Origin: a virus
Direction: 5' to 3' (one strand)
IMG/VR virus record: IMGVR_UViG_3300044825_001015
Location: 40,845-104,844 of that record
DNA length: 64,000 nt
In this document: positions 1 to 64,000 of the stretch, piece after piece
Layout: each line of letters opens with the position of its first letter
Numbering within the stretch: the stretch's first letter is position 1
Notes under the pieces: model-generated
Seen by the model: the letters and a program-made list of their open reading frames with translations, nothing else
Told to the model about the DNA's origin: nothing
Database searches by the model: none
Made by a program: the position numbers and the translations under genes

Positions 1-30
1 GTAGCATCAGAAACTGATGGTGGATACACT

Positions 31-1521
31 ATGCCAGTAGATTCCGCACGGTACGCAGCACAGATTCCAGGTGCTGATGTTAAAGATATAATCGCTCCAA
101 GTTTAAAGACAGTAACAGACTATAATCTAGCATTACAGGAACTTGATAAATTAAATGTAGCGCCAGATGTAGATCTAAGCCAAGTAGATGGTATGACCCA
201 GGAAACATTGTCTAATGTAACCAGCATCCTTCAAGAAATTTTAGCGCTACCAGATGACATTGTAAAAAGTATAGATGTTAACGCCGTATCAGCAATGGGA
301 GATCTTTCCAGATTTGAAGTTAATTGGAAGAAAGTAGATTCATTCCAAGATATAGAAAAGCAACTAGGAATGGCAGACAACTTCTCTGACACATTTAATA
401 AATTTGGAATAAATTACTCAGAGTTTGCAGCACTTCCAAATATTGTTAAGTACATGATTATGTACTATGTTGAACTTTTAATGAAAATTAATGCTCAAAT
501 TACAGCATTAGCAGGAACTGCAGCAACTGAGGGTCCAGAGGCTGGAAATAGAGCAATTGAAGGATTAAGAACCCAAGCCGCAACTATTATGGATACTGTA
601 AAGGGAATTATTTCTTCTGCTCAAGGATCTGGATATACTCCAAGCACTACTACTAGTCCTCCAAGCACTACTTCTGGTGGAGATGGCGGGTCTGGAGGAG
701 GAGGAAAAGATAAGAATCCATATGAAGATCTTATCAAGCAACAAAATAAACTTATAGATGGAATAAGAAGAGAAAGAGAAGAGAGGCAAAGAGTTTTAAG
801 ACTTCAAGAAGAATCTCTTAATTTTATGCTGAAGCAGCAAGGTCTGCAAAATCAAATTGCCCGTGCTAGGGCGGAGGGCAACCTTGCAGAAGCAGCATTA
901 TTACAGGCACAAAAAGATATAGATGCACAGCAGAGAGAGCGCGAACTTGAAGAAGAGAGAAGGCAGCAAGCAGAAGATCGTGAAATCCGCAAGAGAGAGC
1001 AAATTATTGAAATTCTTGAAAAGGGAGGAAAGTTTGCTGAAAAACTTGCTGCTGCAATAAAGAGACTTGATGGTGCTATCCCATATAGCCTTTTAGATGG
1101 TCGCGGAGGTAAGGGTAAAGGCAAGGGTAAGGGTAAAGCATTTGGAGGAATGATTTCTGGTCCAGGAGGCCCAAGAGATGACCTTATACCTGTAATGCTT
1201 TCAAACGGAGAATTTGTTGTTCAGGCTTCTGCCGTAGATAAGTATGGCGTTGGATTTATGCAAATGATTAATAATAAGCAACTTGATGGATTTGCTGGCG
1301 GAGGCTACTCATCAAGATACCCAGGAATGGTTGCTAAGATGGCTATTGGTGGTCAAGTAATGAGAGCGTCTGGAAGTGCATTGTTAGCAAACAATAATAC
1401 AGAGTATAATATAGAAGTAAATGTTGCTGGAACAAATGCTTCCCCAGATGATATTGCAACAGAAGTTATTAGAGCCATTGAAAGAAGACAAAGAATGAAG
1501 GGGACGATGATCAGAATATGA
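31..1521 (+). CDS. Tape measure protein, C-terminal part (gene probably starts before the window)
   Basis: Helical/coiled-coil sequence with the typical TMP C-terminal signature AFGGMISGPGGPRDDLIPVMLSNGEFVV; lies directly before the minor tail genes. Confidence 0.85.
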   Translation: MPVDSARYAAQIPGADVKDIIAPSLKTVTDYNLALQELDKLNVAPDVDLSQVDGMTQETLSNVTSILQEILALPDDIVKSIDVNAVSAMGDLSRFEVNWKKVDSFQDIEKQLGMADNFSDTFNKFGINYSEFAALPNIVKYMIMYYVELLMKINAQITALAGTAATEGPEAGNRAIEGLRTQAATIMDTVKGIISSAQGSGYTPSTTTSPPSTTSGGDGGSGGGGKDKNPYEDLIKQQNKLIDGIRREREERQRVLRLQEESLNFMLKQQGLQNQIARARAEGNLAEAALLQAQKDIDAQQRERELEEERRQQAEDREIRKREQIIEILEKGGKFAEKLAAAIKRLDGAIPYSLLDGRGGKGKGKGKGKAFGGMISGPGGPRDDLIPVMLSNGEFVVQASAVDKYGVGFMQMINNKQLDGFAGGGYSSRYPGMVAKMAIGGQVMRASGSALLANNNTEYNIEVNVAGTNASPDDIATEVIRAIERRQRMKGTMIRI

Positions 1522-1991
1522 CCTTCTCAACACCAAGCGTTATAAAACTTTCTGTAGTTGGAGGAAATGCTACAGAATTTGATAATTTAAATTCAGGCGG
1601 CGCCCTCACATTGTCTGATCATTCTAGATCCCCATTGTCCGTATCCTATGATGTTTTGAGCAAGTCTGACAGAATGGCAGATGGAACATTGAAGAGATAT
1701 GTTGTCGCTAGAAAGAAAATAATTCAATGTCAATGGTCTATGCTTCCAACAATCAGAAGCCAGGTTGCAGATGGAAATGCTGATGCAAGAGACATGAAAG
1801 AGTTTTATGAGTCTAATTTATATAGGCCCATGAGTATGACTTTATACTATAATAGAAATACTGCAGAGCGATCTGGCGGGGCGTATGCAGAAACACTATC
1901 AGTCTATTGGAACAATTTCACATTTGATGTAGTAAAAAGATATAAGAACTTTGACTACTGGAATGTAACAGCAGAATTTTTGGAGATATAA
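1518..1991 (+). CDS. Minor tail protein (distal-tail-like)
   Basis: Follows the TMP with an ATGA overlap; size and beta-rich composition fit. Confidence 0.65.
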   Translation: MTFSTPSVIKLSVVGGNATEFDNLNSGGALTLSDHSRSPLSVSYDVLSKSDRMADGTLKRYVVARKKIIQCQWSMLPTIRSQVADGNADARDMKEFYESNLYRPMSMTLYYNRNTAERSGGAYAETLSVYWNNFTFDVVKRYKNFDYWNVTAEFLEI

Positions 1992-4900
1992 TGCTAGGCA
2001 ATACTACAGTCAGAAACTCAATTAATGGGTCTGATGTTGTTGAAGCGAAGCCAAAAATTATTGCTGAATGGAATATGAATTCCATTGCAAGCCCATTTAT
2101 TCATGGTACTGAAACTCATCCAATATCTTTTACCCCGCTAACTCTTCAAAAGGGGGCGGCAGCGCCAAACATTACAAGTATTACTGAAACTTCAAACTTT
2201 GATAGAACTTTCTATAGTCCAGTTTTTAATGATAATACATCTCAATTAATTATTGCTTCTTCAAGTTCTACTTCTGCTCTAGTGTCTGGATATGCTATGG
2301 CTAATGGAACAGCATCTTTAATTTTAAAAAACAAGATACCAATTTCTAATGGCGATAGTATTCAAGTTTCTGGAGTAGGTCAACTTTTCGACGGCTCATA
2401 TGTAGTTGCATCACAACTAGGTGGAGTCCTTTTATCTTACGTTACAAATAATTCATCAAGTAATGTAAGCCTTACATCATCTCCAATACAAGGTAGAGTA
2501 TCTGCCAATATTTCAGAATATTATGTAGACTTTACAGTATCTACGTTTGCTAGCAGAGCAGCAAAAATATTTTTTAAATTGAAGTCTGACTATCAATTTC
2601 AATCACAAAGTTCTCAATTATTTTTAGAAGAATTTAATGTGACTCTTAGGGCGGTAGGTCTGAAAGATGGAGTCCCTGTATATACACAATCAATAACAAA
2701 GAATTACACAGTCAATTCAACTTCATGGACAGATGCATATATATCATTTGCAAATCCAGATAGCCAGGTAGATGTTGTTAGAGTTTATATCTCTATGGAA
2801 GTTTCAAATGATTATCGTGCCGCGTTGATAGTGGATCAGATATTTGGAGCGAACGTATCAGACTTTGAAGTGTATACAGAAGATAGAACCCCACTCTCAG
2901 AAGTTTTTGATGTTTATAGGCCAGGAGAAGTACTGCTAGATGCTGGGCCAAAAAATGTAGAAATAAACTCTACATTGACATATCCACAACAATGCACACC
3001 AACTCAGATGGCGCACAAGTATGCTATTGGTGATTTATATCAAAAGGTGCAGCGCAGCATAACCCCATTCGCTGGCAATCCATATAGTTACTATGTTTCT
3101 GCAACTGGGTGGGGTAGCAAAAGAATCTGGTGCATATACGATAAAGAAATTTCTGTAAATAAATTAGTAATAAAAGTCAATGCAATTGCAGCAAAGCCAG
3201 CGGTGGACTCTTTTGTAATAAAAATATTAGTAAATAAGCAATGGGAAACTATTCAAACAACTTCTATGGCATTTACTAATAATGGATTATTAACCCTCTA
3301 TTATAACGGTACTTCATGGAGTACAACACCATGGTCACTAGTTCCAACAATATCTGAAGCGACAGGACAAATAGATAAAAGAAGAATCATACAGGGCGTA
3401 GCGTTTGAATGCATTAATCAATCATACACTATAGAAAATAGTCCACTAAACAAGCCCGACGCTTTGCAAACATTAGAGTTGATAGAAATATCACCAAGAC
3501 TAGAACTTGATTTATCTAAGTTTGTTTCAGGACTTTCAGTAAATAAAGAGTTAGATAGTTCTGATATTCCGCTACCTCTAGGATCTATTACATCAAATAC
3601 TGCTACTATAGATTTTTCAAATATTCCAATAATTATCTCAAGTTCAGACATGAACACCGCAGAAGTTAATGATGTTGTTCCTATTAGCAATTATGCATCT
3701 ACATCTCCATTAAAAAATCTTTTAGTTAAGGGTGTCAAACTAAAAGGATCTTTTGACATTAATACTGGTGTAACATCTGGAACACAGAGTATTGTAAATG
3801 TACCATCCTTTATCATGTATGTAGAAAGATGGAAAGAGACAACAGACATTGTTTCTGCTGAATGCTATGATTCTGTTAAAAGATTACAAAATATAAAATC
3901 TAGACCTTTATATCTAAAAGATAAATCCATCAATGAAATAATATATAGCATACTTGACTCAGTAGGATTTGGAGACTACTACTTTGACGAACTAAGTAAA
4001 TTAAAGATAGTAAAGTATGAAAATGATCAATCTTCAATATCTGCTTCTACAACTTTAAATCAAAATATCGAATACTTCTGGGCAGTAGATGAAGATTCTA
4101 TTACAGATACCCTTAATGATTTATTAAAACCTTATCAAGTTTCCATATATACAGATGAGTATGGAGCATTAAGGTTCTTATCTCTGTATGAAATAAATAC
4201 AAAAGCAAATTCTGTTGCAGAATCAGATGTTTTATATATTCAAGATCTAAATCAAGTTCCACAGGGTGGAACTGTAAGAAGAAGCAATTTAATGTCCCTA
4301 GAGTTTGAAGAGATAGAAAGACCAGAGAAAGTAACTATTAAATATAAAAGACCTATGCCAAGCCTTTCTGACTATAGGCAGGCTAAAGACAGGCCGTATG
4401 CATCTATGACTGAGAGTGCCACAGATATTGTTTGGGAACCAGAGCAGCAGGCACAAGTACTCTCATTCTTTGAAATAGCAAGTCCAGGAATATTAACAGA
4501 AACACAGAATAGAATACCTTTCGACATTAATAGTGTTTCTAGAATAAATCGTGCGATAGAAAATTCTGGGTATTTATTGATTGATCAGGAAATAGTTAAG
4601 TATGATGGATTAGAGTATATATTTACATTTACTAATTCTACTGGAACATCTCAGTCAAGAACTGAAGTTATTAGAAATAGTGCAGATATAAATAGAGTTA
4701 TTTCAGAAATTTATCAATTAAATGAAGTTTCAAATATAACATGGAGTCCTTCAGGATACATGGTAAATGTAGAAAGAGGCTGCTTTGGCACAGAGCCAGC
4801 AAAGCATATTGTTTTATCTAATGGAAGTAGAAGCGGGTGGCTTGGTAGAGAATTCAATGCAGCATATAAACAAGTATCAAGTATAGATGAGGCAGACGGA

Positions 4901-5821
4901 ACATTTGGTGCTTCTAACGGTAATATTTCTATTAAGTGTGAAAAAGAAAGCGGAGGAATTTTAATATACCCATCTATTAATAATTTAGTAGGTAATAAGA
5001 GAAGATTCTTTGCAAGGTATGTATTAAATAATGTTCCTTCTGGGAAAACGGGATATTTAGGTTCTGTTGTCGGATTAAAAATAATTTCTAACCAGATACT
5101 TGATGGACTATTTGTATGGACTGGAGTTACAAATAAAAATAAGCAAACAACAATTACAATATCAATTGTTCAGGTTGTTAATGGAAATGTAAAAGTTATT
5201 TCAGAACCGAAAGACTTTGAGTTTACTGAAGATCTTTTCTCTGAAAATGAAGCACTTGAGATTTATATGGAATTTAATGATCCAATGAATAGGCTAAAAG
5301 TATTTATAGGATCAACATCACTATTTGAAGTAGTTAGATCAAAGGATAAAGAGAATGATCCTGGTAAGAGAAAGGTCGCATTTAAAACTTTAACAATACC
5401 GATCTCTTCAATTAATAAGGATGGCTTCTTTGGCTTTGCTGCCTTACAAAAGGGTCGTGGAACATTAGATGCTTTAGCGTTTACGGCTAGTTCTGATCCA
5501 AGAAATCTTAATAATATATCAATAAATTCATTAGATGGTGATTACTACGCTTCATCAAGTACCACTCCAGCATACTACGCAAATGCAAATACATTATTAA
5601 ATCAAATGGTTTACAACCAGTTCGTGCCTGGATTTAGCACATTCCAAGATTCGTTTGTATTTACTGGAGCGCCAGTAGCCAGAGGGATTAAGATATTCGA
5701 CGTAGAATATCAGGACTATCCAGTAATAGCATCACCAGAAGTTGAATTTTTGGGCTACTCATATAATATAGATGCTATCAGAGGATCTACTCCAATAACT
5801 GGTACGGAGGCAAATAAATAA
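1991..5821 (+). CDS. Large minor tail / baseplate hub protein (N-terminal portion)
   Basis: 1276 aa beta-rich protein in the tail module; hub-like motifs such as SIYTDEYGALRF and NVERGCFGT. Confidence 0.7.
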   Translation: MLGNTTVRNSINGSDVVEAKPKIIAEWNMNSIASPFIHGTETHPISFTPLTLQKGAAAPNITSITETSNFDRTFYSPVFNDNTSQLIIASSSSTSALVSGYAMANGTASLILKNKIPISNGDSIQVSGVGQLFDGSYVVASQLGGVLLSYVTNNSSSNVSLTSSPIQGRVSANISEYYVDFTVSTFASRAAKIFFKLKSDYQFQSQSSQLFLEEFNVTLRAVGLKDGVPVYTQSITKNYTVNSTSWTDAYISFANPDSQVDVVRVYISMEVSNDYRAALIVDQIFGANVSDFEVYTEDRTPLSEVFDVYRPGEVLLDAGPKNVEINSTLTYPQQCTPTQMAHKYAIGDLYQKVQRSITPFAGNPYSYYVSATGWGSKRIWCIYDKEISVNKLVIKVNAIAAKPAVDSFVIKILVNKQWETIQTTSMAFTNNGLLTLYYNGTSWSTTPWSLVPTISEATGQIDKRRIIQGVAFECINQSYTIENSPLNKPDALQTLELIEISPRLELDLSKFVSGLSVNKELDSSDIPLPLGSITSNTATIDFSNIPIIISSSDMNTAEVNDVVPISNYASTSPLKNLLVKGVKLKGSFDINTGVTSGTQSIVNVPSFIMYVERWKETTDIVSAECYDSVKRLQNIKSRPLYLKDKSINEIIYSILDSVGFGDYYFDELSKLKIVKYENDQSSISASTTLNQNIEYFWAVDEDSITDTLNDLLKPYQVSIYTDEYGALRFLSLYEINTKANSVAESDVLYIQDLNQVPQGGTVRRSNLMSLEFEEIERPEKVTIKYKRPMPSLSDYRQAKDRPYASMTESATDIVWEPEQQAQVLSFFEIASPGILTETQNRIPFDINSVSRINRAIENSGYLLIDQEIVKYDGLEYIFTFTNSTGTSQSRTEVIRNSADINRVISEIYQLNEVSNITWSPSGYMVNVERGCFGTEPAKHIVLSNGSRSGWLGREFNAAYKQVSSIDEADGTFGASNGNISIKCEKESGGILIYPSINNLVGNKRRFFARYVLNNVPSGKTGYLGSVVGLKIISNQILDGLFVWTGVTNKNKQTTITISIVQVVNGNVKVISEPKDFEFTEDLFSENEALEIYMEFNDPMNRLKVFIGSTSLFEVVRSKDKENDPGKRKVAFKTLTIPISSINKDGFFGFAALQKGRGTLDALAFTASSDPRNLNNISINSLDGDYYASSSTTPAYYANANTLLNQMVYNQFVPGFSTFQDSFVFTGAPVARGIKIFDVEYQDYPVIASPEVEFLGYSYNIDAIRGSTPITGTEANK

Positions 5822-7089
5822 TGGGAAATACTAATCCAAATGCACAGGAAGTAAGAGATGCACTTAGAGACTATAAAGTAGACTTTCAAACAATAGGTCC
5901 ATGGGATACTGTAGGAAGTGCCTGGAATAATACAGGTGGAGGTCTATATGGATGTATCATGCATCATACTGGGGCTGGAGTTCAGGGATATAAAGGGGCA
6001 CCCTCTCTTACATGGATGAGAAATCCAGTAATTGATGGACAGCCGCTTGGAAAGCCTGCATGTAATATTTTGGTAGGGCGCGGTAAAGGAGATACATATT
6101 TAATTTCAGCGCTAGCAGTTCTTCATTCTGGCCTAGGCGGACCTTGGCCTGCTATTGGAATTAATTCTGCAGGATATGGGGCAGAGTCCAGAACCTTTGG
6201 GGTAGAAATAGAAGGTTCTACGGCATATGCAAATATTCCAGAAAGTCGTCCGTACTTTACTGAATATCAAGAAGAGAATTCTGCAAGAATAGCAGCAGCA
6301 CTTTGGGATCTTTGCGGCTGGCCTGCAGATGGCTCCCGTATTGTCACACATGCTGACTGGACAGATTCTGGTAAATATTTAGGAACAAATAATTACGGAC
6401 CATATCTAGGAAGAAAGCCTGATACTAGAAGGTCTACACACTCTGGTAAATACTGGAGAAAGATGGCTGCAAAATATTTAGATCCATCTAAGGCAGGATC
6501 TGAACCATCTGGAAATACACAAAATGACGGCGGCAAAAAGGGATCAGACAATAAAACAGATGATAATGTTGTAGATTTAGCAAGACAGGTAAAGCCAAAT
6601 GCAGTTGCAAAATCTGTTGTAGCAGGCACTCCTCAAAGAGCCAGGTTTGCATTGATGAATATGGCTAATGAATCTATATATCTATCTGAAGGAGAAACAT
6701 CAGTACTTTCTGGAAGCGGCGAGGGGATACTTTGGGTTAAGGCAAGGACATTAATAGATGGAGAATCCTACGAAGTATCAAGAAAAATTTCAGACAAGTC
6801 TGCAAATGGAGATGTTACGATAGAAACTAATTGGATTCAAAATGATACATCTGCGGAAGCAGCCCTATCCCTCATAACAGACTCTTTTGATTTTAAATTT
6901 AAGTCTGTGACAGTACAGATTTTTGGCAATCCATTGATTCAATTAGGAGATTTGGTAAAACTTACATACAAGACTGGGAAGATATCATTTGATGACTCAA
7001 AATACTATATAGTAACAAAGGTATCCCAGTCTTTTGATATAGGTCTGTCAACAACCGTGTCACTCAGCCCTGTGAATAAATTCTCTTAA
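5821..7089 (+). CDS. N-acetylmuramoyl-L-alanine amidase (Amidase_2) fused to a tail-hub-type C-terminal domain
   Basis: Zn-amidase motifs MHHTG, LHSG, GVEIEG, THADW..RKPD; G/S/K/D linker; C-terminal IFGNPLIQLGDLVKLTY..YIVTKVSQSF. Confidence 0.75.
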   Translation: MGNTNPNAQEVRDALRDYKVDFQTIGPWDTVGSAWNNTGGGLYGCIMHHTGAGVQGYKGAPSLTWMRNPVIDGQPLGKPACNILVGRGKGDTYLISALAVLHSGLGGPWPAIGINSAGYGAESRTFGVEIEGSTAYANIPESRPYFTEYQEENSARIAAALWDLCGWPADGSRIVTHADWTDSGKYLGTNNYGPYLGRKPDTRRSTHSGKYWRKMAAKYLDPSKAGSEPSGNTQNDGGKKGSDNKTDDNVVDLARQVKPNAVAKSVVAGTPQRARFALMNMANESIYLSEGETSVLSGSGEGILWVKARTLIDGESYEVSRKISDKSANGDVTIETNWIQNDTSAEAALSLITDSFDFKFKSVTVQIFGNPLIQLGDLVKLTYKTGKISFDDSKYYIVTKVSQSFDIGLSTTVSLSPVNKFS

Positions 7090-7114
7090 ATGATATAATT
7101 TTAATAGGTGACCT

Positions 7115-7573
7115 ATGAATAAAAAAAAGCCAGATCCAAAGCCAGGTGTGTTTAAAAGACAAATTCTGAGATCTGCTAATGCATATACAGATGATAGAAT
7201 TGATGAAGTTCTGAGGCGTATTGAGTTATCAGAAGATACTGAGCCAGGTGACGGCGATGATGATAAAGATCCTAATAAGCCAAAACCACCAGGAGGTGGC
7301 GGAGGCGGTGGTGGACTAGGGGTAATTTTCCCACCAGAAACCCCTACCCCATGGGTAATACCAAGACCTCCAGTTAGAGAAGTTTCTGAAGTTGGTAAGG
7401 TTACTTCAATAAAATTCCAAGAAGGTGCTAGTCAGTTTACATATGACACAACTAAAACCTATGGAACTATGTACTTATCATCGGACGGATCTCTTGCAGC
7501 AAATGTAACAATAGAAATAGATGGGGAAGGCGAGATTGAAGATTACGAGGTACAGGTGACTAAAGTTGAGTAG
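7115..7573 (+). CDS. Pro/Gly-rich putative tail-associated protein
   Basis: ORF in the tail module after a TGATATAAT promoter. Confidence 0.55.
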   Translation: MNKKKPDPKPGVFKRQILRSANAYTDDRIDEVLRRIELSEDTEPGDGDDDKDPNKPKPPGGGGGGGGLGVIFPPETPTPWVIPRPPVREVSEVGKVTSIKFQEGASQFTYDTTKTYGTMYLSSDGSLAANVTIEIDGEGEIEDYEVQVTKVE

Positions 7574-8492
7574 CGGAAGGTATATATTAAGCATTGACAA
7601 TCAGATAATTTCTGAGTCATATAATGCTATTACAGATGAAGGACTTAATTTAATTAGATCATATCTAGCAAACCCTACATCTAATTGGGCAGGCGCTATC
7701 AGCGTGGGTGCTATGAATAGCACACAGTCAGCATCAACTAATACCTCCATGGACTTTGAATTAGCAAGGGTTCCAGTATTACTTAGATCTGTAGAAAATA
7801 ATGAAATTGTAATAAAGGGGGTGCTAGACTCAGATTTTTCTGGAAAGATATTTGAATTAGGCTTATACCCAGAAGTATTTAATATAGTTTCAAGCGGCTT
7901 TGATGATAAATTAATTTTAAATTTTGATGAACTATGGTTAAATACTTCAGATAATTTACAAATCAATTCTTCTAATTTTAGTTTAGATAGCAGGGCAGGA
8001 GAAAATAATCTAAAGATAGGAACCGCAGCGTTAGATATATACACTAACATAGGATTAAATATATCTGGCTACACGAACTTTGATGTAACATCTTTAATGT
8101 ATAACGTTACTGCTACTGGAACAAATAGATCATTTAGAGTAACGTTTATAGACAATCAGTTACCTACTCCTGGAACTAAATATGCAGACTTCATGCTAAA
8201 CTGCGCCTCCGTTGGCTATAAAAAGATAAATAAGTTGATCGGTGATTTTGTAGAAACTGGAAACTTTAATTCAGAAATCATAAAAATTAACATAACAGCA
8301 TCTTCATATGCAAATACTGCTAGAGTTGAACTGGATGCATTTAGAATAAATGACGCAGATGAAACTAATCCAGATTTCGCGTTAGTTAGTAGATCATTAA
8401 TAGGTACACAAAATGGATCTTCAGCATCAGATTATGTATACAAGCCAGGTGGTGTTGAAGTAGATATTGAATATAGGGTGCAGTTACTCTAA
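7566..8492 (+). CDS. Minor tail protein
   Basis: NAITDEGLNLIRSYLA...IFELGLYP motifs typical of baseplate/tail-fibre anchor proteins. Confidence 0.6.
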   Translation: MSSGRYILSIDNQIISESYNAITDEGLNLIRSYLANPTSNWAGAISVGAMNSTQSASTNTSMDFELARVPVLLRSVENNEIVIKGVLDSDFSGKIFELGLYPEVFNIVSSGFDDKLILNFDELWLNTSDNLQINSSNFSLDSRAGENNLKIGTAALDIYTNIGLNISGYTNFDVTSLMYNVTATGTNRSFRVTFIDNQLPTPGTKYADFMLNCASVGYKKINKLIGDFVETGNFNSEIIKINITASSYANTARVELDAFRINDADETNPDFALVSRSLIGTQNGSSASDYVYKPGGVEVDIEYRVQLL

Positions 8493-11461
8493 TGAAAAAA
8501 GTAATACAAGTACAAGACTTACAGCCAGGTACAAAATATCTTATTCGTGCCCGTGCAAAAAATCAGTATGATTTTTTTTCTGAGTGGTCACAAACATACG
8601 AATTAAATGTTGTCAAAGATAACGTAAAGCCCTCCAAGCCAGCGAAACCAACTATACAGATTGCTGGTCCTCAAAAGGTTATTGTGTCTCATGATAACAC
8701 TAAGCAGGGAGGCGGCAACCTAGAATTTGATGTAACTGCATATAAAGTTTATACAAATACTACTGCCTCAAATACTGGCGGCACTCTAATACATACAATG
8801 TCTGCAACCAGGCCAGGAAGCGGAATTAACTCTTTTGCCACAATCAATGTAAATGCTCCATTATCAGGAGGGTCTGCACAAACCCTTTACTTTTATGTCA
8901 CAGCAGTAGATAGTGGGGGAAATGAGTCTGATCCATCAGATGCTACAACAGGAACCGCTATAACTTACTTTGACTCTGCTTATATTTCTGAACTTACTGC
9001 AGATAAAATTAGAACAGGAACATTGCAGGCTAATCAATCTATTAGCGTGGGCACACTTTCACCTATCATAATTAAGTCAAATGAAACCAGTCCTCGCGGT
9101 CAAATATACATAGGAACTACAGTAAATCCAACTGGTGCAGTAGGTAGTGGATACAAAGATCCATCTACTGCATTTTATGTAGATTCTACAGGAAAGTTTT
9201 CTCTTAAAGATAAACTATATTGGGACGGAAATACTTTAACGATAGATGGATATTTCCAAATAGGTGATGAAGAAACAACTATTAGCGGTAATCAGATTCG
9301 TACTGGTAATCTAATATCAACTAACTATGTTTCTAATGTATCTGGGCAGCCACAGGCAAAGTCTACTGAATATACTACAGAGGGAACGTGGATTGATTTA
9401 GACGATGGAGAGATATACAGTAAAAACTTTTATCTAACTAGTGCTGGTGACGCAGTATTTAGAGGAAACATTTTTGGGTCTAGAGGTATATTTAATGGAG
9501 AACTTCCTGTATCTAAAATACCAGGATTACAGAATCCAGAAGGTGCAAGAGTTCCTACTGTTATTGTAGAATCAACAAATACCGACGATGGATATTTAGT
9601 ATTCTTTAAAAATACTGGAACTGATTCTGGAGCAGAATTCTATGTTAAGCAAGGCGACGGTACAAATTGGAGAAGAGGCTCATTAGCGCATTTAGATGAT
9701 GTTGCTGGCGGCTTCCTTAGGCTTGGAGCATATCCATCATCTACTGGAATCACCCCAGGAAGAATAAGAATCTTTGCTGAAAGTGCTGGAACTAAGCAAG
9801 GAGAAATTTACCTAGATGCAAGAAGAACTTTTGCTCAGAAAATATTTCTTACTCAGCCATCTACAACAGGAGACTGGGCAACCGACCCAGTAACCAATTT
9901 TTGGAAAGATCCTGATGGAGTTTCTAATGGTCAGGATTTTTTTAAGGTAGGCTCTACTACTGGGTCTGCTATTACTGTAAAGAAAACATCAACAGGAGCA
10001 AATAAGGTAGTCATAAAAGACTACGAAATAGAAGGCGTTTCAGAAGTTGTTGATAATTCAAAAATTACAGTTAATACTGTAGAAATAGGTAAAGGTGTTG
10101 GAGGATCTGGAAAGCATGGCATAAAAATAGATAGTAATAATTATTGGTATGACCCTGCACCACTATCTTCGTCCGATATTGTTTTTAGAGCGGGAGGTTC
10201 TGGTAATGATTCCTTAATAGTTAGAAAAAATGGATCAGTAGAATTTGAAGGAACTACCAATCCGACTGGCGGAGAAATTAAAGGTCTGCTAGTAATCAAA
10301 AATGTCTCTGATCAAACTACATTTTCTATAGGTAAAAATGTATTAACTGGGGGAAGGGACGGAATTCTATTAAATAGTAATAATTACTGGACTTTATCAC
10401 AAACTGGACTAACTGCTAATTTTAGAGTAGGTGGGGCATCAAGATTCCTTGAATGGACTGGATCAGCATTAAATATATCTACAGATTCTATTTTTATTAG
10501 CGGAGATCCTGCAGCAACACAAGCATTTGCTAGTAGTACTGCTACTTCTGCTGCAAATAACGCAGTAGCAACCTTCTCGCTTGTAGATAAGTGGAACGGA
10601 AGTATTTCTGGTGTAAATATTCAAGCATCTGGAATAATTCAAAGCATATACCAGGGAGTTGCTAAAACATATGGAAGTGCAACAAATGGGTGGATATTAG
10701 ACAATAGCGGCTCTCTTCCTAGATTTGATATAGGAACTTCTAATTTTTATCTTAGATGGACTGGTCTTGGACTAAGCATAAAAGGAACTATAGATTCTGG
10801 AACATCAATCCCAGGAGGAGCATTCCAAGATGGTGGAGGGGCAGGATCTGGTCTGCAACTTGGCTCTAATAGAGTAGTTATTACAGATGGCTATGGTGGA
10901 GGAATAGTTTCATTTACTGATGGCGCAGTTCCAACACCAGGACAACTAGGTACTATTCAAGCAGTATCACCAGACACCAATTCAAAATTCTCTGGTCTAG
11001 AAGGCGGAAGAGGAATTCTACTTGGAAATATAGCCTATCCATTTATAGAAATTGGAAAAAATCCTTCTCAAGAAAATAAAATATTACTTCTTACAGCAGC
11101 AAGCGTAGGTCTAGAAATTAGACCAACACATTTTATTTTAAGGGGAGGTTCATCTTCAAGAATTAGAGGAATACCATCCACTAGTAGCCAGCCATCAGGT
11201 AAAAAAGTTTTATATGGAGATGAAAATGAAACTTTAGAGTGGGGTCCTGCTCCAACTGGTGGTGGAGGAACTACATATCAGGCTGGTGCAGGCATAGAAA
11301 TTGATACATCAACAAATCCAGATAGTATAGTAAATACTGGATATAGGATGTTTGGAAATACCTCTGGTTCTGGAGGTAGAATATCTAATAATAATAGAAT
11401 ATATTTTTCGGTACAACCAACTAACGGAATGCAAGACGGCGACCTTTTGGTAGAATTTTAA
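8492..11461 (+). CDS. Tail fibre / receptor-binding protein with N-terminal fibronectin type III domains
   Basis: FN3 signatures LQPGTKYLIRARA and YFYVTAVDSGGNES; Gly-rich internal repeats. Confidence 0.75.
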   Translation: MKKVIQVQDLQPGTKYLIRARAKNQYDFFSEWSQTYELNVVKDNVKPSKPAKPTIQIAGPQKVIVSHDNTKQGGGNLEFDVTAYKVYTNTTASNTGGTLIHTMSATRPGSGINSFATINVNAPLSGGSAQTLYFYVTAVDSGGNESDPSDATTGTAITYFDSAYISELTADKIRTGTLQANQSISVGTLSPIIIKSNETSPRGQIYIGTTVNPTGAVGSGYKDPSTAFYVDSTGKFSLKDKLYWDGNTLTIDGYFQIGDEETTISGNQIRTGNLISTNYVSNVSGQPQAKSTEYTTEGTWIDLDDGEIYSKNFYLTSAGDAVFRGNIFGSRGIFNGELPVSKIPGLQNPEGARVPTVIVESTNTDDGYLVFFKNTGTDSGAEFYVKQGDGTNWRRGSLAHLDDVAGGFLRLGAYPSSTGITPGRIRIFAESAGTKQGEIYLDARRTFAQKIFLTQPSTTGDWATDPVTNFWKDPDGVSNGQDFFKVGSTTGSAITVKKTSTGANKVVIKDYEIEGVSEVVDNSKITVNTVEIGKGVGGSGKHGIKIDSNNYWYDPAPLSSSDIVFRAGGSGNDSLIVRKNGSVEFEGTTNPTGGEIKGLLVIKNVSDQTTFSIGKNVLTGGRDGILLNSNNYWTLSQTGLTANFRVGGASRFLEWTGSALNISTDSIFISGDPAATQAFASSTATSAANNAVATFSLVDKWNGSISGVNIQASGIIQSIYQGVAKTYGSATNGWILDNSGSLPRFDIGTSNFYLRWTGLGLSIKGTIDSGTSIPGGAFQDGGGAGSGLQLGSNRVVITDGYGGGIVSFTDGAVPTPGQLGTIQAVSPDTNSKFSGLEGGRGILLGNIAYPFIEIGKNPSQENKILLLTAASVGLEIRPTHFILRGGSSSRIRGIPSTSSQPSGKKVLYGDENETLEWGPAPTGGGGTTYQAGAGIEIDTSTNPDSIVNTGYRMFGNTSGSGGRISNNNRIYFSVQPTNGMQDGDLLVEF

Positions 11462-11462
11462 T

Positions 11463-13997
11463 ATGACAGTAAAAGCATTTAGATCAGCCTGGACATTAGT
11501 TAAAAATATAAAATCATTTAGATCTGGCATTGGATGGACAGATATTAAAAACATACGCGCATGGCGCGACCCCAATGGGGATAATATTGGATTCTGGGAT
11601 CTAGTTTATCCAGATTTACCAATATCTTCTGTAACTCCATTCGTATCTGGTACTGGGGAACCAGGAACTACATTTTCTCTATCCAATAATCAGCCATGGG
11701 TTAATGATGGGTATGTTAGAGTTCAAAATACTACTTACCAATGGGCTAGGTCAACAACATCTGGAGGCCCATATACCAATGTTTCTGGTGCTACTTCATC
11801 AACATACAATATTCAATCATCAGACTTAAATAATTATTTTATATGTAGAATTACAGGAACTAATGCAAAAGGCTCTACAACAGTTAATTCTTCACAAAGT
11901 TTACTAGTTAGTGATCCAAATTACACCTTTAACTTTTTACAGGAATTTGGAGTCAATGCTAACGCAATGATTATATTTGACAAAACAAATAATGTCTTCC
12001 CAGACACCGATATATTAATTATATCAGGAAGAGTACTCGCTTATTTCTTTGGGGACTACAAGCATTTTGATTTATGGTATAGATCAGATGCGACTACATT
12101 TAGACTTTATCATAGGATGTATAGAAATGATAGAACAACTAGGCCATCAACACCAGATATAGAATATGAAATAGTATTTACTAATGGTAGTAGAGTAGTA
12201 GATATATTTGTAATTAATCCAATAGCAACACAATACATATTAGATGATGTAGCATACCTAAAAGATTTTTTCCAGCAATTTAAAAGTTATAATATAGCGA
12301 ATTACGCAGCGGGAAGAAGATTTAGGGTTACTATGGATAGCACTACTGGAATATTTCAGGATTTCGCCTCGCCGTCAACAACAAGTCCTTCATTTACTGA
12401 TGGATGGATATATATTTCTTCTGGTAATGATAGTACTACTGGTACTATTACTTTTAGTTCATTACAAAATTTTCCATCCCCGTTGTCACCAGCACAGACG
12501 TTTGTTGGTCCCTACTTTTCATTTAATAAGTCAAATATGTTTTTCCCAAGATCGGTTACTATTAATAATGTATCCTATTCTAGTACGACTCAAGCAAGCG
12601 TATCTTGGTCGTATGGCACTTCAAGTCCATTAAACGGAACTTCATATACTATAGAAGTTTTGAATTCATCACAAACATCTGTTTTATCTACTCAGAATAC
12701 TACTTTAACTTCAGCAACAGTATCTGGACTTACAGTTGGAACATCATATGTAATTAGAGTTACCCCTAATTCAAGATCAGATTTTTTTGGTCAATATGGA
12801 TTTCCTACTGTGTCAAATTATTTACATGCTACTGTTCCTGGTGCCCCAACTGGAGTAACGGGTACTTCTGGAAATACTCAGGTAGCATTAAGTTGGACAG
12901 CGCCAACCTCTAATGGTGGATCTAACATTACTGGATATAAAATAAGATATTCTACAAATGGTGGTGTTAGTTGGCTTCCAGCAACACCAATTTCTACTGG
13001 AAGCACAACAACTTCATTTACTGTAACTGGACTAACTAATGGGACTTCATATATATTTCAGGTACTTGCTACCAATGCAATTGGAGATGGGGCATGGTCT
13101 TCATCCAGTTCATCAGTCACTCCGCAAGCAGTTGCTAGTAGAATTGGAGTAACGGTTTCCCCTGCTAGTGTACAAACTTTAAGTCAGACTGCTACATTTA
13201 CTGCACAATTACAGGATAATGCAACTCCGCCTAATAATGTTTCTATAAGTGGTAGAAGTATAACTTTTACATTAAATCCAGCCGCTGGAGGAAGTATTAA
13301 TACAACATCTGGGACAACAGATGCTAATGGCAGGGCGCAAGTTACATTTACTTCTGGATCACTAGGAGGAACTGCAACTGTTACTGCCACATCTACTGGA
13401 TTAACTCAAGGTTCAGCAGATTTAACAGTAACCCTTAGAGATGCATTAAATCCAACAATAACTGGAACTAGCACTACTAAAGGGGTCTCATTTTCAAATA
13501 CGAATCGTGACGCTGCATGGACATATTCTAATTGGATTGGACCTACAGTTGGAACGCTAGAATCTGGGGACTCGTATAATAATGCACAGTTCGATATATT
13601 AGTTCCAAGAGTAAAAAATCAAAATCCAAGTCTGACTGTAAATAGAACTGTCGGAAGTGGAGGAAACGCAGAAACAACAGATACTACATTTAATGCTAAT
13701 AGAAGCGTATCTATACAACTAATTTCATCAAGATCTGGGTATGCTTCTGGATTTAGTAATAGCGCTACCGCTACTGCTGGAGTTAGCATAGATGCTACTA
13801 GATCATATCAATGGCAACAATTTACTAATGGAACATGGAACACAAGTTTTGGAACAGCATTTTCAGGAATGCAAACCTTCAGATTGTCGTGGAGTAATAG
13901 AACCTTTACTTCTAGACAAATTAGATGTAGGGTAACTACTACATTTAGTGATGGCACTTCTGATATATCATTCAGCAATGAGCCAACTATTCCATAA
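11463..13997 (+). CDS. Ser/Thr-rich virion protein with FN3 and Big-1 Ig-like domains
   Basis: PGAPTGV..WTAPTSNGGSNITGYKI..GLTNGTSYIFQVLATNAIGDG (FN3); TTDANGRAQVTFTS (Big-1). Confidence 0.75.
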   Translation: MTVKAFRSAWTLVKNIKSFRSGIGWTDIKNIRAWRDPNGDNIGFWDLVYPDLPISSVTPFVSGTGEPGTTFSLSNNQPWVNDGYVRVQNTTYQWARSTTSGGPYTNVSGATSSTYNIQSSDLNNYFICRITGTNAKGSTTVNSSQSLLVSDPNYTFNFLQEFGVNANAMIIFDKTNNVFPDTDILIISGRVLAYFFGDYKHFDLWYRSDATTFRLYHRMYRNDRTTRPSTPDIEYEIVFTNGSRVVDIFVINPIATQYILDDVAYLKDFFQQFKSYNIANYAAGRRFRVTMDSTTGIFQDFASPSTTSPSFTDGWIYISSGNDSTTGTITFSSLQNFPSPLSPAQTFVGPYFSFNKSNMFFPRSVTINNVSYSSTTQASVSWSYGTSSPLNGTSYTIEVLNSSQTSVLSTQNTTLTSATVSGLTVGTSYVIRVTPNSRSDFFGQYGFPTVSNYLHATVPGAPTGVTGTSGNTQVALSWTAPTSNGGSNITGYKIRYSTNGGVSWLPATPISTGSTTTSFTVTGLTNGTSYIFQVLATNAIGDGAWSSSSSSVTPQAVASRIGVTVSPASVQTLSQTATFTAQLQDNATPPNNVSISGRSITFTLNPAAGGSINTTSGTTDANGRAQVTFTSGSLGGTATVTATSTGLTQGSADLTVTLRDALNPTITGTSTTKGVSFSNTNRDAAWTYSNWIGPTVGTLESGDSYNNAQFDILVPRVKNQNPSLTVNRTVGSGGNAETTDTTFNANRSVSIQLISSRSGYASGFSNSATATAGVSIDATRSYQWQQFTNGTWNTSFGTAFSGMQTFRLSWSNRTFTSRQIRCRVTTTFSDGTSDISFSNEPTIP

Positions 13998-14022
13998 TGA
14001 TATAATATAAAAGGAGGTAAAA

Positions 14023-14244
14023 ATGGAAGCATATCAAGTATTGACAAATGAAGAAAAAGCAACTTCTATTAGATCTAAGATAAAAAGTCTTCAGTACCAA
14101 AAGTACAGTTTTGAATTAGATTTAATTGCAGAAAACGCTATTAGCGAGCCAAATCAAACATCTATTTCTGAAATTCAAAAACAAATAGATAATTTAAATG
14201 ATCGTCAGGCTGCTCTTCAATCTGAATTAGATAGCATATCTTAA
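14023..14244 (+). CDS. Small coiled-coil protein
   Basis: AGGAGG SD and TGATATAAT promoter upstream. Confidence 0.6.
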   Translation: MEAYQVLTNEEKATSIRSKIKSLQYQKYSFELDLIAENAISEPNQTSISEIQKQIDNLNDRQAALQSELDSIS

Positions 14245-14245
14245 T

Positions 14246-14701
14246 ATGGAAAGCATAGTAGTTGATACAGATATAGAATTAGGAGAGTGGCCTCAAGAAT
14301 TTTCTGGCGCTTGGATGTATATCTACTACGATTTTCCTACTACAGATACAGTAATGTGCCTGTTTTTTGATTCAGATTTTGAAGAAGGAACTGTCATAGA
14401 AGGATATAGACCAACTATACAAATTCCATCAGCATATGTATCCTGGAAAGAAGATGGGGTATGCAGAGATATATTTGTACATCCAGATTTTAGAAGGCTT
14501 GGCGTAGGGTCAAAACTCTGCGCCTATGCTCGTTCTTATTTATTAAAAGAAGATAAAGTATTCAATGCTCCAGAAACAATGTCTGCTGCTGCTGACGGAA
14601 TGTATGAAAAAATTTCAGAGGTATATGGAGAGCCTTATCACACTCCAAATGTAGTTTCACATCCAATACCGTATGGCTATTGGGGAGGATATTTAGTATA
14701 A
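14246..14701 (+). CDS. GNAT-family acetyltransferase-like protein
   Basis: Acetyl-CoA binding motif A: IFVHPDFRRLGVGSKL. Confidence 0.6.
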   Translation: MESIVVDTDIELGEWPQEFSGAWMYIYYDFPTTDTVMCLFFDSDFEEGTVIEGYRPTIQIPSAYVSWKEDGVCRDIFVHPDFRRLGVGSKLCAYARSYLLKEDKVFNAPETMSAAADGMYEKISEVYGEPYHTPNVVSHPIPYGYWGGYLV

Positions 14702-14726
14702 TGTACTTACTATTGAAAGGATTTTT

Positions 14727-14900
14727 ATGTCAAACACATTAGAGTTAGTAGTGCAAGAACTTCAAAATAGAATTGGTCAGATTACATCAAACTATGAACT
14801 TCAGATGGCTATGCTAAAGGCTCAAGCCACAGATGAGATTCAAAAGCGTGACGCACAGATTCAAGAACTTCAAGAGGGCAAGCCAAAGGAAACTAAGTGA
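14727..14900 (+). CDS. Small coiled-coil protein (not in the ORF track)
   Basis: MSNTLELVVQELQNRIGQ...; GAAAGG SD; GTGA overlap with the next gene. Confidence 0.6.
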   Translation: MSNTLELVVQELQNRIGQITSNYELQMAMLKAQATDEIQKRDAQIQELQEGKPKETK

Positions 14901-15292
14901 GTGCAATCAATGAAGCATATGCAAGAATAGATTTTGCATATCTTAGATCATTGGAAGAAAAAATAGCAGCGCTAGATAGTAAAGTTGCTGATCTAGATAA
15001 GCAAGTTGATAATCTAGATGGAGAAGATAATAGTTTTTCAAATAAAAGATTTGTTACTAAAAGAATATCTTTAAATGCAAAAACTAATTCTGGTAAAGTT
15101 ACTTTTAGCCCAGCGTTTGCTTCCGTTCCAGTAGTTGTATTCTCTGCCCAAGATGATTCTGGTGTTTCTAGATCAATAACTATTACTGAAATTACTAAGG
15201 ATTATGTTAAGTTTTCTGTAAAAGTTGTATCTGGAACATCTAAGACTGGTAAATATTCAATTCATATGATGGCGTTGGGTAGAAGTAAGTAG
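14897..15292 (+). CDS. Coiled coil plus H-type lectin/gp53-like beta domain
   Basis: VTFSPAFASVPVVV motif. Confidence 0.5.
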   Translation: MSAINEAYARIDFAYLRSLEEKIAALDSKVADLDKQVDNLDGEDNSFSNKRFVTKRISLNAKTNSGKVTFSPAFASVPVVVFSAQDDSGVSRSITITEITKDYVKFSVKVVSGTSKTGKYSIHMMALGRSK

Positions 15293-15552
15293 TGCCATAC
15301 AAGCCAATAAATAATTGGTCTGGAAGAAAAACAAAAATACAAGATGGATATGTTTTAGTCTGGATTCCAGAGCATCCAAAATGTTTTGGTGGCGGGTGGT
15401 ATTATGAACATCGACTAGTCATGGAAAAAAAGTATTCTAGAATACTAAAAGATTGGGAAACAGTACATCATATAAATGGTGACAAAGAATATAACGAGGA
15501 GTATAATCTTTTCGTATGTACTCGCGCCCAACATATGAAGGCGCATAAATAG
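15292..15552 (+). CDS. HNH endonuclease (HNH_3 type)
   Basis: YEHRLVME...VHHINGDKEYNEEYNL. Confidence 0.8.
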   Translation: MPYKPINNWSGRKTKIQDGYVLVWIPEHPKCFGGGWYYEHRLVMEKKYSRILKDWETVHHINGDKEYNEEYNLFVCTRAQHMKAHK

Positions 15553-15563
15553 ATAGGAATTTT

Positions 15564-16319
15564 ATGAATAACGATTTAAAGTGGATGATGGTTTCAGACG
15601 TTCACTTTCCTAGGCACGACCCGCGTAAGGTAGAACTATTTCTTAAAGTAATGAAATGGTTTAAGCCAGATGCAGTAGACTTGCTTGGAGATATTGACGA
15701 TGCAGATTCCACAAGTCGTTGGGCGGCTGATAAGCCGTTAGAAATGTCAATTTCATTAGAAGATGGAGGGGTTCGTGAAACAAGACAGTTCCTCAAGGAC
15801 ATTAGAAAGATCGTACCCAATGCTGATTGTCATTTTCACGATGGGAATCATGGCTGGACTCGCCACGGCGAATACCTTGCTAAAAAAGCGCCACAATTCC
15901 TTGAATTAGTAACCGCAGATACATTATATGATTATTCAAATGCTGGGTTTGAGTGGCACAATTGGAATGAACCTCCAGTAAAAAGATTTGGAGACATGTA
16001 TGGTCATCATGGAGAATCTATCTCTAAGCACGCTGGAGAATCAGTTCGTAATGACGTAAACAATTGGGGCGTTTCTCTAGTGCGAGGACATTCTCACAGA
16101 ATGGGTGCATACTTCCAGACATATAATCTTTCTGGTCAAGAGTTGCGTGGCTATGAAATTGGGCATCTTTGTGATGAAGATCAGATGGACTACTCTATCC
16201 AAAAGAACTGGCAGGCAGGATTTGCTGTAGCCCATGTCGTAAATGATTATCCTCACATGCAACTAATTCAGATTCATGATTATACCTGTGTTGTAGATGG
16301 AAAGGTATTTACAGCATGA
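15564..16319 (+). CDS. Calcineurin-like metallophosphoesterase
   Basis: SDVH, LGDIDD, GNH, HG and GHSH motifs. Confidence 0.85.
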   Translation: MNNDLKWMMVSDVHFPRHDPRKVELFLKVMKWFKPDAVDLLGDIDDADSTSRWAADKPLEMSISLEDGGVRETRQFLKDIRKIVPNADCHFHDGNHGWTRHGEYLAKKAPQFLELVTADTLYDYSNAGFEWHNWNEPPVKRFGDMYGHHGESISKHAGESVRNDVNNWGVSLVRGHSHRMGAYFQTYNLSGQELRGYEIGHLCDEDQMDYSIQKNWQAGFAVAHVVNDYPHMQLIQIHDYTCVVDGKVFTA

Positions 16320-16486
16320 ATCACAAAAAATGTGGCGGAAGTGTATTTATTGATAGAGTTTTTAGTCATGAATTAAGACTAGATTTATTCTGCCTCAGAT
16401 GTGGTAATAGATGGTTTATTAAACGAAACAAAGGTGCTTTTGGAAGATGGTTAAGCGAAATAGAATTAAAAAAGGCTCTTCCCTAA
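16316..16486 (+). CDS. Small Zn-ribbon protein (not in the ORF track)
   Basis: HKKCGG...FCLRCG. Confidence 0.55.
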   Translation: MNHKKCGGSVFIDRVFSHELRLDLFCLRCGNRWFIKRNKGAFGRWLSEIELKKALP

Positions 16487-16962
16487 GATACTTTTTTTTA
16501 AATGGTCAACATCATAAATGTTTAAGAATTAGTAGATCTGAAGATATCCTAGTTGCTTGGAATTACCCAGATGGTAAAAGAGTTACATATATTTGGTCTG
16601 TTGCTAAAAAAGATATAGGTCGTGCATTTACTGTTAAAATGGTATCAAATATATTCCAAAGAGACAGATTAATAATTCACGACTATATAAAAAATGGTAA
16701 GATAAAAAGACCAGCACAGACCTATTCTCTAGATGGAGAGAAAAGGCCAGGTAAGTTTTTATTTAGTGAAGATGATTTAAGAGATTTACATTCTTATTTA
16801 TTGACTGTCCATAGGGGAAGGCCCAGAAAAGATGGACAAATAACTCAGTCTAAGGTAATGTCTAGGGCAGAACTAGAAGCACTAATGAGAGAAGATACTG
16901 TTTTATATACAAAAGACTCTGCTGGAGAATTTGTTCCAGTATGGAAGCAACCAGATTGGTGA
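16447..16962 (+). CDS. DNA-binding protein (MerR-like HTH plus AT-hook)
   Basis: HTH-like segment with FSEDDL wing; HRGRPRK AT-hook. Confidence 0.55.
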   Translation: MVKRNRIKKGSSLRYFFLNGQHHKCLRISRSEDILVAWNYPDGKRVTYIWSVAKKDIGRAFTVKMVSNIFQRDRLIIHDYIKNGKIKRPAQTYSLDGEKRPGKFLFSEDDLRDLHSYLLTVHRGRPRKDGQITQSKVMSRAELEALMREDTVLYTKDSAGEFVPVWKQPDW

Positions 16963-16964
16963 TT

Positions 16965-17198
16965 ATGGGTAAAAAGAAAAAGCAAGAAGATAAAATATTA
17001 GATCAAGATGGAATCCTTAGTGAGTGTGCAACATCGTTAGATACAGCATTTACTTATGCTGTTGAGCATAGGGATGTTGAGGCTATGCTGGCAGTATCAG
17101 ATAGATGGCTAAGACTTTATGCTATGCTATCCCAATTAGAAGAAGATCAAAAAGAACAATTAAAGTTAGGATTTATTGATGACAACTCACAATCATGA
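16965..17198 (+). CDS. Hypothetical protein
   Basis: Tightly packed ORF in the operon; ATG at 16965 preferred. Confidence 0.5.
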   Translation: MGKKKKQEDKILDQDGILSECATSLDTAFTYAVEHRDVEAMLAVSDRWLRLYAMLSQLEEDQKEQLKLGFIDDNSQS

Positions 17199-17397
17199 AT
17201 CGACTAATGTCAGAGTAGAGTTACAGTTTGTAAGAAATCTTGGTAACTATGAAAGTTTAAGAGTGTCTATTGGAGTAGAAGACTATGTTCGTCAAGGAGA
17301 AACTGTTGACGCAGCAACCGATAGGGTGTATGATTTCGTAGAAGGAAAAATTGTAGAAAAGGTTTCAGATATTGAGAAGGAGTTAAAGAATGGCTAA
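17176..17397 (+). CDS. Hypothetical protein
   Basis: RNLGNYESLRV motif; operon packing. Confidence 0.6.
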   Translation: MMTTHNHESTNVRVELQFVRNLGNYESLRVSIGVEDYVRQGETVDAATDRVYDFVEGKIVEKVSDIEKELKNG

Positions 17398-17713
17398 GGC
17401 TGATACCAAACAGCCATACGCACTTCTAAGCCTTTATGAAAAATTGTATACTGAAAAGTACAACAAAAGTGCCCGACTTAATAAGTTCAAAGAAAAGTGG
17501 GCTATGCAAGACGTTATTGAATCAGTCGGCTATGACAGGGCGAGAGAACTGCTTGAGTATTATTTTCGCGTTACTAAGCAGGGGCATCCGATTCAATGGT
17601 TCTTCTATAATTTCGACAGACTAGACGAAATGCTTCTTCAATCAGAAGAAGATGCAATAAGGCGCAGGAAAATGCGCGAGGCTACTAAGAAGATGGTGGA
17701 GGAAAGACTATGA
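17390..17713 (+). CDS. Hypothetical protein upstream of the helicase
   Basis: AAGGAG SD; ATGA overlap with dnaB. Confidence 0.6.
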   Translation: MAKADTKQPYALLSLYEKLYTEKYNKSARLNKFKEKWAMQDVIESVGYDRARELLEYYFRVTKQGHPIQWFFYNFDRLDEMLLQSEEDAIRRRKMREATKKMVEERL

Positions 17714-18936
17714 ACACAGAAGCAGCAGTTATTACTTCAGTATGCAAGAATAAAGATATCTCCACCATTCTTGCTGATAATGTAGATGAGATCTTCCAAT
17801 CACATAGAGATGTGTGGGAAGGTCTAAAGTCGTATTACTATAAGTTCAAGTCTGTTCCAGAAGTTAATGTACTTCAAGAAAAGTTTAGGGATTTTGAGCC
17901 AGTAAACGTTACTGCTGAAACTGGATACTATGTTGATCAGTTAAAGAATGAATATCTTTCTTCTAGAATGAGAAATCTTCTCATGAAGAGTGGTGCATCT
18001 CTTAAGGATAATGCAGCATCAAGAGTTCTTTCAGATATGCAATCAGAAATTGCATCACTATCTAGGCTTACAAATAATGTTCGTGACGTAGACCTTACGG
18101 ATTATGAACTTGCAGAAAAGCATCTTATTGCTGTTAAAGAGCGCTCAGATGTTATGGGTGGAAGCCCAGGAATTAAAAGCGGATTTACCGCACTAGACTT
18201 AGCCTATCCTACAGGTATGGCACCAGGACACCTAATCGTCGCTATTGGCTGGCCTGGAAGGGGAAAGACATGGATGACCTCCTACCTTGCTTGCAAGGCT
18301 TGGGAGCAGGGCTTCAAGCCAATGATTGTATCTCTAGAGATGAGTCCTGAGAACATGCGTGACCGTATTTACACAATGCTTGGTAGCGGTATGTTTAGGG
18401 CTTCTGATTTTTCACGCGGCAATATTAATATTGATGACTTCCATCATTGGGCTAAGAAGCGCTTTGATGATAAAAATGGATTTATTCTAGTATCAAACGA
18501 GGGAACAAATGAAGTTACTCCACAGACAGTACAAGGTAAGATCGATCAGCATCGCCCCGACCTTGTTATCCTTGATTATCACCAGTTGTTTAATGACACT
18601 AAGCGATCTAATTCTGAAGTTGAGCGGAACCGAAACATATCGCGGGAATTCAAACTACTAGCAGTTCGTAATAACATTCCAGTAATTGATATTACTGCAG
18701 CCACAATGGATGACGTATCAGATCAAGATGCTCCACCATTACTATCACAGGTAGCATGGTCAAAGGCTATTGAATATGATGCTGATATGGCTATGGCTGT
18801 ACATCGTCATCCAGATACCAATATTATTGAGGTTGTCTCACGAAAGAATAGGCATGGTACAGATTTTGCCTTCTACCTTGATTGGGACATTGACCGAGGT
18901 ATTGTTAAAGAGATTTACGATGATATACCAGTCTGA
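17710..18936 (+). CDS. dnaB: DnaB-like replicative helicase
   Basis: Walker A GWPGRGKT, SLEMS, LVILDY, IEYDAD, KNRHG. Confidence 0.92.
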   Translation: MNTEAAVITSVCKNKDISTILADNVDEIFQSHRDVWEGLKSYYYKFKSVPEVNVLQEKFRDFEPVNVTAETGYYVDQLKNEYLSSRMRNLLMKSGASLKDNAASRVLSDMQSEIASLSRLTNNVRDVDLTDYELAEKHLIAVKERSDVMGGSPGIKSGFTALDLAYPTGMAPGHLIVAIGWPGRGKTWMTSYLACKAWEQGFKPMIVSLEMSPENMRDRIYTMLGSGMFRASDFSRGNINIDDFHHWAKKRFDDKNGFILVSNEGTNEVTPQTVQGKIDQHRPDLVILDYHQLFNDTKRSNSEVERNRNISREFKLLAVRNNIPVIDITAATMDDVSDQDAPPLLSQVAWSKAIEYDADMAMAVHRHPDTNIIEVVSRKNRHGTDFAFYLDWDIDRGIVKEIYDDIPV

Positions 18937-18953
18937 TGTATAATTGACTTATA

Positions 18954-19232
18954 ATGAATAAAAAACTGAAGAGTTTCGGAATGCAGGGACAGATTAATGA
19001 TGATGCTGCTATTCCAAGGTTAAGATCTCAATATGAAGCATTAATAGAATCAGACATGAGAGAGCAAGGATACGTCCCGATACTTGACCTAGAAACTCAG
19101 TTTTCTTTATCATATGTTGAAGAAAAAGACTTGTATGAATTTGATCTAATAGTGTATGGTATATATGTGGGAAAGAAAAAGTCTCACATGTATGAAGGTT
19201 TCTCAGGACAAACATTAGTCCCTAAAAAATAA
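18954..19232 (+). CDS. Hypothetical protein
   Basis: ORF between helicase and primase. Confidence 0.6.
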   Translation: MNKKLKSFGMQGQINDDAAIPRLRSQYEALIESDMREQGYVPILDLETQFSLSYVEEKDLYEFDLIVYGIYVGKKKSHMYEGFSGQTLVPKK

Positions 19233-19240
19233 GGAAATAA

Positions 19241-20200
19241 ATGCTATTGGAAACTTACAGTCCCTCGCATATGCGAGCCATAGTAAGGCAACTTGGCCTA
19301 CATGTTGTAAGTGAAACCTCTAATGACTTTTTATGTCTATGCCCATTTCATGGAAATAGGCATACACCATCATTCTCAGTAAGTCATCAAAAGGGTTTAT
19401 ACCTCTGCTTTAATCCATCATGCGGTGCTAGTGGAACTATTGTAGAGTTGGTAAAGAATATGACTAAGAGAAATGAATATGAGGCTCTTAGATTTATTCT
19501 TTCTGCCCAAGTAGAAGCCGCAGCGCACTTTGAGGATGAGTTAGCAGAGATACTTGATGATAAGCCTGAATACACCGACTTTGACCAGAATGTCTTAGAT
19601 CGCCTATATTCTCAAATGAATGATAGGGCAAGAGAATACCTTAATGGACGAGGTATTGATGATGAGTCCATTGATCATTTTAAACTAGGATACTCTGCTA
19701 GCCAGGACATGGTTATTGTTCCAGTACATTCACCAGATGGAATTCCTGTGGGTCTTGTAGGAAGATCAATAGAAGGCAAATCCTTTAAGAACAGTACTGG
19801 ATTGCCAAGAAATAAAACTATGTTTAATATCCATCGTGCTAAGAGAATGGGTGGATCAGTAATAATTGTGGAGTCTTCTTTCGATGCAATTAGAGTTCAT
19901 CAGTCTGGGTATCCAAATGTTGTGGCTACACTAGGAGGATTCATGTCAAAAATCAATATGCAGAATCTGAATAGGAACTTTACTAAAATAATAATTATGA
20001 CTGACGCTGATCAGGCTGGAAGAGAACTTGGTAAAAATATAGCAGAGACTTTAAAGAATAAAGAAATCTTGTGGGCACACTATTCAAATGATATTCTATA
20101 TCCACATGACGCAAAAGATGTAGGGGACATGACAGAAGAAGAGATTAGAATTTGCATAGAAAATTCCCTTGCCGATTACGAATACAGAATGGTACAATAG
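19241..20200 (+). CDS. dnaG: DNA primase (CHC2 Zn finger plus TOPRIM)
   Basis: CPFH..TPSF..C..C; VESSFDA; DADQAG; KDVGD. Confidence 0.92.
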   Translation: MLLETYSPSHMRAIVRQLGLHVVSETSNDFLCLCPFHGNRHTPSFSVSHQKGLYLCFNPSCGASGTIVELVKNMTKRNEYEALRFILSAQVEAAAHFEDELAEILDDKPEYTDFDQNVLDRLYSQMNDRAREYLNGRGIDDESIDHFKLGYSASQDMVIVPVHSPDGIPVGLVGRSIEGKSFKNSTGLPRNKTMFNIHRAKRMGGSVIIVESSFDAIRVHQSGYPNVVATLGGFMSKINMQNLNRNFTKIIIMTDADQAGRELGKNIAETLKNKEILWAHYSNDILYPHDAKDVGDMTEEEIRICIENSLADYEYRMVQ

Positions 20201-20244
20201 ATATACAGGGCATCCTATAGCCCAATACACTTAGGAGATATATT

Positions 20245-20910
20245 ATGGGATTAGTAAAAGGTCTTAAGGCCATGAACCAAACAATTGATCGCCCCGCTGC
20301 TTCTTCAGACGGCCCTCGCGGTCGCTGGCTAAAGTTGAACGATGGTCAGAGTGTTAAGATTAAATTTCTTCAGGAACTAGATCCTGATTCACCAAATTAC
20401 AATGATAAGGCTGGACTAGCATTTATTGCTGTTGAGCATACCAACCCATCCGATTACCGTCGCAAGGCTCTTTGTAGCATTGAAGATCAGGGTCGTTGCT
20501 TTGGATGCGAAATGCATCGTCGTGACCCCAAGGCTGGATGGAAGGGCCGTAGCCGACTCTACTGCAACATTCTTGTAAATGATGGTAATGAAGATCCATA
20601 CGTTGCAATTTTCTCTCAGGGTACTGGACCAAAGTCAGCAACGCCTGAGATTATTCAATATGCTGGAGAGACTGGAAGCATTACTTCCAACACCTGGCGA
20701 TTGAAGCGCACAGGTGAGCGCACAGATACAAACTACAGCATTATTCCTCTACCTACTGATTCAGATCCAGTAGATATTGATGAACTAGAACTGTTCGATC
20801 TTGAGAAGTTGGCAGTTCGTGATGTTCCTTACGATGAGCAAGAATCCTTCTACACAGGTGTTTCTGGTGGAGAAGAGAGCGGTTCATCATCATCAAATGT
20901 TGAATGGTAA
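20245..20910 (+). CDS. ssb: Single-stranded DNA-binding protein (gp32-like)
   Basis: Position between primase and polymerase; RTGERTDTNY; acidic C-terminus ending in W. Confidence 0.75.
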   Translation: MGLVKGLKAMNQTIDRPAASSDGPRGRWLKLNDGQSVKIKFLQELDPDSPNYNDKAGLAFIAVEHTNPSDYRRKALCSIEDQGRCFGCEMHRRDPKAGWKGRSRLYCNILVNDGNEDPYVAIFSQGTGPKSATPEIIQYAGETGSITSNTWRLKRTGERTDTNYSIIPLPTDSDPVDIDELELFDLEKLAVRDVPYDEQESFYTGVSGGEESGSSSSNVEW

Positions 20911-20926
20911 ATAGAAGATATGCTAC

Positions 20927-20954
20927 GCTAGGGCGGTAGAAATACCGCCCTAGC
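20927..20954 (+). terminator. 12-bp perfect GC-rich hairpin with GAAA tetraloop (terminator, attenuator or stabiliser)
   Basis: GCTAGGGCGGTA-GAAA-TACCGCCCTAGC between ssb and dnaE; no U-tract. Confidence 0.6.
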
Positions 20955-20971
20955 AGCATTATAGGAGACAA

Positions 20972-23900
20972 GTGACTGATTTAGTACATCTACATGTTCA
21001 TAGCCATTACAGTCTAATGGATGGCCTTTCCTCACCAGCAGAATTACTCGCTGCAGCAAAGGATCTTGGACAGACGGCTCTCGCTGTGACAGATCATGGC
21101 ACACTATCTTCCCACCGCGATATGCAGAAATCAGCACGCGAGGCGGGACTAAAGCCAATCCTAGGTGTAGAGGCTTATATCTCAGAGACAGACAGATTCG
21201 ACAAGCGAGATATTAAGAGTCGTGACGATAATACTCAGGTATTCAATCATATTATCCTTCTGGCTAAGGACCAGGCTGGTCTTCAGAATCTTCAGAAGTT
21301 ATCTGAGTTAGCGTGGAATGAAGGATTCTACCGCAAGCCGCGCATCGACTTTGAAGTCTTGAGTGATTATGGTGATGGCCTTATTGTCCTGTCGGGATGC
21401 CTTAATGGGCTTATTTCTAAGGCTATCCAGCGAGGCGATGAGGCCAAGGCCCGTGATATGCTTAGATTCTTTAAGAATCGATTCAATGATGACTTCTACA
21501 TGGAAGTTCAGCCACATAATCCTCCAGAGATTAATCATGCTCTTCTTAATCTGGCTGACGAGTTTAAGATCAAACCAGTAACTACTTCAGACTGCCATTT
21601 TGCGCGGGAAGATCAAAGAGCCGTAGAAGAAGCCCTACTTATCCTTTCTACTAAGCCTAATATGAATAAGGATGCATCTTACGCATCTGGCAAGCAGATC
21701 AAGGATGTATTCGAACGTCTTAACCACCTGTATCCAGAGCGCCCGATTTCCTTTGAGGGGTGGGACTTGTTCATCCAGAGTCGCCTAGATATCGACACAT
21801 GGTATAAGAAGTCTGGGATTGATCGTACCGATATCTACGAAAGCACGCTGGAGATTGCAGATAAGATCGGGGAATACGAATATTACGAAAACCTATCCCT
21901 GCTCCCACAGCCTAAGAAAGATCCTAATGTTCAGTTAGCAGAGATGTGTGGGTATGAACTTAGAGCAAAGGGGCTGGAGGCTGAAGAATACATTAATAGA
22001 CTTAATGAAGAATTAGAGGTAATTAAGGACAAGGACTTTGCCTCCTACTTCTTAGTTGTTGCAGATATGATTCAGTATGCTAAGAAGAACAATATTTTAG
22101 TGGGTCCAGGACGAGGATCAGCAGCAGGATCACTAGTATGCTACTTGCTTGGAATCACAGAAGTAGATCCTATTGAGTATGATTTACTGTTCTTCCGATT
22201 TATTAACCCAGAACGAAACGATTTCCCAGATATTGATACAGACTTTATGGATCGCCGTCGTAACGAGGTTAAGGAATACCTACGCAAAAAATTTAAAAAC
22301 GTTGCTAGTATTTCTACCTTCCAATATTTTAAGGACAAGGGTGTCGTTCGTGATGCTTCTCGCGTATTTGCAGTACCACTAGGAGATGTAAACAAGGCTC
22401 TAAAGGGTATTGAGACTTGGGAAGATTTTGAATCAAATCCAAATACTAGATGGTTCCGCGATAAGTATCCAGAAGTTACAGATTTGGCTAGCAAACTTCG
22501 TGGAAGAATTCGCGCAGTTGGAGTTCATGCTGCAGGAGTGGTTGTTGCAAAGGAGCCTATTTCTAAGTACGCTCCTATGGAAACTAGAAGTGACACTAAC
22601 GACAAGGTAAGTGGTCGCGTTCCAGTAGTTGCATATGACATGGAGCAAGCAGCGGATATTGGATTGATTAAACTAGACGCCCTTGGCCTTAAAACTCTTT
22701 CAGTAGTTAAAGACACTCTAGACATTATCAAGGATAGGACTGGTAAAGATATTGACTTGCATTCAATATCTTTAGATGATGAATTAGTTTATCAAGACCT
22801 ATCTAATGGTTTTACCAAGGGTGTGTTCCAGGCAGAGGCAACTCCGTATACTAATTTGCTAATTAAGATGGGTGTAGAAAGATTTGAGGATTTAGTAGCC
22901 TCTAATGCACTTGTTCGCCCTGGCGCTATGAATACTGTAGGCGCTGCATATATCGCTCGTAAGCAGGGTAGAGAGCAAATTAAATATGTTCATGAGATAA
23001 TGCGTCCTTTCACAGAACGAACATATGGTGTTATCATATATCAGGAGCAAGTTATGCAGGCTTGTGTTTACCTAGGTGGTATGACATGGGCAGAAGCAGA
23101 TAAGGTCCGAAAAATTATTGGTAAGAAAAAGGATGCAAAAGAGTTTGAACAGTTCAGAGAAAAATTTGTTTCTGGCGCTACAAAGCACATTAGCCAAGAG
23201 GCGGCAGAACATCTTTGGCACGATTTTGAGGCCCATGCTGGATATTCCTTTAACCGCTCTCACGCCGTTGCGTACTCCATGCTCTCTTATTGGACGGCTT
23301 GGCTCAAACATTATTACCCACTTGAATTCATTTTCGCAATACTCAAAAATGAGGGAGACAAGGATGCGAGAACAGAATACTTACTGGAGGCTAAAAGGCT
23401 AGGTCTTAAAGTGCTTCTCCCACATGTTAATGAATCTGACATAGATTTTAGTTTACAGGGAGATAGCATTAGATTTGGCTTGGCAGATATTAAATTTATT
23501 TCAGAGTCTATTAGTAATAAGTTAATTGCAGCAAGGCCATTTAAGAATTACGAACAACTATTAGAGTTCTCTAAGGCAAAGGGTAGCGGAGTAAATAGTC
23601 GTGCTATCTCAGCATTAAATGCAATCGGAGCAGCAGCATTTGACGATAACCCAAGAAGTGGTAATGAATCTGAAAATTACTATGAGTATTTAAACATACC
23701 AAAGTTTGACGTAAAGGGTCTTACTCCTTTTATCAAGAGTCAGGTGTCCCCGCTTGAAGATTTTACAGAAGATGGGTGCTATATCCTGATGGCTATGGTT
23801 AAGTCAATTAAGAAGGGAAATGGATGGTCCAGAGTAGAGTTAGTAGACGATACAGGAGCAATTGGTATTTTCCACACAGAAAATACTCAAATAGAAACAG

Positions 23901-24247
23901 GGAACATGTATTTCTTCCTAGTTGGAGACAATCGAATTCATCGATATGTTACCATAGAAGATGTAGTTGAAAGAAAGGCAGACCCATTCGTAGAGTTTTT
24001 ATACATGGAAGATACACTCGCTGGTGATGGCGAGAAGTATATTGTTGATTTTACAAACTACAAGACTAAGGCTGGGAAAATGATGGCCCACGTTATAGTT
24101 GCCAATGGTCAAAAAGAAATGCAGAGGCTTATTGTTTTCCCCAAATTATATCCAGTTGCGTTAGGTAAAATGAAGGCTGGAACAATTGTAGACCTTAATA
24201 TTGGAAAAATGGAAGATGGAACACTAACAGTAAGGAGTGTAGGATGA
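20972..24247 (+). CDS. dnaE: DNA polymerase III alpha subunit
   Basis: PHP motifs HLHVHSHYS, TDHG, SDCH; GRGSAAGS; PDIDTD; GYSFNRSHA. Confidence 0.97.
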   Translation: MTDLVHLHVHSHYSLMDGLSSPAELLAAAKDLGQTALAVTDHGTLSSHRDMQKSAREAGLKPILGVEAYISETDRFDKRDIKSRDDNTQVFNHIILLAKDQAGLQNLQKLSELAWNEGFYRKPRIDFEVLSDYGDGLIVLSGCLNGLISKAIQRGDEAKARDMLRFFKNRFNDDFYMEVQPHNPPEINHALLNLADEFKIKPVTTSDCHFAREDQRAVEEALLILSTKPNMNKDASYASGKQIKDVFERLNHLYPERPISFEGWDLFIQSRLDIDTWYKKSGIDRTDIYESTLEIADKIGEYEYYENLSLLPQPKKDPNVQLAEMCGYELRAKGLEAEEYINRLNEELEVIKDKDFASYFLVVADMIQYAKKNNILVGPGRGSAAGSLVCYLLGITEVDPIEYDLLFFRFINPERNDFPDIDTDFMDRRRNEVKEYLRKKFKNVASISTFQYFKDKGVVRDASRVFAVPLGDVNKALKGIETWEDFESNPNTRWFRDKYPEVTDLASKLRGRIRAVGVHAAGVVVAKEPISKYAPMETRSDTNDKVSGRVPVVAYDMEQAADIGLIKLDALGLKTLSVVKDTLDIIKDRTGKDIDLHSISLDDELVYQDLSNGFTKGVFQAEATPYTNLLIKMGVERFEDLVASNALVRPGAMNTVGAAYIARKQGREQIKYVHEIMRPFTERTYGVIIYQEQVMQACVYLGGMTWAEADKVRKIIGKKKDAKEFEQFREKFVSGATKHISQEAAEHLWHDFEAHAGYSFNRSHAVAYSMLSYWTAWLKHYYPLEFIFAILKNEGDKDARTEYLLEAKRLGLKVLLPHVNESDIDFSLQGDSIRFGLADIKFISESISNKLIAARPFKNYEQLLEFSKAKGSGVNSRAISALNAIGAAAFDDNPRSGNESENYYEYLNIPKFDVKGLTPFIKSQVSPLEDFTEDGCYILMAMVKSIKKGNGWSRVELVDDTGAIGIFHTENTQIETGNMYFFLVGDNRIHRYVTIEDVVERKADPFVEFLYMEDTLAGDGEKYIVDFTNYKTKAGKMMAHVIVANGQKEMQRLIVFPKLYPVALGKMKAGTIVDLNIGKMEDGTLTVRSVG

Positions 24248-24456
24248 CACCAGATCAAATTGTAGAAATGAACTTAGGAAAAATTCTTACTGCTATTATG
24301 AAGCAGTACGATAGATTAATAATTGATCCTAAGTTTATGATTGAAGAAGATGAAGTACTTTATAAATTAGTTATAGACTTTAATGATGAGACACAAATGT
24401 TTGAGTTGAGTATTACAGAAGATATTTTAGAGGACGATGAAGATGCATCTGGATGA
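24244..24456 (+). CDS. Hypothetical acidic protein
   Basis: ATGA overlap; SD present. Confidence 0.55.
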   Translation: MTPDQIVEMNLGKILTAIMKQYDRLIIDPKFMIEEDEVLYKLVIDFNDETQMFELSITEDILEDDEDASG

Positions 24457-24784
24457 CTTAGCAAATAGCCTTAATGAAACAGCAGTAGAAAAAGGATTTT
24501 GGACCCCATTAAGTCGTATGGAGTCAGAGGACGATTTTATCTTTTATGCAAAGCAACTTGCTATGATTCATTCTGAAGTTACTGAAGCATTAGAGGCATT
24601 GCGAAAAGATCAAGGTGATCAGAAATTTGTTGAAGAACTTGCAGACATTATTATTCGCGTTTTAGATCTATGGGCAGGAATGAATAAAATGAGAGTCAAG
24701 GAACTACCATCAATTCATAATACCCTTAGAGACAAGGCTTTATTAAATAAAGGAAGAGAAAAACTGCACGGCGTCCGTGGATGA
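24437..24784 (+). CDS. MazG-like NTP pyrophosphohydrolase
   Basis: IHSEVTEALEA...EELADIIIRVLD. Confidence 0.85.
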   Translation: MKMHLDDLANSLNETAVEKGFWTPLSRMESEDDFIFYAKQLAMIHSEVTEALEALRKDQGDQKFVEELADIIIRVLDLWAGMNKMRVKELPSIHNTLRDKALLNKGREKLHGVRG

Positions 24785-24953
24785 TATAATAGATATATAA
24801 TGGAAGGCTATGTCCTGACAGGTGTAGAAGAAGAATACCTTCTTGTAATAAAGTCGGAAGACTATGAAACTATACTCTATCTTATTGACAGAATAGCCGC
24901 TAGCAGACGAAAAGAATTTAAAGAGTTTGCCCTAGAATTAGAAAAGAGTTTAA

Positions 24954-25952
24954 ATGATGATGGTCGCAGAAGAAATTCTAGCGAAATTAGATCCAAAGAC
25001 AAGACAAAGAATTCAAATAGCAACAGAGGTAGACGTACAAAAACAGCCTACCCCAAGCATCGGTCTAAACCAGGCTCTTAAGGGTGGCCTTGGGTATGGT
25101 CGCCAAGTTCTAGTTTGGGGAAATAAAAGTGCTGGCAAGTCCTCCTTTTGCCTACAAATGATAGGTATGGCTCAAAAAGAGGGAAAAACATGCGCCTGGA
25201 TTGATTCAGAATCTTCTTATTCAGCAGAGTGGGCCTCCAGTCTTGGAGTAGATTCATCTAACGTTATTTATTCACCAGCAAAGACTATTAATGATATGGT
25301 GGATGTTGGAACAGGGTTGATGGAGGCTGGAGTAGACATTATTGTTGTAGACTCTATCTCAGCCCTACTCCCAGCCATCTACTTTGATAAAGACGGTGAC
25401 GAACTAAAACAACTGCAAGATACAAAGCAAATTGGTGCAGAGGCTAAGGATATGACACATGCTGTTAAGATGTTGAACTATGCTAACAAAAATACTTTGC
25501 TAGTGCTTATTAGTCAGCAGAGGAATCAATTTGGAAGTATGCACGCATCTCATATCCCAACAGGAGGCATGGCTGTTAAGTTCTTTTCTAGTACAGTAAT
25601 TAAACTATGGTCTTCAGAAGCAGAAGCAAATCAGATTAAGGATGATGTTCAAGTTGGGGACAAGTTAATTCAGCAAAAGGTTGGTCGCCCAGTAAATTGG
25701 ATTATTGATTATAATAAACTTGGACCGCCAAATCTTTCTGGTCAATATGACTTTTACTATCAAGGATCTCATGTTGGTGTAGATAGAGTGGCAGAAGTTT
25801 TAGACGTAGCAGAAATGATGGGCAAGGTGGAGCGAGGAGGAGCCTGGTATACAGTACTTGGGGAGAGGCTTCAAGGTAGAGCAAAGGCTGTCCAGTATCT
25901 TAGAGAAAATCCTGAAGTGGTAGATACCTTGGAGTCAATGATTTATGGCTGA
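24954..25952 (+). CDS. recA: RecA-like recombinase
   Basis: Walker A GNKSAGKS, WIDSE, IVVDSISAL, GGMAVKFFSS, GGAWY. Confidence 0.92.
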   Translation: MMMVAEEILAKLDPKTRQRIQIATEVDVQKQPTPSIGLNQALKGGLGYGRQVLVWGNKSAGKSSFCLQMIGMAQKEGKTCAWIDSESSYSAEWASSLGVDSSNVIYSPAKTINDMVDVGTGLMEAGVDIIVVDSISALLPAIYFDKDGDELKQLQDTKQIGAEAKDMTHAVKMLNYANKNTLLVLISQQRNQFGSMHASHIPTGGMAVKFFSSTVIKLWSSEAEANQIKDDVQVGDKLIQQKVGRPVNWIIDYNKLGPPNLSGQYDFYYQGSHVGVDRVAEVLDVAEMMGKVERGGAWYTVLGERLQGRAKAVQYLRENPEVVDTLESMIYG

Positions 25953-26124
25953 GTCCCTAGAAGATTTCCTTGGCATTAATAAAAAATCTAAGTCTATACA
26001 TGCAAGCGGTTCTTTATCATGTCAGGAATGTGATGAAATCGTATCAGAAGGATACATAGATGAAGAAACTATGATACTTACTTATCAATGTTCACGCGGT
26101 CATGATTCTAGGGTCAAGTTGTAA
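25945..26124 (+). CDS. Small Zn-finger protein (not in the ORF track)
   Basis: CQEC...CSRGH. Confidence 0.55.
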   Translation: MAESLEDFLGINKKSKSIHASGSLSCQECDEIVSEGYIDEETMILTYQCSRGHDSRVKL

Positions 26125-26435
26125 TGTCTGAAGCAAATGAAGTAAAAAGAGATAACGCAAGGGCTCAAAAAAATTCTGGTCGTGGTCAGTATCAGAAGGG
26201 TGATGCAAAGTGGTATAACTTTGTAGTAGATTACAAAGAAACTGCAAAGTCTGTCTCTGTAAATAAAGATATGTGGGCAAAAATATGTACTGATACATTT
26301 CGTGTAGATAGAAATATGCATCCACTTCTTAAATTAATAATTGGTGAGGGGTCTTCAAAGGTACGCCTTGCAATAGTAGAGTGGGAAGTTTTAGAAGAAT
26401 TGGTAGAGGCTTATGAACGTGATAGAAACAGTTAG
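26124..26435 (+). CDS. PD-(D/E)XK nuclease, Holliday-junction-resolvase-like
   Basis: NSGRG..KGDA....VDYKE. Confidence 0.65.
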   Translation: MSEANEVKRDNARAQKNSGRGQYQKGDAKWYNFVVDYKETAKSVSVNKDMWAKICTDTFRVDRNMHPLLKLIIGEGSSKVRLAIVEWEVLEELVEAYERDRNS

Positions 26436-26730
26436 TGAGATTACAGAGTTTAATGAACTCTCAGAGTATATGCAGGACCCAGACTTAGATCAGGCCATGG
26501 AGTTAATCATCAAGTTGATTGCCAAGCCAGATGTTCCAGCAGCAAAGGCTCCAGAGATTATTACCCGCCTTCAGGCTATCGCTGCCAAGTTAGCAATCAT
26601 GTCTAGGTACTACACGACCTTTGAGAAGGGGCCAGAAGCCTCTAAGAAAAAGAACGTATACTACACAACAGCAGAAGCAATTAATAAGTTAGTAGATGCG
26701 CTCAAATACAATGCGAGGTTTGGCCTGTGA
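26413..26730 (+). CDS. Hypothetical helical protein
   Basis: Operon packing. Confidence 0.55.
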   Translation: MNVIETVSEITEFNELSEYMQDPDLDQAMELIIKLIAKPDVPAAKAPEIITRLQAIAAKLAIMSRYYTTFEKGPEASKKKNVYYTTAEAINKLVDALKYNARFGL

Positions 26731-27512
26731 GTAAGAACGTAGTTAAAAGTTTAAAGTTTAAAAAGGTAGATGGATTCGACTATGCTGAATTCTCTAAACT
26801 TATTGATGATGCATATAACAAGCGTCGTCGCGGTAAGCGTGACATGCAGAAAAAAACTTTTAGTCCTAGTACAGTAGGATATGGTCATGGTAATTGTCCT
26901 CGCTACTGGTTTATCGCTTTTAACGGAGAGGAATTTGACGAGAAATTTGATGCTACTGCCATAGCAAATATGTTAAATGGCACATATGCACATGAACGCT
27001 TACAAAAAATTATAGAAGAAACTGGAGTTCTTAAGGAAACTGAGCGTGAGATTGTATCAGAAGATCCACCGATTAGAGGCTTTGCTGATGTTGTGCTGGA
27101 CTGGAATGATACAGAAATCATTGGCGAAATAAAGACTACTAAGGAAGAGCAATTTATCCATAGACAGTCATCTATGAAGCCCTCGTCAAACCATCTTCTA
27201 CAGATACTAACTTATATGAAGGTGGAGGGTGCGTCAGAAGGATTCTTGTTGTATGAGAATAAGAATACTCAAGAGATCTGTATCATCCCTGTTAGCATGA
27301 ATAAGAGAAATGAAAAAATAATAGACGAAGTATTTGAATGGATGCGTGAAGTCTATTCTATGTATATCGCTAATATTGTTCCATCAAGAGGGTTCGCCAA
27401 AACATCCTATGCTTGTGCTAATTGTCCAGTAAAAAAGCATTGCTGGGCAGCAAAAAATAACAAGTATGGTGATGGCGTAGACGCAATAAAGGTGTTGGTT
27501 CCTCCAAAATGA
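26727..27512 (+). CDS. Cas4/RecB-like exonuclease
   Basis: CPRY; GTYAHE; GFAD..EIKT; QILTY; C..CP....C Fe-S cysteines. Confidence 0.85.
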   Translation: MSKNVVKSLKFKKVDGFDYAEFSKLIDDAYNKRRRGKRDMQKKTFSPSTVGYGHGNCPRYWFIAFNGEEFDEKFDATAIANMLNGTYAHERLQKIIEETGVLKETEREIVSEDPPIRGFADVVLDWNDTEIIGEIKTTKEEQFIHRQSSMKPSSNHLLQILTYMKVEGASEGFLLYENKNTQEICIIPVSMNKRNEKIIDEVFEWMREVYSMYIANIVPSRGFAKTSYACANCPVKKHCWAAKNNKYGDGVDAIKVLVPPK

Positions 27513-27793
27513 TTTGTGCAAATGACGGATGCGTTAACGAATTTATAAAAACTACACACAATCAAAAATACTGCTCTGATGAATGTTGCAGAATTGCTAC
27601 AAATAAAAAAATCAGGGAAAAGTATTATGAAGAAAAAAATAGACTTGCTGGTAAAAAAAGACAATGCTCAAATCGTGGCTGTAAAAACCAATTAAGCAGA
27701 TACAATGAAAACAAGATATGCAACGAGTGTGTTGCTAAAGAAGAAGCAAAAAATAAAAATGAACTATTAAGGATATTCAATGTCGATTGCTAA
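27509..27793 (+). CDS. Cys-rich Zn-finger protein
   Basis: CANDGC..QKYCSDECC..CSNRGC..CNEC. Confidence 0.6.
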   Translation: MICANDGCVNEFIKTTHNQKYCSDECCRIATNKKIREKYYEEKNRLAGKKRQCSNRGCKNQLSRYNENKICNECVAKEEAKNKNELLRIFNVDC

Positions 27794-28340
27794 ATTGGCT
27801 AAGTCTAACGATACGCGGGTACTTGGGATAGATGCAAGCACAAGATCAGTAGCGTTCTGCCTTTTCGATAATAAAGTTCCTATAAAGTGGGGAGAGGTAT
27901 TTTTTGAAGGCGGTGATGTTTATGAGCGTATACTTGATGCAAAGAAAAAGGTTAGATCAATATCTAAAGCATTCCCGTCTGACTTTGTGGCAATTGAAGC
28001 AGCAGTAATGGTTCGTAGTGCTAATACTGGTTTAAAGATGGCATATATTTTTGGTGCTATAATGGGTGAGTTAGTAGACGATGGCAGAAAGGTTGTTGAA
28101 GTACACCCAATAACTTGGCAGTCATTTATAGGAAATAAAAATTTTACTAAGGATCAAAAGGCTGCTGTAAAAAAGTCTTTCCCAGGTAAAACTGAAAACT
28201 GGTATAAAAATAAAATTAGAGAAATTAGAAAGCAAAAAACTATAGACTTCTGTAAAGAACTTGGCGTGTTTGTAGAAAGCGATAATGTGGCAGACGCCTG
28301 CGGAATCGGCTGGTACGCTGCTAATAACATGGTGAGATAA
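27780..28340 (+). CDS. ruvC: RuvC-like resolvase
   Basis: VLGIDAS, AIE, DNVADACGI. Confidence 0.8.
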   Translation: MSIAKLAKSNDTRVLGIDASTRSVAFCLFDNKVPIKWGEVFFEGGDVYERILDAKKKVRSISKAFPSDFVAIEAAVMVRSANTGLKMAYIFGAIMGELVDDGRKVVEVHPITWQSFIGNKNFTKDQKAAVKKSFPGKTENWYKNKIREIRKQKTIDFCKELGVFVESDNVADACGIGWYAANNMVR

Positions 28341-28502
28341 ATGAAATTATATGAAGATATAAATTGGTTAAAAAAAAGATATGTGGTAGAGAAAAAGACA
28401 ACTCTGCAAATGGCTAAAGAGGCAGGATGCTCTCATATGACTATTCAAAGGGCACTAGAAAAATATGGACTTATTAAAAATCAAAGAAAGTGGACTAAGT
28501 GA
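28341..28502 (+). CDS. Small HTH protein (not in the ORF track)
   Basis: WLKKRY..TTLQMAKEAGCSHMTIQRAL. Confidence 0.65.
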   Translation: MKLYEDINWLKKRYVVEKKTTLQMAKEAGCSHMTIQRALEKYGLIKNQRKWTK

Positions 28503-29278
28503 TTCCTAAAAAAATTTGGCAGACTTATAGAACAGAATATTCTGAACTGCCTGATTACGCAAAAGAGGCAGCCGAGACTTGGATAAATAAAAATCCAGAA
28601 TGGGAATATAACTATTTATCAGACTCAGATGTTCTAGATTTTGTTAAAGATAACTTTGGAAATAAATGGTTAAGTATTTTTAATTCATGTCCAGTTGGAG
28701 TTATGAAAGCAGATATATGGAGAATAATGACTCTATATGTGAACGGTGGAATATACACGGACCTTGATACAATATGCCATGTTCCCATCGATACTTGGAT
28801 TAAAAATATTCCTAATAAAAGAGTTATTTTAAATGCGGAGCATGAAATTCATATTCAACAATGGACATTCCTGTCAGAAGATAGCCATCCTCTTTTTTCT
28901 TATATGTTAGAAAATATAGAAGAGGCTTTTCATGATCCAGATTATTCAAACCCACATTTTGTCCATGCAATGACTGGTCCAGGAATATTTACTAGATCTG
29001 TTCTAGAGTTCCTTGATATGTGGGAACCTTCAGATCATGTAAATGGAGATATTTATATGGGAGATGAATATGCAAAGTTTAATATACATAAGGTAAATTT
29101 TATTGAAGATGTTGATAAAATTAATAATTTACCATCATCTATAGAAAATGAAATTTTTATTGTTCCATCTCATAGATTTTTTCACAATGAAGTATCTTCA
29201 CATTTATATGGAAGTCAGTCATGGAGTGACGGTCAGTACGCACAATGGATACTTGAAAGAGAGAAATATGCAAACTAA
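28499..29278 (+). CDS. Glycosyltransferase, GT32 / DXD (Och1-like)
   Basis: IPKKIWQT; KADIWR..LY..GGIYTDLD; TGPG. Confidence 0.85.
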   Translation: MIPKKIWQTYRTEYSELPDYAKEAAETWINKNPEWEYNYLSDSDVLDFVKDNFGNKWLSIFNSCPVGVMKADIWRIMTLYVNGGIYTDLDTICHVPIDTWIKNIPNKRVILNAEHEIHIQQWTFLSEDSHPLFSYMLENIEEAFHDPDYSNPHFVHAMTGPGIFTRSVLEFLDMWEPSDHVNGDIYMGDEYAKFNIHKVNFIEDVDKINNLPSSIENEIFIVPSHRFFHNEVSSHLYGSQSWSDGQYAQWILEREKYAN

Positions 29279-30017
29279 AACTATTTATGATAATAGACTT
29301 GGTAATTTAATTTTCCCAGATTATGATCACACAATATCTGGATTAATTACACAGTATGGAACATGGGAGCCAACTGAGCAAGCATGGATAGAAAATAATG
29401 TTTTTAACAATAGCATAGTTTATAATTTAGGTGCTAATATTGGGTATCATTCTTTCGTAGCATCAAAAGTACAAGGTGGTACTGGTAGGGTTATAGCAGT
29501 AGAGCCATCAAAAGATCTATGCGATTTGATAAAACTAAATTGTAAAAATTTAAATATAAATAATATCGAAACATTTAATTGTGCAGTAACGGATAAAGAT
29601 GGTCAGGATTTAATATATTACTCAGAAAATAATTGTGGAGATAACAGAGTATCCAATAAAAATGCTGGGAATAAGAGTGAGATAATTAACTGTCTTACTA
29701 TTAATAAACTTATCGAAAAGGTCGGTGATTATCCAGATATTATTATTATGGATATACAGGGCTGGGAAACTAATGTTATAAATCAATTAGGAGAGCCAGA
29801 GAGAAGTATTAAGATTCTATTCGAATTTACCCCAAGTTTTATAATTCAAATGGGTTGGGACATAGAAGATGAAATTTATAAAATAGAAAACTCTGGCTGG
29901 GAAATTAAAGATATTCTAGGAAATCCTATAACACTATCTGATGTGTATAGAAATTATTTAATAGATAGAACTCCTGAAAACTTTTTTGTTAACTTATCTG
30001 CTGAATGGAATAAATAA
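29268..30017 (+). CDS. FkbM-family methyltransferase
   Basis: LGANIGYHS, AVEPS, MDIQGWE, FEFTP. Confidence 0.85.
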   Translation: MQTKTIYDNRLGNLIFPDYDHTISGLITQYGTWEPTEQAWIENNVFNNSIVYNLGANIGYHSFVASKVQGGTGRVIAVEPSKDLCDLIKLNCKNLNINNIETFNCAVTDKDGQDLIYYSENNCGDNRVSNKNAGNKSEIINCLTINKLIEKVGDYPDIIIMDIQGWETNVINQLGEPERSIKILFEFTPSFIIQMGWDIEDEIYKIENSGWEIKDILGNPITLSDVYRNYLIDRTPENFFVNLSAEWNK

Positions 30018-31058
30018 ATGAAATTATATAAAAACTCAACTCTATGCTTCGATGATATTTTACTAGTACCACAATATTCTGATGTAGCAAGTAGGAAAGA
30101 AGTAGATATTTCTGCACATATAGGAGGCGGCGGAAAGGGAATCTCAATGAGCATACCAGTCATAGCCGCACCAATGGATACTGTATGTGACGGTAAAATG
30201 GCCTACGCAATCAGAAAACTAGGCGGCTTTGGCATTATGCATAGGTACATGTCAATAGATGAGATGAGAGAAGAACTCACCTTTATTAGATCTACTGACC
30301 CAGTTTCTTTAGGTGTTGCAGTAGGCGCTAAAGGAGATTACCTAGAGAGGGCTTTTGCTGCTGTCTCAAATGGTGCCCACCTTATTCTTGTCGATACTGC
30401 TAATGGTCATAGCGAGTATGCAATAAATGCTGTTAAGGAAGTTCGTCGTAATATTGGAAATAAAGTTCATATAATGGCTGGTAATGTTTCAACATATGAT
30501 GGATTTATGAGACTTAATGATGCTGGCGCAGATTCAATTAGAGTAGGAATTGGTGGAGGATCTGTATGCACAACTAGAATAGTTAGTGGTCATGGAATGC
30601 CAACACTAGCATCTATCTTAGACATAAGATCAAGGTTAACTTATGGCGATGGCGCTTCTATAGTTGCAGATGGCGGTATCAGAAATAGCGGAGATGCAGT
30701 AAAGGCTCTGGCAGCAGGAGCAGATGTAGTCATGCTTGGAAGTTACCTTGCTGGAACAGATGAATCTCCTGGAGAGGTATATAGATCTGAAGGTAAGAAG
30801 TTTAAAATCTTTAGAGGCATGGCTAGTGCTGAAGCACAAATTAGTGCAAAAGGAACTGTATCTGTAGCAGAAGGAGTAGAAACTACAGTACCTTACAAGG
30901 GTTCCTTAGAAAAAATACTTGAAGAATTTAAAGGTGGCATAGGTAGCGGATTATCATATACTGGTGCCCACAATCTCAAGGAATTGCATGAAGATTCTAT
31001 GTTTATTAAAGTAAGTCAGGCAAGCCTTAGTGAAAGTAGGCCACATGCAGCACATTGA
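30018..31058 (+). CDS. guaB: IMP dehydrogenase / GMP reductase family, CBS-less
   Basis: FDDILLVP, APMDTV, GIGGGSVCTTR (catalytic Cys), ADGGIR, RGMAS. Confidence 0.88.
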   Translation: MKLYKNSTLCFDDILLVPQYSDVASRKEVDISAHIGGGGKGISMSIPVIAAPMDTVCDGKMAYAIRKLGGFGIMHRYMSIDEMREELTFIRSTDPVSLGVAVGAKGDYLERAFAAVSNGAHLILVDTANGHSEYAINAVKEVRRNIGNKVHIMAGNVSTYDGFMRLNDAGADSIRVGIGGGSVCTTRIVSGHGMPTLASILDIRSRLTYGDGASIVADGGIRNSGDAVKALAAGADVVMLGSYLAGTDESPGEVYRSEGKKFKIFRGMASAEAQISAKGTVSVAEGVETTVPYKGSLEKILEEFKGGIGSGLSYTGAHNLKELHEDSMFIKVSQASLSESRPHAAH

Positions 31059-31374
31059 TCCATCAGATACGCTAAGGACTACAAATCCCGACGCCAAGTT
31101 TCACCCAATAAATAAAACAGAAATGGCTATACTGGATGTTTGTAATGAAGTTGCAGATTTGTTAATTAGAAAAAATAGAGCCTACGGTAATTCAGCATTA
31201 GATCCAGTTAGAATATTTTCAAATGCAGATGAAAAAGAGCAATTAAGGGTAAGAATTGATGATAAACTTAGCAGATTTGCTCGCGGCGGTGATTATCCTG
31301 GAGATAATGACATTGACGACTTAATAGGTTATCTGGTATTATTAAAGGTAGCGAATAGCGGTAATTGGAGATAG
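31045..31374 (+). CDS. Nucleotide-modification-associated domain 1 (DUF1599-like) protein
   Basis: KNRAYGNS...VRIDDKLSR...DLIGYLVL. Confidence 0.7.
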   Translation: MQHIDPSDTLRTTNPDAKFHPINKTEMAILDVCNEVADLLIRKNRAYGNSALDPVRIFSNADEKEQLRVRIDDKLSRFARGGDYPGDNDIDDLIGYLVLLKVANSGNWR

Positions 31375-31375
31375 G

Positions 31376-31549
31376 ATGCCTTTATACACTTACTACTGTA
31401 ATGTTTGCGACATTGATGTAGAAATAATTTCTAAAATAGAAAGTAGAGATGAGCAGCGTTGTCAAGATTGTGGATATAAACTTATTAGGAATCTAGATAG
31501 ACCAGGAATGGTTTGGAGTCCTACTCGCAATGGTGGATACTCTCTCTAG
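31376..31549 (+). CDS. FmdB-family Zn-ribbon protein (not in the ORF track)
   Basis: MPLYTYYCNVC...CQDCG. Confidence 0.7.
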   Translation: MPLYTYYCNVCDIDVEIISKIESRDEQRCQDCGYKLIRNLDRPGMVWSPTRNGGYSL

Positions 31550-31557
31550 GAGGAATA

Positions 31558-31857
31558 ATGCCTCGTAAGAAAAAAGAATATGAATATGTTCCATATAGCA
31601 TGAATCCAGATATTCATGTTTACTATGAACTACAATTCCTTAAAGATGTAATTAAGCCAGGTGACAGAATAACCTTTAAGGGAGTTCGCGGTGAGTTTAC
31701 ATTCGTACATATGGCACATAACTCTCAACTAGATGTAACGTGGATTGACTGTAGGAATCCAGTAACTGGTGAATATAGGTCATTCTATGTAGATAGGCTA
31801 AAGGGATTAGTAAGAGCAAAGAAGAGCAGAAGGAAGAAGCAACTTGTCAGAGATTGA
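31558..31857 (+). CDS. Hypothetical SH3-like protein
   Basis: GGAGG SD before ATG 31558; YRSFYVDRL. Confidence 0.55.
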   Translation: MPRKKKEYEYVPYSMNPDIHVYYELQFLKDVIKPGDRITFKGVRGEFTFVHMAHNSQLDVTWIDCRNPVTGEYRSFYVDRLKGLVRAKKSRRKKQLVRD

Positions 31858-32359
31858 GTTAACTAGTTCGTTTGATCAAATGAACTTAGTTGTAGAAGAA
31901 TTACTAAAAGGTAAAAATCCAACAGACATTGCTAAGTTCCTTGGAATTAAAAGATCTCAGGTTCTAGAACATATTGATACCTGGCGTGAATTAGTATCTG
32001 GAGATAGCAGAATCAGAGAAAGGGCCAAGGAAGCCTTGGCTGGTGCAGACCAGCATTATTCAATGATTATTCAGCGTGCATGGGAAACAGTAGATCAAGC
32101 AGATGCAAATCAGCAGTATAATACTAAAGCCTCCGCATTGAAGATGATTGCAGATGTTGAGCAAAAGAGAATTGACATGCTTCAAAAGGCTGGCCTTTTA
32201 GAAAATAATGAAATGTCTGCCCAACTTTTAGAAACTGAGCGTAAGCAAGAAATTCTTATGAATATTTTAAAGGAAGTAACATCTGACTGTAATCATTGTA
32301 AAGTAGAAGTTGCTAGAAGATTATCAGAAGTTACTGGCAAGGTAGAGCCAATTGATTGA
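31844..32359 (+). CDS. HTH protein, probable terminase small subunit
   Basis: N-terminal HTH; directly upstream of terL. Confidence 0.6.
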   Translation: MSEIELTSSFDQMNLVVEELLKGKNPTDIAKFLGIKRSQVLEHIDTWRELVSGDSRIRERAKEALAGADQHYSMIIQRAWETVDQADANQQYNTKASALKMIADVEQKRIDMLQKAGLLENNEMSAQLLETERKQEILMNILKEVTSDCNHCKVEVARRLSEVTGKVEPID

Positions 32360-34142
32360 TTTTAGTGACTTTATAGATGCACTTGACGGTGACCAATTTG
32401 AAGAGGTCCCAGCAGATATAGAGGAATTTGTCACTAATAATGACTACTTAGATTTACCCCCTCTTTCTGAATATCAATATCAATCTATTAGGGCAATGAC
32501 CCAAATTTATAAAAAGGATACTCTAGTAAAATGGCTAGGCGAGGAAGAGGGAATTAAGAGATGGAATCAGACATGCAAGGAAGTTATTCTTCAGATAGGG
32601 AAGGGCGGGGGGAAGGACTTTATCTCTACTATCGGGTGTGCCTATGTTGTCCACCTATTGTTGTGCCTAAAGGACCCTGCTAAGTATTATGGAAAGCCGC
32701 CAGGAGATTCAATTGACATTATTAACATTGCTATCAACGCTGTTCAAGCAAATAGGGTATTCTTTAAAGGATTCAAGCGCATCATTGAAAAGTCGGCTTG
32801 GTTCCAGGGAAGGTACATCCCAAAGGCTAACAGTATTGAATTTGATAAAGAAATAACAGTACACTCAGGACATTCAGAGGCAGAGTCCTGGGAGGGGTAC
32901 AATGTTATGTTGGCTATCCTTGACGAAATCTCAGGCTTTGAATTAGAAAATACTACAGGTCGTCAGAGTCCAAAAACTTCTGCTGCAATATATAAAATGT
33001 ATAGAGCGTCTGTTAACTCTCGCTTCCCAGATTTTGGTAAGGTCATTATGCTCTCCTTCCCCAGATTTAAGAATGACTTTATCCAGCAAAAATATAATGA
33101 TGCTGTGGCAGAAAAAGAGACTATAATAAAATCACACAGTTTTAAAATAGATCCAGACCTTCCTGATGGTCACGATGGAAATGAATTCACCATTGAGTGG
33201 GAGGAGGATCATATAGTATCCTACGCCCTACCCTACATCTTTGCGCTTAAAAGGCCCACATGGGAATTTAATCCGACTAGGAAAATACAAGACTTTACAA
33301 TTGCATTCTATGACGATCCATTAGACTCTCTAATGAGATTTGCCTGTATGCCTCCAGAGGCCACAGACGCATTCTTTAAGTCACGCGAAAAAATTGAAAA
33401 AGCATTTAGTAATCCTAAATTTGCTGTAGATTTTAGCGGAAGATTTGCAGAATGGTTTAAGCCAGAAGAAGGCCGTCAGTATTTCTTACACGTTGACTTA
33501 GCCCAAAAGCATGACAATTGTGCTGTTGCAATGGCACACATTGAGGGATGGGTACAGATGAAGATCGCTGGCACGATGACAGAGGCGGCTCCTAGAGTTG
33601 TAGTAGACGCCGTAAGATATTGGCAACCAACATCTACCACTAGCGTAGATTTATCAGAAGTAAAAGATTACATTATTGAATTGCGTGAGCGCGGGTTTAA
33701 TTTGGGAGTGGTCACGTTTGACCGCTGGAATTCTCATGATATGATGCAACAATTGAAGCATTATGGAATTAATACAGAGTTATTGTCTGTCGCAAAAAAG
33801 CACTATGAGGACATGGCCCTTTTAGTAACTGAAGAAAGAGTATACGGGCCAGAGATAAAACTTCTTATTGATGAATTATTACAGTTGAGAATTATCCGTG
33901 ATAAGGTAGACCACCCAAGAAAGGGAAGTAAGGACTTAGCAGACGCAGTTTGTGGCTCCATATATAATGCTATATCAAGATCCAGAAGAGACAATATGCA
34001 GGAAATAGAAATTTATTCCTACGATATGATTGCACAAGATAGCGAGGAAGAGATAAAATTAAGGATGGGACGACAAAGAAATAAAGATTTAATCATCCCT
34101 CCTGCTCTACAAAATGCTATTGACAGCATGGAAATAATTTAA
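32352..34142 (+). CDS. terL: Terminase large subunit
   Basis: GKGGGKD, ILDE, LHVDLA, TFDRW, KVDHP..GSKDLADA. Confidence 0.9.
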   Translation: MIDFSDFIDALDGDQFEEVPADIEEFVTNNDYLDLPPLSEYQYQSIRAMTQIYKKDTLVKWLGEEEGIKRWNQTCKEVILQIGKGGGKDFISTIGCAYVVHLLLCLKDPAKYYGKPPGDSIDIINIAINAVQANRVFFKGFKRIIEKSAWFQGRYIPKANSIEFDKEITVHSGHSEAESWEGYNVMLAILDEISGFELENTTGRQSPKTSAAIYKMYRASVNSRFPDFGKVIMLSFPRFKNDFIQQKYNDAVAEKETIIKSHSFKIDPDLPDGHDGNEFTIEWEEDHIVSYALPYIFALKRPTWEFNPTRKIQDFTIAFYDDPLDSLMRFACMPPEATDAFFKSREKIEKAFSNPKFAVDFSGRFAEWFKPEEGRQYFLHVDLAQKHDNCAVAMAHIEGWVQMKIAGTMTEAAPRVVVDAVRYWQPTSTTSVDLSEVKDYIIELRERGFNLGVVTFDRWNSHDMMQQLKHYGINTELLSVAKKHYEDMALLVTEERVYGPEIKLLIDELLQLRIIRDKVDHPRKGSKDLADAVCGSIYNAISRSRRDNMQEIEIYSYDMIAQDSEEEIKLRMGRQRNKDLIIPPALQNAIDSMEII

Positions 34143-34158
34143 TATAGTAATACTATAC

Positions 34159-34232
34159 GGGGCGGTGGCGCAGTCGGTGAGCGCAGTACTCTTATAAGGT
34201 AAAGGTCGTGGGTTCAAGTCCCACCCGCCCTA
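34159..34232 (+). tRNA. trnI: tRNA-Ile (anticodon UAU)
   Basis: Cloverleaf GGGGCGG/CCGCCCT, loop CT-TAT-AA, T arm GTGGG-TTCAAGT-CCCAC, discriminator A; no encoded CCA. Confidence 0.88.
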
Positions 34233-34233
34233 C

Positions 34234-34364
34234 GGTTACAGATGGCAATATCTTAGGATGGTGTAGTTACATACAAATATCCCGTTATAGCGAGTCTGCC
34301 GTTGAGTGCGTTGAATTCGTTTCTAGCGTCTTTCGTGCAAAAGGATTCGTAGCCATCTGTAATC
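34234..34364 (+). ncRNA. Unidentified structured RNA between tRNA-Ile and tRNA-Pro
   Basis: 13-bp closing stem GGTTACAGATGGC/GCCATCTGTAATC plus internal stems; fills the inter-tRNA gap exactly. Confidence 0.6.
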
Positions 34365-34367
34365 CTA

Positions 34368-34441
34368 CGGGATGTGGCGCAGTTTGGTAGCGCACCTGTT
34401 TTGGGAACAGGGGGCCGAAGGTTCAAATCCTTTCATCCCGA
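34368..34441 (+). tRNA. trnP: tRNA-Pro (UGG)
   Basis: CGGGATG/CATCCCG, anticodon arm CCTGT-TTTGGGA-ACAGG. Confidence 0.92.
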
Positions 34442-34442
34442 C

Positions 34443-34730
34443 ATGGAAATTTTATTTGTAATTACAGCAGGCACCTTGCTTGCAGAAGGATTTGCTTTTG
34501 TGCTTTTAATGAAGCATATAAAGCAAATTCGTTCTGAGTTTAATATGTATCAGAAGAACCAAAACGATGCAGATATAATTTCCGAAACTATAGATATGTA
34601 CCAGGAAAAAATTATAGAACTTGAAGAAAAAAATAATAAGTTATCAATAGAAAATAAACTTCTTCAAGAAAAACTATCTAAAATAAATAAGCAAATGAAG
34701 CAGATCAGCGATCATTTTAAAACAAACTGA
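34443..34730 (+). CDS. Membrane-anchored coiled-coil protein
   Basis: ATG after a 1-nt gap following tRNA-Pro; N-terminal TM helix. Confidence 0.6.
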   Translation: MEILFVITAGTLLAEGFAFVLLMKHIKQIRSEFNMYQKNQNDADIISETIDMYQEKIIELEEKNNKLSIENKLLQEKLSKINKQMKQISDHFKTN

Positions 34731-34742
34731 TATAATTAATGT

Positions 34743-34979
34743 ATGGGAGACTCAATGGAAACTGAAGTTCAGGGAAAGGAAAGAGTTCTTACCAGAAGCG
34801 ACAGGTGCGATGCTCCAAAGTGTCCAGCCCAAGCGTGGGTTATTGCTAAGTTTGTAACTGGAGAATTGTATTTCTGTGGGCACCACTTTGACAAGTATGA
34901 AGTCAGTATCATTCGTGATGCATATGACATTGTAGATGAAAGAGAATTTATCAATGCTAAATCAGAATCTTCTGCTTAG
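34743..34979 (+). CDS. Small Cys/His actinobacterial-type protein
   Basis: DRCD..CPAQA..LYFCGHH; leaderless after TGATATAAT. Confidence 0.6.
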   Translation: MGDSMETEVQGKERVLTRSDRCDAPKCPAQAWVIAKFVTGELYFCGHHFDKYEVSIIRDAYDIVDEREFINAKSESSA

Positions 34980-35463
34980 TAAGAAAGATAAAATAAAACT
35001 TGTTAGAGAGCGTGACGGATTTACATGCGCTATCTGCCTAAAAGATTTTAAAGCAAATTCTGATGTAACGTTAGATCATTGGATTCCCAAATCAGCGGGT
35101 GGATCTGAGGATATATCTAATCTAAGACTTGCACATAAAAAATGTAATGCATGGAAAAGCGATAGGATACCTAATGAAGATGGAACAATTCCTCCACGCC
35201 CTCCAAGATCTAATTTTCAGGATAGAAAGCGGAGAAAGCAGGAGATACTAGAAAACCTTTGCACAGATTGTTATGACGGAAGGCTTTTGCTGCAGGGGGA
35301 GACATGCCCATATTGTGGATCTCCAGCGGGTCCAGAAGACTGGCCCCATTGGGCAAGGCGTCCAGCAAACAAGTGTGATCATACTCCGCCAGAATGGTGT
35401 TGGGCATGTTCTATAGGAATAGTTGACCGAAAGCCAGTATTTTTGGTACTATTAGAGGGATAG
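34954..35463 (+). CDS. HNH endonuclease with C-terminal Cys-rich region
   Basis: RDGFTCAIC..TLDHWIPKSAGG..NLRLAHKKCN. Confidence 0.85.
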   Translation: MLNQNLLLSKKDKIKLVRERDGFTCAICLKDFKANSDVTLDHWIPKSAGGSEDISNLRLAHKKCNAWKSDRIPNEDGTIPPRPPRSNFQDRKRRKQEILENLCTDCYDGRLLLQGETCPYCGSPAGPEDWPHWARRPANKCDHTPPEWCWACSIGIVDRKPVFLVLLEG

Positions 35464-35467
35464 GTAA

Positions 35468-35538
35468 TCCCCATTGGTGTAATGGCAGCACAAATGACTT
35501 TGGATCATTTAGTCGTAGTTCGAATCTATGATGGGGAG
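35468..35538 (+). tRNA. trnQ: tRNA-Gln (UUG)
   Basis: TCCCCAT/ATGGGGA, AATGA-CTTTGGA-TCATT. Confidence 0.9.
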
Positions 35539-35550
35539 CGGGAGGTAAAA

Positions 35551-35799
35551 ATGCCTTGGAAGATAGTAAGAAACTTTGGTGATTGCAATGGATATGCAGT
35601 AGTCAAAGAGGGGACTAGTGAGATTGAAGGTTGTCATTCTACTAGGTCCGCAGCAGAAGCACAGCAACGTGCGCTATATGCATCTGAAAATAAGTCAATT
35701 CATAATGATGATGAAGAGGATGATGAGCGCAGAGGTAAGCGCAGAAATGAATCCCACAAATTCTGGGATGGCGCATTTATTGAAAAGGGTTATAATTGA
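35551..35799 (+). CDS. Small protein with C-terminal KFWDGAF motif
   Basis: GGAGG SD; MPWKI..GCH..AAEAQQRALYASE. Confidence 0.65.
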   Translation: MPWKIVRNFGDCNGYAVVKEGTSEIEGCHSTRSAAEAQQRALYASENKSIHNDDEEDDERRGKRRNESHKFWDGAFIEKGYN

Positions 35800-35938
35800 C
35801 ACGCGATAAAGTAATTGAGAAACTTAAGAATAAGAGAATGGAGAATAACGCTATCTCTAGCGAAATCTCCTCATACATTGCAGGATGGAATGGTGCAATC
35901 GACTATGCCATTCAGCAACTAAAGAAGAAAGATTAATT

Positions 35939-36352
35939 ATGAAGAAGATTATTATTGCTACTGCAATTTCTGCTGTAGCGCTAGTTGGATGTACTTCACA
36001 GTCAGCACAACCAGCACCTACTGTAACTATTACAAAGGCTGCACCAGCACCATCACTAGATGATCCAGAGGTAATCCCACAACCAGCCATGGGTAATGAG
36101 GAACTGTACCTTATTGGTCTTAAGTCGATGGATAATCCGCTTATCAATATTGCTACAGACGAGCAACTTCTTGATATGGGCTACTCCGTATGCGAGGCTC
36201 TTGAATCTGGGTTCACAGTAGAGGATATTATTCAGTATATGGCTACAGAGATGGCAAGAGAGGGTCTTACTTCTGATTACCAGTCAGAGGCAGTAGGATA
36301 TATTATTGGGGCTGCAGATACCGCTCTGTGCCCAGGATCTAGTACATTCTAG
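35939..36352 (+). CDS. DUF732-like lipoprotein
   Basis: Lipobox LVGC; GYSVCEAL..AADTALCP. Confidence 0.75.
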   Translation: MKKIIIATAISAVALVGCTSQSAQPAPTVTITKAAPAPSLDDPEVIPQPAMGNEELYLIGLKSMDNPLINIATDEQLLDMGYSVCEALESGFTVEDIIQYMATEMAREGLTSDYQSEAVGYIIGAADTALCPGSSTF

Positions 36353-36360
36353 ATCCAAAC

Positions 36361-36431
36361 GCGGCTGTGGTGTAGAGGTAACACATCTGCCTTCCAAGCA
36401 GTTATCGCCAGTTCGATTCTGGTCAGCCGCT
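36361..36431 (+). tRNA. trnG: tRNA-Gly (UCC)
   Basis: GCGGCTG/CAGCCGC, loop CT-TCC-AA. Confidence 0.92.
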
Positions 36432-36433
36432 CT

Positions 36434-37105
36434 ATGAGTGATTTAAAGTATTCTGTTGTTGAATATGATACATACTTAACATATGCTATATGGACGCCAG
36501 AAAGAGAAGATTCTGATTTTATAATAGGATATGGAACAGAAGTATCAGTAATTTATCCAATAGTAGAATATATTTATCCTAACGATTATCCAAATAATTC
36601 TGGGTGGAATAGATTATTAAAATCCAAAATTTTTAAAAACCAAAGAGGAGAGTATTCTGGTCAAGGATGTGATGAATCAGGAACAATGCCATTATTTAAT
36701 TTACATTATTCTTTACCAGTAATATTTAGAGCGTTTTCACACAAAGACTACAAGGCGCTATTTACAATTCTCATGGCACTAGCATTAGTAGATAGTAAAA
36801 ATAGATTTGGGACAGAGGGAGTGTCGTCTTTTGAACTATCACCAGAGATGCTTAATTTCTTAGAAAGAACTGATAAATTCTGGGGTAGCAGAAGCGCAGA
36901 AATACACATGAAGGCCGAACTTCTTGAAGAATATGATTCTGACAATTGGGAAGTAAAACTTCCTAAAAACAAAATATTAGACATTGAAAAAAATGTAGTA
37001 TTGCAATCTAAGGCAGAATTCAAGCGCAGAATATTTTACAAAAAATATAGCAATAGAGTAAACTTAAGTAATTGTGAGCAGTTAGAAATAGACTGGCCCC
37101 AGTAA
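36434..37105 (+). CDS. Hypothetical protein
   Basis: Starts 2 nt after tRNA-Gly; its stop codon lies inside tRNA-Arg. Confidence 0.6.
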   Translation: MSDLKYSVVEYDTYLTYAIWTPEREDSDFIIGYGTEVSVIYPIVEYIYPNDYPNNSGWNRLLKSKIFKNQRGEYSGQGCDESGTMPLFNLHYSLPVIFRAFSHKDYKALFTILMALALVDSKNRFGTEGVSSFELSPEMLNFLERTDKFWGSRSAEIHMKAELLEEYDSDNWEVKLPKNKILDIEKNVVLQSKAEFKRRIFYKKYSNRVNLSNCEQLEIDWPQ

Positions 37106-37168
37106 CTCAGAGGATAGAGTGTCGGACTTCTAATCCGTTGGTCGCAGGTTCGAATCCTGCCTGGGGCG
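37096..37168 (+). tRNA. trnR: tRNA-Arg (UCU)
   Basis: GCCCCAG/CTGGGGC, loop CT-TCT-AA. Confidence 0.92.
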
Positions 37169-37169
37169 C

Positions 37170-37682
37170 GTGGAAAAAATATATCATAAATTTCATATAT
37201 CTGACTATCTTAATATAAAAAGTGATTTGATAGAAAAGATACACCTCTCTGAGTCAAAAAAGGACTTTGAGAATATATCAAGGACAGACTGGGATATTAA
37301 AAACGATGACCTTGATAGAGACTGGGCTAAGTGCTTTTTAGATAATTTTTATAAAAAAATAAAGTACACATATAACCAAATTGGATTTAAAAAAATAGAA
37401 ATACAAAATATCTGGTTCCAAGAGTACGATTACCAGTCGAGTTTTGAGTGGCATAACCATCCAGGAGCAGACTTTGCAAGCGTATTCTTTTTGAATTTTT
37501 CAAAAAATAATCCTGGAACAGAATTCATGGTAAATGATAAAATATTAAGAGCAGAAGTAGAGGAAGGAGATATAATTATATTTCCAGCAACTATAATGCA
37601 TAGATCTCCACCAAATTTATCTGATGATAAAAGAATTATTATAGCCTTTAATGTAAAAGTAAATGAAAAAAATATGTCATAA
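37170..37682 (+). CDS. 2OG-Fe(II) oxygenase / cupin (TIGR02466-like)
   Basis: WHNHP..EEGDIIIFPA..HRS..RIIIAFN. Confidence 0.75.
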   Translation: MEKIYHKFHISDYLNIKSDLIEKIHLSESKKDFENISRTDWDIKNDDLDRDWAKCFLDNFYKKIKYTYNQIGFKKIEIQNIWFQEYDYQSSFEWHNHPGADFASVFFLNFSKNNPGTEFMVNDKILRAEVEEGDIIIFPATIMHRSPPNLSDDKRIIIAFNVKVNEKNMS

Positions 37683-37770
37683 TTGTAAAAATGAAAAGGA
37701 TCTAATAGAATTCCTTTTAAAGTCAGGGCAACGAGTTGGCGCTAGAGGAATTTGTTTAGATTGCTTCAAT

Positions 37771-37850
37771 GCCAGATAGTCCCCAAGGTGGGGAAGCGGT
37801 CTGTAAAACCGTCGCCATCGGCATGGTTGGTTCGATTCCAACATCTGGCA
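37771..37850 (+). tRNA. trnY: tRNA-Tyr (GUA)
   Basis: GCCAGAT/ATCTGGC, loop CT-GTA-AA, long variable arm. Confidence 0.88.
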
Positions 37851-37854
37851 CTTG

Positions 37855-37926
37855 TGGCGTGTGGCGCAATGGCAGCGCAATCGGCTGTTAACCGATGGGT
37901 TGTAGGTTCGAATCCTACCACGCCAG
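37855..37926 (+). tRNA. trnN: tRNA-Asn (GUU)
   Basis: TGGCGTG/CACGCCA, ATCGG-CTGTTAA-CCGAT. Confidence 0.92.
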
Positions 37927-37927
37927 C

Positions 37928-38914
37928 GTGAAGAGTATATTTGTTTCTGTAGTTTCTTTTAATGAACCTTTTTTAAAAGAGACTATTTTAAGTGCAATAA
38001 AAAAATCTAGTAAGCCAGAAAGAATATACTTTGGTGTTGTAGAACAACGTACTGACTCAAACTTTGCAGACCTAAAAGAAATAAAAAATGTAAAGCATAT
38101 TTCTATGCAAGTAGGAGGCCCACTTGGAGTAGGCATTCCAAGAAAACTAAGCATGGAACTTCTAGATAATCAAGATTACTGTCTAATCATAGATTCTCAT
38201 ATGATTTTTAATGACAACTGGGACGAAAATATAATCAGAAGAATAAAGCACATAAGTAAAATTTATTCTGAAAAAGTTATTATATCTCAGCATTTACCAG
38301 TATTAGATGTAGATGATAATAATTTAGTTTTATATCCAGAAAAGAAAAAAGACACACCATGTTATTTAAAATTTGATGGAATATTTATTGATGACATTCC
38401 AATACCAAATGGTCATGAATTTTATCAGCAGTACGCACTCACATGCCACTATTTGTTTTCACTTTCAAAATCCTTCAAGGAAGTAGTGTTTGATCCACGA
38501 ATATTTTATTTCGCAGAAGAGTCATCCTTAGCGATGAGATTTATAACTAGAGGATATAAAATATTTTCTACGAGATATTTCCCTATGTTTCATCTACAAA
38601 AAACAAATGGTAAAAAAATTAAAAGTTGGCAGACATTAAATGGAACATCAAGGCTTCAAGACGATATTGAAATAGTTTATAGTATATTTTCGGGCAAGGA
38701 AATAGGTGTATGGGGGGCACCGTCAAAATGTAGGTTAGATGATTTTTTGGCGGAATCTAGGCTAGACATATCATATTATATGTCTGGGGTAGACCATGAT
38801 TTAGATATAAATAAGCAAATAAGAAGTAAGATAGTAGACATGTTTGATAATGGTAATGATTTTTATGAAAACCTATATCAAAATTTTATTCCAGCAATAA
38901 GGAGTCCTAAATGA
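37928..38914 (+). CDS. GlcNAc transferase, GT60-like (Skp1-hydroxyproline GlcNAc-transferase family)
   Basis: SIFVSVVS..PERIYFGVVEQ..LIIDSHMIF..WDE; EE motif. Confidence 0.75.
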   Translation: MKSIFVSVVSFNEPFLKETILSAIKKSSKPERIYFGVVEQRTDSNFADLKEIKNVKHISMQVGGPLGVGIPRKLSMELLDNQDYCLIIDSHMIFNDNWDENIIRRIKHISKIYSEKVIISQHLPVLDVDDNNLVLYPEKKKDTPCYLKFDGIFIDDIPIPNGHEFYQQYALTCHYLFSLSKSFKEVVFDPRIFYFAEESSLAMRFITRGYKIFSTRYFPMFHLQKTNGKKIKSWQTLNGTSRLQDDIEIVYSIFSGKEIGVWGAPSKCRLDDFLAESRLDISYYMSGVDHDLDINKQIRSKIVDMFDNGNDFYENLYQNFIPAIRSPK

Positions 38915-40590
38915 AGGTTTTAGGGTTGTCTCCGTTTCATGATGCTGGCGCAGTCCTAGTAGAAGACGGGTTTGTAAAAAAATATTTTAAAGAAGAAAGA
39001 CTTAATAGAATAAAAAGAAGTTCCTGTCCAGAATTATCTATAGAGAAATGTTTAGAGGGCGTAGAAGAAGTTGAATTATTTTCATACTCTGCAGCGACAC
39101 ACAGATTATCATTCGCAAAAAGAGATGAAGATTTATCTTATAAGTTTCTACATTGGCAAGATGCCGTTAAAAAGCATTCAAAATTAATAGATTCAATAGA
39201 TTTATCTAGAATGCATCATCTCCAGCACGCATCCACTTCATTTTATAATAGCGGGTTTAGTGATGCTGCTGTCATAGTTGTCGATGGTAGAGGCTCTAAC
39301 TTTGGAACTATAGTAGAAACAGAAACAATATTTTATGCAGAGTATCCAGATATTTTTACTCCTGTATATAAAGCATATGAAAAAACATTTAGATTTAATA
39401 AAGAAGATGTAGATCGGGAAAGAAAAAGGCTTCCAGATTGTGAAATAAAAGTATCTTCTAATTTAGGAATAACTCACCTATACTGCACGGCAACACATTT
39501 GATTAATGAATCATTCTTAGAAAATGGAAAGACTATGGGCCTTTCCGCGTATGGAGATGCTAGCATTAATTACGAGCCGCTACTCTTGGAGGGAGAAGCC
39601 CTAGTAGATCCAGGCAAATTTATTATTTTTGAAACTCCAGAATTAGCAGAATCACCGCTTGAAGTTATTTATCATAAAGACTATGTAGGTAAACAAAATA
39701 TTGTAACTAAAGAAAACTATCATATTTATGCTAATTATGCTTTACATGTTCAAAAAGAAACAGAACGTGCATTAGAAATATTAGTAAATAAGGCAATAGA
39801 AAAAACTGGTAGTAAAAACATATGTTTGGCAGGAGGCTATGGACTTAATATAGTTAATAATTTAAAGTTGCTTCAAAAGTTTCCTGGGGTAAAGTTTTAT
39901 TTCGATCCAATGTCTGATGACGGAGGTACTTCAATCGGTGGAGCAATGATTGCTTATAGATCTGTAACTAAGGATCGTGAACCGAAACCTATTAAAAATA
40001 ATTTTATACATGGGATAGATCATGATATAAGTAATATAAAGGGTACCAGCGTTTCAGAAAAAGATATTGCTAAAATAATTTATTCTGGAAATATAGTAGC
40101 AATGTATTACGGTCTAGCGGAGGCTGGACCAAGGGCACTAGGAAATAGATCCATCTTGTTTGATCCTAGAATAAAAAATGGAAAAGATATAATTAATGTA
40201 GTAAAAAAAAGAGAGTGGTATAGGCCATTTGCTGCCTCTATGCTAGAGGAAGATGCCACTAGGTACTTTGACTACATTGATAATATTGGTTATGAATACA
40301 TGCTAGTTAATGCAATAGCAAAGCCAGATACTAAAGACATAATCCCCTCCGTTATTCATGAAGATGGATCATGTAGAATACATATAGTAAAAGATACTAG
40401 CCACCCACTATTTAAATTACTTACAAGTTTTAAAGAAATAACTGGCATCGGAGTTCTTCTTAATACAAGTTTCAACCTTGCTGGAGAGCCACTTATTGAA
40501 ACTCCACAGGAAGCAATCGGCACCTGGAAGATTTCAGATATAGATTGTTTATGGTTTCCAAAGATACAAACTGCTCTAATAAAAACATGA
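38911..40590 (+). CDS. Carbamoyltransferase (NodU/CmcH/TobZ family)
   Basis: HDAG, EERLNR, HHLQHA, GKTMGLSAYG, EAGPRALGNRS, KKREWYRPFA, LNTSFN. Confidence 0.92.
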   Translation: MKVLGLSPFHDAGAVLVEDGFVKKYFKEERLNRIKRSSCPELSIEKCLEGVEEVELFSYSAATHRLSFAKRDEDLSYKFLHWQDAVKKHSKLIDSIDLSRMHHLQHASTSFYNSGFSDAAVIVVDGRGSNFGTIVETETIFYAEYPDIFTPVYKAYEKTFRFNKEDVDRERKRLPDCEIKVSSNLGITHLYCTATHLINESFLENGKTMGLSAYGDASINYEPLLLEGEALVDPGKFIIFETPELAESPLEVIYHKDYVGKQNIVTKENYHIYANYALHVQKETERALEILVNKAIEKTGSKNICLAGGYGLNIVNNLKLLQKFPGVKFYFDPMSDDGGTSIGGAMIAYRSVTKDREPKPIKNNFIHGIDHDISNIKGTSVSEKDIAKIIYSGNIVAMYYGLAEAGPRALGNRSILFDPRIKNGKDIINVVKKREWYRPFAASMLEEDATRYFDYIDNIGYEYMLVNAIAKPDTKDIIPSVIHEDGSCRIHIVKDTSHPLFKLLTSFKEITGIGVLLNTSFNLAGEPLIETPQEAIGTWKISDIDCLWFPKIQTALIKT

Positions 40591-40609
40591 TTGCTGGTAT
40601 AATTGTAAT

Positions 40610-40975
40610 ATGGAACTCTATGATGAATTAACAGAAGAAGAAAAAGCATATCATGATGCAATGGTTTCTATTGCAGAAAGATTTGGCCCGTTTGACCAGG
40701 GAACATCAAGTATTTGGGTTGGATATGAAGGCCCAGAAGACAATGAAGATGCTCAAATTGGTGTTAAGTGTGCTAATTGCTCCCTGCATATTGAGAGAGA
40801 AGACGGTCAATTAGGATGTGCTATCCTTTCTTATCTAGTTCATCCAGAAGCAAAGTGCCGCTTGGCAGCAATTCCAGATGGCTATGTAAATGCATCAATG
40901 GATGATGAAGATGATGATCCAAATGACGACGATGATATGATGGGCAAATTCTGGGGCGGATCTTTTCTTAAATGA
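40610..40975 (+). CDS. Acidic 4-Cys protein with C-terminal KFWGGSFL motif
   Basis: CANC..C..C; leaderless after TGGTATAAT. Confidence 0.6.
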   Translation: MELYDELTEEEKAYHDAMVSIAERFGPFDQGTSSIWVGYEGPEDNEDAQIGVKCANCSLHIEREDGQLGCAILSYLVHPEAKCRLAAIPDGYVNASMDDEDDDPNDDDDMMGKFWGGSFLK

Positions 40976-41262
40976 ATAATGTAATTACCACGGAGACAAT
41001 CCGTGGCGGAGGTGGCGGAATAAAGAATCCAGACCACTCAGATGGTAAAATAAAAATAGGTAAATCTCCGCTTAAAGTTCGTCGCGGGAAGAAGTAGTGT
41101 TCACTTTTTATTGCTTAGTTAAACACAATGGTAACTACTACCTCAGACCTTACATTACTTTGTATAATAATATGATTGAAATTGTAAATTATCCAAAATC
41201 GTTGACCATATCGTAATATTCCGGTATAATAGAATTCATGTTGCCGCCACAAGGAGGTCAAT

Positions 41263-41877
41263 ATGACGACAATAAACCGATTTGGTGCTGCATTAGTATC
41301 AACAGTAACAGTATTATCAATGCTACTAATCTCTCCAAACCTGGCGTATGCTAAGTCTACGCCTTTGGCGGAAGGTACGGGTAACTTTGCCACCGCTGAT
41401 ACATTAGAAAGAAGGGCAATAACAGATAGAAACTGGACTTTGCCATCTAACTGTAATGATAAGCAGGCAAAGATACTATTTAAGGCGGGTTTTAATAGAC
41501 CTGGAATGCTAAGAGGAGCCTGGGCAATTACCTGGCGTGAATCTAAGCACCAGAATCTTTCCGAAAGCAGTCCTTGGTATTCAGGTGCGTTGGGTACTTG
41601 GCAAATTCAAACAAGTGCCTGGTCAGGAAAATCCTGGTGGTCTAGGGATAATATGCTAGACAAAGATAAGCAATCAGAAATTGTAAGAAAGCATTTCCTT
41701 AATGATGGTATGCATAATTGGGGATATGACTATTCATTTAAAAATGACTCATGGCATGAAGATGCAGGAATGTATTATTCACTATGGGGTTCTGGACTAA
41801 CGTATTCATGGGTAATCGCACCATTCAATACTGGATGGTCGTTGTTCCCAAAGAAATGTACACCTGAAAAGATTTAA
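41263..41877 (+). CDS. Secreted lysozyme-like / lytic transglycosylase
   Basis: Signal peptide (AYA); WAITWRES catalytic Glu; GTWQI; AAGGAGG SD. Confidence 0.7.
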   Translation: MTTINRFGAALVSTVTVLSMLLISPNLAYAKSTPLAEGTGNFATADTLERRAITDRNWTLPSNCNDKQAKILFKAGFNRPGMLRGAWAITWRESKHQNLSESSPWYSGALGTWQIQTSAWSGKSWWSRDNMLDKDKQSEIVRKHFLNDGMHNWGYDYSFKNDSWHEDAGMYYSLWGSGLTYSWVIAPFNTGWSLFPKKCTPEKI

Positions 41878-41930
41878 ATGATAGAATTATATTCTAGGCG
41901 CAAATAAAATTGCGGCAACAGCCTAGGATC

Positions 41931-42003
41931 GCCACAGTAACTCAGTTGGTAGAGTACCCGCCTTGTAAGCGGAAAGTCATCGGTTCGAATCCGATCTGTG
42001 GCT
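41931..42003 (+). tRNA. trnT: tRNA-Thr (UGU)
   Basis: GCCACAG/CTGTGGC, loop CT-TGT-AA. Confidence 0.92.
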
Positions 42004-42004
42004 C

Positions 42005-42322
42005 ATGGACTATAGTAATGAAGAAATAGAACACTTCATGAACTATTTAGAAGATGAAGGCGTTCTTGAATGGGTAGGTATGAGTGACGATGGAGAAAGA
42101 ACGTTCGTCTTTAATTTTGAAAAGATGTACTTTGTTTTCCCAGAACTATATCATGCGATGATGGAAGAATTAAATAAAGAGTTGTTAAATCTTTACGACC
42201 TAGGGTTAGTTACTATAGAATACGATACAAATCTGCAGGCAAAATTTAGAATAACAGATGCTGGTAAAAAATATTTAGAAGAAAATGGTGTTCCAATACC
42301 AGAAGATTGGGAAGACGAGTGA
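42005..42322 (+). CDS. Winged-helix-like acidic protein
   Basis: LYDLGLV...FRITDAGKKYL. Confidence 0.55.
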   Translation: MDYSNEEIEHFMNYLEDEGVLEWVGMSDDGERTFVFNFEKMYFVFPELYHAMMEELNKELLNLYDLGLVTIEYDTNLQAKFRITDAGKKYLEENGVPIPEDWEDE

Positions 42323-43023
42323 GAAAAGTACTAACAAAGGAATACATCGAAAACCTTGGCTATGAGGTAGAAGAAATAAGTTATAGAATCTTTTTAGTAA
42401 AAAATTTTCTTACTGATGCAGAATCAAATAAATTAGTTAAAATAGGTAGACAGTCTAGTGATGAAGAATGGTCCTTTCATTACATGAATGGTGTCAGAGA
42501 GATGGCGCTATCAAAGTTCGGTAGAACAGATTTAGATAACTTAGTTGCAGAAGGACTATACGAAATAACTCATAATTGGATAGATAAGACCCTTCCAATT
42601 AAAGATGATAATTTAAGAATAAGCCTAGACAAGAGATGCCAAAGATTGTTTGACTTTGTAGATGATCTGCAATTCAAAGGATGCGGAACTATTCAGAGAC
42701 AATATGATGGTGTTCCACTAAAAGATCATGTTGACAATCATACAGATCCATCACTAGAATATGCAGTAGTTTTTTATCTGAATGACGACTATACTAATGG
42801 TGAAGTGTTTTTTGTAAATCAAGAAATACAGATGCGTCCTCCAAAAAATTCTCTTTTAATATTTCCAACATCAGAAGAATGGAGACATGGGGTAAATGCC
42901 CCAGGGCCAGGGCCACATAGATATGTGATCCCAGGATTTGTTGAGGTAAGAGATTTCTGGAAAAAGCATGAAGAGAATGGGTATAATTTAGAGGTAACGT
43001 TGAGCGAACTTAAAGGAGATTAA
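42319..43023 (+). CDS. 2OG-Fe(II) oxygenase, prolyl-4-hydroxylase-like
   Basis: HVD..YLNDDYTNGE..HGV..R. Confidence 0.85.
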   Translation: MRKVLTKEYIENLGYEVEEISYRIFLVKNFLTDAESNKLVKIGRQSSDEEWSFHYMNGVREMALSKFGRTDLDNLVAEGLYEITHNWIDKTLPIKDDNLRISLDKRCQRLFDFVDDLQFKGCGTIQRQYDGVPLKDHVDNHTDPSLEYAVVFYLNDDYTNGEVFFVNQEIQMRPPKNSLLIFPTSEEWRHGVNAPGPGPHRYVIPGFVEVRDFWKKHEENGYNLEVTLSELKGD

Positions 43024-43025
43024 TT

Positions 43026-43550
43026 ATGTCTAAGAATGTAATTGATTACTACAAGGAGTGGGAGACAGATCAGATTAAGGCTGATCTAGACACCCGTCGC
43101 CTTCCATTTATTGTAGGGTTTGAGAATCTTTCTGGAGATTTTAATAAGGCTACTGGAGTTCGTAATGCAAATGCATTCATGGCTAAGGAATGCTGGATTA
43201 TTGGAAATAAGAAGTGGGATAAGCGTGGTGCCGTTGGAACACAGCACTATAATCATTTGAAGTATGCACCTAATCTAGATAATATTTATCTACATGAGCA
43301 TCAGGTTCGTGGTGCTAGATGGGTGGCTATCGATAATGTTCCAGGCGCTATTCCAATTACTTCATATGAGTGGAAACCAGATACATTTATGATATTTGGT
43401 GAGGAGCAAAGAGGACTCAGCCCCATGGCACTTGGTATGGCAGATGACATTGTTTATATTCCACAACTAGGAAGTGTTAGAAGTCTAAACGTGGGTACTG
43501 CTAGCGGCATAGTTATGTATGACTATGTGAGCAAACTAGGCATGATATAA
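43026..43550 (+). CDS. SpoU/TrmH-family RNA 2'-O-methyltransferase
   Basis: FGEEQRGLS..IPQLGSVRSLNVGTASGI. Confidence 0.88.
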   Translation: MSKNVIDYYKEWETDQIKADLDTRRLPFIVGFENLSGDFNKATGVRNANAFMAKECWIIGNKKWDKRGAVGTQHYNHLKYAPNLDNIYLHEHQVRGARWVAIDNVPGAIPITSYEWKPDTFMIFGEEQRGLSPMALGMADDIVYIPQLGSVRSLNVGTASGIVMYDYVSKLGMI

Positions 43551-43582
43551 TTATATTTAAGAGAACAAAGAAAAGGATAAAA

Positions 43583-43918
43583 ATGGATAACAATATTAAT
43601 AAGTCTGTATGGTCTGGTGTATTTTTCCCAGCAGACGAACCTGAGCAAGTTAGTTTACCAGCAGAAGAGCCTCAAAACGCCCCTCTTGATACAGCAGATG
43701 TTGTAGAAACCAATTTTGAAGTAGAGCGTCAAGACATTTCTGAGGATACTTCAGTAACTAATGAAGTTGAAGACACCCCTGCTATTGAAACTGTAGATGA
43801 AGTTGAAGAGCAGATAGTAGAATTGTCAGATGTTGAATCAGAACCTGTTCAGCAAACAGCGGCTACTGAAGATGTTGCAGTTGAAAATGTAGAAGTTTCA
43901 GAAACAGTTTCTGAGTAA
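43583..43918 (+). CDS. Highly acidic low-complexity protein with N-terminal KSVWSGVF motif
   Basis: E/V/T-rich; promoter and SD upstream. Confidence 0.6.
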   Translation: MDNNINKSVWSGVFFPADEPEQVSLPAEEPQNAPLDTADVVETNFEVERQDISEDTSVTNEVEDTPAIETVDEVEEQIVELSDVESEPVQQTAATEDVAVENVEVSETVSE

Positions 43919-43933
43919 TTTTACGGAGAAATA

Positions 43934-44326
43934 ATGAGAGTTTTAGTAAGTGGCAGCCGTAATTGGGTTGACTACAATGAAATCATGCGTAAGATGACAG
44001 TCACACTTGATGAGTGGGTTTCAACAAATCCATCAGATAGGAAGATTACATTTGTGCATACAGCATCTTCTCCTGCTGAAAATATGATTACTGAATATAT
44101 TGGCAAGGTAGAAAAATTAATTAAGCAAAAGGGTTACACTATATCAGAGCAATTGTTTAAGCCAAAGCGCGGTGAGCAATGGCAGGGAAGACTATCTATT
44201 GATGATATTTCAAAGATGGAAGTAGACAAGGCAATAATGTTCATCAGAGACTCTTGCAAAAAGACACAGAATATTGCTAATATTACTAGTGCAATGGGTA
44301 TTCCTACGGATATTGTGAAAGGGTGA
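43934..44326 (+). CDS. SLOG / DUF2493-like protein
   Basis: MRVLVSGSRNW. Confidence 0.6.
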   Translation: MRVLVSGSRNWVDYNEIMRKMTVTLDEWVSTNPSDRKITFVHTASSPAENMITEYIGKVEKLIKQKGYTISEQLFKPKRGEQWQGRLSIDDISKMEVDKAIMFIRDSCKKTQNIANITSAMGIPTDIVKG

Positions 44327-44380
44327 TGATGATGCCAAAAGGAGATCTTTTCTCGTCTATCGCGTCGTGACCAGAACTAC

Positions 44381-44701
44381 TTGGACTTGGCGCTAAACGT
44401 AGCGCAGTCGTCGGAATGTAGAATGAAGCACGGTGCAGTAATTGTAAAGGGTGGAAGAGTGATTAGCGTAGGTATTAATAAGAATAGAAACCATCCTACC
44501 GTTGTTTCATCAGAACATATCAAGACGCATTGCTCTGTACATGCAGAAATCGATGCATTGCGTAAGGTAAAGAATCCTAAGGGGGCTACGATTTATGTAG
44601 CCCGTGTAAATAAGCGAGGACAGGATAGACTTTCCCGCCCCTGTGATCGCTGCCACAAGGCAATTAACGAGGCGGGAATCAGGAAAGTAGTTTATACATG
44701 A
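44381..44701 (+). CDS. Cytidine/dCMP-type deaminase
   Basis: HGAVIV..HAEIDAL..SRPCDRC. Confidence 0.85.
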   Translation: MDLALNVAQSSECRMKHGAVIVKGGRVISVGINKNRNHPTVVSSEHIKTHCSVHAEIDALRKVKNPKGATIYVARVNKRGQDRLSRPCDRCHKAINEAGIRKVVYT

Positions 44702-44818
44702 GCGATATTAGAAATATAGAAGCACTTCTAGATGGTATTAAAGAAGAACTGTCAAGAATACGGATTGTTCTTGAACAGGATGCGTACAAGAAATCAATGA
44801 TTCTACAGAAGGCAAAAG

Positions 44819-45052
44819 ATGAAAACAATAACACTAAACTATTCTGAGGCACACGATTTTGTCGCCAAGAATTCACATCGTGGATATTTCTGGAACGGAT
44901 GGGATATTCATCGGTGGGTTCCCAATGCATCTGGATATATGTCTAAGGACGGGGAATTCAGAAATGATAGGTGGGGCATGAAGTTTACCTTCCCCGTGTC
45001 TCACGATGGAACTTGGAAGGTTAAGGTTCCTGATAATGTCCAATATAATTGA
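44819..45052 (+). CDS. Hypothetical Trp-rich protein
   Basis: FWNGWDI; operon packing. Confidence 0.55.
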   Translation: MKTITLNYSEAHDFVAKNSHRGYFWNGWDIHRWVPNASGYMSKDGEFRNDRWGMKFTFPVSHDGTWKVKVPDNVQYN

Positions 45053-45371
45053 GCAATTAGGTTTAGATCCAGAAAATGTAAAATGGTATCAACTTTCCGC
45101 ATGTGTTGGAATGGACATAAACTTATTTTACGATGATTATGAAACAGATAAGCACATTGCATCACAAGTAGATGAGGTATGCCTTCATTGTCCAGTTGTA
45201 AAACAATGCTATAATGAAGGTACCTCTAACAAAGAGCGTGGCGTATGGGGTGGCGTCTACTTAGATTTAGGAAGAGTAGATAAAGAGCATAACTCCCATA
45301 AAACTCAGGAAGTGTGGAAGAACTTAAAGAGAATACATGGATCAGGTATTTTACACAAAAGAGATGGCTAA
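45036..45371 (+). CDS. whiB: WhiB-family transcription factor
   Basis: W..SAC..F..CLHCPV..C..GVWGG. Confidence 0.88.
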   Translation: MSNIIEQLGLDPENVKWYQLSACVGMDINLFYDDYETDKHIASQVDEVCLHCPVVKQCYNEGTSNKERGVWGGVYLDLGRVDKEHNSHKTQEVWKNLKRIHGSGILHKRDG

Positions 45372-46002
45372 TGCCATAAGGCAAATCAAGCCACCGTTCA
45401 AAGGCATAATTATAGACATTAGAAAAAGACCAAATTATATTGCTTTAGTTATTCATGAAAACAATATTATGGAATTTTCGGAGTCTAAGCGTATGCAAAT
45501 AATGGATTATCTACTTCAGATGCGTGCCATGGTACAGAACTTTGGCGTAAGATGCGAAATAGAAGGCATAAAGTATGACAAGTAGGTCAATACATCACTT
45601 TATAGTTTATATTCCACATGAAGAATGTTATGGAATGACAAAATCTATGGGAGCATTTGCAAGTTTAGTTAAATACAATAAGGGCGGGATGGACTATGAA
45701 GTATTCATCCTTAATGAAGAACTTATATTTTTAGAAGATATTTCAATAGGATTAGAGGAAGAAGAGTTTTAATGGTTTGTTATTCATGTAGCCATCCAAA
45801 GAACGAGTTGACCCCTAAGAAGTCAACTCTACTACCAGGCGTGAATTTGCTACTTTGTAAAAAGTGTATAGAATTAAGGTACGAGCCTAGATGGATTATT
45901 ATTCTCGCGGGAAGAAAGTTCGGGGCTACTTCTGTAAGGGATTATGTTGTAAAACATAGGTATGTTGGAAAAGAAATCTCTGCTAGCGAACTTATCGTGT
46001 AA
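45337..46002 (+). CDS. Three small hypothetical genes (45337-45585, 45575-45772, 45772-46002; the last is a Zn finger)
   Basis: Overlapping stop/start codons. Confidence 0.5.
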
Positions 46003-46249
46003 TAATCTATGCTCAGAAATTACTTCTGAAATAAACCATATAGTTCAAAAAATCCGAAGCGGTTCAGCAAATAATAATGATATAGGTCTGTGTAATAAAC
46101 TTGTTACATATTTATCTAATCTATTAGATAACTCCAAGAGTATAGATAGTACAGATAGATGGATTGCCAGAGAAACAATAGACATGTGTGAGTTTATTAA
46201 GACAAAGTATGATAGTAACTATATGAATGATAAAATATAGATATCATAC

Positions 46250-46576
46250 TTGTCTGGGGTGAAATCATTGGTAATTACTGACGCCATAATAATTGCTATT
46301 ATTGGTTTAATTGGTGCTGTTTTTACTGGTGGTGCCGCCAAACTATTTGATTATAGACTGAATAAAATCAAGCATGAGTTTGAGAAAAATGCACATATCA
46401 AGTCTATGGAGATTGAAGAATTAAAGATTCTTAAATTGGAACTAGAAAATAGAAAAGAAGAGATCAGAAAACTTGAAGAAGATCTAGATATGTGGAAGAA
46501 TAAGTACTATGAAATGCTTGAGCATCTAATAGAATTAAGGGCTAAGTTAAAGATAGGCGATACTGAGGAAAACTAA
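46250..46576 (+). CDS. Single-TM plus coiled-coil membrane protein
   Basis: IIIAIIGLIGAVF TM segment followed by heptads. Confidence 0.55.
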   Translation: MSGVKSLVITDAIIIAIIGLIGAVFTGGAAKLFDYRLNKIKHEFEKNAHIKSMEIEELKILKLELENRKEEIRKLEEDLDMWKNKYYEMLEHLIELRAKLKIGDTEEN

Positions 46577-47109
46577 TGACCTGTATAGTTGCATTAACTG
46601 ATGGTAAAAAAGTATACATGGGCGGCGATTCAGCAGCCGTAGAAGTAGACTCAAATTTTGTGTCATCTAGAATAGAGCCAAAGGTGTTTGTCACAGGAGA
46701 CTACATCATCGGATATTCTGGATCATTTAGATTTGGCAAAGTAGTAGAATACTCATGTGAATTGCCAAGACCAGAGTATAGAGATATCCATAAGTTTATG
46801 AATACTAAGTTTGTTAATGCCATTAGAGAAGCAGTTGAAGAAAACAAACTTGATAACTCAGAAGATAAAGATGCGGCGGAACTATTAATTGGATTACACG
46901 GTCACATTTTTGAATTAAATAGTGATTGGCATGTCGGGGAAGATAGTAATAGTTATAATGCAATAGGCTCAGGCTCATCGTTTGCCCTTGGATCTTTATT
47001 TTCTACTAGACGAATAAAAGATCCATATGCTAGAATAAAGATGGCATTGAATGCTTCTGAAGCATACTCGCCATACGTTCGTTCCCCATTTACTATACTG
47101 GAGAATTAA
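46576..47109 (+). CDS. Ntn-hydrolase, HslV/proteasome-beta-like peptidase
   Basis: MTCIVA (N-terminal Thr), GGDS, KVF, AIGSGSSFALG. Confidence 0.8.
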   Translation: MTCIVALTDGKKVYMGGDSAAVEVDSNFVSSRIEPKVFVTGDYIIGYSGSFRFGKVVEYSCELPRPEYRDIHKFMNTKFVNAIREAVEENKLDNSEDKDAAELLIGLHGHIFELNSDWHVGEDSNSYNAIGSGSSFALGSLFSTRRIKDPYARIKMALNASEAYSPYVRSPFTILEN

Positions 47110-47300
47110 TGCTAGATGCTAGAGGTCTTCCGACCCCAGAGTGCCCTAGTTGTGGAAGTTGGTTGCTTAAAGTAACCCTTAATTTTGATGAAGAATATAA
47201 TATAGTTTCATATTTACTTGACGGAGAGTGTGCCATGTGCGGCACACTTCTTACTGTACCTACTCCATTAGACCATCCAGACCATGAGGAGATGCTGTGA
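47109..47300 (+). CDS. Small Zn-ribbon protein
   Basis: CPSCG..CAMCG. Confidence 0.6.
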   Translation: MLDARGLPTPECPSCGSWLLKVTLNFDEEYNIVSYLLDGECAMCGTLLTVPTPLDHPDHEEML

Positions 47301-47752
47301 AAACCGCAGTAATATTCGATATGGACGGCACGCTTGCAGATGTATCGTCTATTCGTCATCATCTAACTAAATATGATGAGGGTAAGCGTAGGGTTATTAA
47401 GCATTTTAATAAATTTCATGCTGAATCAGTTAATGTTCCTCCACATAATCATGTAGTAAATGCTACCCAAGTCGCACATATGCTAGGACATGCGGTATTA
47501 GTTGTTACTGCAAGAAAGCATATGTGGAGAAATCAAACGGCATGGTGGCTAGCAATGCATAATGTTCCTAGTGATATGCTAATGATGCGCGGGGATGAAG
47601 ACAATCGTAAGGACTATGAGGTCAAGAAAGATATGCTTGACACTCTCCGTAAGGCATACGATATAATTCATGCATGGGATGATAATCCAAGTATTATCAA
47701 ACTATGGCAGGAAAATAATATTCCAACTACAGTAGTTCCAGGATGGGAGTGA
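47297..47752 (+). CDS. HAD phosphatase (polynucleotide 3'-phosphatase-like)
   Basis: FDMDGTL, VTAR, D..VK, WDDN. Confidence 0.85.
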   Translation: MKTAVIFDMDGTLADVSSIRHHLTKYDEGKRRVIKHFNKFHAESVNVPPHNHVVNATQVAHMLGHAVLVVTARKHMWRNQTAWWLAMHNVPSDMLMMRGDEDNRKDYEVKKDMLDTLRKAYDIIHAWDDNPSIIKLWQENNIPTTVVPGWE

Positions 47753-48160
47753 CCATGGACGGTATTGACGACTACTTTGAGATGAAGTTTCAGGATAAGT
47801 ACAATGACTACTAGTTCTGAATATGAAAAGAAGGCCATGCATTTTGCTGAAATTGGCATGTATGCAGCAGCACAGGTATTTGCTACACTAGCATTGGCAG
47901 CGGCGACTAGAGAAAGTAATTCATGACACACGACCCTCTATGCAACTATATGCCTGATGTTGCCGTTGATTATGGAGTTTGGGATAAAGGATATTCATGC
48001 CGATGTGAAATTATTTCTATGGTTAGAGAAGATATAGCATATAAAATAATTCAGTATGCAAATGATACACATATTCCACATAGTCCTCAAACTGCATGTC
48101 AGAGATGCGATATAGTTGCTGCCTATAACTTCGCCGCTAAAATAGCATATGGAGAATATA

Positions 48161-48751
48161 ATGCATAATGGTCCCTTAAATAAGGGGCAAGAGGTTGCCC
48201 CTGGAATAGTTATACATGATAATATAATTCAAAATTCTAAAGAACTTATAGATTTAGCAAACATTGATCAAAATATTTGGCAAGATGCTTTAGTTTATAC
48301 TGATAGGTCATCAAAAGACAAAAGTTATAGGAGTGCTCAAACCGTAAATATACCATTTCACTATAGCATGAGAAATGAATGGTTTAATGTATATAAAATA
48401 ATTTGGGAGTATTCTCAAATGTACGCTGCCAAGCAGGGTTCTGAGTTTTATGTAATGGAAGATATAGAAGTTATTCATTATAAAAAGAATTCTGACTTTT
48501 TTAAAGAACATGTTGATAAAGGTAAAGAAAACACTAGAGAAGTATCTGCATTATTATATCTAAATGATGTAGAATTAGGTGGTGAGACTTACTTCAAAAA
48601 GTTTGATGTATCCATTAAACCAAAAGCAGGCAGGCTAGTGTTTTTCCCATCTAACTATGTATACATACATGAAGCCAAGCCTCCTATTAGTAATGATAAG
48701 TTTCTTATTGTAACTTGGCTAAAACTAAAAAAAGATTACATTGATAATTAA
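48161..48751 (+). CDS. 2OG-Fe(II) oxygenase, prolyl-4-hydroxylase-like
   Basis: HVD..LYLNDVELGGET..HEAKP..K. Confidence 0.85.
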   Translation: MHNGPLNKGQEVAPGIVIHDNIIQNSKELIDLANIDQNIWQDALVYTDRSSKDKSYRSAQTVNIPFHYSMRNEWFNVYKIIWEYSQMYAAKQGSEFYVMEDIEVIHYKKNSDFFKEHVDKGKENTREVSALLYLNDVELGGETYFKKFDVSIKPKAGRLVFFPSNYVYIHEAKPPISNDKFLIVTWLKLKKDYIDN

Positions 48752-48771
48752 TCTTTAGAATAGAGAGTAAT

Positions 48772-49251
48772 ATGCAAGTATTTTTACCAGAACCAGATTT
48801 TGATTACACAGCGCAGCAATTAGATACTAAGCGTTTAGTCAAGCAACTTCTAGAGGGTCGTCAGATTATGACAATTCTAGTAGGAGAATCTAAATCAAAT
48901 GCCTGGAAGAATCATCCAGCCGTAAGAATGTTTGACGGCTATCCCGTAGCCCTGTATACTTATCTTGCAGCCATTAGAAAAGAAATGGAGCGCAGGAATT
49001 ATAAATGGGAAAAGAATTGGTATGAGATTCAGCGTATGGTCAGCGAACGCATCACAGAGACTGGAATACCGTACTGGATGCTGGACGACAATGCATTTTA
49101 TCGTGTCATTGTTACCCACCGTGGTCGGCTATATGAAAAAGCCCCAGAACTTTACGGACAATATAGAACAGAATACGAAATGTACCAAGATTATGTATGC
49201 TGCCCAGGAAAATGCACATACTATTGGCCCACACATTTAGGAGAGAAATGA
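48772..49251 (+). CDS. Pyrimidine-dimer DNA glycosylase family (MSMEG_6728/DenV-like)
   Basis: MQVFLP..LDTKRLVKQLLE..WKNHPAVRM..H...L..K. Confidence 0.8.
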   Translation: MQVFLPEPDFDYTAQQLDTKRLVKQLLEGRQIMTILVGESKSNAWKNHPAVRMFDGYPVALYTYLAAIRKEMERRNYKWEKNWYEIQRMVSERITETGIPYWMLDDNAFYRVIVTHRGRLYEKAPELYGQYRTEYEMYQDYVCCPGKCTYYWPTHLGEK

Positions 49252-50767
49252 CATATCTAACAGGAAATGTTAAGATCACAGAGGCTACAAAGTCTGAGCC
49301 TGTTTATTCTAGCAATAATATTAATATCACAGCATCCAATGCAAAGTCTGATGATAGACCATGGATGGCTTATTATGTAACTGCCGATGAATTCTTTGAG
49401 GTTCTGCGTATTGCATACGATGACACTTATGGCGGTGGATCAGATACCCCATGGCACCCAGAGGACATGTACGTTAATGTCTCTTGTGTCCTAGAGGTAG
49501 TTACAAATACTTTATCAAACATGGCAAAACTTAGGTCAGGTCGCCAGGTAAAAGGAATTAAGGAAGCATGACAGAAGTTCAGCATGTAGCCAATGCTCTT
49601 ATGAAGTCATGGTTTCCTAAGAGCCATAGCGATCAGTCCTGGCTAACTAGTGAAGATGGTCAAAACTGGTATGACATAGCCATGCTAGATGCGGCGGTAG
49701 CAATAGATGCCTATTTAGATTGGCAGTTAAAGTACGGGGACGATCTTAAATAATGTACGTTAAATGCTGGCAATGCTCAGAAAGTATTGATACAATTTCA
49801 GTAGAGAAGCAAATCTACAGTAATGTAATCAATGATCTGCGCGGGATGCTTTGCAAGAGTTCTATAGGTGACTCCTGCGATCTTGATTGGCGGCATGAAG
49901 ATTGTAGAGTAATATCAGCACTTATTAAACACTATAAGGAAAAACTATGAAGGTAACTGATTTAGAAGATATTGTTAGTCGTGTAGCACTAGACTTCTTT
50001 CATTTTAAGAATCCTGGGTTCTCAGCAATTGATAACCCAAAGAGCGTTCAGACCGCTATTGACGACACCGCTTTTGTTATTAATAAGTTTATTGGATATT
50101 TTAATCAGATGGCAGAAGGAGAAGTAAATGGCAAGTCAGGAAAATGAGGATCTTCTTAGGGATCTTAACATTGCAAGCCAGGATGTAAAGAAGGCAACCG
50201 CTGGAAAGTCTGGCGAGGGTGCTGAGAAGAAGTACGGTCAAGCCTACGCTGCTTGCGTTAAGGCAGGCATCAAGCCTCCCCTAAAGCGCAAGTACCGTCC
50301 ATGAAAAGTCCTTGCACTAGCAATAAGCATTCTGAATATACATGCCTCATAAAATGGGGAGTAAGCAGTAAGAAGTTTAAGGTAGAAAAGTGGTGTAAAG
50401 AATGCATACAGCATCATTCCCATACACATATCGTACAGGAATATCTCGCCACGAATGAGCGCGAAAAAGAGAAACACACACCCAATAATGAGCCTAAGCC
50501 GCGACGCGGCAGAAAGAAGAAGACATGAGAAACTTTGGAATTGTGGTCGGAAGATGGACGGGTATTTGGGCATGGGTATGGTATGCAGACATTATGCATG
50601 AATCAGATGATGTGCCGTATATGTCGTTCAATGCCCTCTCAAAGAGAGGGGCATTGCGTAAGGCCAAAAGATATATCCGCCGCCTGACTTCCCCCATCGA
50701 AGAGAAGAATGCATATATTTACTACTACGATGAGAACCAATTTAAAACTGGTAAAATGGAAATATGA
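49248..50767 (+). CDS. Run of small hypothetical genes (49248-49571, 49568-49753, 49753-49950, 49947-50147, 50128-50304, 50301-50528, 50525-50767)
   Basis: Tightly overlapping stop/start codons. Confidence 0.5.
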
Positions 50768-51339
50768 GCGTATTATATAAAGATAACTTCTTATCTCAGG
50801 AAGAGATTGATATCTTCCTAGAATTTTACGACTTCATTGATAAGAATGATATGTGGGAGTCTTCCACCATGGATTTTTGGGATGGAAGAACGTTTGAATT
50901 CTCATATTATATGAAGACATTCGGGGATAGAGATAAATTTAAGTTCTTTATGTCAATTCTCAAAAGAATGCAGCAGACAATAATGCATGAATTCGGCCTT
51001 ATAGATATTATTTATGCCGATACAATGCAAATTGTCAAATGGAAAGATGGTACTGAGCAGCCCCCCCACGCAGACAATGTAGAGCAAGATGGGACTCCCA
51101 ACGTAAGTCCATGGCGTCTATACTCAGGTATTATTTATCTCAATGATGACTATGAGGGTGGTCAGACTTATTTTCCGAACCTCAAGCAAGAGATAGAGCC
51201 TAAGGCTGGGAGACTTGGCATGTTCTATGCTGATTTAGAACACACCCACGGGGTGAAGAAAGTAGTTGGGGGAGAAAGAAAAACAATAATTACTTTCTGG
51301 AATCATGAGTTATTAAACAAGACACTAAGGTTAGGATAA
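50764..51339 (+). CDS. 2OG-Fe(II) oxygenase, prolyl-4-hydroxylase-like
   Basis: PHAD..YLNDDYEGG..HGVKKV..R. Confidence 0.85.
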   Translation: MSVLYKDNFLSQEEIDIFLEFYDFIDKNDMWESSTMDFWDGRTFEFSYYMKTFGDRDKFKFFMSILKRMQQTIMHEFGLIDIIYADTMQIVKWKDGTEQPPHADNVEQDGTPNVSPWRLYSGIIYLNDDYEGGQTYFPNLKQEIEPKAGRLGMFYADLEHTHGVKKVVGGERKTIITFWNHELLNKTLRLG

Positions 51340-51456
51340 TTATGTTTAGTTTTGTAGGAGAGGCCGTCAATGGTGTTGTGGATAAGTTTGTCGATTGGCT
51401 AGTGCCACTTGATAACTTTGGTCCACTCACAGATGACGATGAAGTCTCTTGGTAAG

Positions 51457-51957
51457 ATGAGAAAATACTATGCCAGGGTAAAAGCACCAAGCGAGCATAT
51501 CTGTCAATTCTACAGCCTTCCTAGGCTGTCTAAATTAGACTGGGTGCCGTTTGAGGGCTTTACTGGTTTTCTCATCCCAGAGGAAATTTGGGGGAAAGAA
51601 AAGTTCCTGGCAGCAGTAAAAGAAAGATATCCACAATCACTAGCCATCATAATGAGGCTGGAACCAGGAACCGCCTATACATGGCATAAGGATGTAGATA
51701 GATCGTTCACGATCAATATGCTGATGCATCGAAATGGGCATAGCCATACTGTATTCGGAGAAAAGGAATCTGATTACACTAATTCAATTCATGAATTAGA
51801 TTATGAGCCAGGATATTTCTATCTATTCAATACCCAAGAATTGCATGAGGTATATAATTTAGATGAGTATAGATATTTATTTACCATGAAAATCGTAACT
51901 GAGGATTCTTATGAAGATGTACTCAGTTGGGCGGAGGCGAAAGGGTGGCTGTATTAA
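51457..51957 (+). CDS. Cupin/2OG-oxygenase-like protein
   Basis: WHKD..FNTQELHEVYN..R. Confidence 0.6.
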   Translation: MRKYYARVKAPSEHICQFYSLPRLSKLDWVPFEGFTGFLIPEEIWGKEKFLAAVKERYPQSLAIIMRLEPGTAYTWHKDVDRSFTINMLMHRNGHSHTVFGEKESDYTNSIHELDYEPGYFYLFNTQELHEVYNLDEYRYLFTMKIVTEDSYEDVLSWAEAKGWLY

Positions 51958-52424
51958 AGTGGGCATCTTTCCTTGTAGGACTATGGATTATATCCTATAC
52001 TATAACTACGATCATCTTGAGGATGAACAAGAAGCAATATAATATAACACACTACTATCCACAGAATGCGATAAATATATGAGCGACTTAGATAAGATGC
52101 TTCAGGAAATGGAAAGGCTTCTCAAGAGGTACAGAAGGCTTCTGAATATCTCTACGCCTATCCTTGTGGGTATCTTTGTGTCGCTATTTTTTGCAGCATA
52201 CATGGTCTATATCATAGGGATAAATTAATGAATCAGAATCCACATGGGGCAGTTGGAAGTGACTGTCTTACTACACTATTGGCGGGGGGATGCTTTATGA
52301 TTCTCCTCTTTACTACTATAGTAATTATACTAGGATGGCTCTTTACATGAGTACAAAAGAAACACTAATGATAGCAATCTATTCTTTGGCTATTGTCTAT
52401 TTGACAGCACGAATTGGCTATTTT

Positions 52425-52799
52425 TTGTCCACATAGGGCTATATACATGTGGATAAGTTGTGTATAACTTCATACAAATTGTGAATAAAGATATACAACT
52501 ATTAAATTAATTGTGTAGGTGTAATGGGCCAAGATACACCCCCCATCGTAATGTCAAGAAAAATGGGGCATTTTTATAATATATTTACCAAATATGACCC
52601 CATATTATTTAATTATGCCAAATTCTGTAAAATTCCATGAAAAAATTAGCCCCTTCGTAATATGCCCAAAGATATCCACAATCTGTGGATAAAATGTGGG
52701 CGGGATATGTAATGTGTATCCTATATTTATCATATATAGTATATGTAAAGGATTAGATCCAATTACCCCCCTGTGGATAACTTGTGGAAAATATCCACA
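52425..52799. promoter_or_regulatory. Cluster of DnaA boxes
   Basis: TTGTCCACA 52425; TGTGGATAA 52448, 52684, 52772; TGTGTATAA 52459; TGTGAATAA 52480; ATATCCACA 52672, 52791; TGTGGAAAA 52783. Confidence 0.75.
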
Positions 52800-52912
52800 A
52801 ATTTCCATGATTTTTTTATGTCCGTCGTAATGTCTAATTAATTTTTTATATCGGCGCTATCTCCGAAATTTCTAAAAATTTCCATGATTTTTTATAAGCC
52901 GTCGTAATATGC

Positions 52913-52960
52913 TTGACAAATTTTATTGTCGGTGCCGCCACCGAAATCGGTGGCTGTCAA
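52913..52960. repeat. 48-bp dyad element, copy 1
   Basis: TTGACA-N10-TCGGTG-N4-CACCGA-N10-TGTCAA. Confidence 0.85.
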
Positions 52961-52961
52961 G

Positions 52962-53210
52962 TCACAACATGAATGCAATCCAATTGTCAATCCAATCCTG
53001 CTGGGTCCAATTGTCAATATTGGCATATCGCTCTGGGGTGAACTGCTTGCGAATCTCCTCCGCCTCAGGGTACTTGGAAGGAATAGAGAATCCCCAAGGT
53101 GTGAAGTACCCATCCTCTGCGATAGCCTGCTTCACCTGGGCGGTGAAGTTGGGCTTATCAAACTCAAGGATACCCATGTCAATCGCTGCAACTGCTTCAT
53201 CAAATGTCAT
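52962..53210 (-). CDS. Hypothetical protein (leaderless)
   Basis: ATG 6 nt after the -10 of promoter 53217-53238. Confidence 0.6.
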   Translation of the reverse strand: MTFDEAVAAIDMGILEFDKPNFTAQVKQAIAEDGYFTPWGFSIPSKYPEAEEIRKQFTPERYANIDNWTQQDWIDNWIAFML

Positions 53211-53216
53211 ATCCAT

Positions 53217-53238
53217 ACTATACACCCGCCCTCTGACA
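53217..53238 (-). promoter_or_regulatory. PafBC/RecA-NDp-type promoter
   Basis: TGTCAG-AGGGCGGGTG-TATAGT. Confidence 0.75.
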
Positions 53239-53396
53239 TTAGTCAAGAAAAGTGGTCTGGCTGCTAGGAATTTCAAGGCTCCTGCTTTAGTTAACGACTA
53301 GGGCGTCCCCTGATAGCCGCACCAGACCTTCTACCTTACCTACTCCAATATTGTATCACTTCAACTTTTTGTACGTCAAGCCCTGGCTTGATGGGT

Positions 53397-53753
53397 CTAC
53401 TCAGCCCCTCGCTGAACGAACGACGGAGCATATCGGCTTGTATAGTCTTCGATAGTTCCTCGGGCAGTTGTACCACCAGCCGCAAATCCACGACCAGGGT
53501 TGTAGTCGGGTACTTCTTCATAGTCATTCACCACCTCATGCATGATACGAGAGGCCATCTCACCAATCACGGGATCGCCAATGCCATAGCGCCAGTCAAT
53601 CTCGTTGAGCATGAACCATCCAATCGCAACCTTGTGCAACATAGCCGCAGGATATCCACCAGCAGTCTTTACTAGATTAGCAAACTGATATGGATTATAG
53701 AGCCTGTTATTTGCTGCCTCCACAAATGCTTTCGCTGCCTTTTCCTCTATCAT
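53397..53753 (-). CDS. Hypothetical protein
   Basis: GAAAGGA SD. Confidence 0.6.
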   Translation of the reverse strand: MIEEKAAKAFVEAANNRLYNPYQFANLVKTAGGYPAAMLHKVAIGWFMLNEIDWRYGIGDPVIGEMASRIMHEVVNDYEEVPDYNPGRGFAAGGTTARGTIEDYTSRYAPSFVQRGAE

Positions 53754-53779
53754 GATATCCTTTCGATGGGGAGTCTACA

Positions 53780-54142
53780 TTATACACGAACGAGCGGGTC
53801 TTTGCTAGTGGCAATGGAAGAAGGAGCCTTTACTCCCCCCTCGCATGTGCAGTACATCATGTGGTAATGACAATCAAAACATGTAACAAACTCTATAACG
53901 TATCCCTCTTTACTACGACCCTTGAGTTTCTTAGGCTTGCGAACAGCAGTCATAGGTGGAACATGTGGACGGATAACAGCAGGCTCTACCTCAGGTAGAC
54001 CATCGTCACGCTTTCCTGTACGTCCTTCTAGTTTCCCGCCCTCTTCTTGATAATCCTTCAGAGCAGTCATCATCTCAGCAGTAAAGCGACCACGCTCTCC
54101 TACTGTGAATCCCAGACTACGCAGATACTCACGCTTGTCCAT
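53780..54142 (-). CDS. Lsr2-like DNA-binding-domain protein with C-terminal Cys cluster
   Basis: REYLRSLGFTVGERGRFTAE resembles the Lsr2 C-terminal domain with its RGR AT-hook. Confidence 0.7.
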   Translation of the reverse strand: MDKREYLRSLGFTVGERGRFTAEMMTALKDYQEEGGKLEGRTGKRDDGLPEVEPAVIRPHVPPMTAVRKPKKLKGRSKEGYVIEFVTCFDCHYHMMYCTCEGGVKAPSSIATSKDPLVRV

Positions 54143-56379
54143 TCCATACTCCGTTCTCTGTCATGATCTCTACTTGTACCTCTAGGTTGTATTCAGCCTG
54201 AGTATAGAATCTGAAAGCAACATCAACCATTCTAAGCAGGGCAGCATCATTCAACATAGCCGCCTCGTTCTCGTATGTCCTAAGATGGTCATGATCTTCT
54301 GAGTGTAGTTCCCACACATACCCGCCAGGACCACAGTCAATCTCTATAAACTTTAGCATTAGATATCCATCCTTAGTTGTCCATCGACCTGATTAGCCCA
54401 CTCCGCTTCCTCGCGCTCGTAGTCTGCCCACAACTCATCTGGCTCTGAGCAATCCCAGAAGAGCGCATCCCACAGACGCAACTCATCGCACATTGAGCGA
54501 CCTGTCACCACCGCACCGTTAGGCAACTCATACTTACGATCAAACACAGTCTCATCAGAAAACTCGTAGTCCCAGTTATCTTGCATGTCTGCCCAACCTA
54601 GGATGTATGGATCGGAGTCACGCTGTAACTCATCGAATATCTCCTGCACGCGCAACTGAATGTCATGCGGAATCGGCGGGTAGAAGTTAGCAGTAAGGTG
54701 CATGGTGATATCTGTCATTAGTCCTCCACAGGATCGACACTAACGGAATCTTGGATATAGCCGCCCTCAACAAGAATGGCGTCGGAATGATTATACTTGC
54801 CATTCCAGAAGTTCGCAAGAACATCGTCAAGCGTGTCTGCCTCTACGAACAAGTCCCACCAGTCCTCGGTTTGATAACTAATCTTATACTTAGGCATAAG
54901 GAACCTCCAATGGAAGAACGAACCAGTCACCATCACCATGATTAGATCCATAGTCAATGGCTTCATCCCTAGAAACGAACGGTCCATGAAGAGTATGACC
55001 ATCGAAAGCATTACCAAATGCAACTATGTATTTCACAGTTCCTCCCCATTCTCATCCTGATAGATAATTCCATAGGAATCACCAAAGTCCTCATACACCC
55101 AATCTTCGATATACGCCAGCACTTCCTCTAGGGTAGGCTCATATGGCTCGGCATTATCATCACCACGGCTGCCATAATCGTTCATAGCCTGCAATGATTC
55201 TACAATCTGGACAACATCATAGGTAACAGTCTTGATAGCGTTGATACGTTCAGGAAGAGACATTATTACCCACCATCCTACCCGACACCACTATCCCAGG
55301 AGCAGGCCAGGTATCGACAATGTATCCAAGAAGTCTAACTAGAGACTCATCAAGTGCTGCCGTGATAGGTGTATCATCATCTGGCGCTTCCCAGCGATCA
55401 GGTAGCCTATCGTCAGAAATAAAGATATTACCATCTGGGAAGTAGGCGGCGGTATCAGATTCTACCCCCCACCTCTGAGTATCTGTGTCATAGAATACAA
55501 CATAGTGCAACTGCATGATTACTCCTTATCCTGCGTAGGGCTGGGTCCAGTCCCAGGCATACTCCTGGAGAATCTCTTCTACCCTAGCAATAGCCTCGCT
55601 CTCATCATCAGCGTCAATGATGAAACTAACATTCTGAACGTCTACTGAAATATCCATCAGTCCTCCATGAAGTTGTAGTAGTAGCGAGTATAGCCAATCG
55701 GCTCGGAAGAGTCAAGAGGGTCAAGGGTGGGATGGGAAGAATACTGCAACGTCCCCTTCACTCCATCACTCTTACGCTTGACAATACACAGATCATAGAA
55801 GAATCCTAGAACCTCATACTGCTCTAGCATCTGATCTTTGGTAAGCATATTACTGGCTAGCATCAGTCCTCTGCCTCCTCATATGTCATGAGATACAAAC
55901 TCTGCTCTCTTACCACCCACACCAAACCCTCGCGGGTGTTGGTGTTGAGATATTCTAGTGCATCCTCATAGGTCCAGTCAATAGCATCCAGAATTTCATA
56001 GTGCCTATCATCATCTACCTCATCAGAGGATAGCCAATTCATATCAGCAATAAACTGATCCCACTCCAACTCAAATCCATAGTCGTGAGCCAATTCGATA
56101 ACTAGGCACATGAATTCTAGGTTTGATCTATGGCTACCGTCAATGTAGCAACCAGTCTCAGTCTTCATCTGGGATTACATCCTCCACGGTGGGAACAATA
56201 GAAATGTTGTTCATGATCTCGTTATACAACTCAGGATCACGACCACTAGCAAGGTCGTCAGCCAACTGCTCCAACTCCTCGCGGGTCATGTCATCATATG
56301 CCTCATACTCATACTCAAAATCCATGAAATGACCAGTTCCCTCATAGATGAGTTCTACTGAGAATGTGATAGTAGCCAT
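54129..56379 (-). CDS. Operon of small acidic hypothetical early proteins (54129-54359, 54359-54718, 54718-54897, 55033-55263, 55250-55516, 55657-55863, 55863-56168, 56158-56379)
   Basis: Overlapping stop/start codons and GGAG SDs. Confidence 0.55.
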
Positions 56380-56648
56380 TCTAACTCCAGTCGTCTGGGC
56401 GGAATCCGCCTGATGTAAGCCAATTATCCAATGCAAAGAAGGCATCTGTCAAGAAATCCATAGCCTCTTCTGCATCAACTTCCAAAGTTCCCCACTCCTC
56501 CCAACGTGCAAGCGCGACGCGGATAGAAGAAAGAGTTTCATTCGGGTCCATATTCTCTCCTTTCTAGGTATATCTAGTAAAGCCTATGCGAGAGTATATG
56601 TCAAGCAGGTTTTCTGTGATTTCCGTGATTTTTTCGTAACCGTCGTAA

Positions 56649-56696
56649 TTGACATTAGGTAGATTCGGTGCTGCCACCGATTTGCGGATTTGTCAA
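56649..56696. repeat. 48-bp dyad element, copy 2
   Basis: TTGACA-N10-TCGGTG-CTGC-CACCGA-N10-TGTCAA. Confidence 0.85.
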
Positions 56697-56697
56697 G

Positions 56698-56765
56698 CCC
56701 CACCCCAGAGAATCGAACTCTGCCCGACAGGTTTTGGAGGCCCGTCTGCGCCCAGCGCGGGTGGA
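56698..56765 (-). tRNA. trnW: Atypical 68-nt tRNA-Trp (CCA) with a minimal D arm
   Basis: TCCACCC/GGGTGGG, D arm GCGC-TGG-GCGC, loop CT-CCA-AA, T arm CAGAG-TTCGATT-CTCTG, discriminator G. Confidence 0.7.
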
Positions 56766-56768
56766 TCG

Positions 56769-56870
56769 GAGCAGTTTATCCATTGTCCAATCTAGGATTC
56801 CCTCATGCTCAGGAGGTTTTCGGCCCCATGCCTGCCGATGGCAGGGCAGTTTTACATCATGCCCAGGATG
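56769..56870 (-). ncRNA. Two tandem H-type pseudoknot motifs (56844-56870 and 56769-56816)
   Basis: CATC-CTGGGCAT-GATG-TAAAAC-TGCCC and CCTC-CTGAGCAT-GAGG-..-TAAAC-TGCTC. Confidence 0.7.
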
Positions 56871-56875
56871 TTTGA

Positions 56876-57880
56876 TTACGCGAAGGCGATTTCCTTGACC
56901 GCCTTCAGGATGCGACCCTTCTCCGCATTGGTGACAGGATCGAAACCGCTAGCGGCTGCTGCAACATTCTCAGCACCCCGCTCACCACGGCCCTTGCGGA
57001 ACCAGTCCAGACGCTCCGTGAGAGCATTGAACGCACCCCACGCGGTGCCTGCGATCATGTTAGTGGTGTCGGAAGAGTAAATCTCCTCCAGCAGATCGAC
57101 CTTAGTCTCCCACTTCTTGACAGCACCCTTGGCATCCTTGTCGGGACGCGGGTAGACAGCCTCAACAATGGCATCAAACTTAGCCTTGGTAATCTCCTTG
57201 GCAATAAGAGCCTGAGCCTCCTTATCGAAGGTGTCAAGGTACTGATTGGCGAGAGAAAGAGCCTCGCGTGCAGCCTGAACCTTACCACCCACGGTCTGCG
57301 TGTGGCGAATCTTGAAGGACTGCTTCACACCCTGAAGAGCCATGTTCAGAGTGTTCTGGCACACCACGCGAACGGGAGTGATGGAAGCCTGCACAGCAGT
57401 AGAACCATCATGCGAGGTGTGGACGAGAAGGTAGGACTTCACAACATCCGACACACCATTGGGGTCAAGGACAGTCTCACGCTCCAGCGCAAGCGAACCG
57501 AACACGACACGACCCTGGCGAATAGAGCCAGCAGTCTCCCAACGACCACCGTCAAGGAGGGCGTCACCAAAGTTGAAAAGATCCTCGTTCTGAAGAACGT
57601 GGTAGCGCTCACCAACGGTAGCAAGAACGTCAGTACCCTGGTCGAATGGGTTGTCACGAAGGACCATGTAGGAAGGCGTGATCACATTGTACGCCTTGGG
57701 GTAAGGAACGGCCTCCAGGCGAACGTTCCAGTTGGACAGGTAAGCCGCATCCAGCATCTCCTGGGTGGACTTCTCCTCAAAGAACACGGTCCCAAGACCA
57801 TGCCAAGCGGGTTCGCGGAAAGAAGCAAAAGACTGCTTCTCGCCATCCCGACTAACCTCTACTGCGTGTGGCATATTCAT
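56876..57880 (-). CDS. DUF932 (phage/plasmid TIGR03299-like) protein
   Basis: PAWHGLG, WETAG, SHDGS, TPVRVVCQNT, RHT, GTAWGAFNALTE. Confidence 0.9.
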   Translation of the reverse strand: MNMPHAVEVSRDGEKQSFASFREPAWHGLGTVFFEEKSTQEMLDAAYLSNWNVRLEAVPYPKAYNVITPSYMVLRDNPFDQGTDVLATVGERYHVLQNEDLFNFGDALLDGGRWETAGSIRQGRVVFGSLALERETVLDPNGVSDVVKSYLLVHTSHDGSTAVQASITPVRVVCQNTLNMALQGVKQSFKIRHTQTVGGKVQAAREALSLANQYLDTFDKEAQALIAKEITKAKFDAIVEAVYPRPDKDAKGAVKKWETKVDLLEEIYSSDTTNMIAGTAWGAFNALTERLDWFRKGRGERGAENVAAAASGFDPVTNAEKGRILKAVKEIAFA

Positions 57881-57908
57881 CTCCTTAGTTGATCGAACTT
57901 ATGGAACT

Positions 57909-57930
57909 ACTATACACCTGGGGACTGACA
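57909..57930 (-). promoter_or_regulatory. PafBC/RecA-NDp-type promoter
   Basis: TGTCAG-TCCCCAGGTG-TATAGT. Confidence 0.75.
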
Positions 57931-57980
57931 CTCGCAAGACTTTTTCTAAAAAATCCGTGAAAAATATTCTCTCGTCGTAA

Positions 57981-58013
57981 TTGACTTTACTAGGATTTCG
58001 GGGCAGGCACCGA
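57981..58013. repeat. Dyad element, copy 3 (partial)
   Basis: TTGACT-N11-TCGGGG-CAGG-CACCGA. Confidence 0.7.
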
Positions 58014-58018
58014 AAATA

Positions 58019-58046
58019 TGAGCAGTTTTTCGTCATGCTCAGGACG
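58019..58046 (-). ncRNA. H-type pseudoknot motif
   Basis: CGTC-CTGAGCAT-GACG-AAAAAC-TGCTCA. Confidence 0.7.
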
Positions 58047-58147
58047 CCATTAATGGTTGCAATGCTGGGGAATATAGGCGCTATTGGAAGTCCATGAGTC
58101 CCTAGGTTGACTTTCTCTTCCCTCACCCTATGTTGCCATACTCTGCG

Positions 58148-58220
58148 TACCCCCAACGGGATTCGAACCCGTGCTACCGCCTTGAAAGGGCGGCGTCCTT
58201 GGCCTCTAGACGATGGGGGC
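58148..58220 (-). tRNA. trnE: tRNA-Glu (UUC)
   Basis: GCCCCCA/TGGGGGT, CCGCC-CTTTCAA-GGCGG. Confidence 0.92.
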
Positions 58221-58228
58221 TATCTGGT

Positions 58229-58654
58229 CTAACTCTCAGACCAGTCAATCTCCATGCGATCCTCTGAGAAGTCTGCCTCTACATCAGCAGAGTAGTAGTG
58301 CGACTCAAGGCTAGCACTCAGATCATTCTCAAGATTATCCATGTCGTAGTTCAGAGGAACACTAACGGTCCCGCTGAATGTGACGGTCACAGTAACATCG
58401 TAGTCCTTGCTGATGCTAAGACCAAAGATATCGACAAGGCTCTGAGAAATCTCCTCGTCAATGTAGTCATACTGCTCCTTGACGTACTGCTCAAGGTTGT
58501 CGATCATCATCTGACGATCATGTGCCCTGGCCTGCCAGAAATCACGATCAGCAGTCATACTAGCAAGGGCGTTGTTCAGTTGATCAATCTTAGTCTCCAA
58601 CTCCTGCATGGTGGGCGGGAATGGATGAATGTCAGTCATGCTAGGGTCAATCAT
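58229..58654 (-). CDS. Hypothetical coiled-coil/acidic protein
   Basis: GGAGG SD; host-like codon usage. Confidence 0.65.
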   Translation of the reverse strand: MIDPSMTDIHPFPPTMQELETKIDQLNNALASMTADRDFWQARAHDRQMMIDNLEQYVKEQYDYIDEEISQSLVDIFGLSISKDYDVTVTVTFSGTVSVPLNYDMDNLENDLSASLESHYYSADVEADFSEDRMEIDWSES

Positions 58655-58655
58655 G

Positions 58656-59045
58656 TTACACCTCCATCAATGTCTTAGCGTACTTATTGATGAACTCGTT
58701 CAGGGAGAACGTGACAATGATATCAGTCAGCACTCCTGACTTCCAATCATAGTCATACAGAGTTACGGTCTTAAATGCAAAGTCAAAGACAGGAACCTTA
58801 TGCTCGTTGTCTGCAAGGTAGTTCACAGTAACACCCCAGCCAAGATCACCCTGCCATGCATCACCAACCAACTGCGAGATGATAATACGATTTGCATAAG
58901 CCTGATCGTCAATGCGTCCAGCATCCTGCACATGGTCAAGAGCATTAGCAAACCTAGCAAGCATACCCTCGCCAGCCCAATGTCCGTAGATGAAGATGGT
59001 GTTGCCATCGACCTGTCGAAGTCCGAAATTAGCGCGGTCGCCCAT
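58656..59045 (-). CDS. Hypothetical protein (MGDRANFG...)
   Basis: GAAAGG SD before ATG 59045; promoter at 59075-59096. Confidence 0.65.
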   Translation of the reverse strand: MGDRANFGLRQVDGNTIFIYGHWAGEGMLARFANALDHVQDAGRIDDQAYANRIIISQLVGDAWQGDLGWGVTVNYLADNEHKVPVFDFAFKTVTLYDYDWKSGVLTDIIVTFSLNEFINKYAKTLMEV

Positions 59046-59074
59046 GGTAGTGCCTTTCTGTAGTAGGTAGGGAA

Positions 59075-59096
59075 ACTCTATCATGTAGGTCTGACA
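59075..59096 (-). promoter_or_regulatory. PafBC/RecA-NDp-type promoter that also has a TTGACA -35
   Basis: TTGACAAC-TGTCAG-ACCTACATGA-TAGAGT. Confidence 0.75.
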
Positions 59097-59105
59097 GTTG
59101 TCAAG

Positions 59106-59188
59106 TGCCCCAAGCGGGAGTCGAACCCGCACTCCGTTATGGAACTTGATTTTGAGTCAAGCGTGTCTGCCAATTCCACCATCGGGGC
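59106..59188 (-). tRNA. trnL: tRNA-Leu (CAA)
   Basis: GCCCCGA/TTGGGGC, CTTGA-CTCAAAA-TCAAG, long variable arm. Confidence 0.9.
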
Positions 59189-59191
59189 GTG

Positions 59192-59222
59192 TGGGCAGTT
59201 TTAGCGAACATGCCCAGGTTCG
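59192..59222 (-). ncRNA. H-type pseudoknot motif directly 5' of tRNA-Leu
   Basis: CGAAC-CTGGGCAT-GTTCG-CTAAAAC-TGCCCA. Confidence 0.7.
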
Positions 59223-59232
59223 TCCCAACTAA

Positions 59233-59608
59233 TCAGCGACCAGCGGGGATGCCATGCTTCAGAGTCTCCAACGCGGGGGTGGAGTCAATGAACTTGCCAT
59301 TCTGACGAGTGACAATACGAGTCTGGACACCATAACGGGTGTTCCAAGTCTCAAGGTAGGTGAACTTAGGGGTCTTGCTCTTCTTGCTTGCCATGTTTTC
59401 TCCTTTACTAGTAAACGGGTAGTGCATCAACTACGGCAACAATCTTACCATTTGCCGCTCTTGCAATCAAGTCTGCGCGGGACTGATTATGAATCGTGAT
59501 ATCAAAATGCGTATCATCATAGATATCAAATTCCACGCCATGCTTGATTGCTTCAAATACCCCCGCGCCCGTGGATGAGCGGGAGGGAGTACGGATAGTA
59601 GCAATCAT
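59233..59608 (-). CDS. Two small hypothetical genes (59233-59394, 59408-59608)
   Basis: SDs present; downstream of promoter 59635-59656. Confidence 0.55.
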
Positions 59609-59634
59609 GTTACCCTCTTTTCTGTTGTAGTACT

Positions 59635-59656
59635 ACTATAGCCTAGGGGTCAGACA
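59635..59656 (-). promoter_or_regulatory. PafBC/RecA-NDp-type promoter (variant)
   Basis: TGTCTG-ACCCCTAGGC-TATAGT. Confidence 0.7.
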
Positions 59657-59707
59657 CTCACAAGAAAAAATTTCTATGATTTCTGTGATTTTTCTTAAAA
59701 CTCGTAA

Positions 59708-59756
59708 TTGACATATGTGAGAATCGGTGCTGGCACCGCCCTGACAGATTTGTCAA
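59708..59756. repeat. Dyad element, copy 4
   Basis: TTGACA-N10-TCGGTG-CTGG-CACCGC-N11-TGTCAA. Confidence 0.85.
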
Positions 59757-59901
59757 GGAGATACGCTCTAGTATTCCTGACTTTCTACTTGGTCAAGGAT
59801 ATCGCAGTATAGCGAACCTAGAATGTATCCTTCATTCATCAAGTCCCGCAGGCACATGAGTACCTGATCCCAATCAGCACGCGGCATCTCTACCTTTACC
59901 A

Positions 59902-60132
59902 CTACACACCCGCCAATCTCTTACGCTCTACACCCGTCATGCCACCATAGACATGAGGCTCGAAATCCTCGTTGCGAATCGCAAATGCGAGGCAATCCTG
60001 CACAACGCTGCACGTTGCACAAATCGACTTAGCCTTTTCGATGCGCGAGGCAACACCTGAGAGAAACAGGTTGCTATCCGCATCCTTGCACGCTGCCCTA
60101 TCCTGCCACATTCTGATCCTTCTTCCACTCAC
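59902..60132 (-). CDS. whiB: WhiB-family transcription factor (early region)
   Basis: WQDRAAC..F..AKSICATCSV..C..HVYGGMTGVER. Confidence 0.88.
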   Translation of the reverse strand: MSGRRIRMWQDRAACKDADSNLFLSGVASRIEKAKSICATCSVVQDCLAFAIRNEDFEPHVYGGMTGVERKRLAGV

Positions 60133-60521
60133 GCGCTTCCTTGCGCTTGATTAGTCTAGTCTGCATCTTTCGCGGTGCTGACGGGCAGCAGCCGTAGTAG
60201 CAATTCATCCGATGCTTGCCGACATTACGGCGGGATCGAATCAAAAAGGCACCTCCTCATAGCGCACCCCATCGACAATCAGAGTGCCGTCATCCAGATA
60301 CATGCACCGCGCATAGTCGAATGCATGGTCGCCCAGCATGTAGTAGTTATCCAGCCAAGCCTTCTCAAACTCCACCGTGGTCATCATGCTACCACCTCCA
60401 CAATCTCAACAGTCTGACGGGGCGATGCCCAAAAGTCTCGGATAGTCTCAGCACCCTCGCGGGTGGCGACCGTGGAAAAGAACTGCCCATCTACGAATAC
60501 CTTGTATGTTGTCATGGCTTC

Positions 60522-60848
60522 ACCTTATCAGAGGGGTCTGACACCCAAGGGTTGGGGTCAAGGTCAAGGGTGGCCTCCAAGCGGAGGAAGTTCTCATACA
60601 GTTCTTCTAGGTTCATGCGTATACCTTATCATCTAGGTCTGACAGGCAATCACAGTCATATGAAACCTTGAGGTAGTCCTCAAAGGCTTCCACGGTCATG
60701 ATGCCCTTGTATTCATGGCACAGTCCGCACCACTTGGCATCCAGGGAAATCTCGTTATCGCAAAAGCAGCAAACGAGGTGGGAATGGAGAGTGTTGTTCA
60801 TTTCTAGCCTTTCTTTCTATGCCCTAAGGCTATCATGAGGGACTGACA
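60522..60848 (-). promoter_or_regulatory. Three tandem PafBC/RecA-NDp-type promoters (60522-60543, 60623-60644, 60827-60848)
   Basis: TGTCAG-N10-TAAGGT twice, TGTCAG-N10-TAGCCT once; each heads a tiny ORF. Confidence 0.72.
60613..60801 (-). CDS. Small Zn-finger protein
   Basis: CCFC..CGLC; GAAAGG SD. Confidence 0.55.
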   Translation of the reverse strand: MNNTLHSHLVCCFCDNEISLDAKWCGLCHEYKGIMTVEAFEDYLKVSYDCDCLSDLDDKVYA

Positions 60849-60914
60849 TTCACCGAATCCAAAATATATACAAATCGGACAACATTTCTGTGATGTATTT
60901 CACTTCGTCGTAAC

Positions 60915-60963
60915 TTGACAAATTCAAATTTCGGTGGCGGCCCCGAATTTCACTTGTTGTCAA
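60915..60963. repeat. Dyad element, copy 5
   Basis: TTGACA-N10-TCGGTG-GCGG-CCCCGA-N11-TGTCAA. Confidence 0.85.
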
Positions 60964-61144
60964 GTACCTTGTATATGACATAGATCACGGCGACTACGGG
61001 AAGTACGAGGCATGACATTCCCAGCACTAACATAGCGGTACTAAAAATGTCAAGCGCCTGCGAGTCTACAATATTATGCTCTGCCATTTCACACCCCCAC
61101 AAAGTCGCGCAGCATCTCCCGAAAGTTCTCTAGCGTGATATCGT

Positions 61145-61690
61145 TCATGCTGCACCCCCTCGCACGATAATCCAGATGAGAGCCTGCGCGGTGCGCGGTG
61201 TGATATCAAACTCCGCAGCGACAGTAGTGACAGCCTCAGAAAGTTCGCGGTATTGCGTCTTATTGGGCGAGTCAGTATCCATGCCAGCGGCTCGCATCAT
61301 CCATACGTCAATGACAACCGCGTCAGTATCGCCAGCGATAGCGCGAGCGAAAGCGTTAGTCTTTAGTCCGTTCAACGCATCAAATCCCGCGACCATGGAA
61401 GCCTGAGCCATGCGGAGATTATTGCCCAAGCCCTTAGGGGTCTGACCAAGCGAGAACGCGATAGCCTTAGCGACGTTAGTGGACCAACGCTCACGCGGCG
61501 AGAATGCTGCGACGATGGATGCGCCTACCTCTAGGGTAGTGTCAAGGTTACGGGCGACTTCCTCTGCAACCTCCTCCGCATCACGGTACCAGACGGATGC
61601 TTGCTCCATCTGCGCGAGGGTGGCGGTCATGATAATGGAACGGAAGGTGTCAGTAGCGGTAGGGGCGAGAGTATCTGTCATCGTTGTCAT
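61145..61690 (-). CDS. Helix-hairpin-helix DNA-glycosylase-like protein (leaderless)
   Basis: WY..AAFSPR..W..N; GLKT.AF; VVIDVWM; AQALIW. Confidence 0.6.
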   Translation of the reverse strand: MTTMTDTLAPTATDTFRSIIMTATLAQMEQASVWYRDAEEVAEEVARNLDTTLEVGASIVAAFSPRERWSTNVAKAIAFSLGQTPKGLGNNLRMAQASMVAGFDALNGLKTNAFARAIAGDTDAVVIDVWMMRAAGMDTDSPNKTQYRELSEAVTTVAAEFDITPRTAQALIWIIVRGGAA

Positions 61691-61696
61691 GGAATG

Positions 61697-61907
61697 ATCC
61701 TAGCACTAGGGTCCGACATTGGGAAGGGGTAATTAGTCATTTTCGGTAACGAAACGGTTACGATGCTTAGGCTTGCGAGAATACTTAGCCTTATTCCGAT
61801 GGGGCGCGGCAATATTAGAGCGGCGCAACTCCAAGGTACGCTGAATCTCATCACGGGTACGCTTACGATTCTTGATCATGGGAAAATACTAGCACACCCC
61901 TCCGACA
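61697..61907 (-). promoter_or_regulatory. Two PafBC/RecA-NDp-type promoters (61697-61718, 61886-61907)
   Basis: TGTCGG-N10-TAGGAT and TGTCGG-N10-TAGTAT; an ATG lies 6 nt downstream of each. Confidence 0.78.
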
Positions 61908-61947
61908 ATGGGAAGAAATCTCAGGAAAAATATTTTCGTGTCGTAAC

Positions 61948-61995
61948 TTGACAAACTTGGATATCGGTGGCGGCACCGAATTTAGGATTTGTCAA
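61948..61995. repeat. Dyad element, copy 6
   Basis: TTGACA-N10-TCGGTG-GCGG-CACCGA-N10-TGTCAA. Confidence 0.85.
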
Positions 61996-62350
61996 GTCTA
62001 TTTCTAATAGAGTTAGCAAGAATCTCTAGCGAGTATTCTATATCCTCTAGAATTTCAAAGTCTGCTGGATTCTCTGCAGATGCCCACATGCGCTTGCAAC
62101 GTGTGAGCAATTCTTGAATGTCATTCCATTGCATTGTGAGATTTATATCGAATGGACGACGCTCTATCACCTTGACGTTACTCACCGATCCACCTCGCAA
62201 CTGCCGCGCAGAAATCTTCAAACGTTGTCTCCTTATCGAATCCAAACGTGAAGCAGTCTACCTCGTTGTTTCCATTGTCATAGACATTGACAGTATGCGA
62301 ACCGTTCCATACATACGTCCATCCTGAGCGGGAGTCATGAAGTTCTAGCA

Positions 62351-62623
62351 TTACTCCACCGCCCGAAAGTTCTCCATGAACTGTGCAAAGTAGATCAGCG
62401 GAACGTACGGGTACACCTCATGCGAGTAGAGTGCGGCAAACTCTGGCAGAGGCTCAGTAACCCACTCATCATTCTTGAAGAATGCCAGTTCGACAGAATG
62501 CGGGAAGCGTGCGTATGCTCCATCTCCGATTGCAATGGATACCTCATCGGCCATGGGGTGAGCGATCTTGGCCCTGGCGTTGATGTAGTGCCTATCACCA
62601 TATGTTTCAGCGCGGGTAATCAT
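62351..62623 (-). CDS. Hypothetical protein
   Basis: SVELA..VYPYVP; SD present. Confidence 0.55.
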   Translation of the reverse strand: MITRAETYGDRHYINARAKIAHPMADEVSIAIGDGAYARFPHSVELAFFKNDEWVTEPLPEFAALYSHEVYPYVPLIYFAQFMENFRAVE

Positions 62624-62748
62624 TAGAAGCCTTCCTCTATTCCACCAACGATTGCCATAGCAGTAAGGATACCGCTAATAATGACGAATGACAAGACATG
62701 CTGTGCGAATGTTCTCATGATTCCTCCCTCTCGCATGTGCATGATCCA

Positions 62749-62770
62749 AAGTTACCACGGGCGTCTGACA
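62749..62770 (-). promoter_or_regulatory. PafBC/RecA-NDp-type promoter
   Basis: TGTCAG-ACGCCCGTGG-TAACTT; ATG 6 nt downstream. Confidence 0.7.
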
Positions 62771-62806
62771 GTAGAAGCCTGCCACACTTAGCGCATGTGC
62801 GGAACA

Positions 62807-63088
62807 CTAGAATTCCAATCCCATCGAAGCCAGTCCTGTGATCAGTTGGGCCTGGATCACAGGGTCATTCTTGTCCTCAGGCTTGAGCCACTTTACCATG
62901 GCAGACCCACGGGACTGCATGGTATTACCCTGCGTGTCGGTTACGAGGAACCAGTCATCCTCTAGCGGTTCGATGATGAACCACCGAGTATGGAGCATCC
63001 CCTTAGCGTTCTCTCCAAGGATACCCTCCACAAATGGTGGGCACTCTCGCATGGGAGTGGTGACGATACGATCTACTGATTCGATCAT
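62807..63088 (-). CDS. Hypothetical protein
   Basis: GAAAGG SD before MIESVD. Confidence 0.5.
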   Translation of the reverse strand: MIESVDRIVTTPMRECPPFVEGILGENAKGMLHTRWFIIEPLEDDWFLVTDTQGNTMQSRGSAMVKWLKPEDKNDPVIQAQLITGLASMGLEF

Positions 63089-63214
63089 GGCCTGACCGCC
63101 TTTCCATTGACGAGGACCCATTCCCCGCAGCCATAGCAAATCCAACGAGGGGCGGCGGTACCAAGACGGATGCTGCCCTTGCAGTTCTCACACGGTGTCT
63201 TTCTCATGTCTCCG

Positions 63215-63236
63215 ACTCTACACTAGGGGGCCGACA
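63215..63236 (-). promoter_or_regulatory. PafBC/RecA-NDp-type promoter
   Basis: TGTCGG-CCCCCTAGTG-TAGAGT; ATG 7 nt downstream. Confidence 0.75.
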
Positions 63237-63313
63237 ATAGTCAAATCCAAAATGCATACAAATCGGACATTTTCAAAGTTTTTTTTCTGGGAAAAAATCC
63301 AAGGTTTCGTAAC

Positions 63314-63345
63314 TTGACATTTTATGATTTCGGTGGCGGCACCGA
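63314..63345. repeat. Dyad element, copy 7 (partial)
   Basis: TTGACA-N10-TCGGTG-GCGG-CACCGA. Confidence 0.8.
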
Positions 63346-63423
63346 AAAATTCCATGAAATTTCTGTGACAGTAGTAATACCGTCGTAAGACTTTTTTATA
63401 TCTAATTATTCGGTCACAGGTGT

Positions 63424-63439
63424 TCGAACTGTTGTTCGA
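63424..63439. promoter_or_regulatory. LexA (SOS/Cheo) box
   Basis: TCGAAC-TGTT-GTTCGA, a perfect match to the actinobacterial TCGAAC-N4-GTTCGA. Confidence 0.7.
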
Positions 63440-63449
63440 ACCCTGCCGC

Positions 63450-63468
63450 TTAGGTTAGGCTGACCTAA
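63450..63468. promoter_or_regulatory. IdeR/DtxR iron box
   Basis: TTAGGTTAGGCTGACCTAA versus consensus TTAGGTTAGGCTAACCTAA (18/19). Confidence 0.7.
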
Positions 63469-64000
63469 GCGCACGCGCCAGACGGATTAGGTCACGGTAG
63501 TATTCTACTCGCGCCGCATCCTGTCGGGATACCGCGTCCTGCCCGATACGGGCGACCAATGCGCGGCGTTCACGTTGCGCCATAGTCTGACGCGGCGGGA
63601 TGCCACGGTAGGGATAGGCGTTCACCTACGCCCCCTAGCACTCTTAGCGTACTCCAAGACTCTCATCTCAGAGCCACAGTCGCAGATAGCGCGACCAGCG
63701 CGAGACCCACGACCATTCACGCGGTCCCAGACCACGTTGGTTACGACATGACCAACGCGCATGAACGCGCCGTCCCTAGTGGTACACGCCCCATCGAAGG
63801 ACGAGACTGCATACCAATTTCTCTTGCTATTCATGCGGACACCTCCTGCAGCACGCGACGCTTGGACTCTACGGCGAAGCGACCTGTGAGGCTACGGTTC
63901 GCGTAGCGAAGGTAGGTCATGGCCTCGCCATGGGTAATCCAACGAGTGACGGGCACACGCCCATAGATCGAAGCGTGATCCAAGCGGACTACGCGGTATC

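Follow-up and report, generated by a model that had tools for sequence, protein, structure and literature searches.

Promoter-early stem-loop cassettes (PeSLs) are repeated elements of T4-type phages (Arbiol et al. 2010, PMC2839356; Comeau et al. 2014, PMC4122927). Their stem-loops, which are rich in G and C tracts, terminate in vivo and are reported to do so well without T-runs (PMC2839356). The stoperators of cluster A mycobacteriophages (L5 gp71 and relatives) are 13-bp asymmetric sites that are bound by a monomer and combine an invariant TCAAG end with genome-specific positions 2-8. They number 20-35 per genome, occur genome-wide in one orientation relative to transcription, and have the published consensus sequences GGTGGMTGTCAAG, GGGGATTGTCAAG and GTTACGWDTCAAG (PMC3029335, PMC5559632, PMC6550527, PMC9283540). 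Their invariant part is TGTCAAG, and the stoperators overlap -35 elements (PMC3029335, PMC5559632).

The window (the whole stretch of 64,000 nucleotides that was analyzed) comes from an uncultured freshwater phage of actinobacteria whose genome is complete at 105 kb (CheckV: 100%). Phages of this family are apparently lytic, abundant in freshwater and siphovirus-like. A sequence-only reading of the window had described seven 48-bp dyads that divide the early region into gene cassettes; this region is a GC-rich, minus-strand, leftward arm that holds small host-takeover gene units. Pattern counts gave 7 strand-wise matches to TTGACA-N8-12-TCGGTG-N2-6-CACCGA (0.00 expected), and TCGGTG-N4-CACCGA with up to two mismatches was found 8 times against 0.57 expected (core positions 52851, 52929, 56665, 57998, 59724, 60931, 61964 and 63330). 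The repeats are therefore real and non-random, but only five are complete dyads with both arms (48-50 bp); the other two are half-dyads. The degenerate core that had also been described at 52851 was recovered by the same core search. All copies lie within 10.5 kb of this one arm, and a search of the other 93 kb of the genome found zero additional copies. The features of the arm are as follows.

63314-63345, minus strand: half-dyad d63314, a perfect core and promoter-side arm only; a TTACGACGG / TTTCATGGAAT stretch occupies the place of the distal arm.
61948-61995, minus strand: complete dyad d61948, which of all copies is the best palindrome (RNA fold z = -6.8); ORF 61982-62245, which lies upstream, runs through its distal arm.
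60915-60963, minus strand: complete dyad d60915, with a distal spacer of 11 nt.
59902-60132, minus strand: WhiB-family gene inside the dyad arm (PF02467, E 1.2e-16).
59708-59757, minus strand: complete dyad d59708, core GCGGTG..CACCGA, the first base of which resembles the L010-type core.
57981-58013, minus strand: half-dyad d57981, upstream of a DUF932 gene, a one-mismatch core and the promoter-side arm AGTCAA only; the distal arm is missing, as it also is from the orthologous module in relatives.
56649-56696, minus strand: complete dyad d56649; tRNA-Trp (56697-56765) has its 3' end 1 nt before the start of the distal arm.
56575-56648, minus strand: rest of module d56649, with two TTACGA boxes, ATCACGGAAA and a sigma-70-like promoter; a 56-aa gene (start 56551) follows.
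63215-63313, 61885-61947, 60825-60914, 59630-59707 and 57905-57980, minus strand: equivalent module parts of the other dyads.
52913-52960, minus strand: complete dyad d52913 (pattern match), the last element of the leftward arm, beginning 2 nt past the stop of ORF 52962-53276, with no gene downstream.
52851-52866, minus strand: degenerate core TCGGCGCTATCTCCGA in a second module copy that has no arms; TTACGACG and ATCATGGAAAT come next, and then a DnaA-box cluster.

Matches of the arm ORFs were limited to WhiB, an Lsr2-like N-terminus and a weak HTH_19; the WhiB-family gene supports an actinobacterial host as context. In gene direction, each module consists of the dyad, a TTACGA box, an A/T-rich stretch and a PafBC/sigma-A-type promoter, and the box, the stretch and a promoter-like site follow every dyad except the last (d52913). 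The module promoters have the PafBC/RecA-NDp form TGTCRG-N8-TAnnnT and are kept in relatives. The placement proposed earlier, at the 3' end of one unit and before the next promoter, holds when the arm is read from right to left, because its genes are on the minus strand, but fails for the dyad at 52913, which has no following gene. The gap between the dyad and the end of the upstream gene or tRNA was 0-10 nt in four of six cases. The next promoter's TGTC element lies 70, 83, 83, ~84, 98 or 109 nt away, and this distance, neither fixed nor helically phased, argues against a classical activator site. As dividers of the region into cassettes the dyads do mark some unit boundaries, but six promoters of the arm have no dyad.

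Within the dyad, pairwise identity among the seven copies was 0.88 for the promoter-side arm and 0.72 for the core, against 0.29-0.35 (about random) for the spacers, which are 10-11 nt long and non-complementary, as had been noted. Conserved arms and core around near-random spacers point to selection on specific positions and not to a contiguous converted tract. All seven copies use TCGGTG/CACCGA, and three cores have one mismatch each, all uncompensated, so the stems within this genome are not drifting by compensatory change. The inward-facing -35-like hexamers indeed have no -10: none was found at 16-18 nt, and a promoter scan gave one weak match only.

The same module occurs in the same places in about 15 related metagenomic phages. 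We surveyed 72 distinct modules from 80 related loci and found CTTGACA upstream of the conserved arm in 22 of the 72 (background density 0.26 per kb), at an arm-to-arm distance of 42-44 bp in 20 of these 22. The outer CTTGACA arms and this spacing, equal to four helical turns, are thus conserved among relatives, and the spacing is held although core length varies; the distal arm, or lower stem, is missing in ~70% of family modules. Each genome has one uniform type of GC-rich core, and this type changes from genome to genome, even at 90-100% protein identity. Orthologous modules keep their flanks and arms and have their own genome's type of core: after tRNA-Trp the core is TCGGTGGCAGCACCGA in the studied genome, TCGGGGCAGCCCGA in L017, GGCGGCGTGCGAC in L013 and ACGGGCCGGGAT in L014, and the own-genome type is likewise seen upstream of DUF932 in relatives. 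Comparison of d61948 with its counterpart in L034, a phage whose proteins are mostly 85-100% identical to those of the studied phage, showed that the core alone is replaced (GCGCGG-N12-CCGCGC in L034). In distant relatives, intergenic modules have TGTGA-N6-TCACA boxes, which are classical transcription-factor sites, 50-90 nt upstream of the same TGTCAG promoter type; L086 has 12 of these boxes against 0.26 expected. Most lie beside a GC-rich element and not in its stead, so their many copies mark multi-copy factor boxes as a habit of the family, not necessarily at the place of the core.

From this anatomy and its conservation we propose, tentatively and with a probability of roughly 0.4, that the dyad is a boundary element, a candidate composite protein site on duplex DNA that may serve as a roadblock, a distal operator or both. 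In this family of freshwater actinobacterial phages the dyads would be the palindromic form of a common element. Its -35-like arms (CTTGACAA / TTGTCAAG), one or two per element, would be invariant and lie at a spacing of 42-44 bp, so on one face of the helix, around a centred 14-16 bp GC-rich core with a sequence specific to each phage lineage. A fast-evolving factor would occupy the element, which lies immediately past one unit's end and precedes the next host-type promoter by 70-110 bp. There it could act as an insulator that stops or gates read-through from the unit upstream, as a stoperator roadblock does, and/or as a distal operator on the next promoter. Among the three readings offered from the sequence alone (recombination sites, polymerase decoys or roadblocks, and operators of a master regulator), the last fits best.

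The -35-like arms could also recruit the polymerase itself. According to this explanation, the inward hexamers bind holoenzyme through sigma-A region 4, perhaps with the phage WhiB or PafBC, and the GC-rich centre cannot be opened, so that parked polymerases block read-through or raise local RNAP for the next promoter. The arms do match the -35 consensus with the extension CTTGACAA, the GC core takes the place of the missing -10, a WhiB protein is encoded in the arm, and the promoters have the PafBC/RecA-NDp form. The TGTCAAG word is also invariant in the cluster A stoperators, which overlap -35 elements (PMC3029335, PMC5559632). However, any GC block would serve such a trap, which leaves unexplained why each genome has one core sequence and close relatives have another. 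Moreover, two facing holoenzymes cannot both sit on sites 42 bp apart, and many modules are single-armed. We regard the trap as improbable.

We then analyzed the dyads as RNA. The terminator scan scored one of the seven dyads in the window, 3/6 in L017 and 0/7 in L022; the single terminator-like copy in the window, d60915, scores on both strands, and a T-tract is absent in the other six. GC stems of 6-8 bp are possible in six of the seven cores of this genome, but in 4/7 copies the fold is no more stable than that of shuffled sequences (z between -0.5 and -2.1). In the predicted fold of d61948, d60915 and d52913 the arms pair as a lower stem, the spacers make a symmetric internal loop with 7-10 nt per side, and the core makes an upper stem-loop. 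Family-wide, 27 out of 51 modules fold at -8 kcal/mol or better, and a hairpin with a T-rich tail occurs in two of the 51. On these counts the dyads do not fit a canonical intrinsic terminator, in which a T-rich tract begins within 0-2 nt of a GC-rich hairpin (hairpin plus T-tract 1/7 in the window, 2/51 in the family). Most cores of this genome, L017, L010 and L022 are able to form GC hairpins. Cores incapable of a stable hairpin are those of the L011/L014/L016/L018/L012/L015/L066 lineage (GCCCGGCCC), L013 and L033; the L013 core is asymmetric and occurs in both orientations. In L015 and L016 a canonical hairpin with a T-run lies upstream of the core, which makes the core an additional element there.

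These results bear on a reading of the modules as PeSL-type cassettes without a dedicated factor. The core would then be a stem-loop attenuator or terminator of the upstream unit fused to the next promoter, the arms would merely lengthen the hairpin, and recombination and gene conversion among modules would keep the cores uniform. Its observed basis is that an upstream gene or tRNA ends right at the dyad, that the last copy has no downstream gene, that most cores can form a GC stem, with a fold at z = -6.8 in d61948, and that half of the L017 modules have a hairpin and T-run. PeSL stem-loops are reported to terminate well without T-runs (PMC2839356), so the hairpin-capable versions may act as attenuators. 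In addition, modules recombine with one another in relatives, and short-tract gene conversion could yield uniformity within a genome. Several features speak against this reading: the rarity of hairpins with a T-rich tail, a whole lineage with non-folding cores and separate canonical terminators upstream, spacers beside the core that are not homogenised as conversion tracts would do, and the lack of compensatory stem diversity within the genome. The arm spacing, fixed at 42-44 bp despite changes in core length, would likewise have no rationale in an RNA hairpin. On balance this reading is unlikely, though we weigh it seriously. The preference for a protein site on duplex DNA over an RNA hairpin, already voiced from the sequence, gains support from a core that is genome-specific and not always palindromic, from the fixed arm spacing and from the TGTGA-N6-TCACA boxes of distant relatives.

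The T7 early RNase III sites offer a comparison for RNA processing: they are coaxial duplexes of about 20 bp with a small internal loop, and are cleaved in vivo. An RNase III-like enzyme could cut the folded dyad and so separate and stabilise unit mRNAs and tRNAs. The predicted fold has a fitting shape in three of seven copies, and one dyad comes right after a tRNA without encoded CCA. The internal loops are nevertheless large, more than half of the copies fold no better than shuffles, the lower stem is missing in two copies and in most family modules, and the L011-type lineage has non-folding cores. Processing is thus quite improbable as the function of the dyads.

Relatives have lost and reordered cassettes, with joints inside modules. 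In their contigs, modules are joined to each other at 60881->63283 and 63285/63291->61938, in the promoter-side half and 25-60 bp off the dyad centre, and in L017 the d60915 and d61948 cassettes are in swapped order (edges 60965 and 61955). Recombination sites of the serine-recombinase type had been suggested for this region. The geometry of the dyads, roughly 48-bp sites with inner and outer half-sites ~5 and 21 bp off centre, recalls large serine recombinase attP sites. Cassettes moved through a serine-integrase-like att site, or by a GC-cluster or MITE-like element that spreads itself, would account for the changed cassette order and the module-to-module joints. The suggestion was not supported: 9 of 46 boundary edges in relatives fall at dyads against 17.5% expected (p = 0.41), so breaks favour dyads no more than they favour other gene boundaries. 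Neither the Resolvase (PF00239) nor the Phage_integrase (PF00589) Pfam model detected a serine or tyrosine recombinase in the complete genome, while both match in control genomes. The joints do not fall at the dyad centre, and module positions are orthologous across genomes and not newly inserted. The dyads therefore do not fit a recombinase att site, and we consider any such mobile element highly improbable. Judged from the joints in these contigs, ordinary homologous recombination between modules does occur and shuffles cassettes in relatives; being repeated, the modules would be passive substrates for recombination that deletes or reorders cassettes.

Returning to the boundary element, the factor that would occupy it is probably encoded by the phage itself, since even near-identical phages differ in their cores. 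Profile searches of the complete genome found no Sigma70_r4, ParB_N or HTH_3 domain, and the L5 gp71 repressor and its PHROG family (phrog_357) gave no match there at E <= 10 and E <= 1, respectively. These domain and repressor searches of the complete genome thus gave no candidate dyad-binding protein, and no protein cluster tracks core type among the loci compared. The element might be occupied by a two-part nucleoprotein boundary complex in which a conserved component reads the arms, four turns apart, and a fast-evolving one reads the core, an idea we think rather doubtful. If true, each lineage would have a private specificity that gates its whole takeover-gene arm. Such a code would resemble immunity or kin discrimination, would be coupled to promoters that imitate the host's PafBC DNA-damage response, and would parallel stoperator/repressor co-evolution, yet with unrelated parts.

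These phages are common in lake metagenomes, and the DUF932 gene that neighbours the dyads is present in hundreds of IMG/VR contigs. Most of their hosts are uncultured, which leaves sequence as the only source from which to read their regulation. Invariant arms around a core rewritten in each lineage would be a compact natural example of regulator/site co-evolution, and core type should predict the specificity residues of the regulator, which gives a handle for finding it. The modules also mark unit boundaries and recombination-prone joints, which helps annotation and explains the mosaicism of the arm. Should the dyad be merely a stem-loop attenuator, the PeSL principle would extend from T4-type coliphages to actinobacterial siphovirus-like phages.

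The dyads share features with several known systems. Like intrinsic terminators, they are GC-rich and come straight after genes and tRNAs; unlike them, they have no T-tract in 6/7 copies, use the same stem in every copy and have lost the hairpin in a whole lineage. Dispersed operators of a global plasmid or phage regulator, such as the KorB OB sites of RK2, have an arrangement that the dyads resemble: a few copies of one palindrome lie upstream of several promoters in the same replicon, at distances that vary. To our knowledge OB sites have no extra outer arms and no core turnover, and the phage has no ParB-family protein. As with PeSLs, the modules recur as cassettes between the small, early-type genes of a hyperplastic block. 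Each joins the stop of the upstream gene and an A/T-rich stretch to a host-type promoter and to a dyad rich in G/C, and the modules recombine to delete, insert and reorder gene units in relatives. They differ from PeSLs in a GC element that lies 70-110 nt upstream of the promoter and not within or adjoining its -35/-10, that stands between invariant -35-like arms with a constant spacing of four turns, and that is lineage-specific, uniform per genome and in some lineages no stem-loop; their promoters are of the actinobacterial PafBC/RecA-NDp form. Compared with stoperators, the variable part is palindromic and 10-11 bp away from TGTCAAG, and the 7 nt just upstream of that word are not conserved. 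All seven sites are symmetric dyads or half-dyads of a single arm, and the phage lacks both an integrase and any homologue of the repressor (phrog_357, L5 gp71). In common with stoperators, they are present many times in the short gaps between genes of an actinobacterial phage, join an invariant TGTCAAG to a variable part that is uniform per genome and differs between related phages, and have a proposed role in blocking elongation between units.

The repeated element of 48-50 bp that we refer to as the dyad is built around the core TCGGTG-N4-CACCGA, which occurs eight times in the window at no more than two mismatches, against 0.57 occurrences expected, and is absent from the rest of the genome. 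The sequence-only reading had described seven 48-bp dyads; the repeats are confirmed by these counts, but only five copies are complete (CTTGACA-N10/11-core-N10/11-TGTCAAG), and the two copies at 57981 and 63314 consist of the core and the promoter-side arm (TGTCAAG) only. Read along the genes, each dyad lies behind a stop codon or a tRNA (in four of the six cases at a distance of 0-10 nt), and is followed by a TTACGA(CG) box, an A/T-rich stretch that frequently contains ATCAYRGAAA, a TTGnnn-TGTCRGnC-N8-TAnnnT promoter and the next gene; this arrangement is called the module below. The promoter pattern, checked by eye in the window and in relatives, is of the PafBC/RecA-NDp type. The proposed position at the end of a unit and upstream of the next promoter was therefore retained in this reading direction, except that the last dyad (52913) only closes the gene arm, beside a cluster of DnaA boxes, and that six more promoters of the same type in the arm have no dyad. 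When a -10 element was sought for either arm of the dyad taken as a -35, only the copy at 61948 gave a weak match (TTGTCA-16-TATTTT) and the other copies gave none. A restriction-site or methylase-target reading of the cores was rejected because no site is common to all copies. The half-site TCGGTG is identical to the final six bases of the published PafBC box TGTCGGTG, which was considered a coincidence as the cores of relatives do not contain it.

The virus record from which the window comes is 104,844 bp long (completeness 100%, CheckV), and the window makes up its right 64 kb. The ends of the record overlap exactly over 127 bp (genome 1-127 = window 63874-64000). The assembly is thus circular or terminally redundant, and the leftward gene arm runs on across the junction to ThyX. 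The bulk of the genome has about 37% GC and plus-strand genes, including those for Pol III alpha, DnaB, RecA, an amidase and fibre-like proteins, and the gene arm, from window 52.9 kb over the junction to genome ~2.6 kb, has about 50% GC and small minus-strand genes.

Features of the gene arm
Genome 1534-2235, minus strand: ThyX
Gene arm, minus strand: WhiB-family protein
Gene arm, minus strand: DUF7178, DUF932 and a protein with an Lsr2-like N-terminus
Gene arm: three tRNAs

Several arm genes look leaderless, as they start 7-10 nt past a -10 element without a Shine-Dalgarno sequence (window 61879, 61690 and 63207, minus strand); others, such as the DUF932 gene, have a strong AAGGAG. The gene content of the arm and these starts point to a putative actinobacterial host, and from gene size and host-type promoters we infer the label 'early region'. 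The runs containing the sequence are freshwater DNA metagenomes, and a megablast search of deposited phages with the arm gave no match. Other elements were observed in this part of the window. DnaA-box words (TTATCCACA/TGTGGATAA), some in inverted pairs, are clustered at 52430-52810, where the plus- and minus-strand arms meet and the GC content switches. A LexA-box form, TTCGAAC-N4-GTTCGAAC, adjoins a TTAGGTTAGGCTGACCTAA palindrome at 63424-63468, where a small ORF ends upstream of the dyad at 63314. An element distinct from the dyad, CCTGAGCAT...AAACTGCT (57900-58147), is found at the 3' ends of units or ahead of tRNAs and is conserved upstream of DUF932 in many loci. The first gene past the dyad at 56649 (56381-56551, minus strand) encodes a protein of 56 aa with a match to PHROG 865, annotated as HNH endonuclease (E 2.4e-14), which is too short for a complete nuclease.

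Relatives were found via the neighbouring DUF932 protein, which led to 596 related stretches in IMG/VR, and 80 loci, many on 95-115 kb contigs, were kept. None of the 80 loci contains the core of the window. An exact scan of IMG/VR for the dyad pattern gave nine contigs with one match each and no more cores; these were not counted as relatives because 18 fixed bases would give as many matches by chance. About 15 of the 80 loci are similar to the arm at the nucleotide level and have the same module in the same places, upstream of DUF932, after tRNA-Trp and before the DUF7178 unit, with the promoter-side arm and TTACGA kept in every one. Of 72 distinct modules, 22 also have the distal arm CTTGACA, which stands 42-44 bp from the other arm in 20 of these 22. 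This distance of four helical turns is kept despite a core of 14 nt (L017, L010) instead of 16 nt (window), as longer spacers (11-12 nt instead of 10) make up the difference. Each genome has a single type of core, and the type varies from genome to genome.

Core types in the window and in related IMG/VR loci
Window: TCGGTG-N4-CACCGA
L017 and L019: TCGGG-N4-CCCGA
L010: GCGGG-N4-CCCGC
L013: GCGGCGYGCGAC, asymmetric, in both orientations
L011, L014, L016, L018, L012, L015 and L066: GCCCGGCCC
L022: GCCCGGGCACG-TTY-CGTGCCC
L034: GCGCGG-N12-CCGCGC
L033: GGGYCGRC

Orthologous modules of different genomes have their flanks and arms in common, but each has the core type of the genome it belongs to. Many proteins of L034 and L010 are 90-100% identical to those of the window, so turnover of the core is much faster than that of the surrounding genes.

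The main rival explanation is that the dyad is a plain stem-loop attenuator. Some versions of the core are indeed capable of forming a hairpin: in relatives, where the 36 nt between the arms were folded for 51 distinct modules, 27 reach a folding energy of -8 kcal/mol or better and 18 have a z of -2 or lower. However, a hairpin of -8 kcal/mol or better with a T-rich tail was found in only two of these modules, the cores of the GCCCGGCCC lineage fold at only 0 to -5 kcal/mol, and a consensus terminator scan of the seven dyads of the window detected a hairpin with a T-run at a single one, there on both strands. RNA folds of 66-nt segments around the seven dyads gave z values of -0.5 to -6.8 (four of seven between -0.5 and -2.1), and the bases flanking the stem (5' T, 3' A) extend the palindrome and supply no U-tract. 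In two loci of the GCCCGGCCC lineage (L015, L016) the core is closely preceded by a canonical terminator that is separate from it. As judged from these predictions the dyads are not ordinary terminators. We regard the attenuator as the less likely reading, but the hairpin-capable versions may have such a role.

Within this genome the arm and core blocks are conserved, and identity in the intervening 10-nt spacers is at the random level. Tracts of gene conversion should have made the spacers alike as well, and selection for pairing alone would permit different stems in different copies; neither pattern is observed. The simplest reading would be that a factor recognises a specific sequence in duplex DNA and that its specificity varies with the lineage. 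The earlier preference for a protein site on duplex DNA over an RNA hairpin is in agreement with the random-level spacers, the genome-specific cores and the non-folding lineage. The dyad is thus most likely, with a tentative probability of about 0.42, a factor-binding insulator or operator, on which the arm geometry would place a complex spanning four helical turns. The putative factor is more likely to be encoded by the phage than by the host. No candidate binder was found among the ~35 arm ORFs with Pfam and PHROGs, nor in the whole genome with PF04545, PF02195, PF01381, L5 gp71 and phrog_357, and ORF clustering of 14 related loci, a weak test as it covers ~20 kb per genome, gave no protein family tracking the core type. 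Two cysteine-rich proteins of the arm have no family match.

Window 63085-63207, minus strand: 40-aa CxxC...CxxC (Cys4) zinc-ribbon-like protein, first gene past the dyad at 63314
Window 60613-60801, minus strand: 62-aa small Cys-rich protein, first gene past the dyad at 60915

Three small ORFs specific to this genome (63085-63207, 63622-63834 and 63455-63625) were dropped as binder candidates because they are absent from L017 and L019, whose core is nearly the same.

The dyads had also been proposed as recombination sites, with breaks of gene gain and loss expected at them. Relatives do provide clear cases. In L017/L019 the cassettes of the dyads at 60915 and 61948 are in opposite order (homology edges 60965 and 61955), a 44-aa ORF is missing in L010 and in a contig of metagenome run X4 (edges 59766 and 59923), and in a contig of run X19 position 60881 is joined to 63283, which removes 2.4 kb and fuses the promoter-side half of the module at 60915 to the dyad-side half of that at 63314. 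Contigs of runs X9 and X19 also have 63285/63291 joined back to 61938. The crossovers in the X9 and X19 contigs fall in the TTACGA / ATCAYRGAAA part of the modules and not at the dyad centre. Amongst 98 distinct break edges, taken as HSP ends in 13 relatives, which makes the test rough as these are a crude proxy for break points, nine lie within 12 bp of a dyad, compared with 4.5% of the length (p = 0.03). Measured against non-coding and gene-boundary space there is no excess over other boundaries (9/46 at dyads, 17.5% expected, p = 0.41); breaks occur in one relative or another at nearly all gene boundaries of the arm, which is mosaic throughout. Since Resolvase and Phage_integrase Pfam models matched nothing in the complete genome, site-specific recombination is unsupported. 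Homologous recombination between repeated modules is enough for the events, and has been described between the repeated cassettes of PeSLs, the promoter-early stem-loop cassettes of T4-type phages (PMC2839356).

Distant relatives (L086, L036, L038, L057, L069 and others) contain TGTGA-N6-TCACA boxes at 5-12 per 20-kb locus, with 12 in L086 (2039-16144) against 0.26 expected. These boxes, which have the CRP/GlxR consensus, belong to intergenic modules and precede TGTCAG promoters by 50-90 nt; they support a view of the boundary modules as probable carriers of multi-copy factor sites. A GC-rich element of the CYCGRG type is often found beside the box, so the GC element may be an old module component in its own right. 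DnaA boxes occur upstream of the DUF932 promoter in L039 and L051, and within or beside boundary modules in L022, L039 and L051.

In all, the feature is real, and the modules are boundary cassettes of a known regulatory sort in a new form. By analogy, the whole module would work like a PeSL, and the sequence logic of the dyad is similar to that of stoperators, the repressor sites of cluster A mycobacteriophages, which block elongation between genes (PMC9283540) and whose consensus sequences have an invariant TGTCAAG end beside a part varying with immune specificity (PMC3029335, PMC5559632). In contrast to stoperators, the variable part here is palindromic and 10-11 bp from TGTCAAG, the copies lie within one arm only, and this genome has neither a homologue of L5 gp71 or its PHROG family nor an integrase. 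On those three counts the dyads fall outside the stoperator class. TGTCAAG, common to dyads and stoperators, is the complement of the -35 consensus, and its presence in both may reflect convergence on a sigma-A-related word.

Follow-up and report, generated by a model that had tools for sequence, protein, structure and literature searches.

PafBC (RecA-NDp) promoters of actinobacteria follow the published motif tGTCgg(N10)tA(N3)T, in which the GTC triplet lies at -27 to -25 and no -35 hexamer is present (PMC8635444). The triplet is contacted by R46 and R50 of PafB, and the same study likens PafBC sigma adaptation to the sigma appropriation of phage T4 (PMC8635444). In the middle promoters of T4, a MotA box at -30, used together with AsiA, lies nearer than a -35 hexamer and replaces the contact made by sigma region 4. 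Arrays of early promoters in terminal repeats are known from the large lytic phages SPO1 and T5. Streptomyces BE-cluster phages such as NootNoot have in their terminal repeat an arm of small genes with a strong promoter per gene and a DUF932 gene, to which the arm described here is syntenic. In the literature, we found no paper connecting phage promoters with PafBC; PMC12848934 cites a 2025 paper in ACS Infect Dis on pafBC and mycobacteriophage resistance.

The promoters described here share with PafBC promoters the TGTC(A/G)G element, the 10-nt spacing, the TANNNT hexamer, a GTC at about -27 to -25 and frequent leaderless starts. Many of the phage copies also lack a -35, and some keep one. 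The earlier note had taken TGTCGG-N10-TANNNT for a PafBC site, and the phage geometry does equal the published motif (PMC8635444). Because the layout matches PafBC sites, the phage may tap the damage sensor of its host.

The phage and its minus-strand arm

The source record, IMGVR_UViG_3300044825_001015, is the 105-kb genome, with 37% GC, of a phage that infects an uncultured actinobacterium; one stretch of 64,000 nt (the window) was the starting point of the analysis. Identity to Streptomyces BE/BK phages is 55-57% for the DnaE-like polymerase, 59-61% for the portal and 55-57% for the DUF932 protein, and the arm is bordered by ThyX and HNH genes, as in NootNoot. By core genes and synteny, we place the phage as Stanwilliamsviridae-like (Streptomyces BE/BK clusters), with a GC content and a host that differ. 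Its clade is uncultured, comes from freshwater and wastewater and has only about 55-60% protein identity to Streptomyces phages; M. smegmatis, in which the earlier note wanted the promoters tested, is not its host. A nucleotide search of the phage collection gave no match, and contigs from wastewater runs labelled 'RNA-Seq cDNA' contain relatives at 90-95%. The phage GMP-reductase had no close relative among genome contigs and is 40-47% identical to actinobacterial homologues. The 16S genes from three genomes reached at most 92.5% identity to any named locus.

Beyond the assembly junction, the minus-strand arm (Table 1) extends as far as about genome position 500. It contains many small ORFs, and most of its proteins belong to no known family. 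The early region in the terminal repeat of the BE-cluster phages is its syntenic counterpart, and the genes of the arm are probably early, a timing drawn solely from that synteny.

Table 1. Promoters and other features of the minus-strand arm (window coordinates).
Feature	Position	Strand	Element and -10	-35	Start, product or remark
Minus-strand arm	52900..64000	-			GC about 47-54%; rest of genome 32-44%
P63236	63215..63236	-	TGTCGG-N10-TAGAGT	TTGACT at 18 nt	ATG 7 nt past -10; 40-aa ORF 63085-63207
P62770	62749..62770	-	TGTCAG-N10-TAACTT; TGn	none	ATG 6 nt past -10; 39-aa ORF
P61907	61886..61907	-	TGTCGG-N10-TAGTAT; TGn	none	leaderless 48-aa ORF 61733-61879
P61718	61697..61718	-	TGTCGG-N10-TAGGAT; TGn	none	leaderless DUF7178 gene 61145-61690
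P60848	60827..60848	-	TGTCAG-N10-TAGCCT; TGn	none	leader 25 nt; 62-aa ORF 60613-60801
P60644	60623..60644	-	TGTCAG-N10-TAAGGT; TGn	none	within 3' end of preceding ORF; leaderless 34-aa ORF
P60543	60522..60543	-	TGTCAG-N10-TAAGGT; TGn	none	leaderless 43-aa ORF 60384-60515
P59656	59635..59656	-	TGTCTG-N10-TATAGT (variant)	TTGTGA at 17 nt	leader 26 nt; 66-aa ORF 59408-59608
P59096	59075..59096	-	TGTCAG-N10-TAGAGT; TGn	TTGACA at 18 nt	adjoins tRNA-Leu
P59096 product	58656..59045	-			129-aa ORF behind 29-nt leader
P57930	57909..57930	-	TGTCAG-N10-TATAGT	TTGCGA at 17 nt	SD leader, then DUF932 gene
P53238	53217..53238	-	TGTCAG-N10-TATAGT	TTGACT at 18 nt	ATG in frame both at 0 and at 6 nt; ORF reaching 52962
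WhiB-family gene	59905..60108	-			marks an actinobacterial host; genome has two such genes
tRNA-Leu(CAA)	59105..59188	-			directly upstream of P59096
tRNA-Glu	58147..58220				in minus-strand arm
DUF932 protein gene	56876..57880	-			marker used to gather related loci; gene 2/3 in BE-phage terminal repeat
tRNA-Trp	56697..56765				in minus-strand arm

An array of promoters with an element at -26

TGTCRG-N10-TANNNT had 10 exact matches in the window, every one on the minus strand between 53217 and 63236; 0.90 were expected from the shuffled window, and at least 10 were reached in none of 100 shuffles. With the TGTCTG variant of P59656, the total is 11, the number that the earlier note had listed. 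Two further sites lie just beyond the window, across the assembly junction: one occupies genome 167-188, and the other, at about genome 439, has N11 spacing. With them, the array counts about 13 promoters in 11 kb.

The upstream element, with its GTC triplet (tGTCgg type), is present at about -28 to -23 in all 11 window sites, and R followed by G occupies positions 5-6 in 10 of them, as in host regulons. Seven sites have a TGn extended -10 (TGnTANNNT), and at three more a TG abuts the hexamer. A TTGNNN -35 at 17-18 nt is kept in five copies, as had been claimed for some, and is missing from the other six. The start codon follows the -10 by 6-7 nt at seven sites (P63236, P62770, P61907, P61718, P60644, P60543 and P53238), and leaders of 25-29 nt with a Shine-Dalgarno sequence are found at P60848, P59656, P59096 and P57930, exactly the split into leaderless starts and short leaders that had been described. 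Downstream of P57930, the DUF932 gene is followed by densely packed small genes to about 53400.

Scanning of the minus arm never revealed the upstream element without a -10 at the fixed distance. In plus-arm intergenic regions, we saw extended -10 elements of the TGnTATAAT type and no TGTC element, in agreement with what the earlier note had said of plus-arm gene starts. The strict geometry, the family-wide conservation and the fixed distances to start codons support the proposal that the TGTCRG-N10-TANNNT sites are real promoters, and these make up a class of their own that is restricted to the minus arm.

Conservation across related phage loci

The family sample consisted of 80 related IMG/VR phage loci collected by the DUF932 marker. 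In these relatives, the motif occurred 491 times on the gene strand and 38 times on the opposite strand, versus 6 and 5 for the reversed control, and a spacing of N10 (686) prevailed over N9 (74) and N11 (86). The TGTC is invariant at all four of its positions family-wide (272 versus at most 9 for any substitution), position 5 is A or G in 83% of the family sites, and position 6 is G in 78%. The distance from the -10 to the start is bimodal: 76 of 442 sites form a sharp leaderless peak at 6-7 nt, and the other maximum lies at 21-40 nt. An ORF follows all but nine of the 442 sites. The TGn positions are T in 63% and G in 68%, an extended -10 being present in about two thirds of the sites, and TTG stands at the -35 position in about 40-50%.

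The promoter orthologous to P57930 is conserved in 66 unique relatives, and in the alignment its TGTCRG and -10 stand as conserved islands. In some lineages it reads TGTCGGTGG-N7-TATGAT, the classical RecA-NDp word, as it also does in locus L051. Positions 7-10 are usually (A/T)CCC, and individual sublineages are internally uniform at positions 7-11, with an ACCCC, TGGGT or AGGGT flavour. Some sublineages are relaxed at positions 5-6, as in L043 with TG, CT, TT or CC. A sister sublineage (L024-L029) is without the element and has a canonical TTGAC(T/A) -35, which indicates that the element substitutes for the -35; by this comparison of sequences, the -26 element is what takes the place of the -35 hexamer in these promoters.

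Five of the window promoters lie in an intergenic cassette, about 130 nt long, that is repeated in the arm, and the common word might have no function and merely stem from recent duplication of one such cassette. In the family, however, TGTC and its spacing are constant at hundreds of sites whose flanks and spacers have drifted apart, in phages with only about 64% protein identity, and we consider the duplication reading close to refuted and very improbable.

The element could also be an operator for a phage repressor of the early genes, or the site of some other core-overlapping regulator, with the -10 or extended -10 sufficing for transcription. Most sites do have an extended -10, actinobacterial SigA promoters often need no -35, and gp71, the repressor of L5, is an asymmetric single-site repressor in actinophages. 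However, the spacing to the -10 is exact to the nucleotide across 555 diverged sites, as is typical of an element that contacts RNAP; the element is never found away from a -10, replaces the -35 between lineages and is a 6-bp half-site without dyad symmetry. An operator therefore seems to us decidedly unlikely, though less so than the duplication reading.

Several cultured phages with a DUF932 gene (Jada, BillNye, Eaglehorse, Cooper, BarretLemon, AnarQue and Dropshot) have no such promoter arrays. The promoters of NootNoot have a full TTGNNN -35 plus TGTCCY-N10-TAGACT (9 versus 0.96 expected). TGTCCY is not enriched in Streptomyces-like genomes (34 versus 35), so that a TGTC common to the wider family is not necessarily a PafBC site. 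The NootNoot word, being non-host-like and accompanied by full -35 hexamers, was dropped as support for PafBC.

PafBC and its motif in actinobacterial genomes

TGTCRG-N10-TANNNT exceeds its reversed control in most of 301 Actinomycetia genomes, for example 76 versus 6 in Streptomyces and 53 versus 1 in Microbacterium. In actinobacterial genomes, about 1007 sites match the phage flavour TGTCRG(A/T)CC, which is thereby enriched over a reversed control of mostly 0 per genome; it is the majority flavour in some host-type genomes (19 of 23 sites in one of them, G173) and precedes leaderless genes such as pup. TGTCRGACC is a form native to host genomes. In 15 streamlined genomes, recA has GTC-N12-TANNNT, with TGTCAG in 10 and TGTCGG in four. 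A tandem pafBC-like WYL pair was found in 17 of 21 streamlined Actinomycetia genomes, which serve as a proxy for the phage's own host. Nearly all sampled Actinomycetia, streamlined ones included, have the motif and tandem WYL genes of the PafBC-like type.

Some other host reader might be at work, whether a different transcription factor, an alternative principal-like sigma or an inherent bias of the host's RNAP towards this spacer sequence. The phage consensus leaves room for it, being stricter than the mycobacterial motif (T1 invariant, A preferred at position 5, CCC next). Against such a reader, both pup and recA, the latter being the defining RecA-NDp/PafBC promoter, are among the enriched host sites that have this word at this spacing. 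No other actinobacterial factor is known to us to bind a TGTCRG word at -26, and none is described in the literature that we examined. Another host reader appears unlikely, if somewhat less so than an operator.

Search for a phage-encoded reader

As an alternative to PafBC, the earlier note had raised a phage-encoded activator outside the window. The whole phage genome gave no match to WYL, sigma-70 r2/r4, HTH_11 or DeoR-HTH (PafB-like HTH), nor to the MotA and AsiA profiles (PF09114 and PF09010). The absence of recognisable reader homologues weakens that alternative, and what is left of it is an activator or adaptor of an unrecognised family, MotA/AsiA-like in action, that is made from the -35-keeping copies or delivered with the virion. 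The five -35-keeping promoters could indeed fire first, most arm proteins lack a known family, and the uniform flavours of the sublineages would be expected if the sites were co-evolving with a phage protein. On the other hand, the same flavours are native to actinobacterial genomes, and no arm gene is common to the motif-bearing loci and missing from the motif-less ones. The best candidate for a motif-tracking gene, that of the 129-aa protein behind P59096, was rejected on finding a weak homologue in motif-less loci. We rate a phage-encoded reader as improbable, on a par with another host reader.

A weak Sigma70_r4_2-like HTH (13.7 bits, under the cut-off) was noticed in the plus arm.

The likeness to T4 middle promoters is limited in the same respect: a box nearer than -35 would again stand in for the sigma region 4 contact, but this phage has no homologue of MotA or AsiA, a host protein would act as the adaptor, and the genes seem to be early and not middle ones.

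Discussion

The arm may be an early, host-takeover-like region of a lytic actinophage, served by 11 + 2 promoters. Each combines a SigA-type TANNNT -10, usually preceded by TGn, with a TGTC(A/G)G exactly 10 nt upstream that replaces the -35. The likeliest reader would be the host PafBC heterodimer, whose mode of action, sigma adaptation, puts it between region 4 of SigA and the promoter DNA, in contact with the GTC. On this reading, the phage would have an ssDNA-activated, LexA-independent damage regulator recruit or boost its early transcription, with a putative ssDNA-driven feedback, and the five copies with a TTGNNN -35 could fire without PafBC. Taken as a whole, reading by host PafBC is the best explanation we have for these sequences, and we give it just under an even chance.

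Several features count against PafBC. A TGn extended -10 can free a promoter from the need for an activator, and, among the PafBC-type sites listed from actinobacterial genomes, it is generally absent. The TTG -35 hexamers, the (A/T)CCC of the phage where actinobacterial recA sites have TGG after the hexamer, and the relaxed positions 5-6 of L043 weigh in the same direction. It would also be strange for a phage to entrust the genes that it expresses first to an activator that requires ssDNA. Compared with PafBC promoters, the phage has an array of some 13 copies in a lytic genome with T1 invariant, and its dependence on PafBC is putative.

A fuller account is that a large uncultured clade of lytic actinophages swapped its early -35 hexamers for the -26 element of host PafBC, with a first wave of transcription driven by PafBC, flavours (ACCC, TGGG, AGGG) tuned to the sites of the respective hosts, and sigma adaptation put to use by a virus, which would be a first. 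We hold this account tentatively, as somewhat less probable than its being wrong. It would share with SOS-coupled prophage induction, in which LexA-like or CI repressors are cleaved, the tie between phage expression and a host DNA-damage signal; whereas that induction is RecA-mediated derepression in temperate phages, the phage here would use direct activation via a LexA-independent WYL regulator in a lytic setting.

Even without PafBC, the array defines a new and sharply specified promoter class, in which a 6-bp box at -26 stands for the -35 at hundreds of phage sites. If PafBC reads these sites, a stress regulator seen as a guardian of the host genome would be the entry point for a viral early programme, a host-factor counterpart to T4 sigma appropriation. 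Promoter flavour could then link uncultured phages to their actinobacterial hosts by sequence, and the sites would offer compact, damage-inducible, leaderless promoters for actinobacterial genetics.

Promoter-like sites of the minus arm

The motif TGTCRG-N10-TANNNT, a box at about -26 followed by a SigA-type -10 element, was found ten times in the window, each time on the minus strand and within 53217-63236, where shuffled sequence gave an expectation of 0.90; none of 100 shuffles of the window attained ten matches. Together with a TGTCTG variant, these are the 11 minus-strand sites with 10-nt spacing that the earlier note had listed, and two more copies lie just past the assembly junction. 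The described leader types were also recovered, with a start codon 6-7 nt past the -10 at seven sites and a 25-29 nt leader containing a Shine-Dalgarno sequence at the other four. A -35 element, said to persist in some copies, is kept as TTGNNN at 17-18 nt in five sites, and in seven the -10 is extended by TGn. The motif had not been noticed at plus-arm gene starts, which were described as using extended -10 elements, and the intergenic regions of that arm indeed contain AT-rich TGnTATAAT elements without a TGTC box. Within the minus arm the upstream box is always paired with its -10; in the genome outside the arm it occurs only at chance frequency and without one. The box could alternatively be an operator for early shut-off, which we consider quite unlikely.

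A cassette of ~130 nt, containing the hairpin TTCGGTGCCGCCACCGAA, the box TGTCAAGTTACGA and the stretch CACAGAAAT, is repeated in the intergenic regions upstream of five of the promoters. Related-phage contigs from four wastewater runs all end at window position 59672, just upstream of the promoter P59656, and some of them join other arm positions there, a sign of possible mosaic junctions located at these cassettes.

Coordinates of features in the window and in one cultured phage
Feature	Position	Strand	Remarks
Minus arm	~genome position 500, through the junction, to ~window 52,900	-	GC 47-54%
TGTCTG variant copy	59635-59656	-	Confirmed real
DUF932 gene	56876-57880	-	
Intergenic cassette	63236-63420	-	
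Intergenic cassette	61907-62010	-	
Intergenic cassette	60848-60965	-	
Intergenic cassette	59656-59790	-	
Intergenic cassette	57930-58040	-	
Weak Sigma70_r4_2-like HTH	43781-43894	+	In a 131-aa frame; 13.7 bits, below cut-off
First site in Microbacterium phage Dropshot	7561-7582 of L254		57 nt upstream of the SSB gene

The phage genome and its probable early region

The virus record is 104,844 bp long, of which the window spans bases 40845-104844, and we regard the assembly as circular because its ends overlap by 127 bp. The minus arm is set off by a sharp composition break from the rest of the genome, where GC content is 32-44%; among relatives, the GC content of the corresponding region ranges from 34% to 50%. 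The phage encodes two WhiB proteins, a DnaE-like polymerase, DnaB, a primase, a RecA-like protein and ThyX, and 11 tRNA genes lie in the window. Among cultured phages it is closest to the Streptomyces-infecting Stanwilliamsviridae of the BE and BK clusters, sharing only 55-61% protein identity with them, and a nucleotide search of the phage collection returned no match. Most proteins encoded in the arm are small and belong to no known family. The 334-aa DUF932 protein corresponds to gene 2/3 of the BE-phage long terminal repeat, and the ThyX and HNH genes on either side of the arm have the same arrangement in phage NootNoot. Judging from this synteny, the arm is probably the counterpart of the BE-phage early terminal-repeat region.

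Conservation in related phages

A DUF932 protein search of IMG/VR gave at least 596 related places, from which 80 loci were kept. In these loci the RG form of the motif occurred 491 times on the gene strand and 38 times on the opposite strand (reversed control, 6 and 5), and TGTC-N12-TANNNT was found 686 times, compared with 74 and 86 for spacings one nucleotide shorter and longer. The consensus of 555 non-identical sites was aaaTGTCAG(a/t)CCCnnnTGnTAnaaT. With any one of T, G, T or C replaced, at most nine sites were counted, compared with 272 for the unchanged word. The distance between the -10 and the start of the ORF that follows had two modes, one sharp at 6-7 nt (76 of 442 sites) and one broader at 21-40 nt; all but nine sites were followed by an ORF. 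At the orthologous DUF932 promoter, TGTCRG and the -10 formed conserved islands in 66 unique sequences. The strand and spacing counts, the invariance of TGTC, the start distances and the DUF932 islands therefore establish a real promoter class under selection. The original observation thus stands as a whole and extends far wider than first seen, to a promoter class of the entire family.

Positions 7-11 have a flavour that is uniform across all promoters of a sublineage (ACCCC, TGGGT or AGGGT; L043, L051, L027 and L023 versus the window), which implies that a dozen promoters per genome would have changed in concert. That the box is shared through mere ancestry is very improbable in our estimation. 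Some sublineages carry the classical PafBC word: L051 has it as TGTC(A/C)GTGGGT, and several loci have it as TGTCGGTGG in their DUF932 promoter.

The box as an apparent substitute for a -35 element

In this family-wide class the -26 box appears to replace the -35. The 555-site consensus has just a weak TTG at that position, and the family-wide matrix showed no strong conservation upstream of it. One sublineage of 50% GC (L024-L029) has no box and uses cTTGAC(T/A)-N17-TGnTAGnnT. The promoters of Streptomyces phage NootNoot differ in having a full TTGNNN -35 followed by TGTCCY-N10-TAGACT (nine matches, 0.96 expected). In its terminal repeat (L009, 1-10,000, minus strand) almost every small gene has its own promoter built of TTGNNN, c, TGTCCY, N10 and TAGACT, with a conserved leader containing ATCGAAAGGGGG downstream.

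PafBC-type sites in host genomes

PafBC is a host regulator of the LexA-independent DNA-damage response, activated by ssDNA. Its in vivo motif is tGTCgg(N10)tA(N3)T, with no -35; the -26 element is recognised by the HTH of PafB, which reads both guanines of the GTC triplet, and the partner PafC makes contact with region 4 of SigA (PMC8635444). The likeness of the phage sites to PafBC-dependent promoters, proposed in the earlier note, is borne out in both word and spacing.

Measured as motif count versus reversed-control count, the motif was enriched in most of 301 sampled Actinomycetia, including Streptomyces tritici (76 v 6), Microbacterium yannicii (53 v 1), a Mycobacterium (43 v 18) and a Glaciihabitans MAG (26 v 8); enrichment was absent from an Ilumatobacteraceae MAG (4 v 13). 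The S. tritici sites (G001, which includes locus L102) are of the type TGTCAGTGG-N7-TANNNT, a Streptomyces flavour with A at position 5. A study of Streptomyces LexA described the M. smegmatis PafBC motif as seemingly not conserved in S. venezuelae (PMC9380542).

The sequence after the hexamer is lineage-specific: Mycobacterium and Streptomyces sites continue with TGG, those of Microbacterium mostly with A or C and then G. The phage flavour TGTCRG(A/T)CC-N7-TANNNT was strongly enriched class-wide, with ~1007 matches and a reversed control of mostly 0 per genome; it makes up most of the sites in some genomes (19 of 23 in G173) and precedes leaderless genes in named genomes (L215-L225), such as pup in S. 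tritici (L220). These class-wide tallies take in eight unpublished genomes (G267, G011, G040, G034, G047, G036, G028 and G019), which individually support no separate claim. Seventeen of 21 streamlined genomes (1.0-1.5 Mb) encode a tandem WYL pair of 300-345 aa each. Upstream of recA, GTC-N12-TANNNT was present in all 15 streamlined genomes compared (L232-L246), as TGTCAG in ten and TGTCGG in four, and a LexA-type box TCGAACAGATGTTCG was present in 14, in most directly after the PafBC-type site.

Which factor reads the box

A search of the whole phage genome for a WYL-domain gene, suggested earlier, was run and found none, nor did it find sigma-70 region 2 or 4, HTH_11, a DeoR-type HTH, MotA or AsiA. 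The sole sigma-like stretch was the sub-cut-off r4_2-like HTH of the plus arm, possibly a middle or late regulator. Arm gene content is highly variable among relatives, with DUF932 as the sole general gene, and among genes within 10 kb either side in related loci the sole candidate for tracking the motif was a 129-aa protein, which has a weak homologue in motif-less loci. A phage-encoded adaptor of unknown family acting on the box is, in our assessment, unlikely.

Several features count against PafBC. Most phage sites have an extended -10, which the listed host sites generally do not, and TTG stands at the -35 position in nearly half of the family sites. An extended -10 can be enough by itself at SigA promoters. 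At the positions where candidate hosts carry TGG in their recA sites, the phage favours (A/T)CCC, and positions 5-6 of the box are relaxed in sublineage L043. Recognition by a different host factor, or a preference intrinsic to RNAP, is improbable.

The TGTC common to cultured relatives is no evidence for PafBC, because Streptomyces-like genomes show no enrichment of TGTCCY, the NootNoot word (34 v 35). Promoter arrays of this kind were absent from the sampled cultured actinophages that encode a DUF932 homologue. Dropshot carries TGTCGGTGC-N7-TAAGAT upstream of its SSB gene and a second site, TGTCGGTGG, within a RuvC-like gene; each of the two may be an isolated PafBC-type promoter of this cultured phage. 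Literature searches pairing PafBC or RecA-NDp with phage turned up no report of phage promoters with this motif. A 2025 study reportedly linked pafBC to mycobacteriophage resistance.

Since word, spacing and flavour resemble native host sites and no homologue of a known kind of reader was recognised in the phage, the best single explanation, if a tentative one, is that host PafBC may read the -26 box.

Follow-up and report, generated by a model that had tools for sequence, protein, structure and literature searches.

Background

Coremin (xrRNA-C) and a Watson-Crick variant of it occur in plant, fungal and insect RNA viruses (PMC6546385, PMC10520033, PMC10321173). The motif requires a short hairpin on its 5' side whose loop is closed by C-G (or U-A), and spacer mutants have revealed that AAACU is essential and that the 5' end of the spacer is tolerant (PMC6546385). 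Coremin variants with loops of 6-8 nt, or with a Watson-Crick stem 2, stall Xrn1 (PMC10520033, PMC10321173), but resistance is lost with CCGAAA-type loops (PMC10520033). Two further effects of coremin are a block to scanning ribosomes and a stimulation of frameshifting (PMC10520033, PMC10321173). The loop consensus is YGAD, or YGNNAD if the loop is longer, with G required at position 2, and for Xrn1 stalling a second hairpin of at least 4 bp is needed right after the spacer.

Several other described systems share individual traits with the element reported here. The -1 frameshifting pseudoknots of the luteovirus type, such as that of BWYV (discussed in PMC10321173), are compact H-type folds with minor-groove triples and an A-rich linker that ends in AAAC. 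In MALAT1/MEN-beta with mascRNA, as in mitochondrial tRNA punctuation, a downstream tRNA or tRNA-like unit directs the formation of the 3' end by RNase P. Bacterial intercistronic and 3' stabiliser hairpins, for example the REP element in the malE-malF spacer, stop 3' exonucleases.

Results

Four pseudoknots in one phage sequence

The window, by which we mean the whole 64-kb stretch of DNA that was analysed, contains four H-type pseudoknots on the minus strand, PK1 to PK4 (Table 1). They had been pointed out in a first-pass annotation and were all found in place, with one common fold. Window copies were scored with a covariance model built from other phages; there is no fifth copy, the next-best match to the model in the 64 kb having 11.1 bits (E = 0.14). 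Stem 1, of 4-5 bp, has a different sequence in each of the four copies, and its loop is the 8-nt CUGRGCAU. There are two versions of stem 2, GGGCA/UGCCC and GAGCA/UGCUC, each present twice; linker 3 ends in AAAC. The compensatory changes in both stems that the first-pass annotation had described are thus present. In PK4 the linker is 27 nt long and includes a small hairpin of its own. Nearest-neighbour energies are modest, -2.3 to -3.2 kcal/mol for the stem 1 hairpin and -5.4 to -7.5 kcal/mol for the stem 2 duplex; nested-fold prediction, which has no way to show a knot, returns stem 2 or stem 1 singly.

Table 1. Pseudoknots and neighbouring features in the window (bits from the covariance model)
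Feature	Coordinates	Strand	Parts	Remarks
65-aa ORF	59233..59430	-		stop codon precedes PK1; no Pfam family
PK1	59193..59222	-	stem 1 59222-59218 + 59209-59205; loop 59217-59210; linker 59204-59198; stem 2 3' strand 59197-59193	25.8 bits, E 4e-6; 10 nt past the TGA of the 65-aa ORF; 4 nt between its end and the start of tRNA-Leu (3 if the conserved +1 A belongs to the knot)
tRNA-Leu (CAA)	59105..59188	-		directly 3' of PK1
Promoter-like site	59104-59075	-		immediately after tRNA-Leu
tRNA-Glu (UUC)	58147..58220	-		8 nt past the stop of a 141-aa ORF, no knot between
PK2	58020..58046	-	stem 1 58046-58043 + 58034-58031; loop 58042-58035; linker 58030-58025; stem 2 3' strand 58024-58020	45.8 bits; 100 nt past tRNA-Glu, no ORF end; 4 nt ahead of the boundary hairpin
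Hairpin after PK2	57996..58015	-		part of the boundary module
DUF932 gene	56876..57880	-		334 aa; stop codon precedes PK3
PK3	56844..56871	-	stem 1 56871-56867 + 56858-56854; loop 56866-56859; linker 56853-56849; stem 2 3' strand 56848-56844	39.3 bits; starts 4-5 nt past the TAA of the DUF932 gene
Short dyad	56833..56843	-		directly 3' of PK3
PK4	56769..56816	-	stem 1 56816-56813 + 56804-56801; loop 56812-56805; linker 56800-56774; stem 2 3' strand 56773-56769	hairpin part 18.8 bits, tail 9.7 bits; 3 nt between its end and the start of the tRNA-Trp-like gene
tRNA-Trp(CCA)-like gene	56697..56765	-		69 nt; directly 3' of PK4

The neighbourhoods also agree with the first description: PK1 and PK4, said to lie about 3 nt ahead of tRNA-Leu and a tRNA-Trp-like gene, are 3-4 nt and 3 nt away, PK3 follows a stop codon, and there is a dyad after both PK2 and PK3. 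The tRNA-Trp-like gene is atypical, with a 3-nt D-loop; ARAGORN calls it, and its score is under the Rfam gathering threshold for tRNA. The DUF932 protein has 55-57% identity to proteins from the terminal-repeat region of Streptomyces phages. Every knot in the window forms the end of a unit and stands directly ahead of a promoter-like site or of a repeated boundary module, which consists of a hairpin, short repeats and a promoter, with 6-7 repeats in the minus-strand arm. As PK2 comes after a tRNA trailer and the ORF ahead of tRNA-Glu ends without a knot, the knot is neither necessary at ORF ends nor limited to them.

Fold and covariation

The common fold begins with a stem 1 of 4-5 bp and free sequence, with a constant C-G closing pair, and continues with the 2-nt linker CU, a 5-bp stem 2, a variable junction of 1 nt and an A-rich linker with an AAAC end, which in our model would occupy the minor groove of stem 1. 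Judged by its covariation, the pseudoknot fold is real. The fourth pair of stem 1, which was unfiltered, is paired in 85 of the 101 sequences listed, with six pair types. One position of stem 2 is A-U in 91 and G-C in 10 of the same 101 sequences, with zero mismatches; among the matches listed, compensatory variants occur at four of the five stem 2 pairs, that is at three further pairs, and the fifth pair is invariant. Overall, 91.7% of cells are paired in the true register against 25-39% in slid controls. The C-G loop closure is found in all 101 aligned copies listed, where the search pattern imposed it, and also in all 43 variants found by the model. In these 43 variants the loop starts with CU in 42 cases and CC in one, and position 2 is never G. 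A subclass of the model-found variants has two junction bases changed. AAAC followed by U is constant, and both length changes and a whole inserted hairpin are located solely 5' of AAAC. The A at position +1 after the knot is also conserved.

Distribution

An exact-pattern scan of IMG/VR returned at least 120 loci. With fixed spacing there are at least 104 matches against 3 for the reversed control pattern, so the motif is far above chance expectation. Named carriers are phages of Mycobacterium, Geobacillus, Synechococcus, Lactobacillus and Roseobacter as well as crAss-like phages; the element is common to many unrelated phages with hosts from many bacterial phyla. Carriers that can be grown include Mycobacterium phage Labelle, Geobacillus phage GR1, Arthrobacter phage Molivia, Lactobacillus phage phig1e and Roseobacter phage SIO1, whereas phages of gamma- and beta-proteobacteria apparently lack the motif. 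When the 3-kb region was compared with named phages for near-identical DNA, there was no match. Two sets of matches were discarded. Those of the phiEcoM-GJ1 type, from phages of E. coli, Yersinia and Shigella, do not convince, with a broken stem 1 and a position inside an annotated CDS, and about 70% of the listed pattern matches in bacterial genomes are without stem 1 and were taken as chance or coding.

A comparison with Rfam, suggested when the knots were first noticed, produced no family match for the knots even in permissive scans: in Rfam 15, only tRNAs and noise came from the whole window at the gathering score and from stretches of 3 kb and 56 nt with E values of up to 10 allowed. A literature search by topic and by motif strings did not find a description of the motif in phages.

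Placement

The commonest distances from the stop codon to stem 1 are 5-9 nt (55 of 154 copies listed), and only two copies have less than 5 nt. Independent GenBank annotation concurs, with the knot at +6 nt after gp85 of Mycobacterium phage Labelle, +6 nt after the Geobacillus GR1 holin and +10 nt in S-RIM4. Among the matches listed, spacing to the upstream stop codon is far tighter than spacing to the downstream start, a downstream ribosome-binding site is often 5-25 nt off, and terminal-only copies number 30 against 9 leader-only copies. Of 136 copies listed, 122 have a gene on their own strand within 150 nt upstream, and 101 have one within 150 nt downstream. This placement points to the upstream gene.

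In 12 of the 157 copies listed (about 8%, PK1 and PK4 included) a same-strand tRNA begins 3-13 nt downstream, and eight of these 12 start 6-11 nt past a stop codon, which gives the order ORF-knot-tRNA; a tRNA ending within 15 nt upstream of the knot was found in none of the 157. About 90% of the copies listed do not adjoin a tRNA; these either separate a stop codon from the ribosome-binding site of the gene that follows or close a transcription unit. Structure is weaker in the 30 nt 3' of the knot than in control windows (mean MFE -2.0 versus -3.2 kcal/mol), and among the matches listed these 30 nt are G-poor. Hairpins of at least 4 bp that start 0-4 nt after the knot show no enrichment: 18 of 153 copies listed have one, compared with 101 of 603 control windows (17%).

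Discussion

A proposed barrier at gene ends

From the fold, conservation and placement demonstrated here we infer a blocking function and its direction. We tentatively propose that the knot acts as a barrier at the gene end, where it would set and protect the 3' ends of upstream mRNAs, a reading that seems to us quite possible if still short of probable. The knot would be set behind the stop codon at the minimum distance that a terminating ribosome permits, and would thus stay folded while the upstream gene is translated. Once the transcript had been cut or terminated downstream, 3'-to-5' exonucleases would trim it back to the knot and halt, and this would fix and stabilise the upstream message at its 3' end. 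The cut might be made by RNase P at an adjoining tRNA, or by an endonuclease within the unstructured, G-poor tail; alternatively, the 3' end might come from termination at a boundary hairpin. In the window, the knots would close three early transcription units, each directly ahead of the next promoter.

A protective structure directly 5' of an RNase P substrate would be the arrangement in the 12 tRNA-adjoining copies, and the reverse order is never seen. RNase P cleavage would part the knot from the tRNA, and in ten of these 12 copies the upstream RNA would keep the knot and a tail of 3-8 nt. PNPase, RNase II and RNase R require a longer tail for engagement. The first-pass annotation had envisaged just such an RNase P-made, mascRNA-like 3' end. 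The one-sided position of the tRNAs (12 versus 0) and the ORF-knot-tRNA order in eight of the 12 copies are what such an end would require, but as a general account it is too narrow, about 90% of copies being without a tRNA. Several observations go against a barrier for the upstream message: PK2 and tRNA-Glu depart from the rule, the folding energies are modest, and coremin, the look-alike studied by experiment, works against enzymes that move 5' to 3'. About three-quarters of the copies listed also have a near same-strand gene downstream, so a downstream-directed role may still apply.

Alternative explanations

The main rival is a coremin-like roadblock in the 5'-to-3' direction, which would stop RNase J, 5'-end-dependent scanning by RNase E, Rho, or sliding and read-through ribosomes, and would protect or insulate the following gene or tRNA. 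The likeness to coremin is detailed (C-G closure, pyrimidine first, 5'-tolerant spacer, AAACU; PMC6546385), coremin is the sole experimentally studied look-alike and blocks 5'-to-3' enzymes (PMC6546385, PMC10520033), and such a role would suit the 101 of 136 listed copies that are followed within 150 nt by a gene on the same strand, in many cases with a ribosome-binding site 5-25 nt away. We nevertheless regard it as unlikely, though to be taken seriously. Where the knot lies 3-8 nt ahead of a tRNA it would be cut away by RNase P and would thus be unable to protect the mature tRNA; the much tighter spacing to the upstream stop and the excess of terminal-only copies among the matches listed argue in the same direction, as does the lack of enrichment of the downstream hairpin that coremin requires. 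A roadblock specific to RNase J can be rejected as a general explanation, since three Bacteroidota and Akkermansia assemblies that contain the motif have no RNase J; crAss-like phages, too, carry the motif. Alternatively, the knot, positioned at the mRNA entry channel while the stop codon is in the A site, may be a signal to the terminating ribosome, modulating termination, read-through or frameshifting or blocking post-termination sliding and re-initiation, which we consider improbable. A 5-9 nt spacer with a floor of about 5 nt is the geometry of frameshift and read-through pseudoknots (PMC10321173), and the fold is like that of luteoviral frameshift knots. Slippery heptamers, however, are not enriched (9 of 157 copies listed), in-frame extensions past the stop are mostly shorter than 10 codons and further stop codons often occur within the spacers (matches listed), and neither the pre-tRNA copies nor PK2 have a downstream reading frame. 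A -1 frameshift or read-through stimulator was therefore rejected in spite of the fitting spacing.

Another reading, in which a small molecule or protein binds the knot and so controls the downstream gene in the manner of a riboswitch or operator, is brought to mind by a topology and an A-rich tail reminiscent of the preQ1-I aptamer, by the strict conservation of the linker bases CU and AAAC in phages of many phyla, and by the subclass with two junction changes, which resembles riboswitch specificity variants. It appears quite improbable, given that no riboswitch model matched even in the 56-nt scan, that the junction loop is a single variable base and that the neighbouring genes have no common function; copies also precede tRNAs and close units, and an unsystematic look across the many host phyla identified no common phage protein. 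Other small ribozymes are common in phages, and constant unpaired bases, a knotted fold and processing-type sites (pre-tRNA and intercistronic) could be read as the marks of a tiny self-cleaving ribozyme by which polycistronic phage RNA would be severed between genes. At 27-30 nt the element is far smaller than any known self-cleaving class, it has zero matches to Rfam ribozyme models, and apart from the +1 A there is no conserved candidate for a cleavage site, so that we think a ribozyme highly improbable. The suggestion, also made at first sight, that the knots mimic type III antitoxin pseudoknots does not hold: the copies are scattered at intervals of 54 to about 1,200 nt, with no tandem arrays, and six neighbouring ORFs scanned against Pfam gave only DUF932 and sub-threshold matches, with no toxin-like neighbour.

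Significance

If the gene-end barrier does fix mRNA ends, the knot would be among the most widespread cis-acting RNA elements of phages, phage tRNA genes would have a second reason to exist, as processing signals, and a portable part of 27 nt would be available to set message stability in many bacteria. There are culturable carriers, among them phages of M. smegmatis, Geobacillus, Lactobacillus and Roseobacter, which makes the question directly testable.

Comparison with known systems

The phage knot resembles the preQ1-I riboswitch (RF00522) in size, H-type topology and A-rich 3' linker; unlike it, the knot has no ligand-specifying junction C and does not lie upstream of queuosine genes. Membership was rejected, as the RF00522 model found nothing in the 3-kb or the 56-nt scan even with E values of up to 10 allowed, the junction is one variable base and copies follow stop codons. 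As in MALAT1, a tRNA can lie directly 3' of a structure, here a putatively protective one, and RNase P would then make the end of the upstream RNA. In contrast to MALAT1, the phage tRNAs appear to be true decoding tRNAs, the structure is a small pseudoknot and not a tail-capturing U-rich/A-rich triple helix, and only about 8% of the copies listed adjoin a tRNA. Like REP, the knot is a structured element just past a cistron, and it would prolong the life of the upstream segment in a polycistronic mRNA; REP is, however, a host-specific palindrome, whereas the knot is a sequence-conserved pseudoknot across phages of many phyla, with a putative function. The first linker of 1-2 nt, the one-base junction and the A-rich linker ending in AAAC are shared with the BWYV pseudoknot, as is the distance of 5-9 nt from the A-site codon, but in phages this codon is a stop, there is no slippery heptamer and no extended frame, and pre-tRNA copies occur.

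The closest known relative is coremin of plant RNA viruses, from which the phage knot departs in two defining features. The phage hairpin is likewise short and C-G closed with a pyrimidine as the first loop base, the spacer can vary and take up insertions at its 5' end before it reads AAACU, the loop pairs with the spacer, and some viruses place coremin a few nucleotides past a stop codon. The two departures are the second loop base, U in phages and G in coremin, and the downstream hairpin, which is no feature of the phage knot. In addition, stem 2 has five Watson-Crick pairs instead of a non-canonical or 3-bp interaction, and the carriers are DNA phages whose bacterial hosts have no Xrn1. We therefore rejected membership in coremin, loop position 2 never being G and the downstream hairpin not being enriched among the matches listed. 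The likeness makes one ask whether knots of this kind had a single origin or several in DNA phages and RNA viruses. It is conceivable, although we hold it doubtful, that this uncatalogued "gene-end knot" is a prokaryotic counterpart, possibly a relative, of coremin, and that with phage tRNAs acting as RNase P signals it would constitute a tRNA-punctuated way of making and capping mRNA 3' ends in bacteria.

Four pseudoknots in a minus-strand arm

The knot described here is a genuine RNA pseudoknot of phages, about 27-30 nt long, that covaries strongly, is widespread and uncatalogued, and has a sharply defined place behind stop codons and in front of tRNAs. By reading of the minus strand and a scripted check we found four copies of one design in the window (PK1 to PK4), in agreement with the first-pass annotation, which had described a variable stem 1 and a stem 2 in two compensated versions. 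Stem 1 has 4-5 bp of a sequence that differs from copy to copy; it encloses an 8-nt loop, CUGRGCAU, and its return strand is followed by a linker ending in AAAC and by a 5-mer complementary to loop bases 3-7. This stem 2 is GGGCA/UGCCC in two copies and GAGCA/UGCUC in the other two, and the 27-nt linker of PK4 contains a small hairpin of its own.

Knot copies, neighbouring genes and boundary modules in the window
Feature	Position	Strand	Setting
PK1	59193-59222	minus	10 nt after stop of 65-aa ORF; ends 4 nt before tRNA-Leu
PK2	58020-58046	minus	100 nt after tRNA-Glu; no ORF directly before
PK3	56844-56871	minus	4-5 nt after stop of DUF932 gene
PK4	56769-56816	minus	ends 3 nt before tRNA-Trp-like gene
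tRNA-Leu	59105-59188	minus	
tRNA-Glu	58147-58220	minus	
tRNA-Trp(CCA)-like gene	56697-56765	minus	
DUF932 gene	56876-57880	minus	
Boundary module	56607-56681	minus	
Boundary module	57959-58021	minus	
Boundary module	59689-59740	minus	
Boundary module	60885-60947	minus	
Boundary module	61918-61980	minus	
Boundary module	63284-63346	minus	

The source record is 104,844 bp long with direct terminal repeats, the window being its right 64 kb. Genes lie on the minus strand from about 52.6 kb onward, where GC is about 50%, up from about 37%; the switch of composition (1-52000 vs 52600-64000) and coding strand is abrupt, at about 52.3-52.6 kb of a single phage genome. The GC-richer arm holds all four knots and three tRNAs, and the eight plus-strand tRNAs at 34-42 kb are all without a knot. 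The tRNA-Trp(CCA)-like gene, 69 nt long and called by ARAGORN, has normal acceptor, anticodon and T arms in a predicted cloverleaf with a 4-bp D-stem and a D-loop of only 3 nt; it was not reported by the Rfam tRNA model at the gathering score.

Abundance, covariation and carriers

A scan of IMG/VR with the exact pattern of the constant parts gave at least 120 loci. Among the 139 matches listed, 104 have the minimal spacing, stem 1 reaches 3 bp or more in 135 and stem 2 is perfectly complementary in 138, while the reversed pattern, used as a control, has three matches across the entire collection. When 101 distinct copies are aligned without gaps, the two bases of the fourth stem-1 position, left free by the filter, pair in 85 copies, with six pair types in use, and at one stem-2 position 91 copies have A-U and the other 10 G-C, without a single mismatch. 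When the partners are slid by 1-3 columns, pairing falls from 91.7% to 25-39%. A covariance model built from the aligned copies finds only the four knots in the window (45.8, 39.3, 25.8 and 18.8 bits; next match 11.1 bits) and has 167 matches in 100 other loci, the additional ones showing compensatory changes at three further stem-2 pairs, as well as intermediates with G-U pairs. The one-base junction is free to vary, in contrast to the C-G closing pair, the CU linker and AAAC, which do not change. From this covariation and these constant parts, the H-type pseudoknot is well supported.

In a subclass found on five other contigs (L006:11345-11378, L030:2947-2967, L036:4519-4552, L074:6205-6238, L087:908-928) the loop is kept and two bases at the junction of linker and stem 2 are changed, a purine and then G replacing CU, which places A opposite G at the junction pair. 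This may be a structural or specificity variant of the knot. The first-pass annotation had treated the motif as possibly new, and Rfam 15 has no matching family; literature searches by topic and motif string likewise found no description of the knot in phages.

Among named phages, short BLAST queries with three stem-1 versions identified carriers infecting Actinobacteria (Mycobacterium, Arthrobacter), Firmicutes (Bacillus, Geobacillus, Lactobacillus, gut Clostridia), Cyanobacteria (Nostoc, Microcystis, Synechococcus) and Rhodobacterales (Paracoccus, Lentibacter, Roseobacter (SIO1)), and crAss-like gut phages also carry the knot. In species-representative bacterial and archaeal genomes both stems are present in about 35 of the 120 pattern matches listed, from Saccharibacteria, Chloroflexota, Clostridia, Bacteroidota, Akkermansia, a cyanobacterium and a Methanobrevibacter bin. 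No convincing copy from gamma- or beta-proteobacteria, whose phages form a large share of the phage collection, is among the phage and genome matches listed, an absence that may be real or a sampling effect. A match in the phiEcoM-GJ1 group was rejected as a knot; its stem 1 is broken and it lies inside a CDS.

Position relative to genes and tRNAs

Placement was analysed for 157 copies. The spacer from the nearest upstream stop codon, counted from open frames of at least 50 codons, to stem 1 peaks at 5-9 bases (55 of 154) and is below 5 in only two copies. Independent GenBank annotation agrees: gp85 of Mycobacterium phage Labelle and the holin of Geobacillus phage GR1, whose knot is a compensated stem-2 variant, are each followed by a spacer of 6 nt, and in cyanophage S-RIM4 a gene is followed by one of 10 nt. 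On a greedy gene map, 122 of 136 copies have a same-strand gene ending no more than 150 nt upstream and 101 have one starting no more than 150 nt downstream; 30 copies have the upstream gene only and nine the downstream gene only. Directly 3' of the knot, 71% of copies have an A; the eight bases that follow are G-poor, and this region has less structure than control windows. Five contigs (L004, L033, L036, L087, L115) have an identical 15-nt spacer between stop codon and knot, opening with TAG and five consecutive G, which suggests a larger conserved unit within one phage lineage.

A same-strand tRNA lies 3-13 nt downstream of 12 of the 157 copies, eight of which are also 6-11 nt after a stop codon, and no copy has a tRNA end within 15 nt upstream. 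Adjacency to tRNAs is therefore general and directional, in a minority of copies. That two knots stand just before a tRNA, as the first-pass annotation had emphasized, is true of PK1 and PK4 but not of most copies elsewhere.

On the minus strand of the window, one unit runs from the 65-aa ORF through PK1 and tRNA-Leu to a promoter-like site; another from two ORFs through tRNA-Glu, a spacer, PK2, a hairpin and short repeats to a promoter-like site; and a third from DUF932 through PK3, a dyad, PK4, the tRNA-Trp-like gene, a hairpin and repeats to a promoter-like site. The hairpin-repeats-promoter block is a module with 6-7 copies in this arm, between small early genes at 52600-63400. In this module a G+C-rich hairpin is joined by a conserved GTCAA(T/G)TTACGACG-like box and by one or two ATCA(C/T)GGAAAT-like boxes, ahead of the promoter-like site; the whole looks like a terminator, operator and promoter cassette. 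The order of the units and the repeated module indicate that the knots close transcription units. The stop of a 141-aa ORF lies 8 nt ahead of tRNA-Glu, and the junction (58221-58231) is free of a knot. A knot is thus not strictly required, and the junction offers a built-in control for any test of what the knot does where mRNA meets tRNA.

Possible function

A helix at least 5 nt past a stop codon in the A site need not be opened by the ribosome. The 5-nt floor of the spacer matches this geometry, so the knot could remain folded while ribosomes translate the upstream gene. Where a tRNA adjoins, cleavage by RNase P would release an upstream fragment that ends in the knot and a very short tail. 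The tight spacing from the upstream stop, the excess of copies in a terminal position only and the one-sided tRNA layout all suggest that the knot serves the upstream RNA, and for this reason we tentatively favour the possibility that it is a barrier that sets mRNA 3' ends and shields them. This is near the first-pass proposal of a pseudoknot-capped 3' end released by RNase P, and much broader than the tRNA case.

A serious rival, which we consider less likely than the barrier, is a roadblock or insulator acting in the 5'-to-3' direction; a roadblock specific to RNase J is improbable because three motif-bearing Bacteroidota and Akkermansia assemblies lack this enzyme. A recoding signal is disfavoured, and there is little support for a ligand or protein switch, for a ribozyme, or for a mimic of type III antitoxin pseudoknots, the last having been put forward in the first-pass annotation.

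Comparison with coremin

Coremin is an RNA motif of plant RNA viruses in which AAACU is essential in the spacer (PMC6546385). It also functions when the loop has 6-8 nt or stem 2 is Watson-Crick paired, and it stalls Xrn1 and scanning ribosomes (PMC10520033, PMC10321173), and it requires G at the second loop base and a hairpin directly downstream (PMC6546385, PMC10520033). Both coremin and the phage knot have the C-G closing pair, a pyrimidine as the first base of the loop, and a spacer that accepts changes or insertions in its 5' part and contains AAACU. However, the second loop base of the phage knot is U, and the downstream hairpin is not enriched (12% vs 17% in controls); on these two requirements of coremin the knot was rejected as a family member. 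Considering both the shared features and the differences, we suggest that the phage knot, outside the coremin family, plausibly acts like coremin.
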